Positions 1-51,705 of a stretch of DNA of 51,705 nucleotides are shown here, in pieces. The translations under genes were made by a program, and so were the position numbers. The notes beneath the pieces were generated by a model. It saw only the letters and a list, made by a program, of their open reading frames with translations, was not told where the DNA came from and searched no databases. The DNA comes from a virus. Its lineage: Duplodnaviria > Caudoviricetes. Location: positions 1-51,705 of the IMG/VR virus record IMGVR_UViG_3300048834_000253. One strand, written 5' to 3'. Positions within the stretch are counted from its first letter, which is position 1; each line of letters begins with the position of its first letter.

Positions 1-127
1 TGCTGGTCTTGAGCTTTTCGTGCGCCACTTGCTCGGTGTGCAGCCGCCCGGTTTGCACCAGCAGCAGGCCCGCCAGCGCCAGGGCGGCGGCGATGGCGCC
101 CCAGGCTTTGAGTTTGTCGAGGATCAT
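1..127. repeat. 127-bp direct terminal repeat, identical to 51579-51705 (circular assembly overlap)
   Basis: Exact match of first and last 127 nt. It falls inside the Rz gene, and 127 is a common assembler k-mer. Confidence 0.95.
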
Positions 128-465
128 TCAACCTCCACGTCCGGCAGATCGACGGTCTGCCCTGCCAGCGCGTGATTGCTATCCGTCAGAAATTGAATGC
201 GCCCATCAGTCACAAAGGAATGGCACACGTTCGGCACTGGGTTGCCATCCGGCCCGAGCTCCCACTCCCCATTCCACTTGCCATCTGGCCCGAGCTTGAC
301 CTTCATGCCTCTCGCAAGAATGGAAGGCTGTAGCGTCGGACGCGACAAACTGCCGTTGAATGTCCAGGCCCCGCTGCCCTCCAGCGGAAGGCAGTGCTCA
401 TTCCCGCATCCAGGGCACTGGAAAACAACGTGTTTGCTATCAAGTCGTTCAATTCGATCTGTCAT
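124..465 (-). CDS. DUF6527-like Cys/His (zinc-binding) protein, 113 aa
   Basis: ATG at 465 with GGAGG SD. Motifs CPGCG..H, W.FNG...PT..PSIL and CHSFVTDGRIQFL.D..H.LAGQTVDLP. Confidence 0.75.
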   Translation of the reverse strand: MTDRIERLDSKHVVFQCPGCGNEHCLPLEGSGAWTFNGSLSRPTLQPSILARGMKVKLGPDGKWNGEWELGPDGNPVPNVCHSFVTDGRIQFLTDSNHALAGQTVDLPDVEVE

Positions 466-512
466 TCCCAGTACCTCCACCAGTACCAAACCATTGCGAT
501 CCAAATAGCCAT
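462..512 (-). CDS. 16-aa Trp-rich micro-ORF MAIWIAMVWYWWRYWE
   Basis: Exactly fills the gap between the endolysin and the next gene, with TGATG and ATGA overlaps. Confidence 0.5.
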   Translation of the reverse strand: MAIWIAMVWYWWRYWE

Positions 513-1027
513 CACTGCACCCCCATGCACGCAGCGTTGCGCTGTTGTTGTCGCGTCCAGACTCCCATGCACCGTGTGTTGCCGGGTGTAGAACAGTCGT
601 AGCCTGCTGCGAATTTATAGCGCAGGTAAGCCCCACAAGCTGCGATGTAGTTGCCCTGTTTTGTCAGGCGCAGCATGGACGATTTCTGCCATGTGGCACA
701 CCCGTATTGCCCTGCGAAGTCCACGGCCTGCGCGAATTCGACGGGGTGAACTGGAGTCTCGCCCAGGCTGTCGCGCACGCATTTCCCGTATGTTTGCTCA
801 AGCAAGTTGGTCGCAAGCTCTGCCGCACGTTGCCTTGTGATGTGCTTGTCTGCCATCGTTACCATGGTTCCATCTTCGTAGTGCGTACTGCCGTGGCCGA
901 TGGTCGGTACATCGCCCTTTGTGGGGATGACCGGCGCAGGTGTAAAGCCCTCGAACGCGATCCACGCGGCGATGATGGCCGCGCCGATCTTCATCGTGTG
1001 GGCTGGAAGGCGCTTTGTGTCAGCCAT
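512..1027 (-). CDS. SAR endolysin, GH24 phage lysozyme
   Basis: Ala/Gly-rich N-terminal SAR segment (IGAAIIAAWIAF) followed by catalytic E (FEGF), D (GDVP) and T (PTIGHG). Confidence 0.9.
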   Translation of the reverse strand: MADTKRLPAHTMKIGAAIIAAWIAFEGFTPAPVIPTKGDVPTIGHGSTHYEDGTMVTMADKHITRQRAAELATNLLEQTYGKCVRDSLGETPVHPVEFAQAVDFAGQYGCATWQKSSMLRLTKQGNYIAACGAYLRYKFAAGYDCSTPGNTRCMGVWTRQQQRNAACMGVQ

Positions 1028-1401
1028 CAGATCAGTCCGAGTCTCTTAGCGATGAACATCACAACAAGACCAGCGGCGCCCCACACAGCGGACACAACCC
1101 ATGCGCTTGTTTGCTTTTGCATCGGCGCGTCGCGCTCAAGAACATCAACGCGCTTTTCAACGTCGCCAAGATTCTTTTCAACAATCGCCAATGCTGTGAA
1201 TGCCCTTTCCTGCGCTGCACTTGCGTTGCTCTGACGCTCTTCAATGACCAGCAGTTTTTGAAACGCTGCTGTCATGTCACGGTGCGAGCTTTTGAGATCC
1301 TGCATGTCGCCGTGCAGAGCATCGAGTCTTGTTGCAACTACTTCGATGAGCGCGTCAGATTGACGCCGTGCAAAGCTGTTGAATTGTTCAGTGTTTGCCA
1401 T
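1027..1401 (-). CDS. Holin candidate: coiled coil plus single C-terminal TM helix
   Basis: Immediately upstream of the endolysin. TM segment WVVSAVWGAAGLVVMFIA with a basic tail. Confidence 0.55.
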   Translation of the reverse strand: MANTEQFNSFARRQSDALIEVVATRLDALHGDMQDLKSSHRDMTAAFQKLLVIEERQSNASAAQERAFTALAIVEKNLGDVEKRVDVLERDAPMQKQTSAWVVSAVWGAAGLVVMFIAKRLGLI

Positions 1402-1912
1402 CAGCAGCCCTCCCCATCACGGCCCGCAGCGAGCACGGGTCGAAGCGCCAGGCATCGAGCAGGCCCAGCATCTCGGCGCAGGCCTCGCTGCACATCACGC
1501 GGCTGCGCTTGTTGGGCACGACCCAGGCCAAAAAGCCCAGGATGAGCTGCCAGTCGTACAGCCGCCCCTCATTCAGCACCGCCCACGTCGCAGCGGCCTG
1601 CGCGCCGGGCATGTCGTCAAGCTGCCAGTGGTCCGGCTTGATGACGATGCGTTTGAACCGCACCCCACCACGCTTGCCGGGGCGCCGTGGGCTCCAGGCC
1701 GGGATGTGCTCAAGTCCGGTGCTGCTGACGCACCACAGGGCGCCGTCTGCATCGGGCGCACAGGTGCCATCGGGCATGAGCGCATCCACCCCATCGCCTG
1801 GCTCGAACACGATTTCGCTGTGGCTGTAGGGGCCGCGCAGGCGCAGGCGGATCAGGATGTTGCCCAGGCCCAGGATGCCCGCGCGGGTGCCGTGGTAGCT
1901 TGCGAGTTTCAT
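1388..1912 (-). CDS. Permuted papain-like (NlpC/P60, YiiX-type) peptidase/amidase
   Basis: Start MKLASY at 1912 (ATGA overlap). His motif YSHSEI precedes Cys motif CSEACA, with YDW between them. Confidence 0.7.
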   Translation of the reverse strand: MKLASYHGTRAGILGLGNILIRLRLRGPYSHSEIVFEPGDGVDALMPDGTCAPDADGALWCVSSTGLEHIPAWSPRRPGKRGGVRFKRIVIKPDHWQLDDMPGAQAAATWAVLNEGRLYDWQLILGFLAWVVPNKRSRVMCSEACAEMLGLLDAWRFDPCSLRAVMGRAADGKH

Positions 1913-2316
1913 AGCGTTTTCGCCTGCAAAAACAGTGCGTCCGTCTGCGCATCCGTCAGCCCGAGCGCAGGCGCCAACGAGGCTACCAACCCATGGTGCC
2001 TTTGGACTTCCTGGCTGTATTCCCACTGAATCCGCGCCGCTTCTTTCTGCGGGCTGGGCAGGCCGTTGATGGCAGCGTCAATGTCATCAAGCAGGCCAGC
2101 ACCCAGCAGCGCAAGTCGAGCTTGGCGCATCGTGACTGCTGACGGTACGACAGGCGGCTCAGGGGGCGGCGGCGTCAGGTTCTCACCATCCCAGAGCCAG
2201 CCGATACCGCCGCCGTGCTGGTCGGCATCAATCAGCGTCACTCCGGGCAGCGCATTGAGACTCTCGACGGCAATGGTGTTGGCGACTGCGCCGCCCTCGA
2301 TGATGTGAGCGCGCAT
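1909..2316 (-). CDS. Tail-fibre-associated/assembly protein
   Basis: Follows the tail fibre. GIGWLWDG and VPSAVTMRQARLALL...W.Y motifs are typical of such proteins. Confidence 0.65.
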   Translation of the reverse strand: MRAHIIEGGAVANTIAVESLNALPGVTLIDADQHGGGIGWLWDGENLTPPPPEPPVVPSAVTMRQARLALLGAGLLDDIDAAINGLPSPQKEAARIQWEYSQEVQRHHGLVASLAPALGLTDAQTDALFLQAKTL

Positions 2317-4155
2317 TTAGATCACCTCCACGATTGTGATTTTTCCGTCAGCGCCGTCGCCGCCCTTGCCTGCGGGGAAGCCGTTGATGTTGCCCGTGCC
2401 ACCGTCGCCGCCGTCGCCGGGGTTGACGCCGTTGGCGCCTGCCGTGCCCACTACCACGCCGGTTGCGCCGCCGCTTCGCCCGCCGCGCTGGCCACCCAGC
2501 AGGGCTTGAATGCCGGTTGCACTGGCGTCGCTGCCTGCACGGCCATTCGGACCGCCCCACTCCGTATTTGTAACGACACTAATACCTGACCCTCTGAGCT
2601 GCCCTGCTGCATTGCCAGCGGGTGCGGCGTCTTTTCCTCCGCCGAGTGGGCCGTCGCCGTGCGAAGAACTGGAGCCGCCGTTGCCGGTGTGCACACCCCC
2701 GGCTGCAGAGCGCAGCGCGCCGATGCTTGATGCGCCGCCAGACGTCCCCGCCCCGATGGTCTTGTTTGCGGGGGAGTTATCTACCGATGCAGCAGCACCA
2801 CCCGTGCCTTTCGCGCCCACGGTGCACGTCACCGACGCCCCCACCGTGACCTCGGCAAGTGCAATGCTGGTTTTCCAGCGCTCGCCCGCACCACCCCCGC
2901 CGCCGTTGTAGCGTGCTGCTGCACGGGCGCCACCACCGCCGCCCGCGCCCCCAGCAATCAGGTCGGCATCCCACTGCTGGATGCCCGGCGCCCATACGTA
3001 GCTGCCCGTGGTCGTGAAGGTCTTGGTGCCACCAACAAGTGGAATGGAATAGAGCGCGGCGCCGTCGCACAGCACGAGCCGGACGGCGCCGGGGTACAAC
3101 ACAAAGTTCGCAAGCCCGTCAATCGTCTCGGCGCTGTTCGGGTCGAGCGTAATGTCACCCGTGTCATAGTTGCGCACGTAGCACCACCAGCCGTTACCCA
3201 GCGTGGCGGCTGCAGTGAGTCCAAGCGTCCATGTGCCGCTGCAGTCGATGAGTGCGCCTTTGTCCGTGCCGACAAGCGTGTATGCGCTGGTTTTTGTGGC
3301 TCGGGCCATGCTGCCCGGTGCGGCTTCCGAAGTCCACTCCACCCCTGTCTCATTGCTCTTGACGCGCAGGTTTTTAAGTGCCTGACCAGCCAGCGCCGGT
3401 ATATCAGCCCCCAAATCCTCCACCCACGATGCGTCTTTTCTCGCGTATGCTTTTCCATCGCTGGGCGCCTCTGGCACAGGCCCGCCAGCAATGGACGCAG
3501 CGCTCGCCGCAGCCTCTGCCGCTTTTGTCGTTGCGATGCCAGCCTGCGTCGTTGCGATGCCAGCCTGCGTCGTTGCGATGCCAGCTTGCGTGGTGGCTAC
3601 GCCAGCTTGCGTTGTGGCCGTAGAGGCTTGCGCCGCAGCAACGCCAGCCTGCGTTGTGGCCGTTCCGGCCTGCGTGGTGGCGACCCCTGCTTGAGTCGTG
3701 GCCGTTGTTGCCGCATTCTGCGCAGCCGTATTTGCCACCTCCACATCCTCCACATTGATGGCCAACTGCACCCGGCCTGCGGAAATGTCGGTGGCCAGCA
3801 CGCCAGAGGTGTGCCCCGCGATGACGGAATAGATGTTCTTGCTGACCGGATCGCGGAAGTAGTCACTGATGACGTAGGCGGTGGCGGTCAGCCAATCGCC
3901 TCTATACCGTCCGTAAGAGATTGCCGTGATGTTGCCTGACGCATTGAAGGCCAGCACCAGATTGGCCCGGGCGCCCGCGTCCATGGCCAAGGTCTGATCT
4001 GCCGTGCCTACCGGGAGTTTGATGGCCCGGTCTGCATCGCCCTGCACTTCATCAAAGCCAGCTTCTACGCGGGCGAACTCGTCTTTGAGCACCTGGGACG
4101 AAACCCGCTGTTCTGGGAGGGGGTTATAGGCGCGCGTGTAAAAATCGTTGGGCAT
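2317..4155 (-). CDS. Tail fibre protein (Gly-rich C-terminus)
   Basis: N-terminal attachment region, ATTQAG heptad stalk, EAPSDGKAYARKD motif and Gly-rich distal domain. Confidence 0.85.
   Translation of the reverse strand: MPNDFYTRAYNPLPEQRVSSQVLKDEFARVEAGFDEVQGDADRAIKLPVGTADQTLAMDAGARANLVLAFNASGNITAISYGRYRGDWLTATAYVISDYFRDPVSKNIYSVIAGHTSGVLATDISAGRVQLAINVEDVEVANTAAQNAATTATTQAGVATTQAGTATTQAGVAAAQASTATTQAGVATTQAGIATTQAGIATTQAGIATTKAAEAAASAASIAGGPVPEAPSDGKAYARKDASWVEDLGADIPALAGQALKNLRVKSNETGVEWTSEAAPGSMARATKTSAYTLVGTDKGALIDCSGTWTLGLTAAATLGNGWWCYVRNYDTGDITLDPNSAETIDGLANFVLYPGAVRLVLCDGAALYSIPLVGGTKTFTTTGSYVWAPGIQQWDADLIAGGAGGGGGARAAARYNGGGGGAGERWKTSIALAEVTVGASVTCTVGAKGTGGAAASVDNSPANKTIGAGTSGGASSIGALRSAAGGVHTGNGGSSSSHGDGPLGGGKDAAPAGNAAGQLRGSGISVVTNTEWGGPNGRAGSDASATGIQALLGGQRGGRSGGATGVVVGTAGANGVNPGDGGDGGTGNINGFPAGKGGDGADGKITIVEVI
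3526..3710 (-). repeat. About 8 tandem 21-bp units encoding ATTQAG(I/V/T)
   Basis: Visible repeat gcgtcgttgcgatgccagcct and its translation. Confidence 0.9.
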
Positions 4156-4161
4156 AGTGGT

Positions 4162-6201
4162 TTACCGGTCAAGCCTGCGCGGCGTGTACACCACGGAAAC
4201 GCTTTGCAGGGTGTGGGGGAGTTCGTTGCTGGCCTGACTGATCACGCTCAGGCTCAGATCGGCACCAACACCGTCGAGCCGAACCTTGCTGATGGTGTTG
4301 CGCGGGATGTCGTAAAAGCTCTCGTCGTAGCTGCTGACGTCGTAGTACGCGCCATTGGCAGAGCGCAGCACCTCGGCGGCATCGGTCAGGCCAATCTCTG
4401 GGTTGCCCAGGCTGTATTCGCCCTGGACGATCACCCGGAAGGCGCTGTCAGATTTGCTTTCCAGGTCGGCCCGGCGAAAGCGCTTTTTCTCCATCGGGCT
4501 TTTGATGTGGTTGAAGGCCAGCTTTAGGTAGGCGAAGATTTCCAGCCCGTCGAAGCTGCGCCCCCGGTCGGCTTCATAAACGTAACCGTCATCGCTGCCA
4601 AAGAAAGTGCGGTTGTCACCGGCCATCACGGCTTCGCAGGTGCACCACACCGTCTTGCCGTAGTTGATGGGCATGAACGACAGAGCCACACCGTCCCGGG
4701 TTGCGATGGGGGTGATGCTCAAGCTATCACCGGTGGCAAAGAACAGGCGCATGCGCTGGTCTGCGCGGTTCACCACCGAAGCAATGGCGAGGCGGTTGCG
4801 CAGCAGGCGCTGGATGCGCGCCGACAGCGGCAGGCGAGAGAAGTTTCCGAAGGATTGGGATGCTTCCAGCGTGGCCAGCCCCAGGGTATCGAAGGCGATG
4901 ATTCGCCCCAGGCTCTGCACGCTCCAGCGCTGGGCGCCCACGTCATCCGAGAATGACGACAGTTTCCAGTCTGCGGTGCTGCTGCCATACAGCACCCAGG
5001 TGCGGGTTGCAGAAAACACCATGAGGGCGCCGCCGTCCGCATCCGATGGCAGCACCTTGAAGCCGGTCACCACGTCGCCCGCTGCAATCTCCCCGGCGCC
5101 AGTCACAGCAGACCACCGAAACGGCTCGGCAATGGAGCTGTTCTGCACCGACCCGTCGAAGCTGAAAAACAGGTGATTCTTGTGCGCCACGCAGTGCACA
5201 GGCTTGTCCACCGCCATGCCGGTTTTGATGGGCACCAGCACGTCGCCGTCAAACTCGAAGCCACGGTTCACACCGTCTGAGCCATAGATGCGCTGCGCAC
5301 CTGCACGTCCGGTGAAGTTGTACACGCACAATTCCAGCCTGCCGCCTGGCAGCATGGTGATCGAAGTTTCCGCTCCACTGGCAGTAGCCGTGACACCTGC
5401 GGTGAAGGCCCCGGCAGTGAATGACCCGCCCGATGGCGCAGCGATGATGAAGCGCCCGGCTGCAGTGCCCGCAGCCCAAGTGCCCGACTCCAGCGAGATC
5501 CGTTTGAGTACGGCAGACACTGCACCTTTAGTGATCGTTGCCCCTTCGGCGGGGGCGGGGCCACTGCCCGCAGTGAATGCCAGTTCACGATAGAACGGAA
5601 CCAGCACCCAGCCAGCGGCTGAACTCTTGTACATTTCGCACGCAGTCACCCCGGCGTTGTCGCGCCAGGCATAGACCACCGTGCCCAGAATGCCGATGCC
5701 ACGGATTGGCCCAGAGCCAGGAACAGCGCCAATGTCTGCCCGGTAGCTGGCGGCTGCCAGCGTTGCAAACTCGTTGTCATCGAAACCGTCAATGTCCGAG
5801 GCGTCGCCGTAAATCACGCCGATGGGGGTTCCAGCGACATTCAGCGTCTCGCCCGATTCAAAGGCGCCCACCACGCGGGTGATCACGATCTGGGATGCGC
5901 TGCGCACCTGAATGACGCGCCCGGTGGCTGCGGATGTGACGCCCGTCACGGTGTTTCCAACCGCAACCCCGGTGAAAACATCAACCGCCTGGAAGCACTT
6001 GTAGTCGGCATCGCTGGGACGTGGCCGACCGTCAAAGCGCTCGTACCCGCCAATGCGCTCGTACCCTTCCAGTGCGGAGCTTTCGTAGTTCATGGCGCCG
6101 ACCACCGTTCCAGGCTTCAGCGTCAACTGAGCCGACTCGGCATCCAGCCCCCCCGCCAGCGGGAAATACTGGGTCTTGGTGGGCGGCATCTGCATGCTCA
6201 T
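4162..6201 (-). CDS. Podovirus tail nozzle/DNA-stabilisation protein, 679 aa
   Basis: Beta-rich; PLAGGLD at the N-terminus; lies between adaptor and fibre. Confidence 0.65.
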   Translation of the reverse strand: MSMQMPPTKTQYFPLAGGLDAESAQLTLKPGTVVGAMNYESSALEGYERIGGYERFDGRPRPSDADYKCFQAVDVFTGVAVGNTVTGVTSAATGRVIQVRSASQIVITRVVGAFESGETLNVAGTPIGVIYGDASDIDGFDDNEFATLAAASYRADIGAVPGSGPIRGIGILGTVVYAWRDNAGVTACEMYKSSAAGWVLVPFYRELAFTAGSGPAPAEGATITKGAVSAVLKRISLESGTWAAGTAAGRFIIAAPSGGSFTAGAFTAGVTATASGAETSITMLPGGRLELCVYNFTGRAGAQRIYGSDGVNRGFEFDGDVLVPIKTGMAVDKPVHCVAHKNHLFFSFDGSVQNSSIAEPFRWSAVTGAGEIAAGDVVTGFKVLPSDADGGALMVFSATRTWVLYGSSTADWKLSSFSDDVGAQRWSVQSLGRIIAFDTLGLATLEASQSFGNFSRLPLSARIQRLLRNRLAIASVVNRADQRMRLFFATGDSLSITPIATRDGVALSFMPINYGKTVWCTCEAVMAGDNRTFFGSDDGYVYEADRGRSFDGLEIFAYLKLAFNHIKSPMEKKRFRRADLESKSDSAFRVIVQGEYSLGNPEIGLTDAAEVLRSANGAYYDVSSYDESFYDIPRNTISKVRLDGVGADLSLSVISQASNELPHTLQSVSVVYTPRRLDR

Positions 6202-6890
6202 GCCAGCGGCCTTGCGCCAAAGCCAGGCGCTGGAAGCTGTGACTGCGTGAGAGCAGACATCAGCATGTTGTAGTTCTGGTCAGCACGTTGGACGACTTCG
6301 CTTGCCGCGTCGAACCCGCCGTACTCACGCAACGCCCTCCAGACGATCATCATGTGGAACCGCTGCGGCATGGCGGGCTCGTCGGCATCAGCCGTCATGT
6401 CCAACACGTCGCGGATGTAGGACGCACGCACCTTGTGGGCAGAGTCAGGGGTGGGCGCGACAAGCAGATCGCCCGATGGGTCAACGCTCCAAAAGCGCAC
6501 CGGCCCGGCTGAATGCACACCCACAATGAACCGGCGTCGGAACGTGTCGTAGGGCAGGTACTGCAGGCCATATTCGGCGGCCTGTCCATCGGTCAGCCGC
6601 CAGGCGCTGGGCCGGTAGTCGTCGGCCTGCGGCTTCCACGTCGCCCAATCGGTCAGGGCAAACCCCGGCGCACTGGCTGTGGGCGACATGACCATCGCAG
6701 ACGTTTCGCCAAGCGCCTCACCGCGCCGGAAGAACCAGCTTTCGTGCATGAGCGCAATATCGCGCCATGCAAAGTTGACCCATTGGAAGATCCGGGCGTC
6801 ATCGCCCTTTGCCGTGGCAAGGGACGCAGGAGCGCCACCTGACAAACCGCTCTCGCGCTTGACTGCTTGGGCCAACTGCAGGAAGTTCAT
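6198..6890 (-). CDS. Head-tail adaptor (tail tubular A-like)
   Basis: MNFLQLAQAV N-terminus, L.VAPTPD and DEP.MP.RFH..IVWRAL motifs. Confidence 0.7.
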   Translation of the reverse strand: MNFLQLAQAVKRESGLSGGAPASLATAKGDDARIFQWVNFAWRDIALMHESWFFRRGEALGETSAMVMSPTASAPGFALTDWATWKPQADDYRPSAWRLTDGQAAEYGLQYLPYDTFRRRFIVGVHSAGPVRFWSVDPSGDLLVAPTPDSAHKVRASYIRDVLDMTADADEPAMPQRFHMMIVWRALREYGGFDAASEVVQRADQNYNMLMSALTQSQLPAPGFGARPLA

Positions 6891-6896
6891 GAAGGA

Positions 6897-7241
6897 TCAA
6901 GCCTGCATGAAGTTGCGCGACTGCATGGGAAAGCGTGCACGCTCCACCCAGGTCATCTTTTCGAGGTTGTCCGGCTCGTTCGGGTCAGCTTCTTTGACCG
7001 TGTAGGACAGGCTCTCGATGTGCTTGGCCATCTCCACGGGGACGCGAACCCACTTCTCGAAATGGACTTTGATTTGGTAGTTGTTCAGCCCAAAGAACGG
7101 CTGCTGCGGCTCGTTCGGGTCAGCGCGCGTGAGCTTGATTTCGCAGGTTTCACCGCTGAAACCATGCTGCTGAATTGCCTTGGCAATATTGGTGGTCGAG
7201 TCGGCGTCGGTGGTGGATTCGAACGCGGGTTGCTTGGCCAT
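6897..7241 (-). CDS. Hypothetical virion-module protein
   Basis: 114-aa ORF with GGAG SD, lying after the capsid-block terminator. Confidence 0.7.
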   Translation of the reverse strand: MAKQPAFESTTDADSTTNIAKAIQQHGFSGETCEIKLTRADPNEPQQPFFGLNNYQIKVHFEKWVRVPVEMAKHIESLSYTVKEADPNEPDNLEKMTWVERARFPMQSRNFMQA

Positions 7242-7255
7242 GGGGTACTCCAGTT

Positions 7256-7285
7256 AAAAAAATGGGGAGAGGTCGCCCCCTCCCC
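7256..7285 (-). terminator. Intrinsic terminator after capsid/decoration genes
   Basis: GGGGAG(G)..CTCCCC hairpin followed by a T7 run on the minus strand. Confidence 0.8.
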
Positions 7286-7305
7286 TGTGCCTGTATGGCC
7301 GACGC

Positions 7306-7845
7306 TTACAGCGCGGTCGTGGCAGGCAGGAGCGAAATGTCCGTGTAGGTCACGGTCACGTTCGCGGCATCCAGCAACGTGGTGCCAGGGGTGAAGGTCG
7401 TAGCACCCAGCACCACTTTCATCACACCGATAGGCGCATAGCCCGCAGGCACTACCGGCACTTCACCCTTGGAGGTGGACACAATCCCACCGGGCAGCGT
7501 CACGGCCTGGCCGTTGTAGCCCCCCTGCACGACCGCCACAGTGCCTGCGGAGTTGAGTGCCACCACGTAATGCACCGTGGTGCTGGCAGGCTGCACATAG
7601 GCGCCGGGGCCGCTGGCAGAAGCACCAGACACTGGAAGGCCCAGCAGGTTGTGCGTGACAGCGATGGTCTGCGCAGCCAATGCGGCCTTGCTGTAAAAAA
7701 TGCCGTCCACCGTGTAGGTGGTGGCGCCGGTCGTCTTCACGGTGGCAGCGCCGCCTGCATTGATGGCAAGCGCTGCCTTGGAGTAGCAGCGGTCGCCAAG
7801 AGCGCGGCGCAGGCCGTGGTCATTGACTTGGGCAAGAGTGGTCAT
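7306..7845 (-). CDS. Capsid decoration/cement protein
   Basis: Ala/Thr/Val-rich 179-aa ORF directly after the major capsid gene. Confidence 0.6.
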   Translation of the reverse strand: MTTLAQVNDHGLRRALGDRCYSKAALAINAGGAATVKTTGATTYTVDGIFYSKAALAAQTIAVTHNLLGLPVSGASASGPGAYVQPASTTVHYVVALNSAGTVAVVQGGYNGQAVTLPGGIVSTSKGEVPVVPAGYAPIGVMKVVLGATTFTPGTTLLDAANVTVTYTDISLLPATTAL

Positions 7846-7874
7846 GGTTCGATTCCTTTCTTCAAGTCAATGGG

Positions 7875-8864
7875 TTAGGCGGTGACGGCGTGCTCGATGC
7901 GCGTCATCCATGCGTCGTTCAGGATCGCAGCGGCTGACCACATCTTGAAAGCCACATGCCCGCGCTGGCCCATGGGGTCAGAGTCCGAGGGCTTGGGGTT
8001 CACCACGATGGGAGTCAGTCCAGAGCCAGACGCCGACAGGTTCACCGTGGCGTAGCTGTCCTTGCCGACGATGAGCGACTGGTACACGTCCGCAGCCGAC
8101 CCGCCCAGCATTGCGCCCAGCGCACCACCGGCATTGGCCAGGGGCGTGTAGAGCGTGGAGCTGATGAACCGGATGTTCTCGAACGAACCAATTTCCGAAT
8201 CACACAGCGGCTTGAAGGTGCCGTAGTTCTGGATTCGGGTGTAGCCCGTCGGAATGTTGGTCGTGTTCTGCAGATCCATTTCCACGTTCGGATGCACAAA
8301 GCACACGTAGCACGCGGGAATGGGAGTGGTGCCCACGCCATCGGTGGCGTTGAGCATCATGGTCAGGGGCTTAGTGTCCTGATTCTTGAGCTGGCGGATT
8401 GCGCGGCGCAGAACAGTCGCCGTGATGGGGGTATTGACGTCCGTGCGCGCGGTGCCGTTGGAGTACAGCACCTGAGTGCCCGCCTTCAAGGCGTTGTACA
8501 TGATCAGCTCTTGCGTCTGGCCAGCCGTTTCGCCAAGCGAACCGCTCAGCTCGTTCAGTACCGGGTCTTCATGGGTGTCCATGATCACGTCGGTAATCTG
8601 CACGCGCTGGCCGTACTGCTCCAGGTTGGCGGTCACGTCAGTGGCGGCAATGTTGCCTTGCACTGGCGTCACACCTTCGGTCAGCGGAGTGGTGGTGGCG
8701 GCAAGTCGGCCGTAACGGCGCCACTTGACCACCTTGGTTTTGCCCTTGGGCACGGCGGTAACCACGGCGAATTTCGCCATGTTCAGGGAAGGCTGGGCAC
8801 GCTCCAGCATCTTGTCCACAGCGTAAGCTGCGGTACGGGGGGTGATATCACCGTAGACGGTCAT
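7875..8864 (-). CDS. Major capsid protein, N4-gp56 family
   Basis: YGDITPRTAAY, TTPLTEGVTP, EIGSFENIRF and DSDPMGQRG....K motifs. Confidence 0.92.
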   Translation of the reverse strand: MTVYGDITPRTAAYAVDKMLERAQPSLNMAKFAVVTAVPKGKTKVVKWRRYGRLAATTTPLTEGVTPVQGNIAATDVTANLEQYGQRVQITDVIMDTHEDPVLNELSGSLGETAGQTQELIMYNALKAGTQVLYSNGTARTDVNTPITATVLRRAIRQLKNQDTKPLTMMLNATDGVGTTPIPACYVCFVHPNVEMDLQNTTNIPTGYTRIQNYGTFKPLCDSEIGSFENIRFISSTLYTPLANAGGALGAMLGGSAADVYQSLIVGKDSYATVNLSASGSGLTPIVVNPKPSDSDPMGQRGHVAFKMWSAAAILNDAWMTRIEHAVTA

Positions 8865-8889
8865 GATCTGCTCCTAGAAGGAATTGGTT

Positions 8890-9873
8890 TCAGGCTGCTG
8901 CCAGGCGCTTGCGTCGGAAGAAGTCCAGCGATGCCTCGAAGTCGTCTTCGGGTGGCATCCCGCCCTTGGCTCCGCTGTTGCGGGAGGGCAGGCCGACAGC
9001 GGCTTGCAGCCGTGCGGCGTTCGTGCTGGCCTTCTGCGCTGCGGGCGCTGCTGGCTGGTTGGGTGTTTGCGCAATCGATGGACGGCCCGACCGGCGCAGG
9101 TGTGCGTCGTAGGAATCCATCACTGCGATGGCTTCATCAGGGGTTTGGCCCCGGTAGAAAGCCACTTGGGTGGTCTGCGGTTGAGCCTTGATCCAAGCGC
9201 CGAATTCGGGGCTTTGAACCACGGCTGTGGCTGTGGGGTAGGTGGACTGGAACGTGCCCATTGCGGCCTCGTAGGCGGCGGTGCGTTGTTCCTGCGCCTT
9301 CTGCTGCTGCTCGGCCCGCAGCTCTTCAAGTGGTTCAACCACTTGGGCGGCGGCCTGTTTGGCAACATGGGCGGCTTTCGTCTCGATCTCGCGCATGGAC
9401 TCTTGCAGAGCCCCCACGATCCCCGACAACTCCGGAAAGTCTTTGAGCTTTTCAGACAGCTCGGCCAGCTTTGCAGCGGCACCCTCGACAACTGGCGTAC
9501 CTGTGGCAGGGGCCTGTTTCAGTCGGGCGTTCTCCTGCCTGATCTGCTCCAGTTGCGCGCGGGTTTCGTTCAGGTGACGATTGAGGTGCTTGACGCGGCC
9601 AATCTCGCTTTGCGCTCTGTGCAATTCCTCTTGGGTCTTGCGCAACGTCTCGGCGGGGTCTTCCTTGGCGGCAGGCTGCGATTCAGCGGCTGGGCTGTCT
9701 GCTGCTGGCGTTGTGCTGGCATCAGTGGGAGGATCGGTGGCAACCGGTGCGGCGGCGGGCTGATCCACTTGCGTGGTGGCCAGCGCTGCGTCTTGTGGTT
9801 CAGATTTCTCAGTGCGCAGTTCAGCCAAGGCTGCTGCCATCTGGTCTTCGTCGCTCAAGAGTTCAGTGCTCAT
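8890..9873 (-). CDS. Scaffolding protein
   Basis: Acidic Ala/Gln-rich coiled coil directly upstream of the capsid gene. Confidence 0.7.
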   Translation of the reverse strand: MSTELLSDEDQMAAALAELRTEKSEPQDAALATTQVDQPAAAPVATDPPTDASTTPAADSPAAESQPAAKEDPAETLRKTQEELHRAQSEIGRVKHLNRHLNETRAQLEQIRQENARLKQAPATGTPVVEGAAAKLAELSEKLKDFPELSGIVGALQESMREIETKAAHVAKQAAAQVVEPLEELRAEQQQKAQEQRTAAYEAAMGTFQSTYPTATAVVQSPEFGAWIKAQPQTTQVAFYRGQTPDEAIAVMDSYDAHLRRSGRPSIAQTPNQPAAPAAQKASTNAARLQAAVGLPSRNSGAKGGMPPEDDFEASLDFFRRKRLAAA

Positions 9874-9939
9874 CGTTCCTTCGGCATGGCCCTTGTCGGG
9901 TCAGAGGCGGTTGACACCAGGCAAATCGCCTGTGAGGTC

Positions 9940-9985
9940 AATGTCTTAGGAAGGAGTGCGCGCGGGGAGTGGCGGCATATATGCC
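9940..9985 (-). promoter_or_regulatory. Putative late promoter 3 (scaffold/capsid)
   Basis: GGCATATATGCC at 9974-9985, 28-nt spacer, then GACATT. Confidence 0.7.
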
Positions 9986-10021
9986 GTTTGCGCTACGATG
10001 AGTGCAACCTTTGGAGGTGCT

Positions 10022-10600
10022 ATGCGTGCTTTAAGAATCGGCGGGTTGATATGTGCGGCTGCTTTGCTTGGGTGCGGCTCCGCGTCAGCTCAGTTGGCCG
10101 ATACTGTCTTTATCACGGTGCACAGCCAGCCTGAAGGCGCGTACATAACAGACATGCTGAAGCATGCGGGCGGCATAGCCCCGCAGGTCTACAGCTACCC
10201 TGCGTCACAGTTCAAAAAAGATGACAACGGTTGCATCTATACGTATGGATTTGACGCCCGTTGGGGAAGTGGGGCTGCAGCGTCGAGCACGAAGTCCATC
10301 CTCCTGTGCCCATCGGCATCAAAAGACCAGTTCTACGTAATCCTTAAACGCGATCCGTCCGCCCCTGGATTGGACAAGGATCTTCGTTTTTCCATGGAGC
10401 TCGCTGACCGCAAGCAGAACGCCGCCGCTCAAGTGCAAGCTGAAAAAGATCGCCGCGAAAACGCCATGATTGAAGGGCTTGCCGAAGGGTTCGCGGGGGC
10501 TATGGGTGCTAGGGCTGCAAGGCAGCCCGTGCAAGTTGCCCCTTTGCGCTGCACTTCCAAACGGACTATCAGCGGCTCCGTGGATACTGTGTGCGAATGA
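10022..10600 (+). CDS. Moron: exported protein with signal peptide and PEGA-like start
   Basis: Opposite strand to the late genes. GGAGG SD before ATG 10022, signal peptide MRALRIGGLICAAALLGCGSASA, and TVHSQPEGAYI motif. Confidence 0.75.
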   Translation: MRALRIGGLICAAALLGCGSASAQLADTVFITVHSQPEGAYITDMLKHAGGIAPQVYSYPASQFKKDDNGCIYTYGFDARWGSGAAASSTKSILLCPSASKDQFYVILKRDPSAPGLDKDLRFSMELADRKQNAAAQVQAEKDRRENAMIEGLAEGFAGAMGARAARQPVQVAPLRCTSKRTISGSVDTVCE

Positions 10601-10612
10601 CTGCATGCGCAG

Positions 10613-13600
10613 TTAGTTTGCCGATTTCTCCATCTCCATCACCTTGTCATTGAGCGCCCGCATGTAGGTCGTTCTCGCCGCGTCAATGCGCTTGAGGGCT
10701 TCCTTGTCGTTGATGCTCTCTGACGCCAGCTTGTTGAGCTTGGTGACATTGCTGCGCACCTCGTCGTTCAGCTCGTACAGCTTCACCAGCGGGTTATCGT
10801 CAATCAGCTTGCGCACCTCATCGCCCCGGCCCTCTTTGGACAGGCCCTTGAGCTGCGCTTCCAGCTTCTCGATCTTGCTGGAGTTCTTGAAGAACCGGCT
10901 GCGCTGCAGGTCTTGGTCTTCCACCTCGCCAGCGAATCGACTCCCCAGCGGAACCTCGCGCGCCTTCAGGCCTTCGCCCTGGGCGGTCAGCACCGATGCG
11001 TTCAGGATCTTTTCCAGCTCCCGGAACACGCCACCGCCCACCGTGGTGAAGACGTAGCGCACCTCTTCGGGTGAAGGGCTGGCAAGCCCTTGGGCAAAGT
11101 CGTTCCCACCAGTCAGGCTGTTGATGGCCTTGCTGATGCCGATGTACGCCTGGCCGGTGAACGACCGCTGCGTGCCCTCGCGGCCCATGGTGAAGCCGGG
11201 CCGGGTGTCCCACGGCATGCGCTCCTTACCGATGGGCTTGCCGGTAAAGTCCGTATTGGTGGCCATATCCACGATGGGATCAATCACAGTGGGCGAGATC
11301 GTCTTGAGCGCGCCTGCTCCAGTGAAGATGTTGCCGCCACCCAGGGGGTTGAACGACCCCGCCAGCTCGCCCAAGGCGTTAAAAGACTTCTCGCCCCAAT
11401 CCTTGCCACCGCTCATCAGCAATTCGGTGACCACGCGCCCGGTGTTGGGCAGCGCATTCAGGCCGAACTGCAACGGGATGGTGATGTACTGCTTGCCAGC
11501 CAGAGGAATGATGAAGGCGCGGGCCTTGACGAACTCGGGGATTTCATCGTCCTCATACCCGGCCATGGACAGCAGCAGCGCCTGAATCACGCCCAGGCTC
11601 AGGCCGCCGATCAAAATGCGCTTGCCCGCAGGCCCTTGCAGCGCCTTGAGCGTGCGCGCCGTCCCCTGCACCGATGCGTTGAAGAAGGCGAACAGCGGCC
11701 CCATCTCGCGCCCTGCCCGCCCCTTGCGGTTGAAGTCCAGCGTCAGCTCGCGCGCCATCCGGGCAGACTCGGCGCGGCTCATGCCCTTGTCCAGTGCAGC
11801 CTTGTACGCTGACAGACGCACACCGTTTTCCAACGTGGTGTTGAAGTCGTCCAGCAGGTCCAGCACCGCATGGGCAGCAGCGCCCGGCGTCAGCTTGCCA
11901 TCCTTACCCAACTTGTCCAATTCACTCTGCACGGCGTCGGCTCGCTTGTACGGGTCAATGAACAAATCGCGGTAGCCCGTGCGTCCGCCATCGTCCTGGA
12001 ACTGCTGCCACAGGTCCGACCATGGCGTGCGCTGCGCATCGCCCCTCAAGTCCCGCGCGATGCCAATCATTGCGGGGATGGAGTCGGACAGCACCCGCGC
12101 CTGTTTTCCGGCCAGGGCGGTGTCGGTCAGGTTGACCATCGCGCCGCCCACATCCCGCACGATGTTGACCATGCCGAATGCCGGGTTGTACTGCGTGTTG
12201 ATCGATGCAAAGTAGCGCGTGGCCTTGCCCACGATGCTGCCAGCCAGATCAAGCTGCCCCAGCACTCCATCCTGATTCTTCAGGTTGCGCACCAGTCGCA
12301 CCGCCCGCTCGTTGCTGGCGTTGAACAGAATCACACGATCCTCGCCGTTGACCTTGACCACCAGCGAATTGTCCAGCCGCTTGTACATTGGGTTGGGCCG
12401 GTCAACCACCTTGCCAGATACCGGCTCAACCCCGCGAATCGTGGGCACGCCCTGCATGCCTACCTCGGCTTCCATGGGGTCAACGCCCATCCTGACCAGT
12501 TCGTTCGCAATCTGGTCAGACGGCATGGATGGCCGAATGGTCGTCCACATTTCAGCGTTGGGGTTCGTCAGCGCCAGGCCGTACAGGCTCATGGCCACGC
12601 GGTTCTTTTCCGCCCGGGTAATGGCGGCTTCGCGCTGCATCAGGATGTGCGCCAGCATGTTGGTCACTTCGCCCGTGCTGCCGGTGGCCCGCTTGGATGC
12701 CGTCCCCGTCACGCTTACACCGGCCCCGATGGGGTGGCCCGGGGTTTCCATGGCCTCATCCTTGAACAGCGGCACGTAATGCTTGTACGCACCCGTCCAG
12801 GCGTCCACTGTCTCTTGCTTCTCCAGGCCCTCACGCACCAGCACTTCGCGTGTGCCCAGTGTCAAATCATCGACCCGCTTTGCCAGCAGCTCCAGCACCA
12901 GGCGCTTGCCCTGCGTCAGCGCTGCAATGTGGTCGCGCGCTGCTTGCGTGGTCATAAGCACGCCCTGGCTGTTGGTGCCTGCGCCGCCATCGGGCATCTC
13001 GTCGTTCACCTTGGCAATCTGCGCGTTGCGCTCGGGGGCGTGCCGGGCCAGCAGGTAATCCGACAGCTCATCCTGGCTGACGTTGTTCTTGGCCATCGAC
13101 TCCAGCAACGGCTTCACCTCGGCCGACAGGAACGACTCAGTGCGCCGCGCGATGCGTCCAGGCATCAGCGTTTCCGCCAGCCGGGCATCAAACCCTTCGG
13201 TGATCTGCTTGCCAGTCGCTGCAATAGCCTCTTGCACGCGCTTGAGGTCGATTCGCCCATCCTGCAGTTCGTAGATCAGCTTGTCGGTGCGGGTCGCTTG
13301 GGGAAGCTCCCACGGGTTGGAAGGGGCGAACAGGCCCGCTTGCGCGTTTGTGGGGATGGGGGGTGGGTTGTTGCCCGCTTTGCTGTAGAGCAGCCCAGGC
13401 ACATCCGTGCCCGCATGGTCGCGGGTAATCAGTGCGCGTTTGAGGGTTGAGACTCCGACTCCATGCGCCTCAAAGCCTCCGCGAGTGCTGGCGAGATAAC
13501 GTGCAAGTTCGGAATCCGACAGGCGATTGCCCTGAATGGCGGCTCCATTGCCCACGGCGTCAGCGTCTCGGGCTGGTGTGCCCACAACATCTTGTTCACG

Positions 13601-16600
13601 CCCGTCAAATCGTCGTGGATTTTTCTTGCCTGCTGCAAGTCGCATTTCAAGTTCTGCGAGATTACCAGCGCCGATTCCTCCCGATTCATTTGCACCAATT
13701 CGGCCATCCACGGGTGCGCCGTCGCCCAGTCTTTGCCCCTCTGGCTCCAGTACGGTGCCGCCTCTGGAGTAAACGTCCCCCGTGGCGGGGTCAATTTCAA
13801 GGAATTTGAATACAGGGATGCGCTCATTTACTTTCTCCAGTTCGGCTTGTGCGTAATTCAGCCATCCAGCACCCCGCGCCATACTCCGCGCATTGGCCCG
13901 TGCCACCGCAGCAATGTCGGCCACGGTCAGTTGGTCAGCCTTCAGCAGCACGCCCTTGCCAAACAACCATGCGCGCACAGCAGCCGTGAAGTCCTGCACC
14001 CACTTGGCTACCGATGGCGGCGAATTGGCGCGGTCGTTCTCGTACTCGGTGACGATGTAAGCCGCAGCTTCTTCACCGCTGGTTTCGCCCGAACGATCCA
14101 TGCGCGCCTGCACCCGCTGGATGAAGGCATTGCCACGGTCAGCACTCAGCAACTGAGCAGCCCGTTCAAACAGCGGCTGCAGCTTGCTGTCTGCGGCCAT
14201 GTGAATGCCCACCTCGTGCATCAGCGTGCCCGGTGCGGACTCGGCGGTCAGGTTGTCGGCAATCAGGAATGATTGGCCGGTCTGCGGGTCGAAAAAGCCC
14301 TCTATGGCGCCGTCTGCGCTGCGCTTGATGTCAAGGCTGTCTGCTGTGTCGCTTTGCGTGGCTGACAAAAGCGACTGCCTGATCGCCTCAGCATCCCCTC
14401 CCGTCTTGTCCGCCCTGGCCCGCGCTGCCGCCTCAATCGCCTGCTCCTGCGTCTGCGTCAGCGTGACAAGGCCCTTGGCTTCCAGCTGGCCCAGCAGCTT
14501 GCCGTAAGCCTTGGTGATAGCGGCGCGGATGGCGGCGGCGGGGGTGCGCATGGGTTGCACGGTGCGACTCATGGCAGCGCCTGCAGGCTTGATGCTGCTG
14601 GGCACCGCCTCGTCCACCAGGTACTGCAACGCCTGGCGCTTGGTGTCGAACCGGGTGTCGCCCCAAGGCTCGCCATCCTTGCCAAAGCGCGTCAGTTGCC
14701 AACGGCCTTGCTCACTGGCCGAAGGCGTCACGATCAACATGCGCCCATCGCTTGTGCGCGCCTCGACGGCAAACCCGCTGTCTGGTAGTTGGGCCAGCGC
14801 GTCCAGCATGGCAGCTTCTGCCGCCCGTCTGGCGTCGCCCACAGCGCTGAACTCTTCCGGGGTGACAGTGCCCGGCTCGGCGTCGTAAAGCGCATCTGCC
14901 CTGCGGCTAGCCTCTTCCATGGCGGCTGCTGCACTGCTGATGGCAGGTTGGGCGCGGCTGAAGCGCACATCGCCATTGCGCGCATTAAAGCGCTGACTCA
15001 GCGGGATCACTGCACCGTCATCATCGTGCGTCACGGCATCCAGCAGTTTGCGGTTGTTCTTGGTGTTCTTGTAGCCGTAGCTCTGTCCGTCGTCATAGCC
15101 GAACTCGGCCACGCTGTTGCCGTCCCAGTACAAGTTCTTGGCGGAGGCTGGGAGCGAAATGATGCGGTATCCACCAGGTATGCTTTCCCCTTCCAACTTG
15201 GCGTACTCAAGGGACGGGGTCACCCAGTCGCCATTGCGAATGGCGCCATCCTTCACGGTTTTGGGGATGGCCCGGTACACCACCATGGCCACCGAACCCG
15301 GGCTCTTGCCTGCCGCCTTGCGCGCATCCGCTGAGCGCATGGCAGCCACCACAGCGCGGTGCGCCGCGGCTTCTTCGGGCGTGCTCACGTACCACTGCGG
15401 GTGCGTCCAGTAATCATCAGGCACAAGCCCGTTGTCACGCAGCTCATCCAGCCGGACGCCATCGTTTTCTGCGCTGGGCGCTTCGTGCTGCATGCGGTAA
15501 TCGCTGCCCACGTATCCCGCCTCGGCAGCAGCCTCATTCACCAATCGCTGCGCAGTAGCCATATCGCCGCGCTCTACAGCGGCAAGGTACTCAGCATCCT
15601 TGTTGGGCTTCGCCTTCCGGCTGAACATCAGCCCGCCCTGCCCGCGATCCGCCATCGTGGCGTTGTACAGCGCAATCGCTTTCTGATTGATCTTGTCGAA
15701 TGCGACGTGCTCCAGCATCTCAGTGGGCGCGCGCTCAATTGACGTGGTGCCACGCGAGCGAATCACAGAGTAAAGCTGCGCGCCGATCCTGTCGCCGCCG
15801 AAGTCCTCTACGGTGACGATGTACTCTCCGCTGGCGTAACGCGCGTATGGCGTAGCCTCTTGGCGTTTGGTCATATCGCTCTTGACCATCTCGCGGGCGA
15901 TCACCTTGCCGGACGCGGGAAGTTGCGCCTCTTGCTGTCGTGCAGGCGCATCAAACATGCCGCCCTGCCCAGTCAGGCTATCCAGCGGGTCTTGCCCCAA
16001 CTCGAACTCATCAGCGGCGCGCACGCTGGCCTGGGCAATGCGCTTGCGGTCTTCGTCCTTCGATGCTTGCACGTCGGCAGCGCGCTTGGCTGCGGCTTCT
16101 GCCTTGGCGGCCTGCTCTTGCGATTCTTGGAGTGCCGCTGCTTCTGCGGGCGTTTGTGATGCCAGCTCCAGCGGTTCAGGCGCTACGTTTTCAGTAGCTG
16201 CTTGCGCTTGCTGGTCAAGCGCTACGGGCTGATTTAACCCTTGGGCTGCGGGGCCTGTTGCTGCTCCGCTTTGGCTTTGGCCTTCGCTGCCAGCAGGCGT
16301 GCGACGATCTCCATTGCTTCGGGTGATGGCTGTCTCAAGGGCGGATTTTGCGGCTGCATAGTAGTCCTGCTCGGTTGCGTTGATGGTCTGCTCATGGGCG
16401 TCGAGCATGATGGATTCGGCGTCGATGCCCAGCGCATTCGCCATTTCAAGCAATGCGCGCACCTCGGCCTTGATGGCGTCTGGTGCTGCATCGTACCCGC
16501 TGGATTCGAGCATGTCATCCGAGAAATCATCCAGTGCGACAGGTTGCGTATCGCTCCATGGGTCGCCATCGGATGCCGATTCTTCCTGCGCTGCAAGGTA

Positions 16601-19531
16601 GTCATCAAACTGGGCATTGGCTTCTGCTTGTGCAATTCGTTCAATGCCGTCTGCTGTGTACTGCGGGCGGGATATGCTCGTCTTGATGAGGGCATACGCA
16701 TCATTGAGCGTTGCGCCTTCCCCCAAATAGCCGTCAGCGATCAGCTTTTGGGTTGCCTGCTCCATCGACAAGCCACGGCCACGGCCCGCGAACAGGCGCC
16801 GGTTGCCAACGCGCGGGTTGTTGTCAATGCCCAGATCGGATGCCGCGATGGCGCTCAACCCGCCTTCTGCCGCGATGAACTCGTGCGCGGCCAGTGGGGC
16901 GCCTGCCGTGCCGGTTTTGGGCTGCGACAGTCGGCGTGCAGCTTTTGCCTCTGCTGCCAGTTGCGCGGGCGTTTTCTCGGCCAGGGCATACCCGCCTTCG
17001 ACCGGCACCACACGCATCATGGGCTGCAGCTTCTTGGCGTCGCCTGCTGCTTTGCGGGTCTTGAAGGGCTTCCCGCCTTCGCTCAGCGGCGTCTGTTCGC
17101 GCCCCAAGCGCACAGACGCCGCTATCGGCTGGCCCGCAGCTTGCGCCGCTCCTTGCGCGCTTGGCGTTTGGCTTGCTTGCGTTCCAGGTTGCGCAGGTTG
17201 GGGCACATTGGCGGGGACTCCTTGGGCGGTGGGCGGGCTGCTGAGACTGGCCAAATGCTGACCAATGGGGACAGCCTCGTATTTGGCAGTGTTGATTTTG
17301 TCGGCCACGGATTTTTGCGATGTTTCCATCACGACTGCCCCCGTGGATTTATCGCGAAGCACCCAGCTTGTCGCTGGTTGGCGCGTGGCGGGGTCGATGA
17401 CGGGCGCTGCACCTACCCCAGCGGCTTGAGTTGCGGCAACTCCCGCACCGGAAAGGTCGGCGGCAGGTACTGGCGCATTAACTCCCGCGACGTCAGCCGC
17501 TTGGGCACTGGTGGCTTTGGTCTGCTGCTGGGTGTCCGATGGCGTGCGTTGTGGTGCATTTGCTGCCTCCTGGGGTGAAGATCGGGCGCGCAAGGCTTGC
17601 AACTCGGCGGCCAGCCCGCCGGTCACCGGAACACTGCCGGGCTGCGCCTGTGGCGTGGTGCTTCGCTGAGTGAAGTCAGGCGCGCTGCGCGCACGCAGGG
17701 CCTCCAGTTCGACGGCAAGCCCGGTCGCTTGTGGTTGTGCTGCCTCGGCCTGCAGGATCTGGGCGGCAACATCGGTCTGGGCAGACTGCGGCGACTGGGG
17801 TGCAACCGGGGCCGACGGGACAATAGGGGCTTGGGGCGTCGTGGGTTGGTCTTCCACGCGCGGCGCCCGGCTGCCATACGCTTCCTGCATGCCAGCCACC
17901 TTGCCCATCACCAGACCGGCAGCCGCACCCTGCCCGTAGGCCTCGCCAGCCATCTCGGATAGATTGACCCGCTGGCCTGCGCGCGACAGTTCCAGACCCT
18001 TGGCAATCGCGCCGGTGCCCTCTTCGACGCCTTCCGACACAGACTCCAATGCACCCGCCTGGCTGCCCTTGACGATCAATTCGACCGCCTTGGAAACCAA
18101 CCCGCCCTCCATCCCCTTGCCCATGGGGCGCGTCAGCAGGGATGTGGACGCCACGGCAGCCTTTGCGGCCGCGCCCTTGAGCGACGGGGGCAAGAACATT
18201 TTTTCAATGGCATCACCGCCAGGAACCAGCTTCATCGACAGCACCGACGCGCCCGTAGCCATCAGCAGCGCCCGGTTCGCCGCAGCGCCCGCCAAAATCT
18301 CCTTGGCCTGCTGCGCGCCGTGCTGTGCCTCCAGGTCCTTCCATTCGGGCTCTGACTTGAACGCCTCCACCGGGAGCTTGCTCAGTTCCTCGTAGGTTTC
18401 GCTCGCCACCGATGCGCCCTGAATACCCGCAGCCGTACCCGTGGCCGTGGCGCGCGCCAGCACCCCGGCGCCATTCTTGGCCGTCACTGCAACGCGCGCT
18501 GCCAGCTCAGACCCCGTGCCCAGCGCCTTGGCAAACGCGGCATTACCAACCGCATTGGCTGCAGCACCCGCACCACGACCGACCACGCCCCCCGCAAACA
18601 TGCCCGGCGCACTGCGCGCCAGCGTGTCAAACAACAGCGTCGGGTCTTTCAGCGTCTCAATGCCGCCGACTGCCAGCTTTTCGCGCCACCCCTCGGCGGT
18701 ACTCAGTTTGTCCTGCAGGGCTTTCCCCCGCGCCTGAATCTCGGATGATTTCTGGTCTTGCAGGACGTCCTGCGTGCCACGGATGGCCTTCAGGTAGCCC
18801 GTGTCCCAATCGCCCGTCACTGCGGAATAGGCCACGCCCGGCAGGCTGCCAACATCCAGCAGGCCCTGCGCCAGCGATTTGGTGGTGTCTCCAAACGCCT
18901 CCCCCCATGTGCGCTCAGGGGTCGCCCCCGGCTGCGCCTTCGCCGCCTCGGGCGCTGCTGCATTCTTGGGCGGCAGCTCTACAGGCGGCATGGGCGCAGG
19001 CGCGCGCAACTTCAACTCGTCGGCCGCTGCAAACACGGTCTTGAGATAGCCCTGGGTTTCCTTGGGCGCGAGCGATTGCCAATCCTCGGCGTCGTAGGCC
19101 TTGCGGTTTTCGCCCCAGTTGTAGGCCGCCACAGCCTTGCCGTAGTCGCCGCCGAACTTCTCCAGATTAGCGCGCATGTAGGCCGCAGCCCCGAAAATGC
19201 TCTCCACCGGGTCCAGCGGATTGATGCCAAAGCGCTCGGCCGTGCCGGGCATGAACTGCATCAAGCCTGCTGCACCAGTGCGGCTCTTGACCTGGCCGCT
19301 GATCACGTCGGGGCGAAACCGGCTTTCGGCAAACGCCATGGCCCGCAGCACGTCGGGGTCAACCCCGTATTCATCACCAGCCGCCTGAAAAGCTGCGTCG
19401 AACTCCTGGGGAACGGCAAAGCGCGAACCTGCTGGCGCTGGCTCAAACGCCAAAGGCTCCCGCTCAGGTGCCGATTCATCCGGCAGGGCGTCAAGGTCGA
19501 TGCCGCGAGAGGCAAGCTGGAAGAGATTCAT
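10613..19531 (-). CDS. Giant polyvalent internal-virion/ejection protein, 2972 aa (SLT, ART-like, zincin, LPD38-like)
   Basis: AESRF..GAAGLMQFMPGTA..AAYNWG (SLT); YRA..WVTPS..EFGYD (ART-like); MHEVGIH..EEAAAY (HExxH-type); DFNRKG..FFNASVQG..IPL.FG C-terminus (LPD38-like). Confidence 0.9.
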   Translation of the reverse strand: MNLFQLASRGIDLDALPDESAPEREPLAFEPAPAGSRFAVPQEFDAAFQAAGDEYGVDPDVLRAMAFAESRFRPDVISGQVKSRTGAAGLMQFMPGTAERFGINPLDPVESIFGAAAYMRANLEKFGGDYGKAVAAYNWGENRKAYDAEDWQSLAPKETQGYLKTVFAAADELKLRAPAPMPPVELPPKNAAAPEAAKAQPGATPERTWGEAFGDTTKSLAQGLLDVGSLPGVAYSAVTGDWDTGYLKAIRGTQDVLQDQKSSEIQARGKALQDKLSTAEGWREKLAVGGIETLKDPTLLFDTLARSAPGMFAGGVVGRGAGAAANAVGNAAFAKALGTGSELAARVAVTAKNGAGVLARATATGTAAGIQGASVASETYEELSKLPVEAFKSEPEWKDLEAQHGAQQAKEILAGAAANRALLMATGASVLSMKLVPGGDAIEKMFLPPSLKGAAAKAAVASTSLLTRPMGKGMEGGLVSKAVELIVKGSQAGALESVSEGVEEGTGAIAKGLELSRAGQRVNLSEMAGEAYGQGAAAGLVMGKVAGMQEAYGSRAPRVEDQPTTPQAPIVPSAPVAPQSPQSAQTDVAAQILQAEAAQPQATGLAVELEALRARSAPDFTQRSTTPQAQPGSVPVTGGLAAELQALRARSSPQEAANAPQRTPSDTQQQTKATSAQAADVAGVNAPVPAADLSGAGVAATQAAGVGAAPVIDPATRQPATSWVLRDKSTGAVVMETSQKSVADKINTAKYEAVPIGQHLASLSSPPTAQGVPANVPQPAQPGTQASQTPSAQGAAQAAGQPIAASVRLGREQTPLSEGGKPFKTRKAAGDAKKLQPMMRVVPVEGGYALAEKTPAQLAAEAKAARRLSQPKTGTAGAPLAAHEFIAAEGGLSAIAASDLGIDNNPRVGNRRLFAGRGRGLSMEQATQKLIADGYLGEGATLNDAYALIKTSISRPQYTADGIERIAQAEANAQFDDYLAAQEESASDGDPWSDTQPVALDDFSDDMLESSGYDAAPDAIKAEVRALLEMANALGIDAESIMLDAHEQTINATEQDYYAAAKSALETAITRSNGDRRTPAGSEGQSQSGAATGPAAQGLNQPVALDQQAQAATENVAPEPLELASQTPAEAAALQESQEQAAKAEAAAKRAADVQASKDEDRKRIAQASVRAADEFELGQDPLDSLTGQGGMFDAPARQQEAQLPASGKVIAREMVKSDMTKRQEATPYARYASGEYIVTVEDFGGDRIGAQLYSVIRSRGTTSIERAPTEMLEHVAFDKINQKAIALYNATMADRGQGGLMFSRKAKPNKDAEYLAAVERGDMATAQRLVNEAAAEAGYVGSDYRMQHEAPSAENDGVRLDELRDNGLVPDDYWTHPQWYVSTPEEAAAHRAVVAAMRSADARKAAGKSPGSVAMVVYRAIPKTVKDGAIRNGDWVTPSLEYAKLEGESIPGGYRIISLPASAKNLYWDGNSVAEFGYDDGQSYGYKNTKNNRKLLDAVTHDDDGAVIPLSQRFNARNGDVRFSRAQPAISSAAAAMEEASRRADALYDAEPGTVTPEEFSAVGDARRAAEAAMLDALAQLPDSGFAVEARTSDGRMLIVTPSASEQGRWQLTRFGKDGEPWGDTRFDTKRQALQYLVDEAVPSSIKPAGAAMSRTVQPMRTPAAAIRAAITKAYGKLLGQLEAKGLVTLTQTQEQAIEAAARARADKTGGDAEAIRQSLLSATQSDTADSLDIKRSADGAIEGFFDPQTGQSFLIADNLTAESAPGTLMHEVGIHMAADSKLQPLFERAAQLLSADRGNAFIQRVQARMDRSGETSGEEAAAYIVTEYENDRANSPPSVAKWVQDFTAAVRAWLFGKGVLLKADQLTVADIAAVARANARSMARGAGWLNYAQAELEKVNERIPVFKFLEIDPATGDVYSRGGTVLEPEGQRLGDGAPVDGRIGANESGGIGAGNLAELEMRLAAGKKNPRRFDGREQDVVGTPARDADAVGNGAAIQGNRLSDSELARYLASTRGGFEAHGVGVSTLKRALITRDHAGTDVPGLLYSKAGNNPPPIPTNAQAGLFAPSNPWELPQATRTDKLIYELQDGRIDLKRVQEAIAATGKQITEGFDARLAETLMPGRIARRTESFLSAEVKPLLESMAKNNVSQDELSDYLLARHAPERNAQIAKVNDEMPDGGAGTNSQGVLMTTQAARDHIAALTQGKRLVLELLAKRVDDLTLGTREVLVREGLEKQETVDAWTGAYKHYVPLFKDEAMETPGHPIGAGVSVTGTASKRATGSTGEVTNMLAHILMQREAAITRAEKNRVAMSLYGLALTNPNAEMWTTIRPSMPSDQIANELVRMGVDPMEAEVGMQGVPTIRGVEPVSGKVVDRPNPMYKRLDNSLVVKVNGEDRVILFNASNERAVRLVRNLKNQDGVLGQLDLAGSIVGKATRYFASINTQYNPAFGMVNIVRDVGGAMVNLTDTALAGKQARVLSDSIPAMIGIARDLRGDAQRTPWSDLWQQFQDDGGRTGYRDLFIDPYKRADAVQSELDKLGKDGKLTPGAAAHAVLDLLDDFNTTLENGVRLSAYKAALDKGMSRAESARMARELTLDFNRKGRAGREMGPLFAFFNASVQGTARTLKALQGPAGKRILIGGLSLGVIQALLLSMAGYEDDEIPEFVKARAFIIPLAGKQYITIPLQFGLNALPNTGRVVTELLMSGGKDWGEKSFNALGELAGSFNPLGGGNIFTGAGALKTISPTVIDPIVDMATNTDFTGKPIGKERMPWDTRPGFTMGREGTQRSFTGQAYIGISKAINSLTGGNDFAQGLASPSPEEVRYVFTTVGGGVFRELEKILNASVLTAQGEGLKAREVPLGSRFAGEVEDQDLQRSRFFKNSSKIEKLEAQLKGLSKEGRGDEVRKLIDDNPLVKLYELNDEVRSNVTKLNKLASESINDKEALKRIDAARTTYMRALNDKVMEMEKSAN
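13429..13827 (-). CDS. Nested +1-frame ORF, 132 aa, inside the giant gene
   Basis: GGAG-7 nt-ATG. The host frame loses its GC3 bias here (AGA, CGA, GGA, AAT codons). Confidence 0.55.
   Translation of the reverse strand: MSASLYSNSLKLTPPRGTFTPEAAPYWSQRGKDWATAHPWMAELVQMNREESALVISQNLKCDLQQARKIHDDLTGVNKMLWAHQPETLTPWAMEPPFRAIACRIPNLHVISPALAEALRRMESESQPSNAH
16234..16359 (-). CDS. Nested +1-frame ORF, 41 aa (MQPQNPPLRQPSPEAMEIVARLLAAKAKAKAEQQQAPQPKG)
   Basis: AGGA-5 nt-ATG in a low-complexity linker of the giant gene. Confidence 0.4.
   Translation of the reverse strand: MQPQNPPLRQPSPEAMEIVARLLAAKAKAKAEQQQAPQPKG
17122..17208 (-). CDS. Nested +1-frame ORF, 28 aa, basic (MCPNLRNLERKQAKRQARKERRKLRASR)
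   Basis: AAGGAG-9 nt-ATG. Uses preferred codons CTG/CGC/AAG. Confidence 0.5.
   Translation of the reverse strand: MCPNLRNLERKQAKRQARKERRKLRASR
17413..17559 (-). CDS. Nested +1-frame ORF, 48 aa (MHHNARHRTPSSRPKPPVPKRLTSRELMRQYLPPTFPVRELPQLKPLG)
   Basis: Perfect AGGAGG-6 nt-ATG. Confidence 0.45.
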   Translation of the reverse strand: MHHNARHRTPSSRPKPPVPKRLTSRELMRQYLPPTFPVRELPQLKPLG

Positions 19532-19564
19532 GCAGAGGCCCGGGTTGATGGTGGCGCGTGTGCC

Positions 19565-19610
19565 ACTGTCGCCCGTTGCCCCTGTTTGTCACAGATCAGG
19601 CATATATGCC
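19565..19610 (-). promoter_or_regulatory. Putative late promoter 2 (giant gene)
   Basis: GGCATATATGCC at 19599-19610, 28-nt spacer, then GACAGT. Confidence 0.7.
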
Positions 19611-19614
19611 GGAA

Positions 19615-20646
19615 TCACCGGGCCGTCACAGAACCCGGCTGGTACTTGAATGCCCGTGCAGCTTCGGATGGCTTGCGCGGCGCGAAGGGCGCGGGCGGCA
19701 ATTGGCGGGAATCTCCTGCTGCTGCAGGCGAATTGCCCACCCAGCGCTCTGAATCCAAGGCGTCGAGTTGGGCCTGCAGGCGGCCTACCGTTGCGGCTTT
19801 CTCGGCCTTGGCGCTTGGGTTCAGCATGTCCTCTTTTGCCCCCTGCGCTTTCAACAACAAGTCCTGCAGCTTGCGCCGTTCTGCTGATTTGCGGTTTGCA
19901 TCGGCGTTGGAGTCCGTCGCTGCAGTGCGTTCGCGCGTGGCGTCAATGCGCTCCCGGGCCAGGTCGTTCTTGGCCGTCTCATCCTTGGGGCTGCTGTACT
20001 GGCTGAACCCGGTAGCAGCTTCTGCCAGCGATCCGCCGCGCTTGAGCGTATCGCCAGCCACGGCCTGGCCGAAGTCGTTCAGCCCGAACTGCCGCTCTGC
20101 CTTGGCGAAATCATCGGTCTTGGCCGGGTCGAGTGCCAAAGCGTACAAACGCTGCAGCGCCTGACGGCCCTTGTCGGCGTCGTAGGCTGCACGCTCTACC
20201 GTTGCCGTGGGCGGTGGGGCGTCCATTTCCCCGGCCCGGTCGTACCGCGCGAAGTCGCCCGCCGTCGCGTTGGTGGTGCTGGTCATCGGACGGCCATACA
20301 TCTGCTCCGAAAGCAGCCCAGCCACGTCATCACCGCCGAACGTGCGCGCCAGGCGCACCACCTGCTGCTGTTCTTCGGGCGTCTTGGCTTGCATCATCAT
20401 CTCGGCCAGGTTGATGCCATCACCACCGCCACGGCGCCCACCAGACGGCCCCTTCAGCGCCTGTAACTGCTCGGCCTGCATCATCCGGTCTTCTGACCGC
20501 TGACGCTGTAGTTCAAGGTTCTGCTGATGGCGCTCTTGGGCCAGCATGCGTTTCTCGGCCAATCGTTCCTCGTCAGCCCCCATGGACGCCATGCCAGCGC
20601 CCACACCAGACATAGCCCCTCCGAGCAGTGCGCCAAAAAAGCTCAT
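19615..20646 (-). CDS. Internal virion/ejection protein, 343 aa
   Basis: Gly-rich amphipathic N-terminus plus coiled coils, in the ejection block. Confidence 0.65.
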   Translation of the reverse strand: MSFFGALLGGAMSGVGAGMASMGADEERLAEKRMLAQERHQQNLELQRQRSEDRMMQAEQLQALKGPSGGRRGGGDGINLAEMMMQAKTPEEQQQVVRLARTFGGDDVAGLLSEQMYGRPMTSTTNATAGDFARYDRAGEMDAPPPTATVERAAYDADKGRQALQRLYALALDPAKTDDFAKAERQFGLNDFGQAVAGDTLKRGGSLAEAATGFSQYSSPKDETAKNDLARERIDATRERTAATDSNADANRKSAERRKLQDLLLKAQGAKEDMLNPSAKAEKAATVGRLQAQLDALDSERWVGNSPAAAGDSRQLPPAPFAPRKPSEAARAFKYQPGSVTAR

Positions 20647-21170
20647 TGCACACCTCCTTGCTGCGCCATCTGCGCCAGGTTCACGCCTTCCGGCTCGGCT
20701 TGTGTTGCGTCAGGCTGCATCTGCTCGGGCGAGATCAAACCCTCGTCCGCGTCCATGCGCAGGTACTCGGCAATCGACTGCTGCATCACGTCTTGTAGGA
20801 AGGATTCCAGTTTGTCATCCGGCACAACGCCCGCCTCATTGGCGATACCGGCCACGTCCTTGACCAGTTGAATGCCTGCATGGATGAGCACGGCAGGGTC
20901 AACCGGCTGACCTGCCTGCTCGGACTGCTGGGCCAGGTGGCGCAAGGTCTGCGTGCCGAACTTGACCGCCGTGGTTACGGGGTCGAGTTTGAGGGCCTGC
21001 ATCCATTCCTCGGCAGTTTCGCCCATGATCTGGCGCGCACGCCCGAGAAGCATGTCGAACTGCGCCTGCTGCTCAGGACTGGCGGGCTGCTTTGCGGCCT
21101 GCTCTGTTTGGCCCGGCGCCATGGCTGGGTCTTGTGGCTCGCCCTGTTGGGCCAATTCGTTCAGGTTCAT
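20643..21170 (-). CDS. Hypothetical virion-module protein, 175 aa
   Basis: Gln/Ala-rich ORF translationally coupled to its neighbour. Confidence 0.7.
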   Translation of the reverse strand: MNLNELAQQGEPQDPAMAPGQTEQAAKQPASPEQQAQFDMLLGRARQIMGETAEEWMQALKLDPVTTAVKFGTQTLRHLAQQSEQAGQPVDPAVLIHAGIQLVKDVAGIANEAGVVPDDKLESFLQDVMQQSIAEYLRMDADEGLISPEQMQPDATQAEPEGVNLAQMAQQGGVQ

Positions 21171-21179
21171 CGTTGCCCC

Positions 21180-22112
21180 TTATTGCACGACACGGAAATT
21201 GCCCGTGGCGGTGTAGCGTTTCTTCTGCCAGTCGAGTGCTTCCTGCTGGGCCTTGTTTGCCTGGGCCGCAGTCAGACCTTGACCAAGCCCCTGAATGGCA
21301 AGGCCCATGGCTTTCTCGTTGTTCAGCAGCTTGTCGAAGAAGCTGCCAGCCTTGGCGCCGAAACCAGCGGGCGCCTGGGGCTGCAAGCTCGAAGGCGGCC
21401 TAACTCCGAGTCCGCTGCTGGACACGGGGGCCGATGCGTTGCCCTGCGGAGCCAGCGAATATTTATTGCTCGCCGCGTTTGCTCCAGCAGCATCAACGCC
21501 AGCGGCGCCGGGCTGCGGTGCTGCAGCCTGCTGGAGTCCTTCGGTCGCAGATGGCGCGGTTGCCGTGACCTTGGAGTCAACACCCAGCGGCTTTCCGGGG
21601 TTGATCAAGTCCGTTCCCGCGCTTGCATCAGGCGCCATGGCGCCCATCTCCACGCTGTTCATCCCGCCGTCCGGCACGTATTGTTTGGCGCCGGACAAAC
21701 CGTTGCTCGAAAGGGTGTCGATCACATTGCCTGCCGTGCCGGGCGCGTTGTAGATGCCGCCAAAGCCATCAGAGGCAAGTCCGCCACCGGCTGCGCTGTT
21801 TGCGGCTGAGAACGCATCACTTGCGGCGTCCATGCCGTTGACGGATCCAGCAGACGATGGATCAATGGCCGACGCTGCGCCGCCTGCATCAGCACCACCA
21901 CCAATATCAAACCCGCCGTTGAACATGGCATAGCCAGCCCCGGCGATGTTGGCGAATTTCACCAAGTCATCTCCGAACACCTTGGAGGCGGCCTTGTTGA
22001 TCTTGTCGTTGACGCCGGTCACCTGGAAAACAACCGAGGCGATGGTTCCGACCATTGTGGCGCTGAGACCTACGGCAGCTCCGATGGCTGCGCTGGCGCC
22101 CGTGGCCGACAT
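21180..22112 (-). CDS. Ejection (pilot-like) protein; may start at an in-frame ATC at 22136
   Basis: Hydrophobic Gly/Ala N-terminus. The GAGGAG SD aligns with ATC at 22136, not with ATG at 22112. Confidence 0.7.
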   Translation of the reverse strand: MSATGASAAIGAAVGLSATMVGTIASVVFQVTGVNDKINKAASKVFGDDLVKFANIAGAGYAMFNGGFDIGGGADAGGAASAIDPSSAGSVNGMDAASDAFSAANSAAGGGLASDGFGGIYNAPGTAGNVIDTLSSNGLSGAKQYVPDGGMNSVEMGAMAPDASAGTDLINPGKPLGVDSKVTATAPSATEGLQQAAAPQPGAAGVDAAGANAASNKYSLAPQGNASAPVSSSGLGVRPPSSLQPQAPAGFGAKAGSFFDKLLNNEKAMGLAIQGLGQGLTAAQANKAQQEALDWQKKRYTATGNFRVVQ

Positions 22113-22146
22113 GAGGAATGGGATTGCGATGGCGATGATGTTCTCC

Positions 22147-22587
22147 TCAGAGCGCCGTCACATAGGACGCGCCCAAATGCCCGAACCCCTTGCGGGCCAT
22201 GGCCTTGTTGAAACGCTCAGGGGAATTGATCCCCGCATAGTTGTGCACCACCAATTCAACGGCGCGCATTTTCCGTGACCAGTCCTTGAGTGCGTCCAGC
22301 AGCTTCAGCCCGGCGCCGTCTTCGGCGTACCAAAGCAGCTCGTAGGCCGTCGTGTAGCGGTTGAACAGATTGGATTGGGTGATGCCGACGATCATTCCGC
22401 CTACATTCCCGCCTGTCTCGCTCACAAACACACCGGACGTCAGGCCGTGCACCGCGCCAAGGAAGGATGCATGCACCTTTTCTGCATCGAACGGCTGCCG
22501 GGCAAAGCGGCTGCGGCCATGCTCGCGCTTCGCCAAAGCACACAGCGCTGGCACGTCCTCGCGTGTGGCGCGGCGAATCGTTGTCAT
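22147..22587 (-). CDS. GNAT-fold acetyltransferase
   Basis: IRRATREDVPAL, ELLWY and G..LL..L..W motifs; usual position beside podovirus ejection genes. Confidence 0.8.
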   Translation of the reverse strand: MTTIRRATREDVPALCALAKREHGRSRFARQPFDAEKVHASFLGAVHGLTSGVFVSETGGNVGGMIVGITQSNLFNRYTTAYELLWYAEDGAGLKLLDALKDWSRKMRAVELVVHNYAGINSPERFNKAMARKGFGHLGASYVTAL

Positions 22588-24530
22588 GCGAAACCTGACG
22601 TGCCAGCGGCGGCGGGAGTTGTGCTTGCATCAGCCTCTGCTTTCTTGACTGGGACTCTGATGTCAATGAGCCAAGTTGCCGGGTCATAGCCCAGCTTGGT
22701 CGCTGCCGACGTGATCATGGGGTTGTAGGTCGCTGCCAAGTCCATCACCGCCTTGTCGGCCTTTTCTGGCGACAGGTCGCTGGTGTTGATGCGGAAAACC
22801 TTGTCCGCGTACTCGCTGCGCAGGGCGTTGAGGTTTGCAACATTGTCCGATTGCGTTTGTGCGTCGATCTGTATGCGCTGGCGCTCTACCGACGAGTCCA
22901 TTTGCGCTAGCCGCAAGCGCAGGGCCGATTCTTTATCGTCACGGATGGTCTGCTGCTGCGCGGCGAACTGATCGCGGGCGCTGGTGTAGCCGTTCTGGAT
23001 GGCGTCTCGCTCCAGCGTCAGTTGCTGCTGGCGGTCGAGCATCTTGTACTCGCGCTCGAACTGCTGCTGCGCTGCCCAGTCGTTGGCCTGCACATTGAAA
23101 TCGGCCATGTACGCATCGCGCACAAATTGATTGTTGTCGCGCGAGAACGTGTTCTTGGTGTTGGAGTTGAACTCGCCAGCTCGGGCGTAGGTGCTGGCGT
23201 CCTGGGTGGCAATCGGCATGGCCGCGTCATACATCGCAGAGTCTGCCGCTGTCATGGCCATGCTGCTGTTGAGCAAGCCCCGGCTGTTGGCCGTCTGCAA
23301 TGCCCTGGTGCGCGCCTGCTGCATCAGTGGGCTATCGTCGGCGATGATTTGCTGCAACTGGCTGCGCACCGTTTCGTTTGGCTGCACATCCCATCCGGTA
23401 GGATTCTGTAGTTGCGATAGGTTGATGCCAGTCGTTGGCATGCCAAAAGGCCCACCGCCACCGAAGCCGCCCCCGCCAGCGCCACCGGAGCCGCCTCCAT
23501 ACCCCCCGGCGCCACCCCCGGCGCCGCCAGCATAGCCACCGCCCGATGCATCGCCTGCGACGCCAGCCCCGCCCATATTCCACCCAGCGTAGTTTTTGGA
23601 CACTGCCTGGCTGGCAATCCCGGCCATTCGCGGGTCGGCGGCAATCGCTGCATACGCCGCATTCAACGCGCGCGCCGGGTCGGGCGAAGCCATCACCTTA
23701 TCCCAATCCACCAGCGCAGCGCCTGCCGAGCCAAGCCCGGTCGAACTCAGCGCCCCGCTCGCCGCCTCAAAGCTGAGGCCGGTCTTGTCCATGAACTCCT
23801 TGATGGTCGGAGTGCTTGCGCCAAAAAACGGGCTGGCGTCTTTGGTGGGGTCCAGCCCTTGGCGCAGCATCCCGGCATCCGCCGCGCTGGCATACAGCGG
23901 CTTGTAGTTGTTGGCCGAGTGCCAGTAATTGGCCGCCTGTGGGTTGCCCGCCTGCTGCATCTGCGCGGCTGCAGCCTTCAGGCTGGCCGGGTCCACGCCG
24001 AGACGGTCCAAGGTGGACCAGTCCGAACCAATGAGCCCGCCATTGTTCCACTGCGTCAGATTGACGCCGTTCTTGTCCCGTATGACCATCGAGCCCGTCT
24101 GGGGGTCATACGTTGCCGCAGATCGATACACAGCATCCGCAGGTGCAGCCGTGCGCCCGGCCTCGTTCAACCGCTTTTGCATGTCGTCGTTGTACGACTT
24201 GTAGGCCATGTAATTCGGGTCTGCAGCGCCCTCGCCGGGGTACAGGCCGATGCCTGTTCCGTAGCCCTGCCCGGCCGCAGTGAGCTGCTCCGCCGTGCGG
24301 CCATAGAGCTGCTGCGCACTGTTGGCGACCTGTTGCTGCTGCTGCGTCTGCGTGCCGGTGAGGGTCGGGTAATTGGTCGGACGCGCGGAAATCTCGGCGG
24401 CGGCGGCGGTTTGGAATGCAGACCGCCAGTTGTCGCCCTGGTTCATCCAGTAGCCGAGACTCCCATCCGAGTCCACATCGCGGCCCAGCGTGGTCTTGTA
24501 GGCGTCGCGGATTTGCTGTTCCAGGCTCAT
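22584..24530 (-). CDS. Internal virion protein, 648 aa
   Basis: N-terminal Y...LGR..D..G..YW motif, Gly-rich linker and TV..QL..II..DSPLMQQA...RGLLNSS block. Confidence 0.7.
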   Translation of the reverse strand: MSLEQQIRDAYKTTLGRDVDSDGSLGYWMNQGDNWRSAFQTAAAAEISARPTNYPTLTGTQTQQQQQVANSAQQLYGRTAEQLTAAGQGYGTGIGLYPGEGAADPNYMAYKSYNDDMQKRLNEAGRTAAPADAVYRSAATYDPQTGSMVIRDKNGVNLTQWNNGGLIGSDWSTLDRLGVDPASLKAAAAQMQQAGNPQAANYWHSANNYKPLYASAADAGMLRQGLDPTKDASPFFGASTPTIKEFMDKTGLSFEAASGALSSTGLGSAGAALVDWDKVMASPDPARALNAAYAAIAADPRMAGIASQAVSKNYAGWNMGGAGVAGDASGGGYAGGAGGGAGGYGGGSGGAGGGGFGGGGPFGMPTTGINLSQLQNPTGWDVQPNETVRSQLQQIIADDSPLMQQARTRALQTANSRGLLNSSMAMTAADSAMYDAAMPIATQDASTYARAGEFNSNTKNTFSRDNNQFVRDAYMADFNVQANDWAAQQQFEREYKMLDRQQQLTLERDAIQNGYTSARDQFAAQQQTIRDDKESALRLRLAQMDSSVERQRIQIDAQTQSDNVANLNALRSEYADKVFRINTSDLSPEKADKAVMDLAATYNPMITSAATKLGYDPATWLIDIRVPVKKAEADASTTPAAAGTSGFA

Positions 24531-24764
24531 TTAATACCCCGTTCTTGTAGGTTTTGCGCTCTGCTGGCCGTGAATCTTGATGCGGTCGGGAATCGACAAG
24601 AGCCCATACATCTCTGTCATTGCAGCCTGGGCCTGACGAATCTCTGTATCGCTGGAACGTGGGTTGATGCACACCGTGGTCAATTGACCAATGCGCTCTT
24701 GTGCGTAGGCTTCCACTCCGCGCCACACTGCGGTCTGCGTGTTGATCAGGTCTTGCCAGCTCAT
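24531..24764 (-). CDS. Small portal-adjacent protein
   Basis: 77-aa ORF with ATGA overlap on the portal stop. Confidence 0.65.
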   Translation of the reverse strand: MSWQDLINTQTAVWRGVEAYAQERIGQLTTVCINPRSSDTEIRQAQAAMTEMYGLLSIPDRIKIHGQQSAKPTRTGY

Positions 24765-26998
24765 ACGCCTCTCCCGGTTTGTGCTGCGAACTGCATCTCG
24801 GCGTTGAGCATCTGGGCCTTGGTGTCGCGGTCGGCTTGCTTGTCGGCCAGCACCGCCTGGGTCTTCTGTGCCTCAAACCCGTACTTGGCCATGGCCTGCT
24901 CCTGGGTCATGTTGGTTTTTGCTGCTGTATCGGCAATCTCCAACTGCATGCGCGCTTGCATGATCTGCTGATTCGCTGCAATCTCTTCCCGGCGAAGCTG
25001 CATATTTTCCTCATGGATCTTCGCGTCAAGATCCATGCGCGCCTTATCCAGCTCCAGCTTCGCCATGGCCGGGTCTTGCTTGGGGCCTTGCTGCTGCTCG
25101 GCAGCTTTCATCTTCTCGATCTCTTGCTCAGACGGCAGCACGCGGTCGGGGTCGAGCTTGAAAGCCCGGGCAAACTCGCGCATCATGCTCATCTGGTTGC
25201 TCAGTGGCAGGCCCATGGCCTGGGCGGTCTGCATGAACTGCTGCAAGCGCTGTGACTGGCCCTCCAGCTCTACCAGTGCGGCGATGCCCATGGCGCGCAC
25301 TCGACTGTCGCCCTTGATCTCTTCCTTCTCGCTGTACTGCATGTTCCAGTCGAAAAAGCGCGTGATCAAGGGGGCAACGATGTCGTCATCCCAGTTGCGC
25401 ACGGCCCGGCGAACCCACAGATTCGCGGCGGTGTAGGCAATGCTTGCCCCGGTGGCGCTCTGCATGTAGTTGGGCGCCTCAGTGCCTTGCATGAACGCAG
25501 GCAACGTGCCGACTTCCTCGATGAGTTGCTTGCTCATGCCAAAGATGGCCTGAAACTCTTCTAACCTCGAATCAATGGCTATGAACTGGATTCCCTGTCG
25601 CGCATCGGCGCCTGGGCGTTTGTTGCGCCAGAACTTGCCTGGGGCGAGTCTCCAAGACCCATCCACCGGCTCAATGGATTGATCATCCGTCACCACTTGG
25701 GGCAGCACGCAAAGGCCCATGTTGTCGTGCATGGCGCGGAATGCGCTGTTCGCGCTCTCTTGGTTGTCGCGTACCTCGTAGGGCATGCCGAATCCGAAAA
25801 TGCTGGCCTCGTCCATTTGCCAGGTGAACACGCTGTAGGGGTGCTCGTTGCTGTCCAGTGGGTTCAGAGCGGCTTTGAGCACTTCCCCTTGGGAGCCAAA
25901 CCAGACGATGCCGGTATAGGTCTTGAGCGGGTCATCCTCCACGTCACAGCCGCAGTCCATCAGTTCCTGCGCGGTGATAGGGCCGTGGTACTCCCACACC
26001 TCATAGCGCCGATCTTTGGCCCCACTGGTGCCGCTGATGGCCCGCAGGCGTTCGCGGTAGTTGTTGCTGGGCGTGGTGGGGTCGGTAGACAGCATGGAGC
26101 GCAGTGCATCCACGTCCACGTCGGGCATATCCTGCAGGTCAGCCGCTTCCTGCTTTGTGAGGTAGTGGCGCTCAAACACGAACTCCGCCTGGCGGATGTG
26201 CGTGGCGCTCATGTCCGGGAAGAAGTTCCACAAATCCACCCGCGCCGCCTCGGGCAGTGGCTTGCGCTCCAGGCGCATCACAAAGGTGCCGTCCTGCTGA
26301 ATCCAGCGCTTGGTGGTGCGGAACATCGGCACCGGGCCTTTGATGACACCAGTTCCATAGAGCACAGCGTCATGAATCACATCCCGCGCGTGGCGTGGGT
26401 AGCTGCACTCTGCAAGTTGGTCATCAATCTCGCGCTGCATGGCGTCGCAGCGCTTCTTGGCCTCTTCCACAATCTGCGCAATGGACTGCTGCATGGCGCC
26501 TGCCGGGATGGTCTGGCCGTCTGGCGTCTGAATCGGGGTGTCGGGTGGCAGCTTCTCGGCCAGTTGCATGGCTTCCTGCAGGTCTGGGACGGGTGTAGGC
26601 TCAATGACGTAGTTGCGCTCGTCACTCGGAAACAGCATGTCAAACAGCCGCGCCTCGACCAATCCACACAGTCGGCGGGTCAGCGGGACAAAGATGCGAC
26701 TGCCGTACTCGCTTTCGTCACCGAACGTTCCCGGGTCGTACTGCCCGTTGAACTGGCGCACGTCCTTGTACCAGCGTTCCTCTATCGCCTGGCGCTGCTG
26801 AACCTGCTCATTGGCCAGGCCCAGCAACCGGTGCCCCAGCGCTGCCACGCGGCCTTTGCGCGCCTCTGCCTCTTGTCGCTCCTGCTGCGGGTCAACCTCG
26901 GCTCCCAGCATCTCGGCCATCTCATCAACGCCCACGGCGCCGCTGGCCACCATCTCGGCAATGCTCGCGGCCAGGTCGTCGTCGGGTCTTTGATTCAT
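24761..26998 (-). CDS. Portal protein
   Basis: 745 aa after TerL; D.VLYGTGVIKGP, FFPD, FGFGMP and SATG motifs. Confidence 0.9.
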   Translation of the reverse strand: MNQRPDDDLAASIAEMVASGAVGVDEMAEMLGAEVDPQQERQEAEARKGRVAALGHRLLGLANEQVQQRQAIEERWYKDVRQFNGQYDPGTFGDESEYGSRIFVPLTRRLCGLVEARLFDMLFPSDERNYVIEPTPVPDLQEAMQLAEKLPPDTPIQTPDGQTIPAGAMQQSIAQIVEEAKKRCDAMQREIDDQLAECSYPRHARDVIHDAVLYGTGVIKGPVPMFRTTKRWIQQDGTFVMRLERKPLPEAARVDLWNFFPDMSATHIRQAEFVFERHYLTKQEAADLQDMPDVDVDALRSMLSTDPTTPSNNYRERLRAISGTSGAKDRRYEVWEYHGPITAQELMDCGCDVEDDPLKTYTGIVWFGSQGEVLKAALNPLDSNEHPYSVFTWQMDEASIFGFGMPYEVRDNQESANSAFRAMHDNMGLCVLPQVVTDDQSIEPVDGSWRLAPGKFWRNKRPGADARQGIQFIAIDSRLEEFQAIFGMSKQLIEEVGTLPAFMQGTEAPNYMQSATGASIAYTAANLWVRRAVRNWDDDIVAPLITRFFDWNMQYSEKEEIKGDSRVRAMGIAALVELEGQSQRLQQFMQTAQAMGLPLSNQMSMMREFARAFKLDPDRVLPSEQEIEKMKAAEQQQGPKQDPAMAKLELDKARMDLDAKIHEENMQLRREEIAANQQIMQARMQLEIADTAAKTNMTQEQAMAKYGFEAQKTQAVLADKQADRDTKAQMLNAEMQFAAQTGRGV

Positions 26999-27004
26999 GC
27001 CCGG

Positions 27005-27050
27005 AGTGTTCCGGGCGGGGGTCTAGCGGGCTATTCCCGGCATATATGCG
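27005..27050 (-). promoter_or_regulatory. Putative late promoter 1 (portal; near-leaderless)
   Basis: Palindrome at 27039-27050 (one mismatch), 28-nt spacer, AACACT, then 6 nt to ATG. Confidence 0.7.
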
Positions 27051-27052
27051 GC

Positions 27053-28516
27053 TTAGTAGCCTGCTCTGCGCTGTGAGTAGTTCGGCCCGGCGCCCAAAGT
27101 GGATCGCTTGGGCTCGGTGATGGCGAAGCGCAGCATCATCATTCCGTAGCGGCTCGCACTCAGAACGTCGTCGTTCAGCTTGACGATCAAGCCGTCCTTG
27201 CGGTGGTACATGCGGAACTCGGCCAGCCAGGCCGTGCAGGTGCTAAACACCTTCCATCGCCCCGTCTGCATCCGCTCAAGCATCTCAGACACACCAGCCT
27301 CAAGGCCGTTGCCGCCCTCGCCTTCCTTCTGCCCCTCTGCCGGCGCATGGGTCGCGCGCTCAGGCAGCATGTTCACCCCGCCGTTGCGGTACTGCTGCGC
27401 CAGCTGCTCGCCGCTGCCCTTGTCGTGCTGCAGCCCATCGTGTGGCCATGCCACCGGAATCCACTTGCCTTTTGCAGCAAGCAATGGCGCCTGCATCACC
27501 GGCGTGGCCTCGCGCAGCTGGAACTCGTTGACCACATACACCGTATCGGCGTCCCGATCCCATGCCAGCCAGGCGGCTCCAGCCGGGTGATCCCAGCCGA
27601 AATCCAGCCCGATGATTCGCGGCCAGTGCGCCGGAAGCGGGAAAGGATCGACCCGAATGGCGTCTTCTTCGATTGGAAACACTTTCCCACTCCCCATAGA
27701 AGGGACGCCCAGCGTTCGCGCGGCGCGCTCATGGGCTGGGTAGCCCGCGATGATCTTCGCCTTCTGGTCGGCGGTGTAGTGGTCCACGTCATGGATGGTC
27801 ATGTTGACCATACCTGCGTCTTGGTACTTGCCCAGCTCGCTCCAGAAGCGCATGGCAATTGCCGTCATGCCTTTGAGCAGCGTGCAAGTGACAATGACCG
27901 GGCCGAACGCCGCGTTGGTGCGGGTCAACCCTTCCATGTAAATGTCTTCAGGCGGCTCTTCGTCGAACCACACCCCATCCACGGTATCCGCCTGCCACTT
28001 GCCTCGGCCCTGGTCGTAGGACTTTAGGCTGATGGTGCTGGTTGTGGTCACACCGTCCGGAGCCACAAATCGAATCTTGGCGGTATCTATGAACTCGTTG
28101 ACGTGGCGGCTCCATGTCAGATCGACGATGCAATCCTTGGGAATACTGCCCGTGCCGGGGTCTTTTTTGGGATCTCGCCCGAACAAATACCGCTGCACAC
28201 CGCGCCTGGTCAGTTCGCCAGACTCCGACCCAGCCAGCCAGTTGTTGCCTTTGGTGAAGCGTTTGCCACCCCACCATTCGGGATAGCGCCCGGTCAGGTG
28301 CATGGCCACCTCGTTGGCGGCGCTAAGAGTCTTGCCCAACTGGTTGCCAGCAGACAGCATGCGCTCGCGCTTCTCCGCTCCCATGGTGTGAAACTCGGCC
28401 TGCTTGGCGTAGGGCTTGTACCCGGCCAACTGGTTCTCCACGACCACGCGCAACAATCCATGACGCACCAGCGCCAGTTCCTCATCCGTCATTGACTCCA
28501 GCACGTCAGGAAGCAT
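27053..28516 (-). CDS. terL: Terminase large subunit, P22-like
   Basis: Walker A AGNQLGKT, Walker B VWFDEEP, nuclease GLDFGWDHP and DDVLSASRY. Confidence 0.95.
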   Translation of the reverse strand: MLPDVLESMTDEELALVRHGLLRVVVENQLAGYKPYAKQAEFHTMGAEKRERMLSAGNQLGKTLSAANEVAMHLTGRYPEWWGGKRFTKGNNWLAGSESGELTRRGVQRYLFGRDPKKDPGTGSIPKDCIVDLTWSRHVNEFIDTAKIRFVAPDGVTTTSTISLKSYDQGRGKWQADTVDGVWFDEEPPEDIYMEGLTRTNAAFGPVIVTCTLLKGMTAIAMRFWSELGKYQDAGMVNMTIHDVDHYTADQKAKIIAGYPAHERAARTLGVPSMGSGKVFPIEEDAIRVDPFPLPAHWPRIIGLDFGWDHPAGAAWLAWDRDADTVYVVNEFQLREATPVMQAPLLAAKGKWIPVAWPHDGLQHDKGSGEQLAQQYRNGGVNMLPERATHAPAEGQKEGEGGNGLEAGVSEMLERMQTGRWKVFSTCTAWLAEFRMYHRKDGLIVKLNDDVLSASRYGMMMLRFAITEPKRSTLGAGPNYSQRRAGY

Positions 28517-28971
28517 CAGCTTGCTTTCGCCTTCTCTCGGATTGTCTGCACCCTGTCCAGCGCGTCCAGCATTGCCATGGCCTTCTCGGGCGTCATGTTG
28601 CCCATGGCCTTCTTGAGCGGGTCTGTCACATCCTCGACCTTGGCAACATAGAACCCTCGAGCCTTGCCCCTACTGATCTCCGCATTGATGGCGGCGCTGA
28701 ACTGCCCGGCTTGCCGCGCTTCCTCTCGCAGGGCCTCAAGGTCTGCCATGTGTTGATCCAGGCTCAAAACCGCTGCGGATGCCGCAGAGTTGCGCAACTC
28801 CTTGATTCTTGCGGCTACCTTGGGGTTTTCGATCAATTCATGCGCACATCGGTGAACTGTCGCATCTTTTGTGCCTGACTTGACGTTGTAGACCTTCCGA
28901 TATGCGTCGCTGCATCTCTGATCAGCCTTCAGCATCTCCTGGCAAAACAGCTCTTGTTTTTGCGTCAGCAC
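28516..28971 (-). CDS. terS: Terminase small subunit (GTG start)
   Basis: LTQKQELFC..SDAYR..Y, L.ENPKV.ARI.EL and A..AE..RGKA.G motifs. Confidence 0.88.
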   Translation of the reverse strand: MLTQKQELFCQEMLKADQRCSDAYRKVYNVKSGTKDATVHRCAHELIENPKVAARIKELRNSAASAAVLSLDQHMADLEALREEARQAGQFSAAINAEISRGKARGFYVAKVEDVTDPLKKAMGNMTPEKAMAMLDALDRVQTIREKAKAS

Positions 28972-29594
28972 ATCAACCCCCTTGATTTGAAGTTGTCGAC
29001 TTGCAGGTGAATCACGTCTTCGATCCCATCCAGCATTTGGTTATAAAACCCTACTGGACCGCCGAAATGCTTTTCCGCCAGCGCCAACTGGTCTTCTCTG
29101 GCATTCCTGATCCAGTCATCAAAAGGTCTGATCGAGCCAATGACCTGCGTGATCCTCTTCAGAAACTCGCCCACCTCATCACGCGGGCGGCGCTCAGAAC
29201 TGCCGAGCAAGATGTTCGTCAGTTGCGACTTCCATGCCGAAATCAACCGCCTTTCGATACCCAGCGCTTCGCCTTCTGAATCGCACACGACGAATACCAG
29301 AGGCTTCACGGTCAACCCGGCTGCGCGTATCTCCAAGATGCGCTCTGATTTTGGGTGGCCACGCTCCCGGGGGGCTTGAGCACATCTGTTGTGGTTGAAC
29401 ATCCGATCTCCAAGTCCCTTCCCTACATAGAAGATGGCACCGTCTCGTGGGTCCACCAGCACGTAGACGTAATACTGGCCTGCTGGCGGCTTGTCGTGCA
29501 GCGTCAGACCGGCCAACGTGCAGGCGTCGCTGTGGCTCTTGCCCTGCGCCACAAGCTGGGCGAAGTGCTCCTGCTGGCTGGTCAGTGGCTTCAT
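28965..29594 (-). CDS. GIY-YIG (LEM-3-like) endonuclease with a TerS-like N-terminus
   Basis: YYVYVLVDPRDGAIFYVGKG...R..H and E..LI..LTN motifs; N-terminus LTSQQEHFAQLVAQGKSHSDA. Confidence 0.85.
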   Translation of the reverse strand: MKPLTSQQEHFAQLVAQGKSHSDACTLAGLTLHDKPPAGQYYVYVLVDPRDGAIFYVGKGLGDRMFNHNRCAQAPRERGHPKSERILEIRAAGLTVKPLVFVVCDSEGEALGIERRLISAWKSQLTNILLGSSERRPRDEVGEFLKRITQVIGSIRPFDDWIRNAREDQLALAEKHFGGPVGFYNQMLDGIEDVIHLQVDNFKSRGLMC

Positions 29595-29833
29595 GCTGCA
29601 GCCTCCCAATGGATGCAGCCGAACTTAGGGCCGACATAGACGCCTGACAAAAACCCCTCTTGATCCCACGAAGCGATTCGATCAATGTCTACTTTCAAAT
29701 CATCAAAAGCCCGGTCATTTGAATCTATAGCAAGTGCGCACTCCCCGGTGTATTGGTGGGCAGTCTCGTAAATTGCATTTTTGAAACGCGCCACATGGGG
29801 CGTGTAGTGCTTGCATGCATCACAGGTTTTCAT
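29591..29833 (-). CDS. Hypothetical Cys-containing protein
   Basis: CxxC and FGCIHW; coupled ORF. Confidence 0.65.
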   Translation of the reverse strand: MKTCDACKHYTPHVARFKNAIYETAHQYTGECALAIDSNDRAFDDLKVDIDRIASWDQEGFLSGVYVGPKFGCIHWEAAA

Positions 29834-30090
29834 TGCCCTGCTCCTTGCAGTACGGCCATTCCTTTGTCGCCGATCTGCAGAACCAGTCGCGAGACGTGCA
29901 GCGGGTCGTCGTCGTAGATAGCACGCCAGGCATCACCGGGGTCGCTGTGGCCTTTTAGACGCACCGCCGTGAAGGTCTGGCCGCTGACCGGATGCCACAT
30001 GCGGTCGCCGTGGTGAATGGGGTTGCCGTTGAAGTCTGGCCATGGGGCCAGATCAGCCGGGTCCAGCAGCTTGTTGGTATCTCGTCTCAT
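29830..30090 (-). CDS. Hypothetical protein
   Basis: Coupled ORF with GGAGG SD. Confidence 0.65.
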   Translation of the reverse strand: MRRDTNKLLDPADLAPWPDFNGNPIHHGDRMWHPVSGQTFTAVRLKGHSDPGDAWRAIYDDDPLHVSRLVLQIGDKGMAVLQGAGQ

Positions 30091-30383
30091 TGCCCCCTCC
30101 TTACCAGTTCTTCCATATTTCCAATCACCCGCAGCCTATCCATGTCATGCATGCACTCAGCCCGCAGCCAGTCGGACGGGTATAGCACTTGCACAGCGCT
30201 GACAGCCACGTAGGGCACATGCATGCGGGCGGCAGTCAGGAGCGCGCAGGCACTTCCAAGGGGGTGAAGGTCTCCCGGCAGGTACACATCGCCCGATTCG
30301 CTGATGCCAGCGTGTAGCCCTGGCTGAATCCCTGCGCCTTTGATAGCCAGGATGATGAGGTCTTCGCTTGCTTCGGTTTCCAT
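30087..30383 (-). CDS. Hypothetical protein
   Basis: AAGGAG SD before ATG 30383. Confidence 0.65.
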   Translation of the reverse strand: METEASEDLIILAIKGAGIQPGLHAGISESGDVYLPGDLHPLGSACALLTAARMHVPYVAVSAVQVLYPSDWLRAECMHDMDRLRVIGNMEELVRRGQ

Positions 30384-30393
30384 GGTGACTCCT

Positions 30394-30708
30394 TTACCGG
30401 GTAAACGCCAATGCTCTGCGGGCATCCATCTCGGACACCACGATCACCTTGGGCTCTTTTTGCTTCTTTGCCATGCTGTAGCGCTTCACGAACCTGCGGC
30501 CTCTGGCGCTTGATGCGGGGCCAAGAGCAGACTTCACAGCACCAGAGTCGCGCAGCTTGGACAAGCAGCTACTGATTTCGGCGTGCATGGTTTTGGGCAA
30601 ATCCAGGGCGGCGCTGATCTGGCCCAGCGTCAGCGACTCCCCTGCTTTGTCATCCAGCAGCTTTTCGATTCGCGCCTTCAAGCCTGGTTGGTTTTCCTGT
30701 GCTGTCAT
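30394..30708 (-). CDS. Winged-HTH DNA-binding protein (late-activator candidate)
   Basis: LTLGQISAALDL...EISSCLSKLRDSGAV pattern followed by a basic wing. Confidence 0.6.
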   Translation of the reverse strand: MTAQENQPGLKARIEKLLDDKAGESLTLGQISAALDLPKTMHAEISSCLSKLRDSGAVKSALGPASSARGRRFVKRYSMAKKQKEPKVIVVSEMDARRALAFTR

Positions 30709-30758
30709 GTTCTCCCTTTCAGTTCTTTCAGCTTTGCCCGGTAGGTGTCTCTAGTCAT
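30705..30758 (-). pseudogene. Stranded ninG 3' remnant forming a 17-aa mini-ORF (MTRDTYRAKLKELKGRT)
   Basis: Resembles the NinG C-terminal consensus (R..YRAKLKELK); ATGA overlaps at both ends. Confidence 0.6.
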
Positions 30759-31528
30759 GCGAACCGCCCTTGTTGAAACAGCGCACGGCTTGGCTCCCAT
30801 CCTTGGCGAAGACGCCAAATCAAGCCCGCGCGGCTGACGGTTACACCAGGCTCTCGCACCCATTCCGCAGCGGTCAGCGTCTTCCCGTTGCAGGTGATTG
30901 CCACTGAGTTAGACCGCTCGTGCTTGGCGTGCGTCTTTGGCTCGTAGGGCTTGGGCTTCCGTCCGTTGTGAGTGACCTTGGGGCCGAACAGTGCCTGCTC
31001 TGCAGTCATTCCTGCCTTGATGCGGGCCCTGATAGTCGAACCACTCACCTCCACCCTTGGATCACGCGACCATTCATGCGGCGTCAGGGCAACCCCCTCA
31101 TACTCAACGCTGATAGTCCGATTCCACTGGGCCGGAGGCCTCATGCCGCGGCGCGTGTTGCAGGTGCAGCAAGTTGGGCGCAGGTTGGCCCGCGTGTTGT
31201 TCCTCACATCGGCGTCGATGTGGTCCACATGGCAAGTCGCCCAAGTCAGAGAAATACCGCACAGCTCGCAACTCAGTGGACTGTCGCCCAGGTCTGCATA
31301 CAGGACTGCGCGATGCTCCGCCACGTATCCGCTATTCCGGTGGCGGAGTGGGTGCGTTGGCTCATAAACCCACTGATACCCTTGCGGCGTCTCCTGTCGA
31401 GGCTTCGCCTTGCCGCGCTTCACTGTCTCGGTTGTGCCGTACCGGCGTTGGCGGAAATAGTGCATTTGGCACAGTTGCGCAGCCTTGTATTGCGCATCGC
31501 GCTCGCAACCTTCAACGCAGCATTTCAT
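30755..31528 (-). CDS. HNH homing endonuclease with C-terminal DNA-binding repeats
   Basis: C.MHY.R..RYG, YV.EHR, HVDHID....NN...NL...C..CN and two T..EW repeats. Confidence 0.9.
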   Translation of the reverse strand: MKCCVEGCERDAQYKAAQLCQMHYFRQRRYGTTETVKRGKAKPRQETPQGYQWVYEPTHPLRHRNSGYVAEHRAVLYADLGDSPLSCELCGISLTWATCHVDHIDADVRNNTRANLRPTCCTCNTRRGMRPPAQWNRTISVEYEGVALTPHEWSRDPRVEVSGSTIRARIKAGMTAEQALFGPKVTHNGRKPKPYEPKTHAKHERSNSVAITCNGKTLTAAEWVREPGVTVSRAGLIWRLRQGWEPSRALFQQGRFA

Positions 31529-32108
31529 ATCGCTTCTCCAATCTACGAACCTTTTTAGTCATCACGGCCTTTAGGCGCTTGAGGTAATCCACATCGAACT
31601 TCGCGATGTGCTGCATGGCCTCCAGCCGGGCAACCCAATCCTCCCCGTGGTCACGCACCAGCCGCTCGCGAAAAGCCAGAGCCATGCCGCCTTTGTGGCG
31701 ATTGCAAGGAATGCACTGGAGCTTGATCTGTGGAATCCAGTAGCGGAGGTGCGGAGCGCTGCCTACTGACCTAAAGTGCCCAGCGTCATAGGTGCCTCCG
31801 AACTTCTGCTCCGGTGTTGCTCCGCAGGTGTAGCAGCCCTCTCCGCGAGAGAGCGCAAGCAGCCGCACATATCGGTTCACGATGGCCTGGCACTCGGCAA
31901 GCCACTTTGCGCGGGGCTTAATGGCCTCCTTGCGCGCCCGGATGCTGGCTCTCTCTACCTTGGCAGCAGCGCGGGCCTTCTTGGCTTCGGCACGCTTTGC
32001 TTTCTCGGCCTGGGCATCGGCCCAAGGTGCGATGCACTCGGCATGGATGCGCTGGCCTGGTTCGAGCTTTGCGCGGCAGTGTGGGCATGTGGTGCGGCGG
32101 AATGTCAT
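31512..32108 (-). CDS. ninG: NinG/Rap recombination endonuclease
   Basis: Q..VN.YVR, CYTCG, DAGHFRSVGSAPHLR and QC..CN motifs. Confidence 0.9.
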   Translation of the reverse strand: MTFRRTTCPHCRAKLEPGQRIHAECIAPWADAQAEKAKRAEAKKARAAAKVERASIRARKEAIKPRAKWLAECQAIVNRYVRLLALSRGEGCYTCGATPEQKFGGTYDAGHFRSVGSAPHLRYWIPQIKLQCIPCNRHKGGMALAFRERLVRDHGEDWVARLEAMQHIAKFDVDYLKRLKAVMTKKVRRLEKRYEMLR

Positions 32109-32353
32109 GCGAACACCCCCGCCATATCCATCACCAGGCGCCGCACGAAAGGGCGCAGAACGATATCGACCAACTCGCGTTTGAGGTGATCGCGCATGGC
32201 CTCCGCAGCGCTCTTGCTGCCCTCCATGTAGTCGATCATGGCCCGGCTGGTGGCTTCAGATATGCGATTGCGTAACGTGCGAAACCGGATGAAAACCAGT
32301 GGCCTGTTTTTTGCTGATGCGCGCATCTGGCGCTTTTTCTGGCGGGGGGTCAT
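32105..32353 (-). CDS. Hypothetical protein
   Basis: Coupled ORF between ninB and ninG. Confidence 0.6.
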   Translation of the reverse strand: MTPRQKKRQMRASAKNRPLVFIRFRTLRNRISEATSRAMIDYMEGSKSAAEAMRDHLKRELVDIVLRPFVRRLVMDMAGVFA

Positions 32354-32817
32354 TGCTCACCCTCCCACGCCTTGAACCGCACGCCCTGCTCTGACCCGAA
32401 GGCGTACAGCCAAGCGATGAACGCCCGCGCCAGCTTAATCGTGAAGTCTCTGGATTGGATACCCAGCAACACCACCTCACCACGAAGGCCACGGCCCATA
32501 CGAACGTCCCCGAACTTCGCCCACTCGCCCATCAAGTCCGGGTCGTTGCGGGTGTCGATACGGAAAGCGGAAATCAGGATGCGCTTGGCGTCCTCTGGAT
32601 CGGCAATGTCCGGCACTGTGGCTCCCAACTGCTGGGCAATCTGCCCAATCAGCGAATGAAAGTGCCGGTTGTGGTTCTCGCGGCGGTTCTCGGGTTCCAG
32701 CTTCGCTACCATGCGATGCCCCGCCATGAGATAGGGCTTGGCAGTGTTGTACAGGTGCGTGAATGCCTTGTGAGCCTGTACCGGCTCCCACAGGGGCACG
32801 GTGATGCGCTCAGCCAT
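32350..32817 (-). CDS. ninB: NinB/Orf family recombination protein
   Basis: R....N..FH..IG.IA.Q and FI.WLYAFG.E.GV motifs. Confidence 0.85.
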   Translation of the reverse strand: MAERITVPLWEPVQAHKAFTHLYNTAKPYLMAGHRMVAKLEPENRRENHNRHFHSLIGQIAQQLGATVPDIADPEDAKRILISAFRIDTRNDPDLMGEWAKFGDVRMGRGLRGEVVLLGIQSRDFTIKLARAFIAWLYAFGSEQGVRFKAWEGEQ

Positions 32818-33040
32818 GGCTCGCCCTCACGCGCAGCCGCTCGAACACGCGGCGCAGGCAGTAGCTGCGGACAATGCTCACTACCGTGAAAATCGCCCCG
32901 ATGGCGGCGTTTTGCGCCAGCGATACATGCAGCCCGAAGGCCGGAAACACCGCCAGTTGCGTGAGCAAGGCGATGCCGTAGCCGACGGCGACGTTTGCCA
33001 CGGATTCGACAAGCGACATGCGGCGGGATTGCTCAGCCAT
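32810..33040 (-). CDS. Small two-TM membrane protein
   Basis: QSR.MSLVES.ANV.VGY...FT..SI.RSY..RR.F, a common phage family. Confidence 0.75.
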   Translation of the reverse strand: MAEQSRRMSLVESVANVAVGYGIALLTQLAVFPAFGLHVSLAQNAAIGAIFTVVSIVRSYCLRRVFERLRVRASHG

Positions 33041-33275
33041 GCTTGCGGCCCTCCTGCGCGTCAATCTCGGCAATGGCCCGCTTGCAGTAGATCGCCGCAT
33101 CAAGCAGCTCTTCGTACTGGTGCGTGAGCCAGCACCGCAGAGAAAGCTGGTTCTCTGCCACGGTGGTGCCGTACTTGTTCTTGCCCAATGCCTGACGGCG
33201 GGCAATGTCCGCGCAGACTTCGGCCTCGATACCTTCGGGCAGGAATACGCCTACTGTGTGGGATTCGTGGGTCAT
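33033..33275 (-). CDS. Conserved phage protein (MazG/dATPase-like helical motif)
   Basis: R...G..KYGT...WL.H..EE.LD...Y motif. Confidence 0.65.
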   Translation of the reverse strand: MTHESHTVGVFLPEGIEAEVCADIARRQALGKNKYGTTVAENQLSLRCWLTHQYEELLDAAIYCKRAIAEIDAQEGRKHG

Positions 33276-33279
33276 ACCC

Positions 33280-33474
33280 CTACCCCCCACTCTTGCGCGG
33301 TGCGGCTGATGACAGCATGGCCTGCTTCAGATCCTCGGAGATGCCCTCCCACATGCCTGTTCTGCAGCTCTCTAGCTCCTTTGCGCGGCTCCATGCGTAT
33401 TCCTTCCATCCTGGTGTTTTGGCTAGCTTGATGAGGTGGGCTAGTGCTTTGTCGTAGGCGGTCATGCATGTCAT
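33280..33474 (-). CDS. Hypothetical protein
   Basis: Coupled ORF, PGWK.YAW.RA.EL. Confidence 0.6.
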   Translation of the reverse strand: MTCMTAYDKALAHLIKLAKTPGWKEYAWSRAKELESCRTGMWEGISEDLKQAMLSSAAPRKSGG

Positions 33475-34004
33475 CCCCTTCGCCCGATCTGGTGGTTTGC
33501 TACCAATTCATCTATGAACTGGCGCGCCACCCCTGCGCAATGGTTTTCCTCGTCGTAGTCGGTCAGGCATTCCTTGCCTGATAGGCGATAGACCGACCAG
33601 CCTGCGGCCTCTATGGCTCGCTGGCGCGCCTCGTCTTTCGCTGTGTCTCGGTGGAATGCCGCGCCGTCACACTCGATGGCCACCTTGGCTACCGGGTTGC
33701 CGAAGTCAACGAAGTAATTGAGGACGGGGTACTGTGGGTATAGAACCGCACCAGACATGCGAATGTCGTACCAGAGAGCGTTTTCAATCGGCGTGAAGAC
33801 CATCAGCCAGTCCACCTCATAGGGATCAATCCCCCATTCGGCGCGGCCTGCATTCAGAATGTCTGCTTCGGCCATCTTGTAGAAGCTGCGGATTGCGGCC
33901 AGGCGCTCAAACCCCTTTGTTTTGCGAATCAGCTCGACAAGGTGGTCACGATCACGCTCTGCTGCGAAGAATGTGAATACTTCCTCCAAATTGACGGTTT
34001 TCAT
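33471..34004 (-). CDS. DUF559/Vsr-like endonuclease-domain protein
   Basis: PQYPV..YFVDF, IECDG..FH and GW.V.R motifs. Confidence 0.8.
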   Translation of the reverse strand: MKTVNLEEVFTFFAAERDRDHLVELIRKTKGFERLAAIRSFYKMAEADILNAGRAEWGIDPYEVDWLMVFTPIENALWYDIRMSGAVLYPQYPVLNYFVDFGNPVAKVAIECDGAAFHRDTAKDEARQRAIEAAGWSVYRLSGKECLTDYDEENHCAGVARQFIDELVANHQIGRRG

Positions 34005-35338
34005 TCAAAGCCTTTCGATTGCGAACCGGCGCCCTTTTGCGGCGCTGGCCCGGCCCATGATTCAAAGCAGGTGTATTGGCCGTGGTAGAACAGATTGACG
34101 TCGCCTGTTCTGCCTTGGCGGTTCTTTGCCAGTCGCAACAAAGCGAAGTTCTGGAAGTTCGCGCCCAGCTCTGGCTGCGCTTCAATCGGGCGATGGATGA
34201 ACGCCACCACGTCCGCGTCCTGCTCTATGGCGCCTGAGTCGCGCAAGTCCTGCAACCCTGGGACTTGACCTACACGCTCCACGCCGCCCCGGTTCACCTG
34301 GGCAAGACACACCACAACAATGTCCAAATCCTTCGCCAGGCCCTTGAGGCCGCGGCTGATTTCTTCGATTTGGTAGGCGCGCGGCTGCTTGCTGTCCATG
34401 CCGCTCATGAGTCCGATGTAATCCACAATCAGAACGTCAAGGTTCTGTCGGCGCTTCAGCGCGCGGGCCTTGCTGCGCAGTTGCATGATGTTCAGCCCGG
34501 ACTTGTCAGACACGAACCACCGCAGCGTCTTGGCCTTTTCCACCCCATCCACAATGCGGTCGTAGTCAAGCCCCTGCGCGGGTCGCTTGATGAACCCGAT
34601 GGCAGCGCGGCTCAGGATGGCGGCTTGACGGTCGCGCACATCGCTGTGTGGCATTTCCATGGACAAGAAGCCGACGCAATAATCACGCGCCACGCTCAGG
34701 CCGACAGTCATGGCGAGCGCTGTTTTGCCCATCGCAGGGCGCGCTCCAATCACCACAAGGTTGCCCCGGTACATGCCGCCGTGCAGCATTTCGTCCAAGT
34801 CCGTCAACCCTGTGGCGATGCCCTTGATCGCCCCGCTTTGACGCGCATCGAGCAAATCGAGATGCTTGATGGCTGCGGTGTGTGCATCCACCCAATCGTC
34901 CGTCTGCTCGGCATCGTCAAGCTTTGCCAGCTCGGCCTGGGCGCGGTCGATTCTGTCTTGGATCGGGCCATCATCAAACGCAAGCTCGGCCAGCTTGTAG
35001 CTCAGGCCGTGCAACTGGCGGGCCTTGTGCGTGTCGATCAGCGTCTGCACATGGCGAGCGATGCCGCGCGGGCTGTGGTCGTTGTAGGAACTCACACCCA
35101 GCAGCACATCGGGCGGAACCACGCCATCCAGCGCCTCGACAAGCGTGATGGTGTCCACGCCCTTACCGGCGGCCATTTGGCTGCACAGCTCGGCGTAGAT
35201 GGCGCGGTTGTCGTCGTTCGTGAAGTGCTCAGGCCGCAGGCGGTCGGACACGTCATCAAACGCCGCCGGGAAGTTGATCAGGATCGAGAGAGCCGCCGCT
35301 TCCGTCTGCTCGCTGCGCAGTTGTTCGGGGGAGTTCAT
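34001..35338 (-). CDS. dnaB: Replicative DNA helicase
   Basis: GARPAMGKT, SMEM, IVDYIGL, LAQVNR, DLRDSGAIEQDAD and KNRQG motifs. Confidence 0.97.
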   Translation of the reverse strand: MNSPEQLRSEQTEAAALSILINFPAAFDDVSDRLRPEHFTNDDNRAIYAELCSQMAAGKGVDTITLVEALDGVVPPDVLLGVSSYNDHSPRGIARHVQTLIDTHKARQLHGLSYKLAELAFDDGPIQDRIDRAQAELAKLDDAEQTDDWVDAHTAAIKHLDLLDARQSGAIKGIATGLTDLDEMLHGGMYRGNLVVIGARPAMGKTALAMTVGLSVARDYCVGFLSMEMPHSDVRDRQAAILSRAAIGFIKRPAQGLDYDRIVDGVEKAKTLRWFVSDKSGLNIMQLRSKARALKRRQNLDVLIVDYIGLMSGMDSKQPRAYQIEEISRGLKGLAKDLDIVVVCLAQVNRGGVERVGQVPGLQDLRDSGAIEQDADVVAFIHRPIEAQPELGANFQNFALLRLAKNRQGRTGDVNLFYHGQYTCFESWAGPAPQKGAGSQSKGFE

Positions 35339-36198
35339 GCGGCCTCCTTCGTCTTCTCGATTACGTGCTTTTTGCCCTTCTCCGTCAGCAGAAAATCAAA
35401 GTCGCACTGCCAGCCCTCATGCCCCGGAGCCTTGCTTCCTCGGCCCATCAAAAAATCGTTGTCCCGCGCTCGGCCAAAGTAGCCACGGATCCAGGCCATC
35501 GCCTCTTCCGCGTTCGTGGCCCGTGGCGTCCCGTCTGATTTTTTGCTGGTCAGCACGAAACGCCAGAACGCGGATATTGCTTTTCGGCGGTTGTCGTTCA
35601 TCAGCCGCACCGTTGGCAATTCGGGCAGGATTTCGTGATACAGCGCAACCACCGAATTCGTGTCGCATCTCGGCAATTTGTCGGCGCCGCCGACAGAAGC
35701 GTTAGCTTCTTTATCTTGTTCCTGTTCCTGTTCTTGGCTTGCAAGGGGCTTGCAAGGGGCTTGTATGCCCCTTGTTATTGCGCCAGGATTCGGCAGGCGG
35801 AATGACTCAAAATAGATAGCAAAGAATGCAGCCTTGAGCGAAGGTGATCCAATGTTTGACCACTCACGCTCAACTCCCTTCACACGGTTGTCACCGGGCT
35901 TGAGAGACTCCGCGACTTGGTATGCGGCCATGCGGTGGACAAAGATGGTCTCTGAAGCCTCGTCGTAGGTGCAATACTTGGCTTCGATGAGGCTCTGAAG
36001 GGCCTTGGAAGCCCCTTCCATGCCAAGGCCGGTTTCATGTGCCATGTAAAGAATGGGGCAATGGAAGACGCCGATCATGTTGGCGTGCGGGCAAGTCATC
36101 AGGTACAGCGCAAGCACTTGCGCAGGCGCATTTCCTCGCAGCGCTTTTCCAGTGTCACCAATCCAGAATTTGGGTGATACCACCCCATAGTCACGCAT
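35335..36198 (-). CDS. Phage replication initiator
   Basis: Start MRDYG at 36198; FW...LYLMT.PH.NMIG N-domain, EQEQEQ linker and FLMG...W..DFDFLL C-domain; lies upstream of dnaB. Confidence 0.85.
   Translation of the reverse strand: MRDYGVVSPKFWIGDTGKALRGNAPAQVLALYLMTCPHANMIGVFHCPILYMAHETGLGMEGASKALQSLIEAKYCTYDEASETIFVHRMAAYQVAESLKPGDNRVKGVEREWSNIGSPSLKAAFFAIYFESFRLPNPGAITRGIQAPCKPLASQEQEQEQDKEANASVGGADKLPRCDTNSVVALYHEILPELPTVRLMNDNRRKAISAFWRFVLTSKKSDGTPRATNAEEAMAWIRGYFGRARDNDFLMGRGSKAPGHEGWQCDFDFLLTEKGKKHVIEKTKEAA
35736..35774. repeat. Iteron-like repeats (putative ori) within rep
   Basis: GGCTTGCAAGG twice, then GGCTTG and an inverted GCCCCTTG, in the rep linker as in lambdoid O-type genes. 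Confidence 0.5.
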
Positions 36199-36230
36199 CT
36201 GTTCGCCCTTCAATGCCCAAAAAAAAGAAA

Positions 36231-36284
36231 CCATCGGCAGGCAGGCGGGCGTGTCCTGCTTTTCGGGAGCTACCCTAGCCGTGG
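36231..36284 (-). ncRNA. Candidate three-way-junction cis-RNA upstream of rep
   Basis: CCA-CGGC/GCCG-A-TGG closing stem, GGG-TAGCT-CCC, GAAAA, GCAGG/CCTGC, then a U-rich tract. Confidence 0.5.
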
Positions 36285-36293
36285 CGTCAAAAC

Positions 36294-36410
36294 TCATACC
36301 CCGTAGCGCTTGGCAATAGACCGCATGGCGGCCTCGTACTCAGCAGGCGATGCGCTGGTGTTTGCTGCCACCCATGCGCGCTTTGCTGCTTCGTAGGCTT
36401 GCCAGCGCAT
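36294..36410 (-). CDS. Small phage protein, 38 aa (MRWQAYEAAKRAW...)
   Basis: TGATG-coupled; below the ORF-track cutoff. Confidence 0.65.
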   Translation of the reverse strand: MRWQAYEAAKRAWVAANTSASPAEYEAAMRSIAKRYGV

Positions 36411-36652
36411 CACTGCACCCCACTGCGGCTGATGCGCCGGGTCTTGTCGCGGCTGGCTTCGGCCTGCTCCCGTGACTCGATCACGATGGATCGGGAAGCG
36501 TCTGGGTTCAGCGGCGCCTGCAACTTGCCGTTGACGTTCAGCACGCGCTTTGTGCTGTACGTGATTGGCACAGGAGCCTTCTTGGGCTTGGTGGGCAGCT
36601 TGGCGGGGGCGTCGATGCCGCGTGGCCTGACGGATGTGAAGGCGTTATGCAT
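36410..36652 (-). CDS. Hypothetical basic protein
   Basis: In the cro operon. Confidence 0.6.
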   Translation of the reverse strand: MHNAFTSVRPRGIDAPAKLPTKPKKAPVPITYSTKRVLNVNGKLQAPLNPDASRSIVIESREQAEASRDKTRRISRSGVQ

Positions 36653-36663
36653 TGCTATGCCCG

Positions 36664-36849
36664 TTATTCCTTGCCCGATTCGTCAGACGGGCCGACAGTG
36701 CAGGCATGACCAAAAGCGTGATGACTGAGCACCAACTTGATGTATTCGCTCAAGCTGCGCTCATGCGTGGAAGCAAGGCGCATCAAGACCACTTCCAGCG
36801 ACTCAGGGACGCGGACGGGCGGCAGTTGCCGGGTGCACTTCTCGGCCAT
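36664..36849 (-). CDS. Ribbon-helix-helix regulator (cII position)
   Basis: VRVPESL...L..LA....RSLSEYI..VL motif. Confidence 0.75.
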   Translation of the reverse strand: MAEKCTRQLPPVRVPESLEVVLMRLASTHERSLSEYIKLVLSHHAFGHACTVGPSDESGKE

Positions 36850-36852
36850 GGG

Positions 36853-37110
36853 TTACGCGGCCTCTGTGGTGGTGGTCTTGGGCTTGCGGGGCTTGGCGCG
36901 CAGCACCGCCCAATTCACATCGGGGCGCAGCGCCTCACACTTGACTCCGGTAGCGGCCTCCACATCAGGGCAGTGTTCTGCTGGGATGCGGTTCTGCTGC
37001 CACTGATAGACAACTGCGTGGCCGCTGAGTCCAAGTTTCCTTGCGAGCTTGGTGCGACCGCCCGCAAGGCGGATAGCCTGATCGAGTGGGGTTTCGGTGG
37101 TGGTGTCCAT
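36853..37110 (-). CDS. cro: Cro/YdaS-like repressor
   Basis: AI..AGG...LA..LG.....V.QW...IP..C..VE..TGV...LRPDV.W; divergent from cI. Confidence 0.9.
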   Translation of the reverse strand: MDTTTETPLDQAIRLAGGRTKLARKLGLSGHAVVYQWQQNRIPAEHCPDVEAATGVKCEALRPDVNWAVLRAKPRKPKTTTTEAA

Positions 37111-37119
37111 ATGCCCCAC

Positions 37120-37177
37120 ATCTTACGATAGTTTTTCTATCTTGTATAGATTTTCTAGCGCTCCAAGTGATTACCCT
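37120..37177. promoter_or_regulatory. OR: two operators plus PR and PRM
   Basis: GATAG-TTTTT-CTATC (37127-37141) and ATAG-ATTTT-CTAG (37146-37158). PR is TATACA-17-TAAGAT on minus; PRM -10 TACCCT lies 6 nt before the cI ATG. Confidence 0.75.
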
Positions 37178-37183
37178 GATACC

Positions 37184-37795
37184 ATGAGCATCCACAAATT
37201 GATCAGACAGGGCCGCGAGCGCCTCGGGTTGACCGAGGAAGCATTCGGAAAACTTTTCGGAGTGAGCCGTGGCGCGGTGCAGCAATGGGAGCGGGAGGGG
37301 GGGACGGCCCCACGGCGCAAGATTCAGCCCCTAGTCGCTCAAGCTTTAGGCATTTCTGTTGCACAGCTCATGGGTGGCGGCGCAGACACTGCGGATGGCC
37401 CGGATATAGGAGGTGTTGTGCCGCTTTTAACGTCAGTACAGGCTGGGGATTTCAAAGAATTTGTGGATAACTTCCACCCAGGGGACGGGGCCATGGAGTC
37501 CATACCGACATCAGTGCCCGTCAACCGCCACACTTTCGCGCTCCGGGTAGCTGGTGACAGCATGGAGCCTGAGTTTCACGCTGGGATGATCCTCATCATT
37601 GAGCCGGAAATGGAGCCAAACCCCGGAGATTTCGTCGTGGCGCGCAATGGCGACAACGAAACTACGTTCAAGCAACTGATTCAAGATGGCGCAGACTGGT
37701 ATCTGAAGCCCTTGAATGACCGCTACCCAATCAAACCACTTGGGAAGTCATCAATCATTGGGGTGCTGCGCGCAGTAGAGAAGCGCTACCGCTAA
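37184..37795 (+). CDS. cI: CI-like repressor (HTH-XRE plus S24 peptidase)
   Basis: GVSRGAVQQWE HTH, VQAG cleavage site, GDSM and TFKQL catalytic Ser/Lys. Confidence 0.95.
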   Translation: MSIHKLIRQGRERLGLTEEAFGKLFGVSRGAVQQWEREGGTAPRRKIQPLVAQALGISVAQLMGGGADTADGPDIGGVVPLLTSVQAGDFKEFVDNFHPGDGAMESIPTSVPVNRHTFALRVAGDSMEPEFHAGMILIIEPEMEPNPGDFVVARNGDNETTFKQLIQDGADWYLKPLNDRYPIKPLGKSSIIGVLRAVEKRYR

Positions 37796-37815
37796 ACCAA
37801 CCAAATTCAACAATC

Positions 37816-37840
37816 GGCCACCTTCGGGTGGCTTTTTTTT
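37816..37840 (+). terminator. cI terminator
   Basis: GCCACC-TTCG-GGTGGC followed by T8. Confidence 0.9.
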
Positions 37841-37873
37841 CGTCTGTACGGGTAACTACTTACAACATTCTTA

Positions 37874-37913
37874 GATAGTTTTTCTTGCTTTGCTAGTTTT
37901 TCTATCGCATAAT
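37874..37913 (+). promoter_or_regulatory. OL operators and PL-like early promoter
   Basis: TTGCTT-17-CATAAT overlapped by GATAGTTTTTCTTG and GCTAGTTTTTCTATC. Confidence 0.8.
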
Positions 37914-37996
37914 TCACTCACGCCAACAAAACGGCGCGGGTGACAAGCCATCGAGCAGGCCACCGACAGGAACCTTAAAAATCTTTTTCCTGCGGA

Positions 37997-38283
37997 TCAG
38001 TTGTTGCACTTTACGCAACAACTGACAGCCCTTGATTGGGTAGTGGGCGCGGACACCGGGCGTGAGACGGTGATTGAGGCGATGCCAGCCAACAACAGCA
38101 AGGGCATCAAGACAGCGAGCGTCCCGCGTGGGGTAGCGCTTGAGTCGAGAAGCTGGAGCCGGTGCATACCGGGAGACGCCAGCAGCAGCACACACCAAGG
38201 CGAAGCGCCATGGTTTGAAAGGACGTGCTGCAAACACCTTCGCAGAGGGTGCAAACAGAAGGCGAACAAGCCTTCTGTTTGCG
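37997..38283 (+). ncRNA. Highly structured early leader, unit A
   Basis: Serial hairpins at 37997-38025, 38152-38183 and a 13-bp stem before the HNH SD; no convincing ORF. Confidence 0.5.
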
Positions 38284-38291
38284 AGGAAAGT

Positions 38292-38786
38292 ATGACGAAA
38301 CACATGACTGCAGAGGTGGCGCGTGAAATCCTAATTTACGAGCCGGAAACAGGTCTGTTCCGCTGGAGAGTGGATCGGGGAAACGGGCATCGTGCCAATG
38401 ATCTGGCTGGAAGGATGAACAGCAATGGGTATTGGGTTGTTGGGTTCAAACAATATCCGCTACTCGCGCATCGTCTTGCCTGGCTGTACATGACCGGCGA
38501 ATGGCCTCCCTTCAATGTTGATCACATAAATGGGGACAGGTGTGACAACCGCTGGGCAAATCTCCGAGACGGCAGCGGCCCCATAAACGCACAGAACGTC
38601 AGGCGAGCGCAAAGAAATAACAACTCATCCGGGCTTCTTGGTGTAACCAAGAGGCAAGGCAGGTGGGAAGCGCAAATCAAGTCGCAAGACGCAAAGAGGT
38701 ATTTAGGCTCTTTCGGATCGCCGGAAGATGCCCATGCCGCCTATGTTGAAGCCAAGCGCAGGCTACATGCTGGATGCACCATCTAA
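38292..38786 (+). CDS. HNH-AP2 homing endonuclease
   Basis: Y.PETG.F.W, AHRLAW, VDHING...DNR..NLR and YLG.F...E.A..AY motifs. Confidence 0.92.
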   Translation: MTKHMTAEVAREILIYEPETGLFRWRVDRGNGHRANDLAGRMNSNGYWVVGFKQYPLLAHRLAWLYMTGEWPPFNVDHINGDRCDNRWANLRDGSGPINAQNVRRAQRNNNSSGLLGVTKRQGRWEAQIKSQDAKRYLGSFGSPEDAHAAYVEAKRRLHAGCTI

Positions 38787-38807
38787 CAAGGCGGGCGCTC
38801 AGGTGGG

Positions 38808-38897
38808 CGCAACAACTGACGGACACGGCACTGATAGAGATCAGCAAAGCACCGGCCAGCGGTGCAGCAGGAACCGGCACAGCCGGAATATGCCTGC
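38808..38897 (+). ncRNA. Structured unit B (partial duplicate of unit A)
   Basis: CGCAACAACTGAC repeat plus a covarying GCAGG..CCGG..CCGG..CCTGC hairpin. Confidence 0.5.
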
Positions 38898-38920
38898 AAG
38901 CCATTCGAGAGAGTGGCAAA

Positions 38921-38956
38921 GCCCATGCGCCAGTCACTGAGGGCGCATGGGTTTTT
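38921..38956 (+). terminator. Intrinsic terminator
   Basis: CCCATGCGCC/GGCGCATGGG stem followed by T5. Confidence 0.75.
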
Positions 38957-38968
38957 CAAGGAGCCAGA

Positions 38969-39181
38969 ATGATCGAAGTCACGAAAGAACGGTTTTTCGC
39001 AACAGTAGGGCTGATGGACGTGCACCCAAGGGCCAACCCTGACCACTCGTCATGGGAGACACGCAGCCGCGAGGTTGTCGGGCGCACCACGCCGGGCTAT
39101 CTGTGCCGCGATGAAATCGGCCAATGGACGAACAAGAGCAGGTACTTCGTGGCCGAGCGCTTCTCCAGGGACAGCCAGTAA
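38969..39181 (+). CDS. Hypothetical protein, 70 aa
   Basis: AAGGAG SD; MIEVTKERFF..DVHP. Confidence 0.7.
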   Translation: MIEVTKERFFATVGLMDVHPRANPDHSSWETRSREVVGRTTPGYLCRDEIGQWTNKSRYFVAERFSRDSQ

Positions 39182-39241
39182 CCCCCCCCGCCCCTACACC
39201 AGGGGCCGGGAGTTCACGCCTCGCCCCACGTAACGTGGCGG

Positions 39242-39762
39242 CCATCACAGAACAGGAATGCGCAGGAGGAGTTATGCGACCAACGAAAGAGCAGATTGCC
39301 GAGCACTTTGACTACATGGCTGGCGCATTGATTCGCAAGACGACGGGAAAGCGCGGGTACGCCAGGCCAGACGGATATGTTTACGTGCGCCTGCATGGCA
39401 GGTCATATGGCGAGCATCGGCTGATCCATTTGCTGTTTACCGGCGAGTGGCCGCACCAAGTTGACCATGCGAATGGCGTTCGTAGTGATAACCGCCATGA
39501 GAACCTGCGTTCGGCCACACACGCTCAAAACTGCATGAATCGCAAACAGATTGGCGTCACAAGCAAAGGGTGCTACTGGCTGCCAAAGCGGCAGAGGTGG
39601 ATGGCTCAGATCGGCAGCGGCGGCAAGCGCAAAACCATTGGCTACTTCAGGACAGAGGCTGAGGCCGCAGCGGCATATGCCATGGCCGCAGAAGCCCTCC
39701 ACGGCCCGTTCAAGCGAACTTCCTAAATGCCGGAGATCAGCACCGGCCCTGTTCTGTGATGG
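39242..39762 (+). ncRNA. Structured RNA cassette copy 1, enclosing an HNH gene
   Basis: Perfect 15-bp inverted repeats at 39242-39256 and 39748-39762; GAATGCGCAGG after the 5' arm; GCCGG-AGATCAGCA-CCGGC before the 3' arm. Confidence 0.65.
39274..39726 (+). CDS. HNH-AP2 homing endonuclease inside the RNA cassette
   Basis: AGGAGG SD; EHRLI, VDHANG...DNR.ENLR..T..QN..N and IGYF.T..EA..AY motifs. Confidence 0.92.
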   Translation: MRPTKEQIAEHFDYMAGALIRKTTGKRGYARPDGYVYVRLHGRSYGEHRLIHLLFTGEWPHQVDHANGVRSDNRHENLRSATHAQNCMNRKQIGVTSKGCYWLPKRQRWMAQIGSGGKRKTIGYFRTEAEAAAAYAMAAEALHGPFKRTS

Positions 39763-39864
39763 TGAATGCCCGGTGGTGATGGGCTATGAGAAAGAGCAGT
39801 GCAACAAGCCGTTCCTGATTTCAGGACTGCACGGCAAGCCGGAGACACACCACCGGCCACCATC
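39758..39864 (+). ncRNA. Structured RNA cassette copy 2 (empty)
   Basis: GATGGTG/CACCATC stem; AAT-GCCC-GGTGGTGAT-GGGC; 53-nt structured insert; GCCGG-AGACACACCA-CCGGC. Confidence 0.65.
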
Positions 39865-39946
39865 TTCAATTCGCCCAGCGCCTCTGCTTCGGTACGCGCT
39901 GGCTATCAACTATCCCCAAATATCTGGCAGCAGATATTCCACAAAC

Positions 39947-39970
39947 AGCCCTGCAATGCGGGGCTTTTTT
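39947..39970 (+). terminator. Intrinsic terminator
   Basis: AGCCCTGC-AAT-GCGGGGCT followed by a T run. Confidence 0.8.
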
Positions 39971-39982
39971 CATGGAGCAACT

Positions 39983-40696
39983 ATGGCCCACAAGCAATCG
40001 TGCACCGAGGAACGATTCCTCAAAGACGCGGCAGCTCACCATATGGAGGTGCTGCGCGATGACGGTGTGAACCGCCATTTGCGATTCAAGAATCCCGAAT
40101 CGAACGCCTACTGGTTCGACATCATCACTTGGCCCGGCACGCTGTGCGTTGACGGCGACATGGGCACCTTCGTGTTCCGGCGCCTGCATGACATGTTCGT
40201 GTTCTTCCGCACGGATCAGGAGCACTACGACCGGACGGGCCGCGCCGACCGGTTGGCGATCAACCCCAGCTACTGGGACGAAAAGCTGCGCGCGCCAGCG
40301 CCACGCGATGCCCAGGAATACTGCGCCGACAGCTTCCGCCAGCATGTCCAAGAGGCTTTCGACAGCTGGAAGGAGAGCAATCAGCCCGACGACGACGAAT
40401 GGACCACCGATGCCGACCGGCGCCAATTTGAAGAGCAGCGGGATGCGCTCTGGGCCGCGCTGAAAGAGGACGTGATGTCGTATGCCGATGACGGCTTGAT
40501 TCGCGCCTACGACGCGGCCCGCGACTTCCGCTGCGATGAGGTGCCGGGGTTCAACCTGGAGGACTGCTGGGAGTGGGACTGCCAGGTGTTCAAGTTCGAT
40601 TTCCTGTGGAACTGCTACGCCATCGCGTGGGGTATCAAGACCTACGACAAGGCGAAGCAGGCGGCGCAAGCAGCTCCGGAACTGCAGCAGGGCTGA
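39983..40696 (+). CDS. Conserved phage protein, 237 aa
   Basis: GGAG SD; RHLRF, FDIITWPG.L...GDMG...F and IN..YW.EKL motifs. Confidence 0.85.
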   Translation: MAHKQSCTEERFLKDAAAHHMEVLRDDGVNRHLRFKNPESNAYWFDIITWPGTLCVDGDMGTFVFRRLHDMFVFFRTDQEHYDRTGRADRLAINPSYWDEKLRAPAPRDAQEYCADSFRQHVQEAFDSWKESNQPDDDEWTTDADRRQFEEQRDALWAALKEDVMSYADDGLIRAYDAARDFRCDEVPGFNLEDCWEWDCQVFKFDFLWNCYAIAWGIKTYDKAKQAAQAAPELQQG

Positions 40697-40700
40697 ACTC

Positions 40701-40910
40701 ATGGCCCGCAAGTTCCGCTGGACGCGCGCCCTCTACCGCCGCGCGCACCGCGAGGCCCGTGTCTATGACGGCTACGGGTTCATGTACCACAACGAGCCCG
40801 CCCTTGTCCGGCGCTGGCGCGAGCTGTGGGACCAGCACCCGCAGCACGAAGACCCGTTGACGCGGCCCAAGTGGCAGCGATACCGGCCAGACGACGGAAT
40901 CCCGTTCTGA
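40701..40910 (+). CDS. Hypothetical protein
   Basis: 69 aa ending DDGIPF. Confidence 0.6.
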   Translation: MARKFRWTRALYRRAHREARVYDGYGFMYHNEPALVRRWRELWDQHPQHEDPLTRPKWQRYRPDDGIPF

Positions 40911-40918
40911 ATTCACAC

Positions 40919-40940
40919 AGCCCGCCTAGCGGGTTTTTTT
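40919..40940 (+). terminator. Intrinsic terminator
   Basis: CCCGC-CTA-GCGGG followed by T7. Confidence 0.8.
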
Positions 40941-40961
40941 ACGCCCGCAAGGAGGCCCCCC

Positions 40962-41321
40962 ATGCAGAACGTGCACCCCATCTTTCAGCAGGCCCTAGCA
41001 GGCATCGCACCGCCTGCCGACGCAAAGCACTGGCAGGCGATGTGCATCCGACTGCGCACAGAGCTGACGCTCTACGACGCTCCACAGCCGCCGCGTGGGC
41101 AATTCGCCTTCACCTACCGCCACCCCGAGCTGGGCACGCTGGAGTGCCACCTCGAAGGCGAGCGCGGCGACCCGGACATCGGGCAGCGCGACACGGCAAC
41201 GCTGTACAGCGCCTACCTGCGGGGGGTGGACATTGCCGACCGGCTGACCCGCGACGAAGTGGAAGCAATCGAACTTGCAGCGGTCAAACAACCACACCAG
41301 GAGCTACACCATGTTGATTGA
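40962..41321 (+). CDS. Hypothetical protein
   Basis: AAGGAGG SD. Confidence 0.75.
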   Translation: MQNVHPIFQQALAGIAPPADAKHWQAMCIRLRTELTLYDAPQPPRGQFAFTYRHPELGTLECHLEGERGDPDIGQRDTATLYSAYLRGVDIADRLTRDEVEAIELAAVKQPHQELHHVD

Positions 41322-41600
41322 AATGAAAGGCTTTGTGTTCTGCCGTGCATCCGGCGGAAAAATCGAATTTGAACTCATGCCATGGGACTGCCGCTTGTGG
41401 GGCGAAACAGCACAAGACGGGCGAATCTTTGTCAAAGAGCACCTGACCACAGTCGAAGTGCCTGACGACTTCGACCCACGCCCCAGCAAGTCGCGGCACT
41501 GGAAGCCGAGAAGCAAAAGGCCCGCGCCGACTTCCAAGCTCGCATTACTGAGATTGACCGGCAGATTCAGAGCCTGATGGCAATTGAGGGGACAGCATGA
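41311..41600 (+). pseudogene. Phage protein with a 1-bp deletion frameshift
   Basis: Adding one C to the C4 run at 41481-41484 gives ...DFDPRPQQVAALEAEKQKARADFQARITEIDRQIQSLMAIEGTA, ending in an ATGA overlap. Confidence 0.7.
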
Positions 41601-41881
41601 ACACACACCCCAACCTCAGCACCGGCCTTTTCGTCTGCGCAATCTTCGCCGCTTTTTTCGCAGCGCAGCACTTGGACATGACCGACCACAGCGCAGAGCA
41701 CGCGCAGGCTCAAGAAATCGAGCAGCGCCTGAGCGAAGCAGAGCAGCAGCGCAGACGAGACACGGCAGCGCAGTACGCATGCGGGCCGCAGTCTGCTTAT
41801 GAGTGGATCACGCCCACAGTAGTGCAGTGCTACACGACACGGGGCAAGAAATCAGGCGCGGTGGAGGTAGCTGCGAAATGA
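41597..41881 (+). CDS. Hypothetical membrane-anchored protein
   Basis: N-terminal hydrophobic helix; coupled ORF. Confidence 0.7.
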   Translation: MNTHPNLSTGLFVCAIFAAFFAAQHLDMTDHSAEHAQAQEIEQRLSEAEQQRRRDTAAQYACGPQSAYEWITPTVVQCYTTRGKKSGAVEVAAK

Positions 41882-42201
41882 CCACACCAACCACAGACCG
41901 CGAACTGCTGGAGCTTGCGGCCAAGGCTGCGGGTTACGAATATGCCAAACACGGCGGGTACATCGTCGTTGATGGCATCCCTGGAAACTGGAACCCACTC
42001 ACCTACGACGGCGATGCGCTGCGGCTGGCGGTGAAGTTGAATCTCGGGATCAGCATCCCCGTGCATCAGACCATTCGTGCTGACGTTGTTTGCTTTCGTG
42101 ACGCTTCGGTAAATGTCAGAGAAGGCGGCGATGACCCCTACGCTGCAATCCGCCGCGCCATCGTCCGCGCAGCCGCCGCCATCGGGAAGGCAATGCCATG
42201 A
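41878..42201 (+). CDS. Conserved phage protein
   Basis: DRELLELAAKAAG...WNPL..DGDALRLAVKL...RRAIVRAAA.IGK family. Confidence 0.8.
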   Translation: MTTPTTDRELLELAAKAAGYEYAKHGGYIVVDGIPGNWNPLTYDGDALRLAVKLNLGISIPVHQTIRADVVCFRDASVNVREGGDDPYAAIRRAIVRAAAAIGKAMP

Positions 42202-42455
42202 GCGAAGCCTACGCAGCAGCCCACATCGCGCAGGAACTCGGAATCACCGTCCTGGCAGACGACGTGCCGAAGATCGTTGCGGCAATCCACCGCGCCTATG
42301 CCGTCGGGCAGCGCGATGGCGCCGCCGCAGAGCGCGATGCATGTGCCCACATTGCCAAGGCCGTCAGCGACAAATACGCCATCGGCTACTACGGCAACGA
42401 AGTGGACACCGCCGACGAGATCGAGTCCTCCATCCGTGCCCGAGGTGCCGCATGA
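42198..42455 (+). CDS. Hypothetical protein
   Basis: AERDACA..IRARG motif; coupled ORF. Confidence 0.7.
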   Translation: MSEAYAAAHIAQELGITVLADDVPKIVAAIHRAYAVGQRDGAAAERDACAHIAKAVSDKYAIGYYGNEVDTADEIESSIRARGAA

Positions 42456-42556
42456 ACACCGCCCGCATGTTCCTGAGCGTGTACCGCTTGTACCGCACCT
42501 GCAACCCGCGCCGCGTGGCTATATCAGCCGCTTGGAGCGCTATCAGACGGGGGTGA
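42452..42556 (+). CDS. Small hypothetical protein, 34 aa
   Basis: GAGG SD and ATGA overlap. Confidence 0.55.
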   Translation: MNTARMFLSVYRLYRTCNPRRVAISAAWSAIRRG

Positions 42557-42648
42557 TATGACACATCCAATGCTCCAAGAATCATGGGACGAAGCCGCAG
42601 CTTGCGCCCAGATCGAATACGACCAGAAACAATCTAAGGAGAGCACCA

Positions 42649-43308
42649 ATGGACAACATGAAACTTTGGCAGTCGGTTTGTGTGACCGACCCGAAAGCAG
42701 TAAAGCCGATCACGGGGAAGCAGTACAAGGGCAACTCCCCAAAACCATATTGGGTTATCCAGCGGGCTACAGAGGTGTTCGGCCCCTGTGGCCTGGGCTG
42801 GGGAGTGCAGATCCTTTCTGAGCGATTTGAGCGCTTCGGGGATGAAGCCCTGCACATCGCCCATGTCATGGTCTGGTACATGCAGGACGGCAAGCGCTGC
42901 GAGATTGAGCAGATGGGACAAACCCGCGCCGCGTACATCTCAGCCGCAGGCAAACACATCGTGGACGAGGACGCCCCCAAGAAGTCGGCCACGGACGGAA
43001 TGGTGAAGTGCTTGTCCATGCTGGGTTTTGCTGGGGACATTTTCAGCGGCCAGTGGGACGACTCCAAATACGTTGCATGGGCAGCGGAGGAAACCAAGCG
43101 CCGCGAGATGCCCACCATCACAGAGAAGCAGGCCGCAGACGTTGTCGCGCTGATTCAGGAAGTCGGTGCAGACAAGGTCGCATTCCTTGCATGGGTGGAA
43201 AAGATGGCGGGCCACCCCGTACCGACAGAGCAAGACATTCCAGCCGCCGCGCTGGACACCGTTACCAAAACCCTCGAAAAGAAACGCACTCAGAAAGCAG
43301 CAGCATGA
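42649..43308 (+). CDS. Rad52/Sak-like single-strand annealing recombinase
   Basis: FGPCG.GWG and DEDAPKKS.TDG..K.LS.LGF..DIF.G..DD.KY motifs; next to ssb. Confidence 0.8.
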   Translation: MDNMKLWQSVCVTDPKAVKPITGKQYKGNSPKPYWVIQRATEVFGPCGLGWGVQILSERFERFGDEALHIAHVMVWYMQDGKRCEIEQMGQTRAAYISAAGKHIVDEDAPKKSATDGMVKCLSMLGFAGDIFSGQWDDSKYVAWAAEETKRREMPTITEKQAADVVALIQEVGADKVAFLAWVEKMAGHPVPTEQDIPAAALDTVTKTLEKKRTQKAAA

Positions 43309-43703
43309 ACAACATCACGATCACCGGAACCCTTGGACGCGACATGGAGCAGCGCGTAATGCCAAACGGCGACCCCGTAGGCAATTTCTCAGTAGCAGAC
43401 AGCCAAGGCCGCGAAAAGCCCACGATCTGGTGGAACTGCCAGCTTTTTGGCAAGCGAGTATCTGCCCTTGCGCCCTATCTCATGAAGGGCCAGCAAGTGA
43501 CCGTGGCAGGCACTGTGACAGAGCGCGAGTGGACGGACAAAGAAGGCGGCAAGCGAAAGCAGATGGACGTGCGCGTGAATGACATTGCATTACAGGGTGG
43601 AAAGCGCGATCAGTCGGAAGCACCGCGCCAACCTATGGCGTCAGCACCTGCGACCACCTTTGCAGGCGGTTTCCCGAATGATGAAGACCCGATTCCATTC
43701 TGA
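43305..43703 (+). CDS. ssb: Single-stranded DNA-binding protein
   Basis: G.LGRD.E.R, FSVA, KG..V.V.G OB-fold motifs; acidic DEDPIPF tail. Confidence 0.95.
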   Translation: MNNITITGTLGRDMEQRVMPNGDPVGNFSVADSQGREKPTIWWNCQLFGKRVSALAPYLMKGQQVTVAGTVTEREWTDKEGGKRKQMDVRVNDIALQGGKRDQSEAPRQPMASAPATTFAGGFPNDEDPIPF

Positions 43704-43705
43704 CC

Positions 43706-43879
43706 ATGGCCCAACGCGATTACAAGCGGTACGCCCAGACGCCCAAGGGCAAGGCCGCAAGAGCCAGGGCGCACGCTAAGTACATCGCAAAACGGCGTGA
43801 ACTGAATCAACAACCGAAGGCCAGCACTGCCGCAGTCGCTGGCCTTATTACTTCATGGGGGCGCAATGGCAATCCCTGA
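43706..43879 (+). CDS. Small basic protein, 57 aa
   Basis: MAQRDYKRYAQTPKGKAARARA...; fills the intergenic gap. Confidence 0.6.
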   Translation: MAQRDYKRYAQTPKGKAARARAHAKYIAKRRELNQQPKASTAAVAGLITSWGRNGNP

Positions 43880-44084
43880 CCTGAGCGATACCGAGAAGAT
43901 GGCCTTGATTGGCCGTCAGACGGTTCTGAGAAAAGCACGACGCGAAGCAGCGCAAAAGATACGTGATCGGATCGTCCCGATATGCAACGCCTTTGACAGC
44001 GGGCATGACTGGGACTTGTCTGGAATCGTCCCGCTGATTGAGGAAATCAACAGGATCAATCACGCACTGAACGAGCTTTGCTAA
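43866..44084 (+). CDS. Hypothetical protein
   Basis: 72-aa ORF before a terminator. Confidence 0.65.
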   Translation: MAIPDLSDTEKMALIGRQTVLRKARREAAQKIRDRIVPICNAFDSGHDWDLSGIVPLIEEINRINHALNELC

Positions 44085-44095
44085 ACCCACACCCC

Positions 44096-44118
44096 AGCCC
44101 GCACCAGCGGGCTTTTTT
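44096..44118 (+). terminator. Intrinsic terminator
   Basis: AGCCCGC-ACCA-GCGGGCT followed by a T run. Confidence 0.85.
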
Positions 44119-44129
44119 ATGGATAACCA

Positions 44130-44872
44130 ATGCAAATCGCATCCGAAGTTCTCGCCGTTCTCAGTGCCGCCCAGGTGGATGGCTGTCATGTCGCACTCAC
44201 CGGTCAACTAGACCGCAAGCTGTATGAGCGCACAAACAAGGTTCTGGAGGCTGCTGGAGGCAAGTGGAACCGCAAGGCGCGTGCCCATGTCTTCGACGGC
44301 GATGCGGCAGAGCGGATGGACCAGATCATCCTCAGTGGCTCTGTCGAAGTGCCAAAGGATGAATTCAACTTCTTCCCCTCACCACCGGCTGTGATTGAAC
44401 GCCTGATGGAACTGGCCGACATTGAGCCAGGCATGCGCGTGCTGGAGCCCAGTGCGGGACAGGGCGCAATTGTGCATTGGCCTGCGCCGAGGCGGGCGCC
44501 CTGGTGGACTGTTGCGAGCTGATGGCAGCGAACCACGAGCACCTACTGAAGTTGCCGGGCCTGCGCATTGTGGAGCGTCGGGACTTCCTGGCCGCGCCAC
44601 CAGACCAGACCTACGATCGTGTGGTGATGAACCCGCCATTCCTCAAGCAAGCAGACATCAAGCACGTCACCCACGCGCACAAGTTCTTGAAGCCGGGGGG
44701 GCTGCTGGTGTCTGTCATGGCGGCCGGTGTCACTTTTCGCACAGATGCCAGCACCAAGGCATTTCTCGCCCTGGTCGAAGAGCGCGGCGGCCATGTCGAG
44801 CCGCTACCAGAAAACTCCTTCAAGACCAGCGGCACCGGCGTCAATACGGTGATTGCGGTCATACCTGCATGA
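44130..44872 (+). pseudogene. Amino-methyltransferase (LEPSAG/NPPF) split by a frameshift
   Basis: Motif I VLEPSAGQGAI is in one frame and motif IV VMNPPF in another. Removing TG at about 44472 (ATTG[TG]CATTG) restores GAIALACAEAG. Confidence 0.8.
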
Positions 44873-44879
44873 GGCCGTC

Positions 44880-45149
44880 ATGACCACTCTACCCCCCCCG
44901 CAAAAACTGCGCCTGAAACACGAAACCAAGCGCTTGATGCTGCGCCGCAAGCTGTGGCGCCGCCGCGCCCTTGACGCAGCCCTTGAACTCGCCACCTGGC
45001 CGCCCGGCAAGCCCGACCGCGAGAAATGCGAGGCCGAGGTGCACAAGACCATCAACAAGCTGCGCCAGTGGTTCCGAGATCCCCGCGCGTCGCTGGTGAT
45101 TCAGGCGGTGCAGCGCAGAGCGGTTGCCGCGTTTCGCTCGCGGTCATAA
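44880..45149 (+). CDS. Hypothetical basic protein
   Basis: GAGG SD before ATG 44880. Confidence 0.6.
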   Translation: MTTLPPPQKLRLKHETKRLMLRRKLWRRRALDAALELATWPPGKPDREKCEAEVHKTINKLRQWFRDPRASLVIQAVQRRAVAAFRSRS

Positions 45150-45156
45150 CCAACCC

Positions 45157-45181
45157 AGCCACCCGACGAGGTGGCTTTTTT
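45157..45181 (+). terminator. Intrinsic terminator
   Basis: AGCCACC/GGTGGCT stem followed by a T run. Confidence 0.8.
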
Positions 45182-45186
45182 ACGCC

Positions 45187-45516
45187 ATGACCAAATCCAA
45201 GTCCCCAATCAACTTCCTCGACCCATCCACCCTGCGCATCGTTGACGAACCCTACAAAGACGGGCGATCAATCCCGGTGTCAAAGTACGAAGCCATCTTC
45301 TCTGCCCTCAAGCCGAACCAGCGCATGGTGTGCCCGAACGGTTCAGCCAGCCGCCTATCTGCCCAGCTTCGCAACTGGCTGGAAAAGAAGGGCCACAAAG
45401 AACCCATCGTTCGCGCCAGGGAGCGGTGCGATGACGGAGAGGGTGGCGTCCGGTGGATCAAGGAAGCTGAAAAGCCCAAGAGCGTGTGGCGCGGCCTGGA
45501 GAAGAAAGCAGCATGA
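45187..45516 (+). CDS. Hypothetical DNA-binding protein
   Basis: SKY..IF..LK and GVRW motifs. Confidence 0.65.
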   Translation: MTKSKSPINFLDPSTLRIVDEPYKDGRSIPVSKYEAIFSALKPNQRMVCPNGSASRLSAQLRNWLEKKGHKEPIVRARERCDDGEGGVRWIKEAEKPKSVWRGLEKKAA

Positions 45517-46004
45517 GCACGCTACTCGACTACCTCAAACCCCGCGTGAAAGAGGATGCCGACTGCTGGATCTGGCAGCTTGGATTGACCAGCAATTGCA
45601 CCCCCACAATGCACCCCACCGGGCACAAACAGACTTCCGTGCGGCGGTGGATGGCGCAGCAGATGGGCAAAGCTATCCCTGCAAACCACGTCGCCACAAA
45701 CACTTGCGGTAATCCTCAGTGCGTTGCACCCGATCACCTGCTGATTGCATCGCGCAGCAAGCTGGGCAAGATGACAGATGCACGCACGGGGTTTACGCGC
45801 ACCCCGCAGCGCCGGAAAAAGATTTCCGACAGCAAGCGTGCCACGGCCAAGCTCAATCCCGAAGCGGTGCGCGCCATTCGCGCAGCGAAAAGCTCGGTGC
45901 AAGTCGCGCAGGAATACGGCATTGCCAAAGCCACTGCGATCCGCATCCGAGCTTATGAAAGCTGGCGAGACTACAGCAGCCCATTCGCTGCGTTGATGGG
46001 TTAG
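45513..46004 (+). CDS. HNH-like (His-Cys box-type) endonuclease homologue
   Basis: CWIW, TCGNPQCVAPDHL and AKL....V..IR C-terminal HTH; active site looks degenerate. Confidence 0.7.
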   Translation: MSTLLDYLKPRVKEDADCWIWQLGLTSNCTPTMHPTGHKQTSVRRWMAQQMGKAIPANHVATNTCGNPQCVAPDHLLIASRSKLGKMTDARTGFTRTPQRRKKISDSKRATAKLNPEAVRAIRAAKSSVQVAQEYGIAKATAIRIRAYESWRDYSSPFAALMG

Positions 46005-46008
46005 GCAA

Positions 46009-46464
46009 ATGAAAAAGCAATCAGCCTACTCCCGCAAACGCTGGCAAGCTGACCCGCTGGCATCCCTGCGCCTGCTAGACCGCGCCCGGCCATTTGATGC
46101 GGGCGACACCACAGAGCAGCACATCAAGACCCGCGCCGCGTTTGAGCGACTGGCAGACGGCACCGCAGACAACGACGATTTCGACCGCGTGGCGATGGCG
46201 CTGAATCTTGCCAAGATTCGGGCGCTGGAAATTGATCGTGGCCTGGCTGACCTGCTCGAAGTCGGGCAAGAGGCAATGACAGCAGTCAGAAAGCGGCATG
46301 ACAAGTGGGCGAAGTGGGAAGTGCTGCCAGCAGAGCGCACGGCCATCGTTGACGCATTGGACGCACACGAAGCCATCACAGACGCCAGCAGCCCATTGCA
46401 GATGTATGAAGCGCTGGATGTGGTGCGGCGCAGTGTGTTGAAGAACATGAGGAACGCAGCATGA
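46009..46464 (+). CDS. Conserved phage protein
   Basis: Helical ORF with typical codon usage. Confidence 0.7.
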   Translation: MKKQSAYSRKRWQADPLASLRLLDRARPFDAGDTTEQHIKTRAAFERLADGTADNDDFDRVAMALNLAKIRALEIDRGLADLLEVGQEAMTAVRKRHDKWAKWEVLPAERTAIVDALDAHEAITDASSPLQMYEALDVVRRSVLKNMRNAA

Positions 46465-46742
46465 CAACCAAAGGACACGAAATGACAGACCAATTTTCCC
46501 CCGCCGACATGGCAACAGCATCCGCCGATGGATTCCGCGCCAGAGATGCCGAAGTGGCGAAGCTCAAAGGCCAGCGCGCCGTGCTGTGTTCGCTGCTGCG
46601 CGAGTGCCTGCCGGTGATTGATGCGCTGATGCAGATGCCCGGAGACGACGACAGCGACGCACGCTTGAATGGGCTGGCAGGCCGTATCACGGGCGCGCTG
46701 AATGCGCTGGCAGAGGATCAGGTGAAGGGTGGTGAGTCGTGA
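46461..46742 (+). CDS. Hypothetical protein
   Basis: DMATASADGFR motif; coupled ORF. Confidence 0.65.
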   Translation: MTTKGHEMTDQFSPADMATASADGFRARDAEVAKLKGQRAVLCSLLRECLPVIDALMQMPGDDDSDARLNGLAGRITGALNALAEDQVKGGES

Positions 46743-46981
46743 AGCGCAAAGAAATCGACGCCATCAAGACCGAAGTCAACAGACTTCTCCAGCGCATTGA
46801 CGACATGGAGCGATGCGCAGGATGGACACGGTACAGCTCCACACAAAATGCAGCCGGAAATTACGACCATGCAACCAGCAAGCCGCACCCGGAAGACGTC
46901 TTCAACTACGGGAAGTACACCGCAGCGGTCAAGCGCGCAAGCCTTGATTTGAGCAAAGCACTTGTGGAGATTCGGAGATGA
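46739..46981 (+). CDS. Hypothetical protein
   Basis: GTGA/ATGA overlaps. Confidence 0.65.
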   Translation: MKRKEIDAIKTEVNRLLQRIDDMERCAGWTRYSSTQNAAGNYDHATSKPHPEDVFNYGKYTAAVKRASLDLSKALVEIRR

Positions 46982-47352
46982 CAGGCAAACAACAACCCGA
47001 GGCGCTGCGGCTGGCCGATGCGCTTGCATACTGCGATGCCAGCGTCGCATCGCAGGCAGCCGCCGAACTGCGCTGCCTGCACGCCGAGAACACCGCACTC
47101 CAGGCTGGCTACGCAGCAGCGCGGCTGGAGATTGAGTCGCTACGAGCCGCACAGCCTGCGGGAGCACCCCAGCCCTCGCCCGCATCGCAGGATGCTGCGC
47201 GGCTGGACTGGCTAGAAAACGACGCAGGATGCCGCGTATTCCACCTGGGAAAATCTTGGTACACCCGCGCCAACTTCGGGATGCCGTACCGCAAGCGAGC
47301 AAGCCTGCGTGAAGCAATCGACGCTGCCAGTGCAGCACAGGAGGGGAAGTGA
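46978..47352 (+). CDS. Hypothetical mosaic protein
   Basis: QPEALRLADAL..AAAELR.LH.E and DAARLDWLE..LREAIDAA modules. Confidence 0.7.
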   Translation: MTGKQQPEALRLADALAYCDASVASQAAAELRCLHAENTALQAGYAAARLEIESLRAAQPAGAPQPSPASQDAARLDWLENDAGCRVFHLGKSWYTRANFGMPYRKRASLREAIDAASAAQEGK

Positions 47353-47645
47353 TGAGACTCCGTTGGAAATTGAAACCCAGAAAAACCGGCCTGATGGCCA
47401 TCGGCGCCGGGCCTCGCGGTAGCGTTCTGCATGACGGGAAAAGCACTTTCGCCTCTGTGATCGCACATATCCCGCAGCACACAGGGCGCACAGAATGGCT
47501 TTGGGTAGCAGGCTGGGACTCCGATGTCCCGTACTACAACTCATGCAACGACTCTGGATTGACGGAAGCGGAAGCCAAAGCTGCGGCCATGGCGTACGTC
47601 AAGAAGCATTTGGCGCGGCTGGAGGGCAAGAGCCATGACAACTGA
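47349..47645 (+). CDS. Hypothetical protein
   Basis: Coupled ORF. Confidence 0.65.
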   Translation: MMRLRWKLKPRKTGLMAIGAGPRGSVLHDGKSTFASVIAHIPQHTGRTEWLWVAGWDSDVPYYNSCNDSGLTEAEAKAAAMAYVKKHLARLEGKSHDN

Positions 47646-47793
47646 AGAACTACTCAGCCTGATGCGCCTGCTCTCTGCGATGGAAAGCGCAATGCTGGCA
47701 TCCAAGGTGCCGTTCCCGGACTACCTCAGCGATGAGGTAACGCGGCACACGAAGATCATCGAACGAGAGATTTTGGCAAGGAGCAAACCATGA
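47635..47793 (+). CDS. Small hypothetical protein, 52 aa
   Basis: GGAGG SD; MTTEELLSLMRLLSAMES. Confidence 0.6.
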   Translation: MTTEELLSLMRLLSAMESAMLASKVPFPDYLSDEVTRHTKIIEREILARSKP

Positions 47794-48332
47794 CTGAGCC
47801 GACAGAACTGCTGCCGTGCCCGTTTTGCGGTGCCGGTGAATCGCAAATCCATGTGAACAAGGGCACATGGAACGGTCGCGGGTATGGCGAGCCAGTTTCC
47901 GTCGAGGTGCGGCACTGGTGCACCGATGTTCCGGGCCAGCCTTCGCGCATGATTTCACGAGCTGGGCGTGATGCGGCATCCGCAACAGCTGCATGGAACA
48001 CGCGCACCCCGCAGCCCACCCAGGCGCAGGCCGGGGCGGTTCCGCTGACGGACATTCGCAAGGCTGCGCTTGACCTGTATACGCCGCCATTCCGGCATGA
48101 GTATGGCTACATCCGTGACGCCAATCACCAGATGGTTGCCGATGATGCTGGCTCCGAAGGCACCGGTCTGATTACCTCTCGCATCCGAGGCTGGGGGCGC
48201 ATTCAGTACATGGACAAGCCGGAGCAGCGGGCAGCAGCGCTGCAGGACGAAGTGGCCGAGATCGTTGCCGAGGCGCTGAATGCGTACTGGTCCATCCACG
48301 GCATCAAAGGAGGCCAGCATGGAACTGAGTGA
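47790..48332 (+). CDS. Lar-like (restriction alleviation) zinc-ribbon fusion protein
   Basis: LLPCPFCG...A..AWNTR N-terminal domain. Confidence 0.65.
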   Translation: MTEPTELLPCPFCGAGESQIHVNKGTWNGRGYGEPVSVEVRHWCTDVPGQPSRMISRAGRDAASATAAWNTRTPQPTQAQAGAVPLTDIRKAALDLYTPPFRHEYGYIRDANHQMVADDAGSEGTGLITSRIRGWGRIQYMDKPEQRAAALQDEVAEIVAEALNAYWSIHGIKGGQHGTE

Positions 48333-48576
48333 TGAGCAGATCAGTCGCATATGGGATGCGCACACCGTTCCGGTGTTCGGCAAGACGGGTATCAACCCAA
48401 TTGTGTTCGCCCGCGCCATCGAAGCCGAGGTGCGCAAAGGCGACACAGAGCTGATTCGGCAACTGGTGGAGGCGCTTGAGCAAAGTCACGCAACTCTGTG
48501 GGAAGAAGATGACGACCCCGCACGACCAGTGCATGAAGCAATCGTCGCAGGCCGTGCGCGGCTGGAGAAACCATGA
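48319..48576 (+). CDS. Hypothetical protein
   Basis: AGGAGG SD; LSDEQI..FARAIEA motif. Confidence 0.7.
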   Translation: MELSDEQISRIWDAHTVPVFGKTGINPIVFARAIEAEVRKGDTELIRQLVEALEQSHATLWEEDDDPARPVHEAIVAGRARLEKP

Positions 48577-48737
48577 ATCTTATTGAAATCACCTTCGCCT
48601 CCTGCATGGCAGCCTGCTTTGGACTGCTGATCGGATGGGCTTCGGCGCACGAAACCGTTGCGAAAGAGTGCGAGCGCCTTGGCGGGTTTTACGTCAACAA
48701 GACGGTTTACAAATGCGCGAAGGACAGCAAGCCATGA
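48573..48737 (+). CDS. Small membrane protein, 54 aa
   Basis: W..AH.TVA.ECERLG.FYV....YKC motif. Confidence 0.65.
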   Translation: MNLIEITFASCMAACFGLLIGWASAHETVAKECERLGGFYVNKTVYKCAKDSKP

Positions 48738-48889
48738 CCCCCGAAGAAATCATCGCCATGGCGCGCGAAGCGGGCTTTGAGCTGGCAGACAACGCAACGG
48801 ACGAGGCACTCAATCGCTTCCGCGCCTTCGCCGCCCTTGCCTCCGAAGCAGAGCGAAAAATCACAAGCCCCGGTAAGGGGCTTTTTTAA
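48734..48889 (+). CDS. Small hypothetical protein
   Basis: II.MAREAG...FAAL motif. Confidence 0.6.
   Translation: MTPEEIIAMAREAGFELADNATDEALNRFRAFAALASEAERKITSPGKGLF
48865..48887 (+). terminator. Intrinsic terminator upstream of xis
   Basis: AAGCCCC-GGTAA-GGGGCTT followed by a T run. Confidence 0.8.
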
Positions 48890-48901
48890 TGGGGGGACGG
48901 A

Positions 48902-49111
48902 ATGAACGATCTCATGACGCTTGACGACATAGCGCAGATGCATCGCTGCTCAGTGCGCCACACTCGCGACGTACTGGTTCGGTTACCTGGTTTCCCGGAC
49001 GAAGCACCAACGTCAACGCCGCGCAATCGGCTATGGCTGCGAAGCGAAGTTCGAGCTTACGTGCACAGGAAATCCGCACAAATCACGCACATGCGCCTGA
49101 AAGCCGCATGA
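48902..49111 (+). CDS. xis: Excisionase/AlpA-like recombination directionality factor
   Basis: LMTLDDIA, PGFP and LW..SEV motifs; adjacent to attP/int. Confidence 0.8.
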   Translation: MNDLMTLDDIAQMHRCSVRHTRDVLVRLPGFPDEAPTSTPRNRLWLRSEVRAYVHRKSAQITHMRLKAA

Positions 49112-49253
49112 ATGCTGTGTTTGCATTCCTGTCGAGGGGACCAGTGAAGGGAATTAAAGGGAAATAGCGAACATCCCACAGAGGGCAAGTGCTACAGTCC
49201 CACGCACGGAAGTCGCAATCTCCACGCACGCGGCCCGCACAAGATCACGCACA
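49074..49253. repeat. Integrase arm-type repeats flanking the attP core
   Basis: CCGCACAA(G)ATCACGCACA at 49074-49091 and 49235-49253; CACGCACG at 49201 and 49223. Confidence 0.7.
49125..49143 (+). other. attP core = tRNA 3' end (ATTCCTGTCGAGGGGACCA)
   Basis: Half T-loop, T-stem, 7-nt acceptor strand, discriminator and CCA. Confidence 0.75.
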
Positions 49254-49255
49254 GC

Positions 49256-50179
49256 ATGGCATCAATCCGCAAGTACCGCGACAAGTGGCGCGCAGAAGTG
49301 CAGCGCCATGGCATCCGGGCGTCCCACCTGTGCGCGACAAAACGCGAGGCCCAGGCATGGGCGCTTGCGAAAGAGGCCGAGCTAGACCGGCTCAAAGGCT
49401 CAGGCGGCAAGACGTTGGGGGATGCTGTGGGCGAGTACCTGCGGACGGTAAGCGTGCGCAAGAAAAAGCCAGAGTGGGAAGCGCGCCGATTCGATTACTT
49501 CATGGCGCACTTTGGCGAGAGCACGCCACTGGCTTCAATCACGCGGGCAGAGATTGGCAAGTGGCGAGACGAACGGCTGAAAACCGTAGTCGGGGCCACA
49601 GTGCAGCGCGAAGCGAACCTGCTGCGCAACCTGTTCACCGTCGCCATGAATGAATGGGAGTGGATTGAGTCGCACCCATTCCGGGGCGTGCACATGCCTG
49701 AACAGACAGAAGCGCGCCGTCAGGTGTGGGGATGGCAGCAAATCAAGCGCGTGCTGCGCTCTGACCGAGACAAGAAGATGGGCGAGGTGGTGAAGGCGTT
49801 CCATATCGCATTGCATACCGGCATGCGGCTGGGCGAAGTGCTGACGGGCACCTATGACGCCAGGCGCCGGGTGTATGTTCTAGAGCGCACGAAAACCGGT
49901 GGCTATGTCGAGGTGCCACTTACCCGGCGCGTGGTGAAGCTGCTGCCTTCCACTTTCACCATAGAGGCAAATGAGGCCAGCACGTTGTTTTCGCGCCTAA
50001 CCCGACAATTGCTGCTGGGCGACCTGACGTTTCATGACACGCGCGCCACGGCATTGACGTTGCTTGCTCGACGGGTAGATGTCATGACTTTAGCCCGCAT
50101 ATCGAGGCACAAGGACATCAGCCTGCTTTTTCGTGTTTACTACCGAGAATCAGCGGAAACTATATCCAAAAGACTCTAA
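49256..50179 (+). CDS. int: Tyrosine integrase
   Basis: TGMRLGE (R), TK (K), FHDTR (HxxR), SRHKD (H) and VYY (Y). Confidence 0.93.
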   Translation: MASIRKYRDKWRAEVQRHGIRASHLCATKREAQAWALAKEAELDRLKGSGGKTLGDAVGEYLRTVSVRKKKPEWEARRFDYFMAHFGESTPLASITRAEIGKWRDERLKTVVGATVQREANLLRNLFTVAMNEWEWIESHPFRGVHMPEQTEARRQVWGWQQIKRVLRSDRDKKMGEVVKAFHIALHTGMRLGEVLTGTYDARRRVYVLERTKTGGYVEVPLTRRVVKLLPSTFTIEANEASTLFSRLTRQLLLGDLTFHDTRATALTLLARRVDVMTLARISRHKDISLLFRVYYRESAETISKRL

Positions 50180-50736
50180 ATGTGCTTCCAAGTCTTGCCG
50201 GTCCGGATCGAGCTCAGTGCAGGCAGGCTAAGGCCGTACCGGCCCGCCAACACCGTCAACGTCTCGGATGAACCTCGGATGTCCATCGCATCGGCCTCGG
50301 TGATCTTTGCCGCGTGGTGAGCGGAACCCTCCGCCGTTTTATGTACGCCCCGCCCCTTGTTTACCATATCCCTCATGTTCGCCGATTGGTTGCCAGTAAA
50401 CAGGTGTGCAGGATTGAAGCACGGACGATTGTCGCAACGGTGGAGGACAGACATTCCGTCCGGAATCGGGCCGTTAAAAGCCATGAACGAAACTCTGTGT
50501 GCGGTGTACAGCTTTCGCTTGCCTCCTTCCCATCCAGACAACTGCCCGTAGCCAGTCTTAGGGTTGCGCGACCCCTCCCACTCCCAGCAAGCCGAAGCAT
50601 CACTCAATGCCGCAGCGGCGCCTCTGACCCGGCACTCTGGCGAGCAGTGAACTTTGATGGACGACCCAGTTGCGAAGTCGTTGCCGCACACGAGGCACGC
50701 CCTCTGAATCAATCGCTCTTTGGTATGTTTACTCAT
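50176..50736 (-). CDS. HNH homing endonuclease
   Basis: CxxC..CS.EC, CWEW.G...GYG, AHR.S, VLHRCDNR.C.NP.HL..G....N..D...KGR and a C-terminal HTH. Confidence 0.92.
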   Translation of the reverse strand: MSKHTKERLIQRACLVCGNDFATGSSIKVHCSPECRVRGAAAALSDASACWEWEGSRNPKTGYGQLSGWEGGKRKLYTAHRVSFMAFNGPIPDGMSVLHRCDNRPCFNPAHLFTGNQSANMRDMVNKGRGVHKTAEGSAHHAAKITEADAMDIRGSSETLTVLAGRYGLSLPALSSIRTGKTWKHI

Positions 50737-50737
50737 A

Positions 50738-50752
50738 TCGCTATTATAGCGA
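50738..50752 (-). promoter_or_regulatory. -10 box TATAAT inside a palindrome; leaderless promoter of the HNH gene
   Basis: TATAAT 6 nt before ATG; TCGCTA-TTA-TAGCGA dyad. Confidence 0.55.
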
Positions 50753-50948
50753 AACTACCGAGAGACGGCAGAGGCTATATCAGCTCGCCTGTAGCGCGTC
50801 TGCTCCCAAAGCAGCGGTGCGACCGTTTAAAATCAACAACATAGGTCACTTTTGTCTAACGGCGCTATGCTTTTAGCCAGTCGTTTTCTATAGCTACGGG
50901 CGAACGCGGTTAGACAGGTTTTAGGGCTGATTTTAACTAGGATGGGCC

Positions 50949-51227
50949 ATGAGCGAATGCCAACACACCATGACACAGGGGCGCGCGGGCGAGACGGGAA
51001 GCTGGTGTATCCAGTGCGGAGCAAAAGCTTACTCCGTCGATGAGCGAGAATGCGGCGATTGCACGCACCACAGTCGGCTTGCGACCGGAAGCATTTGCAA
51101 AAAACACTTGATGGCAATCGTGCCCACGATGCATGTCACATTTCGCGTTGCTGACGGCACATGCTGGGAGGCGCCAGCTACTTCGGCTCTGACAGCAGCG
51201 CCCGATCCGCCTCAATCTGCCCCCTGA
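50949..51227 (+). CDS. Cys-rich (zinc-binding) hypothetical protein
   Basis: C.H, CxxC, CxxC and C motifs; AGGA SD. Confidence 0.6.
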   Translation: MSECQHTMTQGRAGETGSWCIQCGAKAYSVDERECGDCTHHSRLATGSICKKHLMAIVPTMHVTFRVADGTCWEAPATSALTAAPDPPQSAP

Positions 51228-51705
51228 GCAACACTACTTCGCTATCCCTTCGGACAAGATCGCCTCTGAGGTTTGCGACCACTCCAACCCCTTCGACAAG
51301 CTGGCGGTCGAGGGCTTCAAGTCGATCCGCTGCACTGCTGCAGGCAGCGGCGTTGGCTTGGGACATGGCACGATAAGTGGCGGCTCGGCGTTCGGCGCTG
51401 TTGCGCAGCCGGTCAAGGCGGTCAAGATCAGCGCGGTGCAGAGCATCGCGCACTGGCTGCGAAAGCGTGAAGGCATCGCTGTTCTCCTGGGTTGCGGTGG
51501 CGTGGGTTGATATGCTGGCGGCGTTGCGCTGCGCTTGCGCCAGCGCGGCGGCGGTGCGCTGCGCTGCGGCCTTGGCCGTGCTGGTCTTGAGCTTTTCGTG
51601 CGCCACTTGCTCGGTGTGCAGCCGCCCGGTTTGCACCAGCAGCAGGCCCGCCAGCGCCAGGGCGGCGGCGATGGCGCCCCAGGCTTTGAGTTTGTCGAGG
51701 ATCAT
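51178..51705 (-). CDS. Rz: i-spanin (Rz)
   Basis: N-terminal TM plus coiled coil; nested lipoprotein ORF; last gene of the lysis cassette across the circular join. Confidence 0.85.
   Translation of the reverse strand: MILDKLKAWGAIAAALALAGLLLVQTGRLHTEQVAHEKLKTSTAKAAAQRTAAALAQAQRNAASISTHATATQENSDAFTLSQPVRDALHRADLDRLDRLRNSAERRAATYRAMSQANAAACSSAADRLEALDRQLVEGVGVVANLRGDLVRRDSEVVLLRGQIEADRALLSEPK
51234..51476 (-). CDS. Rz1: o-spanin lipoprotein (Rz1), embedded in Rz
   Basis: AGGAG SD; lipobox LTGC followed by a Pro-rich stretch. Confidence 0.85.
   Translation of the reverse strand: MPSRFRSQCAMLCTALILTALTGCATAPNAEPPLIVPCPKPTPLPAAVQRIDLKPSTASLSKGLEWSQTSEAILSEGIAK

Follow-up and report, generated by a model that had tools for sequence, protein, structure and literature searches.

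A small gene probably embedded in the +1 frame of a giant polyvalent virion-protein gene of a phage

A 51,705-nt stretch of a virus record (IMG/VR IMGVR_UViG_3300048834_000253; Duplodnaviria, Caudoviricetes), hereafter the window, carries a giant gene inside which a second open reading frame (ORF) of 132 codons runs on the same strand. The question raised by this locus is whether the inner frame encodes a protein of its own or is only a by-product of the outer one. The initial annotation had proposed a real second protein, and this proposal found support in homologues, in selection specific to that frame, in codon usage and in a confidently predicted fold. Overall, with a probability of about 0.82, the 132 codons encode a real protein, and their gene is embedded in the +1 frame of a gene whose giant polyvalent product is packaged in the virion. 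The features of the locus are listed in Table 1.

Table 1. Features of the nested gene and its surroundings (window positions).
Feature	Position	Strand	Remarks
Giant polyvalent virion-protein gene	10613..19531	-	2972 codons; between the portal and major head genes
Nested gene (product P0001)	13429..13827	-	132 codons plus TGA; ATG start; +1 frame of the giant gene
Nested-frame TAA	13828..13830	-	Directly 5' of the ATG; stop-to-stop run equals ORF length
Shine-Dalgarno-like GGAG	13835..13838	-	7 nt 5' of the nested ATG; built from host codons Leu-Glu
Host-frame N-flank motif AELEKVNERIPVFKFLEIDPATGDVY	13769..13846	-	Host residues 1896-1921; conserved; apparent tail of an LPD37-type module
Core	13468..13752	-	Nested residues 26-120, conserved; host residues 1927-2021, unconstrained, predicted-disordered linker
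Host-frame C-flank GGFEAHGVGVSTLKRALITRD	13418..13480	-	Host residues 2018-2038; conserved; start of the C-terminal module
(Near-)identical tract	13307..13853	.	Contigs of 3 public runs from 3 studies; flanks differ by ~2-5%

The giant gene is part of a head module, with terminase, portal and major head protein genes as neighbours. Its product matched the Pfam families SLT (residues 48-145) and LPD38 (residues 2661-2861), and a C-terminal module assigned to PHROG 14770/616 begins at about residue 2077. LPD37 (PF18853) gave no match in the host segment of the window even at E≤10, and its gathering score was not reached. The same family was matched in P0003, P0004 and P0005 (47-49 bits), the matches breaking off within the N-flank motif of the host frame after 185-194 of the 243 profile positions, and weakly in locus L008 (E 0.016); the window appears to retain the tail of this module alone. 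The N-flank motif overlaps the N-terminal extension of the nested product, which is itself unconserved, and the C-flank shares its DNA with the stop and the variable tail of the nested gene; it is also retained in P0006, which is without the linker. The host segment between them is richer than the rest of the protein in G (16.5% vs 9.0%) and R (9.8% vs 6.0%), with D at 6.8% vs 5.9%, and is best described as a G- and R-rich linker predicted to be disordered.

The ORF listing placed the nested ORF wholly inside the giant gene, on the same strand and in another frame. The distance from the giant-gene start to the nested ATG is 5704 nt and 5704 mod 3 = 1, so the nested ORF is in the +1 frame. Its start context, CTGGAGAAAGTAAATG, reads GGAG, 7 nt, ATG, as had been described for a 132-codon same-strand ORF. 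GGAG at -14 to -5 was found at only 52 of the 1789 ATGs of the window (both strands counted). In the related locus L006 the copy of the ORF has AAGGTG, 7 nt and a GTG start; a start site with a Shine-Dalgarno-like sequence was therefore present, as a motif, in both the window and L006. In addition, a profile of the nested family, made with the window sequence left out, had its sole six-frame match in the window at 13447-13770 (-), with E 4.8e-49.

The third codon positions of the host frame over the ORF were A 0.29, T 0.23, G 0.16 and C 0.33, compared to A 0.12, T 0.13, G 0.39 and C 0.36 in the remainder of the giant gene. Host GC3 over the ORF was 0.29-0.47 vs 0.73 for the whole gene, and host GC1 reached 0.76-0.80. 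The three lowest GC3 values (0.37-0.40) among 880 windows of 60 codons from 21 genes (mean 0.737, sd 0.086) all fell here, which bears out the earlier observation that the host frame stays open with a shift in codon usage. GC1/2/3 of the nested frame was 0.51/0.49/0.74 in the window, with L006 at 0.56/0.47/0.68. When scored with phage codon usage, the +1 frame scored like the host frame (-535.1 vs -538.9) in only one of 284 sliding 133-codon windows of the giant gene, the one at the nested ORF, the usual frame difference being +72.8 (sd 25.9). Both measures, codon usage and GC3, speak for the nested frame.

Length gave a different picture, as a +1 ATG ORF of at least 132 aa appeared in 49.1% of 1000 synonymous-codon shuffles of the giant gene, while the probability that this very stretch is stop-free was 0.039-0.075. 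The giant gene also holds a second +1 ORF of 156 aa with a junk-like product and is overlapped by antisense ORFs, the longest of 526 aa. Such numbers speak for a +1 frame left open by chance where a gene is rich in GC and, at the first codon position, in G; its supposed homologues would be gene-caller errors in that frame of related polyvalent genes, a shadow of host-frame conservation. The length of the ORF was within chance; its composition signal was beyond it.

A phmmer search of P0001 against 1.84 billion representatives produced six matches at E≤0.001. Five were short, at 107-131 aa (E 5.7e-32 to 6.6e-5, 34-52% identity), and the sixth, P0012 (1835 aa, E 4.5e-4, 18 stretches), appears to be due to low complexity. 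Ten clusters of 107-137 aa came up in the profile search (E 3.3e-48 to 3.2e-35), with no occurrence of the nested domain in longer proteins. Members included an NCBI hypothetical protein from a Propionivibrio sp. MAG and P0021, an open 115-aa sequence 75% identical to P0001. An alignment of 11 sequences had 17 invariant and 10 nearly invariant columns, the invariant residues being P39, R49, E50, I56, R68, D72, G76, K79, E87, I105, L108 and I111-A116. The family list is ascertainment-biased because protein databases contain only open, called ORFs, and the nested or free-standing state was readable in the one cluster of ten for which DNA was seen. P0001 had no match in Pfam, PHROGs, NCBIfam or PADLOC.

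AF2 modelling of the nested frame from a 6-row alignment gave eight helices with pLDDT 75.5 and pTM 0.60 (residues 20-129 mostly 70-94), and the host frame of the same DNA, from a shallower 4-row alignment, gave pLDDT 46.7 and pTM 0.35, with host-frame residues 31-106 of that model below 50 except for two single residues. Foldseek searches of PDB and BFVD with the nested model yielded no match at E≤0.001, and the best VIA Z was 3.8. The product is thus a member of a small family of 107-137 aa, confidently predicted to be all-helical and without known relatives. The confident fold counts against a chance frame; the ESM Atlas recognition value is low and counts for one, at 2210 where about 91 of 100 known-family proteins reach 2300, a value that the tool itself does not treat as proof for or against a gene.

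Related loci with DNA were L006-L009, of which L007 and L008 are the same in this region, leaving three haplotypes. In all of them the host-frame stretch is homologous, at 66% DNA identity to the window, and the ORF lies in its +1 frame. Accumulation of stops in the +1 frame of homologues had been named as what would refute the gene; the four loci showed none in the nested frame and none in the host frame, but 5-7 in the +2 frame, which has 10 in the window. Both frames therefore stay open across lineages differing at 34% of DNA sites. In addition, two independent annotation pipelines called the 131-aa ORF in related loci and not the 251-264-codon host-frame ORF, which counts against a chance frame.

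L006 and L009 differed at 13 sites, distributed 9/1/3 over host codon positions 1/2/3 (position bias P 0.031). Read in the nested frame, 8 of these changes were synonymous and 5 non-synonymous (dN/dS 0.19), and read in the host frame 3 were synonymous and 10 non-synonymous (dN/dS 1.17). Over the three haplotypes, 8 of 15 changes were synonymous in the nested frame (binomial P 0.013 vs 0.24 expected) and 4 of 15 in the host frame (P 0.57); the Fisher test of 8:7 against 4:11 was not significant (P 0.26) in this small sample of 15 sites and three haplotypes. Nested-synonymous changes thus dominate among close relatives, and purifying selection on the nested frame was found, in small samples. Over the entire ORF, comparison of the window with L006-L009 gave only a modest nested signal, with dN/dS 0.55-0.58.

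Between the window and L006, identity was 44-51% in all three forward frames, which taken as a whole would suit a chance frame. Divided along the sequence, pN/pS was 0.43 for the host and 1.84 for the nested frame in the N flank (host codons 1895-1921), 1.24 and 0.56 in the core (identity 38/95 vs 52/95), and 0.33 and 2.68 in the C flank (host codons 2022-2040). Constraint is handed over along the sequence, with the host frame constrained in two short flanks and the nested frame in the 95-codon core. At a core pN/pS of 1.24, conservation of the host frame cannot be what is reflected in the nested frame. Simulations agreed (136 substitutions in 399 nt, 1500 runs for each model). With only the host frame held open, the nested frame was stop-free in 0.67% and the observed identity of 65/132 was reached in 0/1500. 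With only the nested frame held open, the host frame was open in 2.7%, and a nested omega of 0.3 matched the nested identity (67.5 vs 65) with the host frame open in only 0.33%. A chance frame, already disfavoured, is considered improbable.

A programmed +1 frameshift could also use the nested frame, giving a truncated giant protein that ends in the nested domain and not a separate small protein. Programmed frameshifts are common in phage structural genes, and in L007 and L008 the nested frame is open for 31 codons further upstream, in frame with the upstream ART-PolyVal ORF. In the window, the TAA directly before the ATG rules out an upstream in-frame fusion, and upstream stops were also present in L006 and L009. 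The nested frame upstream of the start showed 3 synonymous vs 17 non-synonymous changes with stops appearing, and the longer proteins contained no in-frame fusion of the nested domain. Recoding was judged extremely unlikely, and a C-terminal extension produced by frameshifting was rejected since the nested frame is not continuous upstream.

The stretch was contained in 20 public runs, none of which is on record as RNA. The ORF, its Shine-Dalgarno-like sequence and its ATG were identical in three runs from three studies, which excludes an assembly artefact. A mosaic junction lies at 13853: the X1 piece (13322-13853) had no other letters, the X14 piece (12900-13853) had 20, of which 19 were listed at or before 13306, and the X9 contig had about 477 extra bases at 13847-13853. 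The near-identical tract with diverged flanks suggests recent recombination. The tract was (near) invariant in three of the four runs compared and is therefore uninformative on selection.

Recent recombination would also suit a silent relic, in which a real, free-standing gene of Propionivibrio-type loci has been swallowed by the giant gene as an untranslated passenger and is intact here merely because the tract was acquired recently. No promoter-like site was found near the nested ORF, but embedded genes do not need a promoter of their own, and Shine-Dalgarno-like sequences stand 7 nt before the start in both lineages. P0021 is open at 75% identity to P0001. In the intact 2628-aa giant-gene homologue P0004, 15 residues of the host frame are changed within the 96-codon core, and all of these changes spare the nested fit: the best nested protein it could encode, an upper bound that is blind to host-synonymous changes, fitted the family profile at 272.9 vs 274.2 for the window, and random changes giving 15 host changes fitted at 246.9 (sd 9.8), with 0/400 reaching the P0004 score. 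By the same upper-bound threading, the top scores of two profile blocks were collinear inside the linker of P0005 (z 4.2 and 3.6). A silent relic is accordingly regarded as quite unlikely.

For the function of a translated nested gene, the initial annotation had offered an immunity partner or chaperone of a toxic module as an example. No support was found for it, as there was no family match and no toxin-type domain common to all loci. An immunity protein tied to one toxin domain does not agree with the upstream modules, which differ between carriers, being an HExxH module and the LPD37 tail in the window, LPD37 with PBECR1/5 or LPD23 in P0003-P0005, and PBECR3 with ART-PolyVal in L006-L009, and the linker flanks alone are common. 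An Rz1-like o-spanin was rejected. The N-terminus of P0001, MSASLYSNSLKLTPPRG, is not hydrophobic (longest hydrophobic run 4 residues), no lipobox is present, cysteines occur at 62 and 103 only, and the host gene is a polyvalent gene between portal and major head genes and not the i-spanin gene of a lysis cassette.

Small genes inside larger ones are known from other viruses. In phiX174, gene B lies inside A and E inside D, and both products are functional; its 5.4-kb genome is under strong size constraint and its nested frames are regarded as de novo. The window has the same kind of internal out-of-frame overlap in a phage, but in a 51.7-kb genome and with genome-typical codon usage in the nested frame. 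Rz1 is embedded in Rz in the +1 frame and, like the present ORF, is a small phage gene that shares its strand with the gene fully enclosing it, uses a different frame and has its own start. Lambda Rz/Rz1 are described as embedded two-component spanin genes (PMC6139136, PMC5295617), both read from the same late mRNA, as may also apply to P0001. Rz1 differs in being a lipoprotein of the outer membrane and in binding its partner Rz, the pair belonging to the lysis cassette; no such binding is known for P0001, and its host gene encodes a head-module polyvalent protein. In mammalian XLalphas/ALEX, two unrelated proteins also come from overlapping frames of one transcript and bind each other; the title of that study names an alternating ('relay') constraint, as in the nested and host pN/pS here (PMC1186735). 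The giant gene itself is a typical phage-type member of the polyvalent proteins of phages and conjugative elements treated by Iyer et al. 2017, with SLT, a ParB-like region, an HExxH motif and LPD38 (PMC5512222). The words 'overlapping' and 'frameshift' are absent from the full text of that paper, in which 'nested' and 'embedded' appear for hairpin structure and peptidase domains, and it has no description of a gene nested in a polyvalent gene. By these comparisons, the nested gene would fall within the known theme of embedded genes (Rz/Rz1, phiX174, the HBV spacer/preS).

The HBV overlap bears on the order of events. There, the polymerase spacer, a disordered linker of a large multidomain protein, runs across preS/S, and a 'modular evolution' model has been put forward in which a short pre-existing gene between coding regions is bridged by a new frame, with codon usage as the criterion that tells the older frame from the younger (PMC8227390). 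HBV differs in that it infects animals and its overlap is far longer. By that criterion the nested frame looks older, so the direction implied by calling the gene 'overprinted' is probably reversed; both frames have the same known distribution, as a cassette, which leaves codon usage and disorder to indicate the direction.

Generally, the embedded small gene would be the older frame, across which the giant gene reads with a younger, tolerant linker. The host-constrained flanks are where an LPD37-type module ends and where the C-terminal LPD38 module begins, and in the core the host frame evolves as though openness alone mattered. For P0001, ribosomes would initiate internally on the late head-module mRNA, at the gene's own GGAG-7 nt-ATG, as they do for Rz1. 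One lineage retains the nested ORF although its giant gene is broken and truncated around it, and this speaks for an autonomous role. Since the ORF is intact and selected where the polyvalent gene is broken, and no enzymatic domain is common to the carriers, our best guess is that P0001 is an autonomous, moron-like, cytoplasmic accessory protein made late in infection, in preference to an obligatory partner of a toxic domain.

The window is a complete virus record of 51,705 bp with 60.9% G+C. In Pfam, the product of its giant gene matches SLT lytic transglycosylase near the N-terminus (residues 48-145) and LPD38 near the C-terminus (residues 2661-2861). About 900 of its C-terminal residues are common to PHROGs 14770 and 616, and the gene is flanked by portal/terminase genes on one side and by the gene for the major head protein on the other. 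From these domains, the PHROG C-terminus and the head-module position, the product was therefore assigned to the polyvalent virion proteins of phage type, as defined by Iyer et al. 2017 (PMC5512222). An HNH endonuclease-like gene was also observed, with matches to several HNH families of PHROGs (E as low as 4e-12) and a best match to phrog_4160, a family of unknown function. The module that directly precedes the linker, the part of the giant protein read across the nested ORF, contains an HExxH motif (MHEVGIHM) conserved in the IMG/VR relatives. Judged from its sequence, this module may be a candidate processing peptidase of the polyvalent protein; it had no Pfam match in the window's giant protein.

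The initial annotation had described a 132-codon same-strand ORF in the +1 frame of the giant gene, opened by GGAG and then ATG, and its coordinates, frame and start context were all found. The start context is CTGGAGAAAGTAAATG, with GGAG, 7 nt and ATG, and a nested-frame TAA immediately before; GGAG at -14..-5 precedes 52 of the 1789 ATGs of the window. The proposed switch of the host frame (the frame of the giant gene) to A/T-ending codons also held, third positions being 52% A+T here vs 25% in the rest of the gene. Of the G/D/R-rich character ascribed to this host segment, the G and R richness was found. Over the nested ORF the host GC3 drops to 0.29-0.47 and the host GC1 climbs to 0.76-0.80, and the bottom three of 880 GC3 windows (21 genes) all lie there. 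Of 1000 synonymous shuffles of the giant gene, 49.1% produced a +1 ORF that began with ATG and was 132 aa or longer, the gene itself has a longer one of 156 aa, and the stop-free probability for the nested stretch was 0.039-0.075; by length, the nested ORF is not beyond chance. By composition it is beyond chance. The phage's own codon usage scored the nested frame at -535.1 and the host frame at -538.9, and among 284 sliding windows of the giant gene, where the host frame was usually ahead by 72.8 (sd 25.9), the nested-ORF window was the sole exception.

The longer +1 ORF lies near the second-lowest GC3 dips (~16050-16710) and encodes a low-complexity, P/S/R/T/M-rich product; its region was outside the 8 lowest windows of the codon-usage test. 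Three ORFs opposite the giant gene were also observed, and one antisense frame has just 15 stops in 8.9 kb; long antisense ORFs here are typical of GC-rich coding DNA. In the antisense frames over the nested ORF, the number of stops is 1-3 for the window and 4-5 for L006, a genome contig of the Propionivibrio type.

Features of the window and of the sequencing-run contigs that cover part of the nested region
Feature	Coordinates	Strand	Description
Giant polyvalent gene	10613-19531	-	2972 codons
Nested ORF	13429-13827	-	132 codons, ATG, +1 frame of giant gene (offset 5704)
HExxH motif	~14130-14150	-	Host residues ~1795-1800
Second +1 ORF	16234-16704	-	156 aa
Antisense ORF	11870-13450	+	526 aa
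Antisense ORF	16241-17578	+	445 aa
Antisense ORF	13463-14272	+	269 aa
HNH-like gene	30755-31528	-	Upstream of terminase genes
Shared tract	13307-13853		547 nt
Mosaic junction	13847-13862		Basis: ~195 residues missing vs P0003/P0004, X9 insert, X1 and X14 contig ends
Contig of run X1	13322-13853		Identical; ends at junction
Contig of run X14	12900-13853		20 differences, 19 listed at or before 13306; ends at junction
Contig of run X9			A similar contig; ~477 extra bases at 13847-13853
Contig of run X20	13563-13802		Diverged variant; 1-nt deletion and 1-nt insertion, 8 nt apart (13732-13740)

The nested product, P0001, was compared exhaustively by phmmer with 1.84 billion representatives; this recovered five proteins, 107-131 aa long (E 5.7e-32 to 6.6e-5), and one further, doubtful match of 1835 aa. 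The subsequent profile search yielded 10 clusters of 107-137 aa and no match among longer proteins. One of the clusters includes a 131-aa 'hypothetical protein' (NCBI annotation) from a Propionivibrio sp. MAG, and of 401 genomes sampled in the order to which that MAG belongs, one had the family. Another member of 109 aa (P0022, JGI) bears the source name 'TPP-dependent trihydroxycyclohexane-1,2-dione dehydratase'; the name is implausible for a protein of this family and length and probably reflects misannotation. The alignment of 11 sequences showed a conserved core at P0001 residues 26-120, with YW, PWM, NRE.AAL.IS, HD.LTGVHK, EP.FR and IPNLHVISPALA.AL. The first 18-25 residues of P0001 were unconserved across the alignment, and P0021, 75% identical to P0001, begins at the position of residue 18. 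A profile built without the window's own sequence gave a single match in the six frames of the window, at 13447-13770 (-) with an E of 4.8e-49. The family was unnamed in Pfam, PHROGs, NCBIfam and PADLOC, where the best matches were of single members at E 0.045-0.08. No usable match for the nested product was found in the ESM Atlas, and the window's own nested product was not in a collection of 15 billion proteins. Among GenBank phages, tblastn with the host-frame segment and four nested-protein sequences (P0001, P0009, P0019, P0011) gave no match, and blastn of 12800-14600 gave one 68-nt match only. IMG/VR scans with the host segment, A1, P0009, P0019 and P0011 showed no true relative of the nested protein, and the first scan of JGI metagenomes, in which the host segment was the query, was negative. 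The family HMM found nothing in L011 (a 15-residue match) or in L005 (a 30% host-frame match), and both were rejected as relatives.

Relatives of the giant gene were of two kinds. In four IMG/VR relatives (L001-L004), the match covers host residues 1678-1886 and resumes from 2047-2069, with 133 to 2665 unrelated bases between; they are therefore without the whole nested segment, and the family HMM found no nested segment in them. Four giant proteins in the protein collection carry the host segment fully or partly: P0003 is 100% identical over it, P0004 is identical at 167/187 residues and P0005 at 105/200 with many gaps mid-segment, and P0006 keeps the last part alone, from GGF..HGVGV onwards. 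Pfam LPD37 in P0003-P0005 terminates in the host-frame motif AEL.KV..RIP...GDVY, and P0003 and P0004 have ~195 extra residues at the point matching 13853, between ...GWLNYAQ and AELEKV. On this sequence comparison, the window has lost most of the LPD37 module. No database small protein was fully compatible as co-encoded with P0003-P0006, and therefore none comes from those contigs.

DNA carrying the nested family was found in L006 and in three JGI metagenome contigs (L007-L009). L007 equals L008 over 1154 nt, so three haplotypes were counted. The ORF here has 131 codons and a GTG start with AAGGTG and 7 nt ahead, and at all four loci a homologue of the host-frame stretch again contains it in the +1 frame. 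None of these loci has a giant outer gene. An upstream ORF (PBECR3 + ART-PolyVal) ends in a different frame from the following LPD37 remnant (L008 502-2516), and this frame break is common to the three haplotypes. The host-frame stretch is a 264-codon open run with a weak LPD37 match (E 0.016) that stops soon after TLKRALLTRE, a DUF1643 gene being next, and the L009 remnant has one extra stop (W>*). At the Propionivibrio-type loci, the small gene is intact and the polyvalent gene that surrounds it looks to be in decay.

Comparison of L006 with L009 showed 13 differing sites in the overlap, nine of them at the first position of host codons and hence the third of nested codons. Of the 13, 8 were synonymous and 5 non-synonymous in the nested frame (dN/dS 0.19), and 3 and 10 in the host frame (dN/dS 1.17). 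Across the three haplotypes, the direct contrast of the nested with the host counts, on few sites, was not significant (Fisher P 0.26). The analysis showed that the small gene stays under selection where the outer gene is broken.

Substitution patterns in the host and nested frames
Comparison	Region	Host frame	Nested frame
Three haplotypes, syn:nonsyn	Overlap	4:11	8:7 (binomial P 0.013 vs neutral share)
Three haplotypes, syn:nonsyn	Upstream	7:13 (one new stop in L009 included)	
Three haplotypes, syn:nonsyn	Downstream	0:4	
Three haplotypes, syn:nonsyn	Neighbouring genes, 10:7 (DUF1643) and 8:4		
Window vs L006, pN/pS; identity	N flank, host 1895-1921	0.43; 13/27	1.84; 5/27
Window vs L006, pN/pS; identity	Core, nested 26-120 (13468-13752)	1.24; 38/95	0.56; 52/95
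Window vs L006, pN/pS; identity	C flank, host 2022-2040	0.33; 13/19	2.68; 8/19

The window and L006 differ at 136 positions in 399 nt, and 1500 simulations were run per model. With the host frame alone kept open, the nested frame was stop-free in 0.67% and the observed identity/BLOSUM score was never attained. With the nested frame alone kept open, the host frame was open in 2.7%; a nested omega of 0.3 gave a nested identity of 67.5 vs the 65 observed and left the host frame open in just 0.33%. Stops in the +2 frame number 10 for the window and 7 for L006. From the regional pN/pS and the simulations, both frames are therefore maintained, and which of them is constrained changes with position. 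This is a dual-coding region: constraint falls on the small protein in its core and on the giant protein in its flanks.

For P0003-P0005, the nested proteins still permitted were derived from the host-frame protein sequence; these tests give upper bounds. Over the core, P0004 differs from the window at 15/96 host residues, and its best permitted nested protein matched the family profile (built without P0001 and P0021) as closely as the window's did (272.9 vs 274.2). Random nucleotide changes giving 15 host changes reduced the profile fit to 246.9 (sd 9.8), and the P0004 score was reached in 0/400. For P0005, the two profile halves both scored best (of ~3300 offsets each) at adjacent places within the linker (z 4.2 and 3.6), separated by 5 extra codons. 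The same test showed nothing for P0006, which is without the linker.

Part of the stretch was contained in 20 public sequencing runs from 10 studies (wastewater, groundwater, freshwater, river and soil), none of them recorded as RNA, and variation was compared in four runs using the best-supported differences only. The paired indels of the X20 variant compensate, restoring both reading frames; its 71-nt block at 13563-13635 was too diverged for alignment. The shared tract was identical or near-identical in contigs of three runs from three studies. Its flanks (12900-13306 and 13862-14300) differ by ~2-5%, and upstream of 13862 differences to the run contigs reappear. The identity of the tract despite the divergence of its flanks suggests recent recombination of this segment between phage lineages. 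The tract with its SD, ATG and ORF is real and widespread.

AlphaFold2 predicted the nested frame, from six family members, with a mean pLDDT of 75.5, a pTM of 0.60 and eight helices at residues 29-126, the first 16 residues being below 50. The host frame of the same DNA, modelled from four rows and thus at a different alignment depth from the nested run, reached a pLDDT of 46.7 and a pTM of 0.35, with residues 31-106 below 50 except two single residues. Foldseek of the nested model against PDB and BFVD returned nothing at E≤0.001, and the best Z in the VIA wide structure search was 3.8. A predicted complex of the host-frame linker and the nested protein scored 0.00, was run without controls and has no bearing either way. 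No promoter-like site was found in 13200-14300, and the RNA fold around the nested start was unremarkable (z -1.25).

The nested gene would be translated by internal initiation at the SD-ATG on the late mRNA, and its product would be an autonomous accessory protein. An immunity or chaperone role, as proposed in the initial annotation, is possible and found no support. By the codon-usage criterion for older and younger overlapping frames reviewed in PMC8227390, the small gene would be the older frame. The linker of the giant protein would then be a younger, disorder-tolerant frame reading across it, a likeness to the HBV spacer over preS/S as modelled in the same paper. Rather unlikely, at roughly one chance in five, is a single history in which 13386-13853 is a dual-coding module, an older free-standing gene was swallowed at the fusion of an LPD37 side with an LPD38 side, the small protein is the giant protein's dedicated partner and the module spreads by recombination. 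A new linker frame reading through the small gene would have fused the two polyvalent coding regions, and the target of the small protein would be the linker or the flanks, which the other frame of its own DNA encodes, with a part in folding, packaging or cleavage control. Spread of the module among phages by recombination would explain the identical tract between diverged flanks.

Out-of-frame embedded genes are classic in phages (Rz/Rz1, phiX174). No description of a gene embedded in a polyvalent protein gene was found in the main texts of the open-access library searched, PMC5512222 included. Each polyvalent protein is viewed as one giant polypeptide, with linkers taken to be passive; a conserved second gene within such a linker means that part of the coding content of such phages is missed by standard annotation. 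The locus is an unusually clean natural case of constraint partitioned between frames (host, nested, host), and a lineage with a decayed outer gene and a persisting inner gene allows a test, in a DNA phage, of which frame is the older one and hence of the direction of overprinting. Finally, the product, predicted to be helical, forms a new family of small proteins without a known relative by fold and is a candidate for a new accessory function in phages.

What the first reader, a model, noticed from the sequence alone, without database searches (positions are those of the whole stretch)
16234..17559. Series of SD-led micro-ORFs, all in the same +1 frame, in the giant protein's linkers
Seen: starts at 17559 (AGGAGG, 48 aa), 17208 (AAGGAG, 28 aa, Arg/Lys-rich) and 16359 (AGGA, 41 aa) share the frame of the 13827 ORF. 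Each uses an A/T-ending host codon (AAT-G or TAT-G) that is disfavoured in this GC-rich genome. Inference: the disordered linkers double as a hidden small-protein operon. The 28-mer resembles arginine-rich nucleic-acid-binding peptides (N-like or DNA-condensing). Caveat: CAG-GAG codon pairs create SD-like words by chance.
Basis: partly seen in the sequence, partly recalled or inferred. Interest (0 to 1): 0.78.

Follow-up and report, generated by a model that had tools for sequence, protein, structure and literature searches.

The report
One real hidden gene, two unproven
Of three tiny out-of-frame reading frames inside a phage's giant virion-protein gene, one (41 codons) is a conserved gene-within-a-gene for a small basic helical protein, and the other two have no comparative support.

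Summary
All three +1-frame micro-ORFs exist as described. "Same frame" is trivial: the giant gene has 76 ATGs in frame +1 and 6 in +2, because NAT|G codon pairs are favoured genome-wide.

The 41-codon ORF (16237-16359, minus strand) is a real nested gene. All 31 distinct sequences examined carry a +1 ORF directly behind the same ~250-aa domain. The +1 peptide is better conserved than the host frame in 184 of 190 pairs; control segments give 0 of 105 and 0 of 171. Host third positions are the least variable. Host-synonymous resampling drops +1 similarity from 0.296 to 0.092. The product is a basic protein with one amphipathic helix and matches no Pfam or PHROG family.

The 48-mer and 28-mer lie in linkers absent from domain relatives. 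The 28-mer straddles a mosaic junction, and its Arg/Lys richness follows from NCG and CAA host codons. Their strong-SD count (2 against 0.3-0.45 expected) is borderline. DNA of close relatives was unreachable, so they are unproven but not excluded.

Earlier notes of this scan report nested genes in polyvalent genes on other DNA.

The parts
10613..19531 (-). Host gene: 2,972-aa polyvalent virion protein, with SLT at the N-terminus and LPD38 near the C-terminus
16361..17110 (-). Conserved ~250-aa domain of the host protein (residues 808-1057) that always precedes the nested gene. No Pfam family, fold not recognised
   Evidence: 45-78% aa identity in 26 relatives. AF2 pLDDT 78.5. No PDB match by sequence or by Foldseek
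16365..16368 (-). Weak Shine-Dalgarno-like AGGA, 5 nt before ATG 16359
   Evidence: An SD-like word of 4 nt or more stands before the nearest ATG in 16 of 28 sequences
16237..16359 (-). Nested gene in frame +1 of the host: 41 codons for a small basic protein (Pro-rich N-terminus, amphipathic helix, basic tail)
16255..16323 (-). Codons 13-35 of the nested gene: predicted alpha-helix and the best conserved core of the family
   Evidence: AF2 on alignment A2, pLDDT 81.9, helix 13-35. Alignments
16234..16236 (-). Stop codon (TAA) of the nested gene. In most relatives the stop is a TGA made by the host's conserved Leu-Thr pair, so the stop is not independent evidence
17413..17559 (-). 48-codon +1 ORF behind AGGAGG (17566-17571). 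Function not supported
17122..17208 (-). 28-codon Arg/Lys-rich +1 ORF behind AAGGAG (17218-17223). Function not supported. It straddles a mosaic junction of the host protein

Best explanation
One of the three micro-ORFs is a real gene. The 41-codon ORF at 16237-16359 (minus strand) is nested one base out of step in the giant virion-protein gene, in the low-complexity spacer directly behind a conserved ~250-aa domain (residues 808-1057). Shown: selection acts on the +1 reading of this stretch, and the host reading there is only kept open. Inferred: ribosomes start at the internal ATG on the giant gene's late mRNA, helped by a weak AGGA. They make a small basic protein with a Pro/Lys-rich head, one ~23-residue amphipathic helix and a basic tail. 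Because domain and nested ORF always travel together in these mosaic genes, the product most likely works with that domain as a partner, chaperone or inhibitor. This last step is a guess with only weak computational support. The 48-mer and 28-mer are most likely by-products: Gln/Glu/Gly/Ala-rich linkers make SD-like words, NAT|G pairs make ATGs, and stop-poor +1 frames follow from the host amino acids. Some unselected initiation at their strong SD+ATG signals is possible.
For: A +1 ORF of the same family follows the domain in 28 of 31 distinct sequences (window plus 30 loci). The other 3 carry a variant basic helical +1 ORF. On 20 sequences kept after removing those more than 93% identical, normalised BLOSUM62 scores over the last 120 nt are 0.296 for +1, 0.177 for frame 0 and 0.165 for +2. 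The +1 score exceeds frame 0 in 184 of 190 pairs. Two domain control segments give 0 of 105 and 0 of 171, and the downstream segment 55 of 190. Residue-shuffle z-scores are 75 for +1 and 34 for frame 0. In a gapless 20-codon core, nucleotide diversity by +1 codon position is 0.437, 0.305 and 0.508, so host position 3 is the least variable. The domain control gives host positions 0.183, 0.154 and 0.400. In the bootstrap, +1 position 3 was never as low as position 2, and host position 3 is the most variable in only 2 of 20 codons. Host-synonymous resampling lowers the +1 score from 0.296 to 0.092 +/- 0.008. In three control segments it falls only from 0.26-0.39 to 0.21-0.27. An ATG lies between the last +1 stop and the core in 28 of 28 sequences. 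Host-frame insertions add a second +1 helix of the same pattern in L003-L006 and L038. The profile finds 27 called small proteins and 7 longer ones in the 5.8-billion-protein set. Near-identical population variants agree. Upstream of 16359, 11 of 15 shown changes are at host position 3, and changes there are radical in +1, including loss of the ATG at 16617. Inside the 41-mer, the 2 core changes are +1-synonymous. AF2 gives pLDDT 81.9 with a helix at residues 13-35. Domain plus peptide complex: weak support, score 0.39 against a best of 3 controls of 0.00. The runs agree in at least 84% of contacts and the partner pLDDT is at least 63. The mark was reached by 58 of 80 solved complexes and 2 of 110 mismatches, but at 0.60 or under by only 7 of those 80 and by both mismatches. 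The tool rates such a pass as more often wrong than right unless the pairing was likely beforehand. For the by-product reading of the other two ORFs.
Against: There is no expression evidence: the laid runs were contigs only. The SD is weak, and an SD-like word is absent before the nearest ATG in 12 of 28 relatives. Openness of the +1 frame is expected by chance (95%), and its stop is made by a conserved host motif. The loci were found through the domain, so 'always together' is partly a result of the search design. No cultured phage holds the module. Some points count against dismissing the other two ORFs. All 3 shown population variants in the 28-mer are host-nonsynonymous and +1-synonymous, while 6 of 7 in the 17227-17339 stretch next to it are at host position 3. 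Its AAGGAG uses GGA, which is 9% of Gly codons. Weak SD+ATG+ORF sites are about 2-3 times commoner than in shuffles. Real genes of this phage use AAGGAG(G)-type SDs.
Confidence: 0.72

Rival explanations
1. All three micro-ORFs, and perhaps more, are functional. The linkers of the giant gene then hold a set of small overlapping genes.
For: One of the three is real, which raises the prior for the others. SD (4 nt or more)+ATG+ORF (25 aa or more) sites number 11 against 3.4-4.8 in shuffles, and 6 of them cluster in 16200-17900. The density is 1.23 per kb against 0.25 per kb in 22 other genes. All 3 shown variants in the 28-mer are +1-synonymous and host-nonsynonymous. The 28-mer's SD needs a rare GGA codon, with a joint probability of 0.012 given the host residues. 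Strong AAGGAG(G) SDs mark real genes of this phage.
Against: The linker is absent in L010 and L035 and in viral contigs. The 28-mer's last ~6 codons and stop lie beyond the point where P0002-P0008 switch to another domain. The 48-mer has one near-identical 50%-identity cluster (two sequences, one of them the window's own) among 1.84 billion representatives. Their single difference is host-synonymous and changes the +1 residue from V to A. Pro/Ala/Ser/Thr interchange in linkers gives host first-position changes without any +1 selection. The three 28-mer variants are linked on one or two haplotypes. The strong-SD count is borderline and uncorrected.
Confidence: 0.1
2. None of the ORFs is translated. 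The +1 conservation at 16237-16359 would then reflect a constraint on the nucleic acid (a recombination joint between modules, or an RNA structure) or an artefact of low-complexity composition.
For: The stretch is a module boundary in a mosaic gene. The +1 translation of Gly/Gln/Ser/Glu-rich sequence is inevitably Ala/Lys/Pro-rich. There is no expression data, and the SD is weak or absent in 12 of 28 relatives.
Against: Variation is three-periodic in the phase of frame +1 (0.437, 0.305, 0.508), which is not expected for a DNA or RNA element. Replacements are conservative in +1 and radical in frame 0 (listing). Composition-preserving residue shuffles give 0.058 against 0.296 observed. Insertions are whole extra helices in frame +1. 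A start codon is kept in 28 of 28 sequences even where its position moves.
Confidence: 0.08
3. The +1 peptide is not made from its own start. Instead it is the alternative C-terminal tail of a truncated ~1,100-aa giant protein produced by programmed frameshifting into frame +1.
For: In the window the +1 frame is open for 156 codons upstream, so a shift anywhere there would reach the conserved helix. Phage structural genes are known to use frameshifting (own knowledge).
Against: In several relatives a +1 stop lies only 6-13 codons before the ATG (L001, L002, L003, L004, L024, L031, L037). That leaves a very short window for a shift. The 28 upstream sequences printed share no slippery motif by eye. 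The shift would have to be +1 or -2, both rare. A start codon is kept in 28 of 28.
Confidence: 0.06

Closest known systems
Rz1 inside Rz of phage lambda (embedded spanin genes); named from own knowledge, not from a call
   Same: A small same-strand gene lies wholly inside a larger phage gene in the +1 frame and has its own start. The product is short and Pro-rich at one end.
   Different: The 41-mer has no Cys, lipobox or signal peptide (sequence). The host gene is a virion polyvalent protein, not an i-spanin, and the site is not in the lysis cassette. There is no sequence relation.
phiX174-type overprinted genes (E in D, B in A, K); from own knowledge, with overviews seen only as search listings and abstracts (PMC8227390, PMC7017920)
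   Same: A new protein is overprinted on an existing frame. The overprinted stretch is compositionally biased and disordered in one of the two frames.
   Different: Here the host is a 52-kb dsDNA tailed phage that is not short of coding space. The overlap sits in a spacer of a modular giant gene and moves with one module.
Nested small genes in polyvalent-protein genes noted earlier by this scan on other DNA (e1-6259352, e1-6005703, e1-5925340, e1-6037981, and the tnpV cases). These are unchecked AI notes.
   Same: +1-frame small ORFs lie in linkers of giant polyvalent genes, often right behind one domain, and are read as partner genes.
   Different: No sequence likeness to this family was on record. 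This family is a single basic helix of about 40-70 aa, and some members have 2-3 helices.
Polyvalent proteins of phages and conjugative elements (Iyer et al. 2017, PMC5512222; passages read by term search)
   Same: The host gene fits this class, with SLT plus LPD38. [quoted passage not shown]
   Different: The main text has 0 occurrences of 'overlapping', and its uses of 'nested' and 'embedded' concern protein folds and peptidase domains. No gene-in-gene is described.

Membership tests
Same-strand nested (out-of-frame) overlapping gene | The ORF lies wholly inside another gene, on the same strand and in another frame | tested here: met
   16234..16359 lies inside 10613..19531 in frame +1
Same-strand nested (out-of-frame) overlapping gene | Both frames are kept open in relatives | tested here: met
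   The host frame is open through the stretch in all loci, and a +1 ORF is present in 31 of 31 distinct sequences, 3 of them a variant. Openness alone is expected by chance.
Same-strand nested (out-of-frame) overlapping gene | Purifying selection acts on the nested frame beyond the by-product of host conservation | tested here: met
Same-strand nested (out-of-frame) overlapping gene | The nested gene has its own start codon and ribosome-binding site | tested here: inconclusive
   ATG is present in 28 of 28, but an SD-like word of 4 nt or more only in 16 of 28
Same-strand nested (out-of-frame) overlapping gene | The product is made in infected cells | not testable with these tools
   Only contigs could be laid, which cannot show expression
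Rz1-type o-spanin | Signal peptide with a lipobox Cys, nested in or next to an i-spanin gene of the lysis cassette | tested here: not met
   The 41-mer has no Cys and the host gene is an SLT/LPD38 virion protein
Arginine-rich-motif peptide (lambda N-like), claimed for the 28-mer | A conserved arginine-rich peptide kept in relatives | tested here: not met
   The ORF crosses a mosaic junction, so its end is not shared by P0002-P0008. The linker is absent in L010 and L035. The basic residues follow from host NCG and CAA codons (direct reading).
Arginine-rich-motif peptide (lambda N-like), claimed for the 28-mer | A cognate RNA hairpin target (boxB-like) | not tested
   No search was made
Programmed ribosomal frameshift product | A conserved slippery site before the shifted frame | tested here: not met
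   No shared slippery motif by eye in the 28 upstream sequences. +1 stops lie 6-13 codons before the ATG in several relatives.
Any Pfam-A or PHROG family, for the 41-mer family | A significant profile match | tested here: not met
   26 members were scanned. The best E-values were 0.039 (Pfam) and 0.0071 (PHROG), each in at most 4 members.

The most novel reading that the evidence does not exclude
Giant polyvalent virion proteins are built from recombination modules that each carry their own hidden partner gene. Here a ~250-aa domain of unknown fold and a nested 40-70-aa basic helical protein form one inseparable unit, and the small protein binds and controls that domain, as chaperone or antidote, during virion assembly or after ejection. 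On this reading the 28-mer and 48-mer could be younger, lineage-specific overprints of the same kind.
Probability: 0.25. Interest if true: 0.8.

Novelty: new variant of a known kind. Interest (0 to 1): 0.6.

Why it matters
Gene callers forbid long same-strand overlaps, so a gene like this is left out of annotation. Here the called copies turned up only on metagenome contigs whose context I could not fetch. If small partner proteins are routinely written into the spacers of polyvalent virion genes, two things follow. Phage proteomes are under-counted, and the 'disordered linkers' of these proteins are under double constraint. The module-plus-nested-gene layout would then give a way to pair domains of unknown function with their regulators. 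The case also carries a caution. SD+ATG+open-frame triplets in GC-rich linkers are common by-products, and only comparative evidence separated the real gene from its two look-alikes.

Tried and rejected
Several searches led nowhere.
- blastn and tblastn of the region and of the domain against GenBank phages gave no match.
- The linker (residues 603-706) was not found in viral contigs. It was also not matched within the larger query.
- The linker protein was not found in the genomes behind L035-L039 (0 of 5). In 401 genomes of the family of G001 there were only two marginal hits at E about 7e-4.
- The 13827-ORF region had no homologue in 4 related virus records, and L023 is not held. That ORF, a separate finding, was therefore not evaluated.
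- The peptide profile A2 in viral contigs gave only 2 loci, both already known, because confirmation uses the 41-aa first row.
- P0055 was not found in viral contigs.
- The ESM Atlas gave no usable hit for P0023.
- The domain model had no Foldseek match in PDB at E of 0.001 or better, and the profile found no PDB sequence match better than E 0.013.
- A promoter-like site (16518-16490, minus strand, 9 of 12) was seen, but its conservation was not tested.

The read-laying run showed only 40 of 171 differences, and none of those shown lies in 17413-17559. The 48-mer could therefore not be judged from it. Parts without cover say nothing.

Readings I rejected:
- 'Same frame' as evidence.
- 'Open frame' as evidence.
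- The +1 stop as evidence, because it is made by the host Leu-Thr pair.
- The upstream 115 codons of the 156-codon +1 ORF as part of the gene. Relatives have stops there, and near-identical variants change it radically.

Supplementary files of papers were not opened.
Full report
WHAT IS THERE. The window is a complete 51.7-kb phage genome. Its largest gene is 10613..19531 on the minus strand and encodes a 2,972-aa protein. That protein has an N-terminal SLT lytic transglycosylase and a C-terminal LPD38 domain, so it is a phage-type polyvalent virion protein.
- ATG 17559, 48 aa, with AGGAGG 6 nt upstream.
- ATG 17208, 28 aa, with AAGGAG 9 nt upstream.
- ATG 16359, 41 aa, with AGGA 5 nt upstream.
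All three are in frame +1 of the giant gene.

IS IT MORE THAN CHANCE.
- A +1-frame ATG can only arise from a NAT|G codon pair. The gene has 76 of these and only 6 ATGs in frame +2, so a shared frame is automatic.
- AAT is 38% of Asn codons, and NAT is 46% of NAY codons before G. The same context preference holds in 16 other genes of the phage, at 38% before G against 12% before A. Only TAT is rare, at 16% of Tyr codons.
- Given the host amino acids, the +1 frame stays open over the 28-mer, 41-mer and 48-mer in 100%, 95% and 17% of synonymous resamplings.

Shuffles nevertheless show an excess.
- ATGs preceded by an SD-like word of 4 nt or more and followed by 25 or more open codons number 11. 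Shuffles give 3.4 +/- 1.7 (0 of 1000 reach 11), or 4.8 +/- 1.8 when junction dinucleotides are kept (1 of 200 reaches it).
- The two 6-nt SDs compare with 0.29-0.45 expected, and 2.3-6.5% of shuffles reach the observed count.
- Twenty-two other genes have 0.25 such sites per kb, against 1.23 per kb in the giant gene.
The statistics alone therefore leave the question open.

THE 41-MER IS A CONSERVED GENE. Searches with the host protein found relatives in viral, metagenome and genome contigs: 30 distinct loci, among them Burkholderiales MAGs and an Acidovorax prophage. They share 45-78% aa identity over residues ~808-1057. That stretch is thus a conserved domain and not a linker. The spacer after it aligns poorly in the host frame and has indels.

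Read in frame +1, however, every relative has a small ORF at that spot. A common family is present in 28 of 31 distinct sequences. It has a Pro/Lys-rich head, a conserved core of the type P-S-P-[EQ]-A-x-E-hydrophobic-hydrophobic-A-[KR]-hydrophobic-hydrophobic, and a basic tail. L025, L039 and L040 carry a variant basic helical ORF.

Quantitative tests on 20 sequences, kept after dropping those more than 93% identical, all point the same way.
- Over the last 120 nt, the mean normalised BLOSUM62 score is 0.296 in +1, 0.177 in frame 0 and 0.165 in +2. The +1 score exceeds frame 0 in 184 of 190 pairs. In two domain segments it never does (0 of 105, 0 of 171), and downstream it does in 55 of 190.
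- Composition cannot explain this. Residue-shuffled peptides score 0.058.
- In a gapless 20-codon core, nucleotide diversity is 0.437, 0.305 and 0.508 at +1 codon positions 1, 2 and 3. The host's third position is therefore the least variable, where an ordinary domain segment shows 0.183, 0.154 and 0.400. In the bootstrap, +1 position 3 was never as low as position 2, and host position 3 is the most variable in only 2 of 20 codons.
- Redrawing host-synonymous codons lowers +1 similarity from 0.296 to 0.092 +/- 0.008. In three control segments the drop is only from 0.26-0.39 to 0.21-0.27.
- L025 against L039, the variant family, gives 0.311 in +1 against 0.078 in frame 0. The two pairs with L040 are weak in every frame.

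Further features support a gene.
- An ATG lies between the last +1 stop and the core in 28 of 28 sequences. Where the usual site is lost, as in L035 and L037, another ATG lies a few codons upstream.
- Host-frame insertions in L003-L006 and L038 add a second helix of the same pattern in frame +1.
- Near-identical variants in four metagenome runs agree. Upstream of 16359, 11 of 15 shown changes fall on host third positions, and changes there alter the +1 reading radically, including loss of the ATG at 16617. Just beyond the 156-codon ORF's upstream end a variant creates a +1 stop at 16724. Inside the 41-mer, the two changes in the core are +1-synonymous and host-nonsynonymous.

The conserved unit therefore starts at 16359, not at 16704.

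WHAT THE PRODUCT IS. The profile of 26 peptides matches no Pfam or PHROG family. It does find 27 small and 7 longer called proteins in the 5.8-billion-protein set. Some carry two or three helix modules. Five of the longer ones are 138-140-aa forms with an ordinary-looking C-terminal half.

AlphaFold2 on the alignment gives one helix at residues 13-35 with pLDDT 81.9. The preceding domain folds with pLDDT 78.5 but resembles nothing in PDB.

A complex prediction of domain plus peptide gave weak support. The score was 0.39 against a best of 3 controls of 0.00, with at least 84% contact agreement between runs and a partner pLDDT of at least 63. The mark was reached by 58 of 80 solved complexes and 2 of 110 mismatches, but at 0.60 or under by only 7 of those 80 and by both mismatches. 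The tool rates such a pass as more often wrong than right unless the pairing was likely beforehand.

My reading is as follows. The ORF starts internally on the late mRNA and gives a small basic amphipathic-helix protein that works with the domain it is welded to. The start mode and the partner role are inferred, not shown. Frameshifting is unlikely. In several relatives +1 stops lie 6-13 codons before the ATG, and no common slippery site is visible.

THE 48-MER AND 28-MER.
- Their linker is replaced by unrelated sequence in the closest domain relatives, L010 (75%) and L035 (59%). It is absent from viral contigs.
- Seven proteins (P0002-P0008) share the linker at 61-93% aa identity. They lack the small domain at residues 707-765. 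That deletion form is also seen as a 179- or 180-nt joint in three runs.
- In six of these proteins the host sequence switches to another domain after '...QG' near residue 794-797, and P0006 diverges earlier. That point is inside the 28-mer, so its end and stop are not shared.
- The 28-mer's Arg and Lys come from host xCG and CAA/CAG codons, by direct reading.
- The 48-mer has a single 50%-identity cluster among 1.84 billion representatives, holding two sequences. One is the window's own peptide. The other differs by one host-synonymous change that turns V into A in frame +1.

Some observations point the other way.
- The three shown variants in the 28-mer are all host-nonsynonymous and +1-synonymous, while 6 of 7 in the 17227-17339 stretch next to it are at host third positions. 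They are linked on one or two haplotypes, and Thr/Ala and Pro/Ser swaps are what a Pro/Ala/Ser/Thr linker does anyway.
- The 28-mer's SD needs a rare GGA codon.
- Real genes of this phage use AAGGAG(G)-type SDs, so some initiation is plausible.
I put the chance that either ORF is a selected gene at about 0.2. The DNA of the close relatives would settle it.

COMPARISON AND NOVELTY. The layout is that of embedded same-strand phage genes such as Rz1 in Rz, or E in D of phiX174 (own knowledge). The product is not a spanin: it has no Cys and no signal peptide. I found no paper that joins polyvalent proteins with nested or overlapping genes. I made two full-text searches, and the founding paper has 0 occurrences of 'overlapping'. 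Supplements were not seen. Earlier unchecked notes of this scan report nested partner genes in polyvalent genes on other DNA, but nothing with this sequence. I class it as a new variant of a known kind.

VERDICT. One real, unannotated nested gene family has been found. The two look-alikes remain unproven. Interest is 0.6.

Noticed in passing
window 17233-17412 (host residues ~707-765): A small conserved domain (phrog_25603, E 4.9e-11) is present in the window. It is cleanly missing in relatives P0002-P0008 and in contigs of 3 runs (joint 17232/17233 to 17413, skipping 179-180 nt with 5-6 other letters between). It is a presence/absence module inside the linker.
   Followed up: partly
window ~17590-17730 (host residues ~603-650): The linker holds two copies of a helix-like motif, G-L-A-x-E-L-x-A-L-R-A-R-S. 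It is conserved at about 90% in P0002-P0009, so part of this 'linker' is probably a functional short motif.
   Followed up: no
window 17623-17877 (minus strand): A further 84-codon +1 ORF follows AGGA (5-nt spacer) and is Arg/Pro-rich. Synonymous resampling leaves it open in 64% of trials.
   Followed up: partly
window 16490-16518 (minus strand): A sigma-70-like promoter match (ATGACA-17-TACGAT, 9 of 12) lies about 130 nt upstream of the nested gene's ATG. There is 1 site against 0.1 expected in shuffles. Conservation was not checked.
   Followed up: no
whole window, all genes: NAT codons are strongly preferred before G and avoided before A (46% against 11% in the giant gene, 38% against 12% in 16 other genes). 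This codon-context bias inflates +1-frame ATG counts by about a third over plain synonymous shuffles (76 against 55.8).
   Followed up: yes
proteins P0054-P0058 (138-140 aa) and P0023-P0026, P0052, P0053 (111-120 aa): Longer members of the peptide family exist. Some have 2-3 tandem helix modules. Five clusters carry the helix module at the N-terminus followed by about 80 residues of ordinary, non-repetitive sequence. These may be free-standing genes, but their context could not be fetched.
   Followed up: partly
L025, L039, L040 (+1 frame behind the domain): Three relatives carry a different basic helical +1 peptide at the same spot. For L025 against L039 it is far better conserved in +1 (0.311) than in the host frame (0.078).
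   Followed up: partly
window 13429-13827 (minus strand): The 132-codon +1 ORF named in the finding is a separate first-reader note. No homologue of that part of the giant protein was found in 4 related virus records, so it could not be judged here.
   Followed up: partly

What the first reader, a model, noticed from the sequence alone, without database searches (positions are those of the whole stretch)
39242..39762. An entire HNH endonuclease gene packaged inside a structured RNA cassette
Seen: a perfect 15-bp inverted repeat (CCATCACAGAACAGG/CCTGTTCTGTGATGG) encloses AAT, hairpin 1 (CGCA-GGAGGAGTTA-TGCG, holding the SD in its loop and the start codon at its 3' arm), the HNH-AP2 ORF, and hairpin 2 (GCCGG-AGATCAGCA-CCGGC). 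The same scaffold recurs immediately downstream without the gene. Inference: a phage ncRNA family with a tolerant variable loop colonised by an endonuclease, as in intron- or HEARO-type RNA+ORF elements, but with no group I/II core or IscB features. It may be an excised or processed RNA, a translational switch, or a new mobile RNA-ORF unit. This is my best candidate for an undescribed system.
Basis: partly seen in the sequence, partly recalled or inferred. Interest (0 to 1): 0.85.

Follow-up and report, generated by a model that had tools for sequence, protein, structure and literature searches.

The report
Homing endonuclease inside phage RNA module
The inverted repeat is the closing stem of a widespread, apparently undescribed structured RNA module of temperate phages, and in this phage a selfish HNH endonuclease gene has replaced the module's variable middle part.

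Summary
A perfect 15-bp inverted repeat (39242-39256 / 39748-39762) brackets an intact HNH_3-AP2 gene (39274-39726), and a gene-less copy of the same architecture follows at 39758-39864.

Comparative data show that both copies belong to one RNA module family. Its parts are a closing stem of variable sequence, an AAT linker, hairpin P2, a hypervariable region V2, and hairpin P3 abutting the closing stem. The P2 and P3 loops are complementary.

I recovered over 100 modules from Burkholderiales and enterobacterial temperate phages, including IME10, Gally, two Stx2c-converting phages and Erwinia phage vB_EhrS_59. Where annotation exists, the module sits downstream of the repressor gene in the early operon. 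On 65 distinct modules, 97% of pair cells pair, against 24-53% for slid controls. The loop-loop contact occurs in three compensating versions. No Rfam 15 family matches.

Four of five HNH-occupied modules have HNH-less counterparts with the same closing stem, for example L021 for this window. The gene replaces the P2 3' half and V2. One module carries a probable GIY-YIG endonuclease in the same slot.

RNA processing, the HNH target and the module's function remain untested.

The parts
39223..39241 (+). P0: short GC-rich hairpin abutting the closing stem (GCCCCACG-TAA-CGTGG(C)GG, one bulge).
   Evidence: Read. An equivalent hairpin of varying, complementary sequence precedes P1 in the Burkholderiales-type relatives.
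39242..39256 (+). Module A closing stem, 5' arm (CCATCACAGAACAGG).
   Evidence: pair I2. The identical arm closes a gene-less module at L021:2707-2721.
39257..39259 (+). AAT linker of module A.
   Evidence: AAT follows the closing stem in most modules (alignment A5).
39260..39278 (+). GCGCA is retained and the loop is replaced by GGAGGAGTTA, which carries the Shine-Dalgarno sequence. TGCG forms the 3' strand, and the start codon ATG is at 39274-39276.
   Evidence: Gene-less modules read AATGCGCAGGCTGATGCGC at this place. The HNH-occupied modules share AATGCGCAGG and then diverge.
39274..39726 (+). HNH_3-AP2 endonuclease gene (150 aa, intact), of the free-standing homing-endonuclease type.
   Evidence: Pfam. 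There are 71 homologues at E<=1e-20 among 132 candidates, with up to 97% identity. The 29-sequence alignment A2 has 39 invariant columns.
39729..39747 (+). The loop is of the TCAGC type and has lost its GCTGA partner.
   Evidence: The identical P3 is seen in enterobacterial modules. The motif CAGCACCGGCC is kept at the 3' end of all close HNH cassettes.
39748..39762 (+). Module A closing stem, 3' arm (CCTGTTCTGTGATGG).
   Evidence: pair I2; L021:2814-2828.
39758..39864 (+). Module B, an intact gene-less module. Closing strand GATGGTG (39758-39764); AAT (39765-39767); P2 GCCCG-GTGGTGA-TGGGC (39768-39784); V2 (39785-39837); P3 GCCGG-AGACACACCA-CCGGC (39838-39857); closing strand CACCATC (39858-39864).
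   Evidence: The covariance model R1 scores 69.6 bits here, although this sequence is in the seed. There are 22 distinct relatives of this type.
39947..39971 (+). Intrinsic-terminator-like hairpin plus T run, 82 nt after module B and just before the next gene (start at 39983).
   Evidence: Terminators follow the module directly in L022, L024, L052 and L055.

Best explanation
The region 39242-39864 holds two tandem copies of a modular structured RNA element. Such elements occur in temperate (lambdoid-type) phages; where gene annotation was available (two named records, plus this window's own layout) they sit in the early operon downstream of the repressor gene.

A module has these parts:
- a closing stem of 7-24 bp whose sequence differs between modules;
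- a 3-nt linker, usually AAT;
- hairpin P2 (5 bp);
- a hypervariable region V2 (about 40-200 nt);
- hairpin P3 (5 bp), which abuts the 3' closing strand.

The P2 and P3 loops are complementary to each other (a kissing contact).

Module B (39758-39864) is intact. In module A (39242-39762) a free-standing HNH_3-AP2 homing endonuclease gene has replaced the 3' half of P2 and all of V2. The retained P2 5' half (GCGCAGG) now forms part of the gene's ribosome-binding site, and P3 is retained behind the stop codon. The perfect 15-bp inverted repeat is therefore the module's pre-existing closing stem, not a transposon end.

Shown here: the family, its structure, the replacement junctions and the existence of gene-less alleles.

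Inferred, at roughly 50%: this HNH lineage cuts gene-less module DNA and is copied in by break repair, using the conserved P2 and P3 or the closing-stem sequences as short homology.

Inferred, at roughly 30%: in the transcript the closing stem pairs the two ends of the unit and is a double-strand-specific (RNase III-type) processing site. Cleavage there would release the module, or here a monocistronic HNH mRNA.

What the intact module does is not known.
For: (1) Each element was recovered when it was not the bait.
- A scan with the P2 sequence gave 36 stretches, of which 27 also carry P3 and the tail.
- A scan with one closing-stem arm gave 74 loci. Of these, 66 have both arms, and most of those carry P2 and P3.
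Of the 81 matches examined, 69 have the P2 motif upstream and 60 have at least 7 contiguous closing pairs, drawn from 24 different 7-nt arms.

(2) Pair counts on 65 distinct modules.
- 97.3% of 1204 cells pair, against 24-53% for slid partners.
- The covariation score is 0.234, against at most 0.059 for slid partners and 0.086 for shuffles (0 of 500 shuffles reach the observed value).
- 9 of 19 pairs show changes on both sides.

(3) The kissing contact compensates in three versions: GCTGA:TCAGC, GGTGA:TCACC (or TGGTG:CACCA), and GATGA:TCATC.

(4) G-U pairs occur on the + strand. All annotated contexts place the module on the sense strand of the early operon.

(5) Gene-less modules exist with the same closing stems as HNH-occupied ones.
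- Window and L021:2707-2828.
- L057 and L081, plus 64 others.
- L055 and L273/L253; L059 and L286.

(6) Of the 6 close HNH homologues in IMG/VR including the window (at least 58% identity), 5 sit in such a frame. Similarity starts abruptly at AATGCGCAGG and ends at CAGCACCGGCC, while the stems are unrelated.

(7) A second, unrelated endonuclease type occupies the same slot at L250. Its Pfam matches are GIY-YIG at E 2.2e-4, NUMOD3 and SegE_GIY-YIG, all just under cut-off.

(8) There is no conserved ORF in gene-less modules. Reading frames opened at the P2 ATG run mostly 2-20 codons.

(9) No Rfam 15 match at any threshold tried.
Against: - No direct evidence that the module exists as a discrete RNA. 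Metatranscriptome contigs hold module ends, but they cannot show transcription or RNA ends, and the one raw-read run laid no reads.
- Members were found with exact sequence baits, so conservation of each baited piece is by construction. Many sequences are closely related, so covariation counts overstate the number of independent events. For example, the 22 GC cells in the kissing pair come from one subfamily.
- In the window and its Burkholderiales relatives, the 5' closing strand of module B overlaps the 3' arm of the upstream stem by 5 nt. Both helices cannot form fully at once.
- The window and L021 share only the closing stems and the P3 loop. Their linker, P2 and P3 stems differ, so the exact recombination path is unclear.
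- L056, a 58% homologue in an AT-rich phage, shows no flanking stem.
- HNH target specificity is untested.
Confidence: 0.72

Rival explanations
1. The RNA plus ORF is an autonomous, intron-like or ribozyme-based mobile RNA. It would excise, circularise or splice out of the early transcript and move through an RNA intermediate.
For: - A structured RNA frame encloses an endonuclease ORF, as in mobile group I introns.
- The two ends are brought together by a long stem.
- The same cassette ends occur in different stems.
Against: - No group I or II intron, or any ribozyme family, matched at E<=10 in 38000-40200, nor at gathering score over the window.
- The element lies between genes, so there is nothing to splice back together.
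- The HNH insertion destroys P2 and the kissing contact, rather than sitting in a peripheral loop of an intact core.
- No reverse transcriptase is present.
Confidence: 0.07
2. The gene-less modules are not functional RNAs. They would be decayed or internally deleted remnants of HNH cassettes, that is non-autonomous footprints left by the homing cycle. The stems would be incidental intergenic hairpins.
For: - Cassette ends and module ends are the same sequences (AATGC......GCCGG-N-CCGGC).
- Module B shares GAAAGAGCAG with the first codons of the HNH gene at a similar offset (family D20).
- V1 and V2 are hypervariable in length and sequence.
- Lee et al. 2007 (PMC2248197, passages read) describe progressive decay of HNN-AP2 genes in Xanthomonas phages.
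Against: - tblastn of 29 HNH proteins against 21 distinct modules found nothing better than E 0.038.
- Gene-less modules outnumber occupied ones: 65 to 1 for one closing-stem type and 68 to 1 in the P3 sample.
- P2, P3 and especially the loop-loop contact compensate across subtypes. Decay would not maintain that.
- An unrelated GIY-YIG-type gene uses the same slot.
Confidence: 0.1
3. A DNA-level element. The inverted repeats would be terminal repeats of a small transposon- or MITE-like unit mobilised by the HNH protein, or cruciform or hairpin DNA sites that the nuclease recognises by shape.
For: - Perfect 13-19 bp inverted repeats abut the cassette exactly in three contexts.
- The nuclease lineage is found repeatedly at hairpin apexes.
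Against: - The repeats are unrelated in sequence between cassettes whose proteins are 68-73% identical and whose internal ends are identical.
- There are no target-site duplications.
- The same repeats close gene-less modules.
- G-U pairs fit only one strand, and a loop-loop contact covaries, which points to RNA.
- Shape-specific cutting of the module DNA is not excluded and is compatible with the best explanation.
Confidence: 0.06
4. A chance inverted repeat around an ordinary free-standing HNH gene.
For: Free-standing HNH genes are common in phages, and short repeats are common in GC-rich DNA.
Against: - 0 of 300 shuffles reach 15 nt.
- The same stem is found in L021.
- The same arrangement is seen in L055, L057 and L059.
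Confidence: 0.01

Closest known systems
Mobile group I introns carrying homing endonuclease ORFs in peripheral loops. The phage examples with HNH enzymes such as I-HmuI and I-TevIII are recalled. I-PfoP3I was seen only as title and abstract in search listings (PMC3428280).
   Same: An endonuclease ORF is embedded in a structured RNA whose ends are paired. The RNA's conserved sequence offers a conserved DNA target. Gene-less and gene-bearing versions of the same RNA coexist.
   Different: There is no intron core and no Rfam intron match. The element is intergenic, so there are no exons to rejoin. The ORF replaces part of the conserved structure (the P2 3' half and V2) instead of sitting in a dispensable loop.
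Free-standing phage homing endonucleases: the T4 seg and mob genes (T4 mobE seen as title and abstract in search listings, PMC2790892) and the HNN-AP2 genes of Xanthomonas phages Xp10, OP1 and Xop411 (PMC2248197, passages read).
   Same: The same protein type (HNH_3 plus AP2; about 40% identity to an Xp10 gene by tblastn). The location is intergenic, with its own ribosome-binding site. Several such genes occur per phage: this window has at least two HNH_3-AP2 genes, 41% identical to each other.
   Different: Lee et al. found no conserved flanks and proposed sequence-independent spread. Here one clade has conserved cassette ends and sits in a defined RNA module in 5 of 6 cases.
   Same: An HNH-domain ORF is physically linked to a conserved structured RNA.
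   Different: IscB is a large RuvC-HNH protein guided by its RNA (recalled). Here the protein is a 150-aa HNH_3-AP2 with no RuvC domain. No HEARO match was found. The RNA exists mostly without any ORF.
The T4 gene 60 bypass element travelling with the mobA endonuclease (bioRxiv 10.1101/2022.08.31.505936; search listing and abstract only).
   Same: A functional RNA element and a homing endonuclease gene form one cassette in phage genomes.
   Different: The bypass element acts within a coding sequence during translation. The module here is non-coding and intergenic.
tRNA-like RNAs, that is tRNA-shaped domains such as those of bacterial Y RNAs (recalled).
   Same: A typical 7-bp closing stem continues directly into a 5-bp hairpin, a second hairpin touches it loop to loop, and a variable arm lies between. 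tRNA genes lie next to modules in L034, L040 and L081.
   Different: ARAGORN calls no tRNA or tmRNA in the modules. No Rfam tRNA or Y RNA match was found. The loop sequences are not tRNA-like.

Membership tests
HNH_3-AP2 free-standing homing endonuclease (protein) | HNH_3 nuclease domain above Pfam cut-off | tested here: met
   52 bits against a cut-off of 24.8, E 5.5e-14. The D-H...N...N motif columns are invariant in 29 homologues.
HNH_3-AP2 free-standing homing endonuclease (protein) | C-terminal AP2 DNA-binding domain | tested here: inconclusive
   30.9 bits, E 3.4e-7, just under the 33.3 cut-off. Precomputed Pfam lists PF00847 for most homologues.
HNH_3-AP2 free-standing homing endonuclease (protein) | Presence/absence polymorphism at the same site in related genomes | tested here: met
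   The same closing stems occur with and without the gene: window and L021, L057 and L081, L055 and L273/L253, L059 and L286.
HNH_3-AP2 free-standing homing endonuclease (protein) | Site-specific cleavage of the gene-less allele | not testable with these tools
   Needs an enzyme assay.
New RNA module family (defined here) | Closing stem abutting the linker and P3 | tested here: met
   Module A has 15 bp and module B has 7 bp. In the P3 sample, 60 of 69 modules have at least 7 contiguous pairs, with 24 different arms.
New RNA module family (defined here) | P2 and P3 hairpins with compensating changes | tested here: met
   P2 cells are 99.1% paired with 4 of 5 pairs changed on both sides. P3 cells are 95.4% paired with 2 of 5 pairs changed on both sides. 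Module A keeps P3 but only a remnant of P2.
New RNA module family (defined here) | Complementary P2 and P3 loops | tested here: met
   Module B pairs TGGTG with CACCA. Across the family 95% of cells pair, in three compensating versions. The contact is not met in module A, where a Shine-Dalgarno loop replaces the partner.
New RNA module family (defined here) | Exists as an RNA | tested here: inconclusive
   G-U pairs and sense-strand orientation favour RNA. Metatranscriptome contigs show presence only.
Group I / group II intron | Conserved catalytic core detectable by the Rfam models | tested here: not met
   No intron hit at E<=10 in 38000-40200 nor at gathering score in the window.
HEARO / IscB omega-RNA | HEARO RNA model match, and a RuvC-HNH protein of several hundred residues (recalled) | tested here: not met
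   No Rfam hit. The protein is 150 aa with HNH_3 and AP2 only.
tRNA / tmRNA | Cloverleaf recognised by ARAGORN or the Rfam tRNA model | tested here: not met
   No gene was called in L001 or L019-L025, nor inside the modules of L022, L034, L040, L045 and L081. There is no Rfam tRNA hit on the modules.
Transposon or MITE with terminal inverted repeats | Terminal repeats conserved among copies, flanked by target-site duplication | tested here: not met
   The repeats are unrelated between cassettes that have identical internal ends. No direct duplications are seen at the ends.

The most novel reading that the evidence does not exclude
The module is a self-contained, tRNA-shaped RNA cassette of temperate phages. 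Its conserved P2 and P3 arms frame an exchangeable hypervariable cargo RNA (V2), perhaps a decoy, regulatory or anti-defence RNA made at the very start of infection. The same conserved arms serve as portable target and homology for at least two unrelated homing-endonuclease families. Endonuclease-driven gene conversion would then shuffle RNA cargoes between phages. This would be an intron-like partnership of RNA and endonuclease that needs no splicing.
Probability: 0.25. Interest if true: 0.85.

Novelty: new variant of a known kind. Interest (0 to 1): 0.72.

Why it matters
Three points.

First, it defines a structured RNA family with strong comparative support, including a compensating loop-loop contact. 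The family is present in cultured and well-used temperate phages: IME10, Gally, vB_EcoM-ep3, Erwinia vB_EhrS_59 and Stx2c-converting phages. It is also in about 3% of sampled genomes of one Burkholderiales family. It is unannotated in nearly all the named records where I found it, absent from Rfam 15, and not found in my literature searches. In the window and the two named records I examined, it lies in the early operon next to the immunity region, the most studied regulatory region of lambdoid phages.

Second, it gives a concrete, testable target for a clade of HNN-AP2 endonucleases. Earlier work judged the spread of such genes to be sequence-independent (PMC2248197).

Third, it shows homing endonucleases colonising a non-intron RNA gene. 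That bears on how intron-endonuclease partnerships begin.

Tried and rejected
- Nucleotide search of 38900-40100 against 50,697 phage records found no match.
- Relatives found through the downstream gene (17 loci) mostly lack the scaffold. Only L006 has it, so synteny was a poor route.
- Rfam searches gave nothing on the modules: gathering on the window, E<=10 on 38000-40200, E<=0.1 on L019-L025, gathering on six enterobacterial loci, and E<=0.01 on L155-L161.
- ARAGORN called no tRNA or tmRNA inside the modules.
- The promoter scan found none in 37500-41000.
- The single-sequence fold of 39182-39985 includes the 15-bp stem but has a modest z of -2.08. It does not predict P2 of module B, so I relied on comparative data instead.
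- The decayed-HNH hypothesis was rejected for lack of residual similarity and because of structural covariation.
- The transposon-end hypothesis was rejected because the repeats are unrelated.
- The idea of a conserved small ORF starting at the P2 ATG was rejected.
- The tail CACCAYC as a direct repeat or att-like site was considered and dropped. It is better read as the 3' closing strand, because it covaries with GRTGGTG.
- RNA evidence gave no verdict. The look-up of sequencing runs on L081:6380-6640 returned 24 runs. Read laying on X3, X11, X12 and X21 showed metatranscriptome contigs that hold module ends with other V2 sequences between them. One contig had depth 43.8. Contigs cannot show transcription or ends, and raw-read run X21 laid 0 reads.
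- Literature. Six literal motif strings gave 0 papers. Four keyword searches and one more that gave 0 papers turned up no description of this module. PreS of lambda (bioRxiv 10.1101/2024.10.31.621285, passages) and the Pas sRNAs (bioRxiv 10.64898/2026.05.13.724894, abstract and sections 15 and 17) are different RNAs.
- A catalogue of 10,006 unnamed candidate viral RNAs (PMC10690425, passages read) may contain this motif in its supplements, which I could not see.
- Distant HNH homologues (L060-L080, at most 47% identity) mostly show no flanking repeat. L063-65 (10 nt) and L068 (9 nt) were not followed up.
Full report
**What is in the window.**

The window is a complete IMG/VR virus record of 51,705 bp with direct terminal repeats. 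The finding lies in a block of + strand genes. These start with an S24/HTH repressor gene at 37097-37795 followed by an intrinsic-terminator-like hairpin at 37816-37833.

The 15-nt inverted repeat is exact and has 491 nt between its arms. It is the only exact pair of that 15-mer in the window. None of 300 flank shuffles reached its length.

Between the arms lies an intact 150-aa ORF, 39274-39726, with an HNH_3 domain (E 5.5e-14) and a near-threshold AP2 domain. A GGAGGAG Shine-Dalgarno sequence precedes it, and the hairpin GCCGG-AGATCAGCA-CCGGC follows it.

Directly downstream, 39758-39864 repeats the layout without a gene: GATGGTG, AAT, a 5-bp hairpin with loop GTGGTGA, 53 nt, GCCGG-AGACACACCA-CCGGC, CACCATC.

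**Finding relatives.**

Nucleotide search against cultured phages found nothing. Of 17 loci found through the downstream gene, only L006 carried the scaffold.

L006 showed a hairpin homologous to the window's stem but with a 26-nt loop and two compensating changes. It is followed by the same downstream element.

Exact-pattern scans with the downstream P2 sequence gave:
- 7 viral stretches, all with P3 and tail;
- 6 genome stretches, 2 with P3 and tail (a Burkholderiaceae MAG and Acidovorax sp. NB1);
- 23 metagenome stretches, 18 with P3 and tail.

The 9 stretches without P3 and tail also fail to pair in P2 and look like chance matches. In every true member an upstream hairpin (P1) of 15-19 bp precedes the element. 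Its sequence differs from member to member and its loop is 5-164 nt. Only the window has a gene there.

**The HNH gene and its frame.**

The protein has 71 homologues at E<=1e-20 among 132 candidates, all without informative names. Cultured phages hold only relatives of at most 44% identity.

I therefore used IMG/VR loci found by protein patterns.

Five loci hold homologues of 58-73% identity.
- **L055:** the gene lies between a perfect 13-bp inverted repeat (0 of 300 shuffles).
- **L057:** it lies between a 19/20-nt repeat with one bulge.
- **L059:** it lies between a 7-bp stem.
- **L058:** it lies directly after a P1-type hairpin and TG.
- **L056** (AT-rich): no stem was seen.

Alignments show that the cassettes share their ends. 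These are AATGCGCAGG, then a Shine-Dalgarno sequence, at the 5' side, and CAGCACCGGCC at the 3' side. The flanking stems are unrelated in sequence.

**The gene-less module.**

A scan with the L057 stem arm returned 74 loci. L081 shows the same stem around a gene-less interior of 100 nt: AAT, GCGCA-GGCTGA-TGCGC, about 60 variable nt, CAA, GCCGG-AGATCAGCA-CCGGC.

Of the 74 loci:
- 66 have both arms;
- 65 of those have interiors of 62-190 nt, most with P2 and P3 and with at least 30 different V2 sequences;
- one, the L057 contig, has the 480-nt HNH interior.

So the HNH cassette ends are the P2 5' half and the P3 of a module. The gene has replaced the P2 3' half and V2.

The P2 loop GCTGA is complementary to the P3 loop TCAGC. 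In the window's module B and its relatives the loops read GGTGA/TCACC or TGGTG/CACCA. In a third module, L055:2823-2941, they read GATGA/TCATC.

**Structure statistics.**

I aligned 43 distinct enterobacterial-type and 22 distinct Burkholderiales-type modules. I then counted 19 pairs: 4 closing pairs, 5 in P2, 5 in P3 and 5 kissing pairs.

- 97.3% of 1204 cells pair, against 24-53% when the partners are slid by 1-3 columns.
- 9 pairs change on both sides.
- The covariation score is 0.234, against at most 0.059 for slid partners and 0.086 for shuffles (0 of 500 shuffles reach it).

Caveats:
- The sequences are related.
- Each subfamily was gathered with a sequence bait.
- The kissing pair's 22 GC cells are one subfamily.

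Against those caveats, each element was recovered when it was not the bait. Of 81 matches examined:
- 69 have the P2 motif upstream;
- 60 have at least 7 contiguous closing pairs, from 24 different 7-nt arms;
- 11 stems contain G-U pairs;
- interiors run from 64 nt (median 112), with a single one above 400 nt.

Reading frames opened at the ATG in P2 are mostly 2-20 codons, and 13 of the 65 modules had no ATG at that place. The modules are therefore non-coding.

**Gene-less alleles of the occupied modules.**

- L021:2707-2828 has exactly the window's 15-bp closing stem around a gene-less module: ACC, GCCCA-GGCTGT-TGGGC, about 55 nt, GCTGG-AGATCAGCA-CCAGC.
- L273 and L253 have the L055 stem.
- L286 has the L059 stem, together with its unusual AGT linker.
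- L081 and 64 others have the L057 stem.

Thus the stems pre-exist and the gene is the newcomer.

One further module, in L250, carries a 179-aa ORF between GCGCAGGCTGA and P3. That ORF has GIY-YIG, NUMOD3 and SegE-type matches, each just under its Pfam cut-off. A second endonuclease family therefore probably uses the same slot.

**Context and spread.**

A covariance model built from the 65 modules finds only module B as a whole module in the window, plus the P3 of module A as a weak fragment. It finds modules not used to build it in:
- an E. coli prophage (109 bits);
- a Stx2c-converting phage (102 bits);
- Erwinia phage vB_EhrS_59 (98 bits);
- 4 of 141 genomes sampled from the family of Acidovorax sp. 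NB1, that genome included.

One enterobacterial variant occurs at 94-100% identity in 10 of the 15 matching phage records. These include IME10, Gally, vB_EcoP-611R6, vB_EcoM-ep3, KO-TP1 and two Stx2c-converting phages. Nothing is annotated under the match in all but one record.

In the E. coli prophage the order is repressor, an HNH fragment, the module, then early genes up to gam and bet. In the Erwinia phage it is CI, the module, N antiterminator, cIII, recombinase. This matches the window's order.

tRNA genes lie within about 10 nt after the module in L034 and L040, and about 180 nt before a second module in L081. Intrinsic terminators follow modules in L022, L024, L052 and L055, and 82 nt after module B.

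**What it most likely is and does.**

Shown:
- a modular structured element, most simply an RNA, because G-U pairs fit only the sense strand and a loop-loop contact covaries;
- module A is a member whose interior was replaced by an HNH-AP2 homing endonuclease gene;
- the inverted repeat is its closing stem.

Inferred: the endonuclease clade targets gene-less module DNA. The support is 5 of 6 close homologues sitting in modules, conserved cassette ends, and presence/absence alleles. The conserved P2 and P3 or the closing-stem sequences may give the short homology for repair. Recombinase genes of the bet type are present in such phages.

More speculative: the long closing stem is a double-strand-specific processing site that frees the module or the HNH mRNA from the early transcript. 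RNase III processing in the lambda N leader is the recalled analogy.

The typical 7-bp closing stem runs directly into a 5-bp hairpin, which touches a second hairpin loop to loop. This is tRNA-like in outline, and the modules sit beside tRNA genes. But no tRNA detector accepts them.

**Unexplained.**

- In the window and its Burkholderiales relatives, module B's 5' closing strand shares 5 nt with the upstream stem's 3' arm. All three partners covary. The two helices therefore compete, or form in sequence.
- The function of the intact module and the meaning of V2 hypervariability are unknown.

**Novelty.**

- No Rfam 15 family matches.
- Literal motif strings occur in no paper of the library.
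- Keyword searches found no description.
- A 2023 catalogue of unnamed viral RNA candidates might include it in supplements that I could not read.

I rate the finding a new variant of a known kind. Homing endonucleases colonising a structured RNA is the known kind. The new element is a non-intron, previously undescribed module family.

Noticed in passing
window 38292-38786: A second HNH_3-AP2 gene (164 aa), 41% identical to the one in the module. It sits in the early leader. Similarity to relatives L006 and L037 resumes at 38793, just after its stop codon, so it looks like a separate insertion. A perfect 13-bp hairpin (38251-38282) lies just before its start.
   Followed up: partly
window 37997-38025 and 38809-38819: The hairpin TCAGTTGTTGC-7 nt-GCAACAACTGA has its 3' arm repeated about 790 nt downstream, on the far side of the first HNH gene (pairs I8 and I9). 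This is a possible duplication at that insertion.
   Followed up: no
window 38837-38857: GAGATCAGCAAAGCACCGGCC resembles the module's P3 loop and 3' strand with 3 extra bases (families D18 and D19). The surrounding 38793-38959 is conserved in L006, L037, L020 and L045. The covariance model does not call it a module.
   Followed up: partly
window 39183-39213; L006 1143, 2325, 3314; also L034, L037, L050: An intergenic repeat, a C-rich run followed by the hairpin GCCCCTACACCAGGGGC and CGGGAG, recurs after several early genes in the Burkholderiales phages.
   Followed up: no
window 36216-36285 (-): The only Rfam match at gathering score in the window is int-alpA RNA (53.7 bits).
   Followed up: no
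L250:3523-4153 (-): A module whose interior holds a 179-aa probable GIY-YIG/NUMOD3 endonuclease gene in place of V2.
   Followed up: partly
L022 and L045, loops of the upstream P1 hairpin: The loops end in hairpins that look like tRNA T-arms (that label is recalled). They lie directly before the 3' arm. ARAGORN calls no tRNA there.
   Followed up: partly
L034 1011-1085, L040 682-1002, L081 4895-4970: tRNA genes (Arg-UCU in all three loci, plus Met and another in L040) lie immediately next to modules on the same strand.
   Followed up: partly
L155 2722-3015 (E. coli MB20 prophage): An annotated 97-aa HNH endonuclease, probably a fragment, lies between the repressor gene and the module. This mirrors the window's layout.
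   Followed up: no
L020 (oriented), about 150 nt after its module; run X12, loose end at L081:6558: Modules or module starts occur in tandem in other phages too.
   Followed up: no

What the first reader, a model, noticed from the sequence alone, without database searches (positions are those of the whole stretch)
39758..39864. Empty cassette copy with loop-loop complementarity, interlocked with copy 1
Seen: loop 1 GGTGGTGAT is complementary to loop 2 ACACCA (TGGTG/CACCA). Copy 1's loop 2 reads ATCAGC, which would pair with a GCTGAT loop. I recall a GAATGCGCAGGCTGATGCGC...GCCGGAGATCAGCACCGG motif in lambdoid phages (unverified), which would make this covariation. The 5' stem strand (GATGG) overlaps copy 1's 3' strand, so the two folds partly compete. 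Inference: a kissing-loop, tRNA-elbow-like fold.
Basis: partly seen in the sequence, partly recalled or inferred. Interest (0 to 1): 0.7.

Follow-up and report, generated by a model that had tools for sequence, protein, structure and literature searches.

The report
tRNA-shaped kissing-loop phage RNA gene
The flagged 107 bases are an intact copy of a widespread but uncatalogued phage RNA that folds like a tRNA, held together by two hairpin loops that pair with each other, and its neighbour is a copy of the same RNA gene that a selfish nuclease gene has invaded.

Summary
Confirmed. Window 39758-39864 (+) matches end to end a covariance model I built from 52 related phage sequences (64.2 bits, E 6e-16).

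The family has four parts:
- a closing helix P1;
- an AAU linker and hairpin H1;
- a free-form middle arm;
- hairpin H2, stacked directly on P1.

The H1 and H2 loops pair. In 88 distinct members every helix covaries. The loop-loop helix was not part of the model. It shows C-G/G-C/A-U/U-A at one pair and U-A/C-G at the next. It lies in 204 GenBank phage records and its 5' half in 930 of 5426 complete E. coli genomes. It is never annotated and matches no Rfam family.

This copy keeps 4 of the 5 family loop pairs plus one new pair. "Copy 1" upstream is the same RNA gene with an HNH-AP2 nuclease gene replacing its middle. A second HNH and a probable GIY-YIG nuclease sit at the same place in other members.

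Function and expression are not shown. My best guess is a stable tRNA-mimicking small RNA.

Earlier agents of this scan found the family on other DNA.

The parts
39758..39764 (+). Copy 2, closing helix P1, 5' strand (GATGGTG); its first 5 bases are also the last 5 bases of copy 1's P1 3' strand
   Evidence: Sequence; model alignment; all 7 P1 pairs covary in the family
39765..39767 (+). AAU linker between P1 and hairpin H1, conserved in the family
   Evidence: Alignment A1 consensus GAATGC; model alignment
39768..39784 (+). Hairpin H1: stem GCCCG/UGGGC (fifth pair G-U), loop GUGGUGA
   Evidence: Sequence; H1 pairs covary, including the fifth pair A-U 77, G-C 8, G-U 1
39774..39778 (+). Loop-1 bases UGGUG that pair with loop 2 (kissing interaction)
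   Evidence: family-register pairs 39775-39851, 39776-39850, 39777-39849, 39778-39848, plus the extra pair 39774-39852
39785..39837 (+). Variable middle arm, with a predicted hairpin at 39808-39835; no sequence conservation across the family
   Evidence: Constrained fold; middle regions of 68 members span 27-163 nt and fold into 1-4 hairpins
39838..39857 (+). Hairpin H2: stem GCCGG/CCGGC, 10-nt loop AGACACACCA, abutting P1 with no linker
   Evidence: the H2 stem covaries where the search pattern did not fix it
39848..39852 (+). Loop-2 bases CACCA that pair with loop 1
39858..39864 (+). Copy 2, closing helix P1, 3' strand (CACCATC)
39242..39256 (+). Copy 1, P1 5' strand (15 nt, perfect complement of 39748-39762)
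   Evidence: inverted repeat I2
39257..39273 (+). Copy 1, AAU linker and the 5' part of H1 (GCGCAGG). The rest of H1 is replaced by the ribosome-binding site GGAGGAG of the nuclease gene.
   Evidence: Sequence; comparison with the family consensus AATGCGCAGGCTGATGCGC
39274..39726 (+). HNH-AP2 endonuclease ORF (150 aa) occupying the place of the middle arm of copy 1
   Evidence: Pfam HNH_3 E 5.5e-14; AP2 E 3.4e-07 at 30.9 bits, below the curated cut-off of 33.3
39729..39747 (+). Copy 1, hairpin H2 with the canonical family loop (AGAUCAGCA); it has no partner loop in copy 1
   Evidence: partial model match at 28.2 bits
39748..39762 (+). Copy 1, P1 3' strand
   Evidence: I2
39947..39975 (+). Terminator-like hairpin and T run, 83 nt after copy 2 and just before the next ORF (ATG at 39983)

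Best explanation
Window 39758-39864 encodes, on the + strand, an ORF-less member of a widespread and uncatalogued family of phage structured RNAs.

**Shown by comparison.**
- The RNA forms a multi-way junction. A closing helix P1 (7 bp here) is continuous with hairpin H2 (5 bp). A 3-nt AAU linker leads to hairpin H1 (4-5 bp). A freely variable arm lies between H1 and H2.
- The H1 and H2 loops pair by about 5 Watson-Crick pairs.
- This is the layout of a tRNA: a 7+5 bp acceptor/T-like stack, a D-like hairpin, and an arm in the anticodon position. A Watson-Crick loop-loop helix replaces the D-loop/T-loop elbow.

**Inferred.**
- The RNA is transcribed with the genes upstream of it, as far as the terminator-like site at 39947-39975.
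- It accumulates as a compact stable RNA, probably cut out by tRNA-processing enzymes as its relatives inside phage tRNA clusters would be.
- It acts through its tRNA-like shape, as a mimic, decoy or processing signal, with the variable arm as payload.

**The neighbour.** Copy 1 is the same kind of gene. An HNH-AP2 homing-type endonuclease cassette has replaced everything from the H1 loop to the base of H2. The conserved ends of the RNA gene therefore also serve as the borders at which cassettes are exchanged. This copy belongs to a loop-variant subfamily (GGUGA/UCACC) and has drifted by one step from it.

**Confidence.** The figure of 0.72 is for the whole statement. I put about 0.9 on membership of a conserved structured RNA family and about 0.35 on the tRNA-mimic mechanism specifically.
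For: **Membership.**
- Model R1, built from 52 members, hits 39758-39864 (+) over its full length at 64.2 bits, E 6e-16. The next hit in the window, apart from copy 1's 3' half, scores 16.2 bits.

**Structure** (88 distinct members).
- 98.5% of cells are paired, against 81.9% in shuffles (0 of 500 reach it) and 25-47% when the partners are slid.
- All 7 P1 pairs and all 5 H1 pairs change on both sides.
- H2 stems covary where the search pattern left them free: GUCGG/CCGAC, GCGGG/CCCGC, GCCUG/CAGGC, GCCAG/CUGGC, GCAGG/CCUGC.

**Loop-loop helix** (not in the model, so the alignment is not fitted to it).
- Pair 22-234: CG 67, GC 15, AU 2, UA 1, other 2.
- Pair 23-233: UA 74, CG 9, UG 2, other 2.
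- Pair 24-232: GC 77, GU 2, UA 1, other 6.

**Strand.**
- Inner P1 plus H1 hold 18 G-U and 0 A-C pairs.
- Where a tRNA gene was found within about 2.2 kb of the element, in 6 of 6 such loci (L005, L070, L077, Bas80, UPM 2146, L265) the listed tRNA genes lie on the element's strand.
- In a P1-like E. coli plasmid two copies lie between tRNA-Thr and tRNA-Ser. The second ends 6 nt before tRNA-Ser.

**Spread.**
- 204 GenBank phage records, from Pseudomonas, Klebsiella, Escherichia, Stenotrophomonas and other hosts.
- The 5' half lies in 930 of 5426 E. coli genomes; 99 of those genomes have a match covering at least 80% of the element.
- No feature was annotated under the match in any row listed for E. 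coli, and only 'none' or 'hypothetical protein' for phages.

**Cassette invasion.**
- L261 carries a 68%-identical HNH between the same flanks and the same 13-bp P1 as the ORF-less L107 and L063. Homology breaks just after AATG and resumes just before CACCGGC.
- L056 carries a GIY-YIG-like ORF from the H1 loop to the base of H2.
- One contig of an RNA-library run holds this window's HNH core between different flanks, which form the stem TGATGGTG/CACCATCA (tables 7-8).
Against: **Expression.** It is not shown. All four laid runs are assembled contigs, which cannot show transcript ends, strand or level. No sigma-70-like promoter was found in 37700-40100.

**tRNA-cluster link.** It holds for a minority: 3 of 36 viral loci have a tRNA gene within 1.2 kb. 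This phage has no tRNA gene.

**Terminators.** A downstream same-strand terminator is only weakly enriched: 7 of 64 members, against 3 of 64 in the mirror control.

**tRNA identity.** ARAGORN and Rfam's tRNA model do not recognise the element. P1 ranges from 6 to 20 bp, so it is not a strict acceptor stem.

**This copy's loop pairing.** It has one A-A mismatch in the family register. The unconstrained fold is a rod that pairs CCGGUGGUG with CACCACCGG, at -43.2 kcal/mol. The family fold scores -39.6, plus about -6.4 for the loop duplex taken alone.

**Exceptions to loop compensation.**
- L213 (C.A) and L266 (C.A).
- L008 and L067 (A.C).
- L108.
- L156 and L228.
- 4 of the 5 loci selected for a change at pair 24-232.

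**Dispensability.** One DNA-run contig joins 39740 to 39851, so a relative exists without the interior of copy 2 (table 5).

**Ascertainment.** Members were collected with patterns that fix parts of the motif, so conservation of those parts is partly by construction.
Confidence: 0.72

Rival explanations
1. The element matters as DNA, not as RNA. It is a landing pad and homology arm for homing endonuclease cassettes. The conserved hairpin sequences are nuclease recognition sites and recombination borders. Copy 2 is a relic or a cleavage-resistant allele with no RNA function of its own.
For: - Three invaded members carry two unrelated nuclease types at the same borders: window copy 1, L261 and L056.
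- The same HNH core appears between different flanking stems.
- Near-identical 19-mers occur in phages of distant hosts, which mobility would explain.
- Copy 2's H1 differs from the canonical H1 that was interrupted in copy 1.
- Precedent: T4 SegB recognises the DNA of the conserved T-stem-loop of tRNA genes (PMC2330249, abstract read).
Against: - Compensatory changes in P1, H1, H2 and the loop-loop helix, with 18 G-U and 0 A-C in inner P1 plus H1, need selection on a folded + strand. A double-stranded recognition site would not produce them.
- Only 3 nuclease-bearing members were seen, beside 91 ORF-less model matches.
- Tandem pairs in L121, L164 and L265 hold no nuclease gene within the element copies or the spacer between them; their flanks were not screened for ORFs.
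- The two readings are not exclusive: a conserved RNA gene is what makes a good homing target.
Confidence: 0.12
2. Copy 2 is a cis-acting 3' structure of the nuclease messenger. By competing with copy 1's closing helix for GATGG (39758-39762), it switches the messenger between a closed, translationally silent form and an open form, or it simply protects the 3' end from exonucleases.
For: - The 5-nt overlap of the two closing helices is real.
- Copy 1's ribosome-binding site and start codon lie in the remnant of H1, just inside a 15-bp helix that joins the two ends of the gene.
- Copy 2 has a competing rod-like fold.
- A terminator-like site follows it.
Against: - Nearly all family members stand alone without any ORF, in tRNA clusters, late leaders or intergenic gaps.
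- Overlap of P1 strands was not seen in the other tandem pairs, which have about 138 nt between copies in L121 and L164 and about 300 nt in L265.
- A relative keeps the nuclease core without copy 2's interior.
Confidence: 0.08
3. The stretch is an ordinary imperfect inverted repeat, a long hairpin with no specific fold, and the loop complementarity is part of that hairpin or due to chance.
For: - The minimum-energy fold is one long imperfect hairpin on either strand: z -3.5 on + and z -3.1 on -.
- 5-bp loop complementarity arises in 3-14% of random trials.
Against: - The full-length model match has E 6e-16.
- Homologues with unrelated middle arms keep the two separate hairpins.
- In relatives such as L129 the extended rod cannot form, while the loop pairing is perfect (GGUGAU/AUCACC, 6 bp).
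Confidence: 0.02

Closest known systems
tRNA (Rfam RF00005) and viral or bacterial tRNA-like structures
   Same: - A closing helix that is usually 7-9 bp, continuous with a 5-bp hairpin (like acceptor plus T stem).
- A short linker, then a 4-5 bp hairpin (like the D arm).
- An arm in the anticodon position.
- The two hairpin loops joined to make an elbow.
- Some members sit inside phage tRNA gene clusters on the tRNA strand, one of them 6 nt from a tRNA gene.
   Different: - The elbow is a 5-bp Watson-Crick loop-loop helix, not the G18/G19-T-loop contacts.
- The H2 loop has 8-10 nt and no T-loop consensus.
- The linker is AAU.
- The middle arm is 27-163 nt with 1-4 hairpins and no anticodon loop.
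- P1 can reach 20 bp.
- No CCA end was looked for across members.
- ARAGORN and Rfam do not detect it.
Phage T4 small stable RNAs rnaC (species 1) and rnaD (species 2)
   Same: - Small non-tRNA RNA genes of unknown function inside a phage tRNA cluster.
- They abut a tRNA gene and lie beside a homing endonuclease gene (segB) (annotation seen).
   Different: No sequence or structure match. Model R1, with filters off, gives nothing over rnaC or rnaD; the best hit in the 6-kb region scores 8.5 bits and lies elsewhere.
T4 SegB and other free-standing homing endonucleases of phage tRNA regions (PMC2330249, abstract read)
   Same: A homing-type nuclease gene sits among structured RNA genes. SegB uses the conserved stem-loop DNA of those genes as its recognition site. 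This is the model for why HNH and GIY-YIG cassettes sit in this RNA gene.
   Different: Here the nuclease gene lies inside the RNA gene, replacing its middle arm and half of H1 between retained ends. Cleavage specificity is untested.
Purine-riboswitch-type 'tuning fork' aptamers (P1 plus two hairpins joined by loop-loop pairs; recalled from knowledge, not from a call)
   Same: A closing helix with two hairpins held parallel by a loop-loop interaction.
   Different: - A large variable arm is inserted between the two hairpins.
- There is no fixed position relative to a downstream gene.
- No riboswitch family matched.

Membership tests
   64.2 bits, E 6e-16, model positions 1-104 of 104 at 39758-39864 +. 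Other members score 40.8-86.6 bits.
   7 bp, 39758-39764 with 39858-39864, and no linker after 39857
   AAT at 39765-39767; H1 at 39768-39784; CAA then GCCGG...CCGGC at 39835-39857
   4 of 5 register pairs are kept, including the G-C flip of the GGUGA/UCACC subfamily. One is A-A. One extra U-A pair lies outside the register.
tRNA (RF00005) | Recognised by tRNA detectors or models | tested here: not met
   ARAGORN finds 0 genes in the window. There is no tRNA hit over the element in Rfam scans of the window region or of 8 canonical loci.
tRNA (RF00005) | 7-nt anticodon loop on a 5-bp stem; T-loop consensus | tested here: not met
   The middle arm is variable in length and shape. The H2 loop is 10 nt, AGACACACCA.
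T4 rnaC / rnaD | Sequence or structure similarity to the T4 genes | tested here: not met
   No R1 match over T4 70908-71171, filters off
isrJ (RF01393) | Match to the family model over the element | tested here: not met
   One weak hit in L072 (30.1 bits, gathering score 37) aligns only over the terminator hairpin after the element. STnc100 (RF02076) gave no hit at the thresholds used (E 10, 1 and 10).
Integron attC site | Inverse core RYYYAAC and core GTTRRRY at the two ends of an imperfect palindrome | tested here: not met
   The ends read GATGGTGAATGC and CCGGCCACCATCTTC. Neither core is present. The conserved inner parts are not inverted copies of each other.
HNH-AP2 homing endonuclease (for the ORF in copy 1) | HNH nuclease domain plus AP2 DNA-binding domain | tested here: met
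   PF13392 E 5.5e-14. PF00847 E 3.4e-07, at 30.9 bits against a cut-off of 33.3, so AP2 falls just under the curated threshold. Homing activity was not tested.

The most novel reading that the evidence does not exclude
This family is a new class of mobile RNA gene: a self-folding tRNA-shaped scaffold whose conserved ends let any payload be swapped in by recombination. The payload can be a structured arm or a whole homing endonuclease gene. Nucleases home into the H1 loop. Copies with re-matched loop pairs, like this one (GGUG/CACC instead of GCUGA/UCAGC), would be both immune to cleavage and structurally orthogonal. A phage could then keep a working copy beside an invaded one without the two misfolding onto each other in one transcript.
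Probability: 0.15. Interest if true: 0.85.

Novelty: new variant of a known kind. Interest (0 to 1): 0.62.

Why it matters
**Scale.** A structured RNA lies in about a sixth of complete E. coli genomes (5' half in 930 of 5426) and in hundreds of sequenced phages of Pseudomonas, Klebsiella, Escherichia and other hosts. It has no name, no Rfam model and, as far as my searches reach, no paper.

**What is now in hand.** Its fold is defined well enough to test: four helices and a loop-loop helix supported by natural compensatory mutants. It shows how a tRNA-like shape can be built with a Watson-Crick elbow.

**Link to homing endonucleases.** Its tie to homing endonucleases of two families gives a concrete case of nucleases parasitising a non-tRNA RNA gene.

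**If it is a tRNA mimic.** It could bear on how phages deal with host tRNA-processing enzymes or tRNA-targeting defences.

**If it is mainly a scaffold.** It would be a natural counterpart of the engineered tRNA scaffolds used to stabilise RNAs in bacteria (recalled from knowledge, not from a call).

Tried and rejected
**Known RNA families.**
- Rfam scans of the window region, 8 canonical loci and L072 gave no family over the element.
- The isrJ hit was only the terminator after the element.
- T4 rnaC and rnaD were not matched by R1.
In the Pas sRNA preprint (10.64898/2026.05.13.724894) I read the outline and passages only and saw nothing about this motif there.

**An intron in a tRNA gene.** L046 and L029 have T-arm-like hairpins after the element, but ARAGORN finds no tRNA and the flanks do not form an acceptor stem.

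**Strand and transcription signals.**
- Strand from neighbouring ORFs was uninformative: most calls were ambiguous in these GC-rich contigs.
- The G-U versus A-C count on the MAFFT alignment A1 was 17 to 16 and uninformative, because of the outermost P1 column and misaligned rows. The model-based alignment gave 18 to 0 for inner P1 plus H1.
- Terminator enrichment was weak.

**Sequencing runs.**
- All four laid runs are contigs. Parts of the stretch without cover, and the presence of contigs in RNA libraries (X4 and X5 are one sample; X17 is another study), say nothing firm about transcription.
- The joint 39762 to 39911 in X1 has only 26 letters on its shorter side, so I do not rely on it.

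**Relatives of this phage.** The phage collection had no relative of 39100-40100 by blastn. Of 17 viral loci encoding the downstream protein, only L129 keeps a copy-2 homologue.

**Literature.**
- Full-text search for the motif strings returned 0 papers.
- Three topical searches found no description.
- The 10,006-candidate viral RNA catalogue (PMC10690425; passages read) may hold this motif. Its searchable supplements gave 0 hits, but three files, two of them too large to unpack, were not searched.

Full report
**What is in the window.** The window is a complete 51.7-kb phage record with terminal repeats.

The region after an S24-peptidase/HTH repressor-like gene (37184-37795) holds, all on the + strand:
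- an HNH-AP2 gene (38292-38786);
- a 70-codon ORF (38969-39181);
- a second HNH-AP2 gene (39274-39726);
- the flagged 107 nt (39758-39864);
- a terminator-like hairpin (39947-39975);
- the next ORF (from 39983).

The second HNH gene is framed by a perfect 15-bp inverted repeat (39242-39256 with 39748-39762, I2). It is followed at once by the hairpin GCCGGAGATCAGCACCGGC (39729-39747).

The flagged stretch has its own 7-bp frame (39758-39764 with 39858-39864). It has an AAT linker, a hairpin GCCCG-GTGGTGA-TGGGC and, just before the 3' frame, a hairpin GCCGG-AGACACACCA-CCGGC.

The two GCCGGAGA...ACCGGC hairpins are the only matches in the window, against 0.01 expected. TGGTG (39774-39778) and CACCA (39848-39852) are complementary. 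The two frames share GATGG (39758-39762).

**Is it more than chance?** Taken alone, not clearly.
- Random loops of these lengths reach 5 contiguous pairs in 3% of trials, and composition-matched shuffles in 14%.
- The unconstrained fold is a long imperfect hairpin on either strand, with z near -3.

The answer comes from relatives.

**A large family exists.**
45 of them carry the exact 19-mer of copy 1.
- In most of these, AATGCGCAGGCTGATGCGC lies 60-200 nt upstream. The bases just outside the two motifs pair with each other, using a different sequence in nearly every locus: 6 to 20 bp, mostly 7-9.
- blastn finds it in 204 GenBank phage records, including Pseudomonas 58, Klebsiella 57 and Escherichia 35. 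The features under the match are 'none' or 'hypothetical protein'.
- Its 5' half lies in 930 of 5426 complete E. coli genomes, at 817 places on chromosomes and 236 on plasmids. 99 genomes have a match over at least 80% of the element. All listed rows are unannotated.
- Rfam 15 has no family for it. A full-text search for the motif strings returned 0 papers.

**The finding is a member.**
- From 52 members of 150 nt or less (of 68 curated; 4 of 72 candidates were dropped as false) I built alignment A1 and covariance model R1. The model holds P1, H1 and H2 only.
- With filters off, R1 hits the window at 39758-39864 (+), exactly the reported coordinates, over all 104 model positions: 64.2 bits, E 6e-16.
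- Copy 1 gives only a 28-bit match through its hairpin 2. The best other hit scores 16.2 bits.

**The fold.** On 91 model matches (88 distinct) from 91 sources the pair counts are clear.
- 98.5% of cells are paired, against 81.9% in column shuffles (0 of 500 reach it) and 25-47% with slid partners.
- All 7 P1 pairs and all 5 H1 pairs change on both sides. The fifth H1 pair is A-U 77, G-C 8, G-U 1.
- H2 was fixed by my first search patterns. In loci collected through H1 or by blastn its stem covaries too: GUCGG/CCGAC, GCGGG/CCCGC, GCCUG/CAGGC, GCCAG/CUGGC, GCAGG/CCUGC.
- The alignment was fitted to P1, H1 and H2, which leans the counts towards them. The flanking motifs leave little room for sliding.
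- In inner P1 plus H1 there are 18 G-U and 0 A-C pairs. This points to a folded + strand.
- The middle region has no conserved sequence or shape: 27-163 nt with 1-4 predicted hairpins.

**The loop-loop helix.**
- In the common form, loop 1 GCUGA faces loop 2 UCAGC.
- I selected on loop 2 alone by requiring a non-G at the second pair. Most of the 119 stretches were chance hits in coding DNA.
- The 16 or so family members among them carried GGUGA with UCACC (for example L129, L152, L164, L170, L203, L244, L250), GAUGA with UCAUC (L192, L208) and GUUGA with UCAAC (L254).
- The exceptions were L213 (C.A) and L156/L228, which differ at another pair.
- I then selected on loop 1 alone. For U to C at the middle pair, 15 loci were returned and 13 have a recognisable H2. 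12 of these 13 have G opposite; L266 does not. L273 and L278 show no H2 within 260-300 nt.
- For the next G changed to U or A, 5 loci were returned. 1 is compensated (L284, GCUUA with UAAGC) and 4 are not.
- The tally on the model alignment is:

| Pair | Counts |
|---|---|
| 22-234 | CG 67, GC 15, AU 2, UA 1, other 2 |
| 23-233 | UA 74, CG 9, UG 2, other 2 |
| 24-232 | GC 77, GU 2, UA 1, other 6 |

- The loops therefore do not vary independently.
- The window's copy belongs to the GGUGA/UCACC subfamily. Its closest relative, L129, sits at the same place in a related phage, with the same P1 and a perfect GGUGAU/AUCACC.
- The window copy keeps 4 of the 5 register pairs, has one A-A mismatch and gains one U-A pair.
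- Because its H1 stem happens to contain CCGG, the loop pairing can extend into a 9-bp rod that competes with both hairpins. That rod scores -43.2 kcal/mol. The family fold scores -39.6, plus about -6.4 for the loop duplex alone.
- Short contigs in one RNA-library run match 39835-39864 exactly but continue differently upstream (tables 7-8). This loop variant is therefore not private to this genome.

**What copy 1 is.**
- Copy 1 has the family's P1, AAU, the first seven bases of H1 and an intact canonical H2. From the H1 loop onward it reads GGAGGAG, then ATG, then the HNH-AP2 ORF. The stop codon lies 2 nt before H2.
- The same thing has happened elsewhere.
  - L261 holds a 68%-identical HNH between the 13-bp P1 and the flanks that L107 and L063 have around ORF-less elements. 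Similarity breaks just after AATG and resumes just before CACCGGC.
  - L056 holds a 186-codon ORF with a GIY...YIG signature from just after AATGCGCAGGCTGA to the base of H2. Its Pfam GIY-YIG score is 21.8 bits and its SegE score 20 bits, both just under threshold.
- One contig of an RNA-library run carries this window's HNH core (39256-39748) between other flanks, which form TGATGGTG/CACCATCA. A DNA-run contig joins 39740 to 39851, which gives one hairpin 2 and no copy-2 interior.
- The unit between the P1 strands therefore behaves as an exchangeable cassette. Homing-type nucleases of two families are among its contents.
- T4 SegB, which recognises the T-stem-loop DNA of tRNA genes, is the precedent for nucleases using conserved RNA-gene motifs (PMC2330249, abstract).
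- That these nucleases cut the intact element is inference.

**Genomic context.**
- Escherichia phage Bas80: the element lies 106 nt upstream of a tRNA-Met, on the tRNA's strand and against the surrounding tail genes.
- Klebsiella phage UPM 2146: it lies in a 3.3-kb unannotated stretch before four tRNA genes.
- Pseudomonas phage Shamal: it lies between the Q antiterminator and holin genes.
- An E. coli prophage: it lies after an XRE repressor-like gene and before yfdP, as in this window.
- A P1-like plasmid: two tandem copies lie between tRNA-Thr and tRNA-Ser. The second ends 6 nt before the tRNA.
- tRNA neighbours are the minority, 3 of 36 viral loci within 1.2 kb, all co-oriented.
- Tandem pairs of a canonical copy followed by a GGUGA-type copy occur in L121 and L164. 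The order is the same as in this window, but their stems do not overlap.

**Most likely mechanism.**
- Shown: a + strand fold with four helices and a Watson-Crick loop-loop helix. Its geometry copies tRNA, with a 7+5 bp continuous stack, a D-like hairpin and a joined elbow.
- Inferred: it is transcribed with its neighbours, trimmed to a compact stable RNA, and acts through its tRNA-like shape with the variable arm as payload.
- I put about 0.9 on 'real member of a conserved structured RNA family', and about 0.35 on the tRNA-mimic or tRNA-processing reading specifically.
- The rivals are a purely DNA-level homing pad, a cis switch for the HNH messenger, and a plain hairpin. They are weighed in their own sections.

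**Comparison with known families and novelty.**
- It works like a tRNA-like structure but fails the membership tests for tRNA. It also fails them for T4 rnaC/rnaD, isrJ and attC, and STnc100 gave no Rfam hit.
- Earlier agents of this scan reported the same family on other DNA as an uncatalogued tRNA-shaped RNA with a swappable arm. They also reported nuclease genes in tRNA-shaped or kissing-loop RNAs. I treated these as leads and re-derived the family here.
  - the covariation proof of the loop-loop helix, with selection on one loop and read-out on the other;
  - the exact borders of nuclease invasion in three members;
  - the finding that this window pairs an invaded canonical copy with an intact loop-variant copy.
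- Not shown: expression, processing, partners, nuclease specificity.

Noticed in passing
window 36216-36285 (-): Rfam int-alpA RNA match at 53.7 bits (gathering score 35.8), E 2.4e-09. It is a known small-RNA motif of integrase/AlpA regions.
   Followed up: no
window 38014-38026 and 38808-38820: An exact 13-bp direct repeat, CGCAACAACTGAC, brackets the first HNH-AP2 gene (38292-38786) (D16). One contig of an RNA-library run skips 38109 to 38867. This nuclease gene also looks like an insertion that some relatives lack.
   Followed up: partly
window 38841-38860: AGATCAGCAAAGCACCGGCC after the first HNH gene resembles the loop and 3' stem of the family's hairpin 2 but lacks the 5' stem. It may be a decayed third copy. 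Model R1 does not hit it.
   Followed up: partly
window 38918-38960: A 14-bp hairpin (93% complementary, 10-nt loop) followed by a T run, just before the 70-codon ORF (I12). It looks like a terminator, but the scan allows loops of 3-8 only and missed it.
   Followed up: no
L265 2340-3135 (P1-like E. coli plasmid): Between tRNA-Thr and tRNA-Ser lie two family copies plus repeated ACAACAGGTAAGGG...CCCTTACCGTTGTG modules that enclose T-arm-like hairpins. The whole 600 nt looks like an array of tRNA-like modules.
   Followed up: no
L264 2504-2634 and L265 2508-2638: Over the positions that cmsearch displays, these two elements, one in a chromosomal prophage and one in a plasmid, differ only by a compensatory change in P1: UGUGGUG/CACCACA against UGUGAUG/CAUCACA.
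   Followed up: no
L046 1219-1300 and L029 (- strand) 1200-1120: The element is followed by two T-arm-like hairpins (gcgggttcgattcccgc and gcggttcgattccgt). ARAGORN calls no tRNA there. It may be a larger composite tRNA-like RNA.
   Followed up: partly
L257: A variant in which the 5' motif AAATGCGCAG runs straight into hairpin 2, so H1's 3' half and the middle arm are deleted.
   Followed up: no
L121 54-155 and 294-480; L164 394-495 and 634-818 (- strand): Tandem pairs of a canonical copy (GCUGA/UCAGC) followed 138 nt later by a GGUGA/UCACC copy. This is the same order of loop types as in this window.
   Followed up: partly
window 46694-46796 (+): A weak R1 match (16.2 bits, E 0.02) containing GAATGCGC, with several non-pairs in H1. 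It is probably chance.
   Followed up: no
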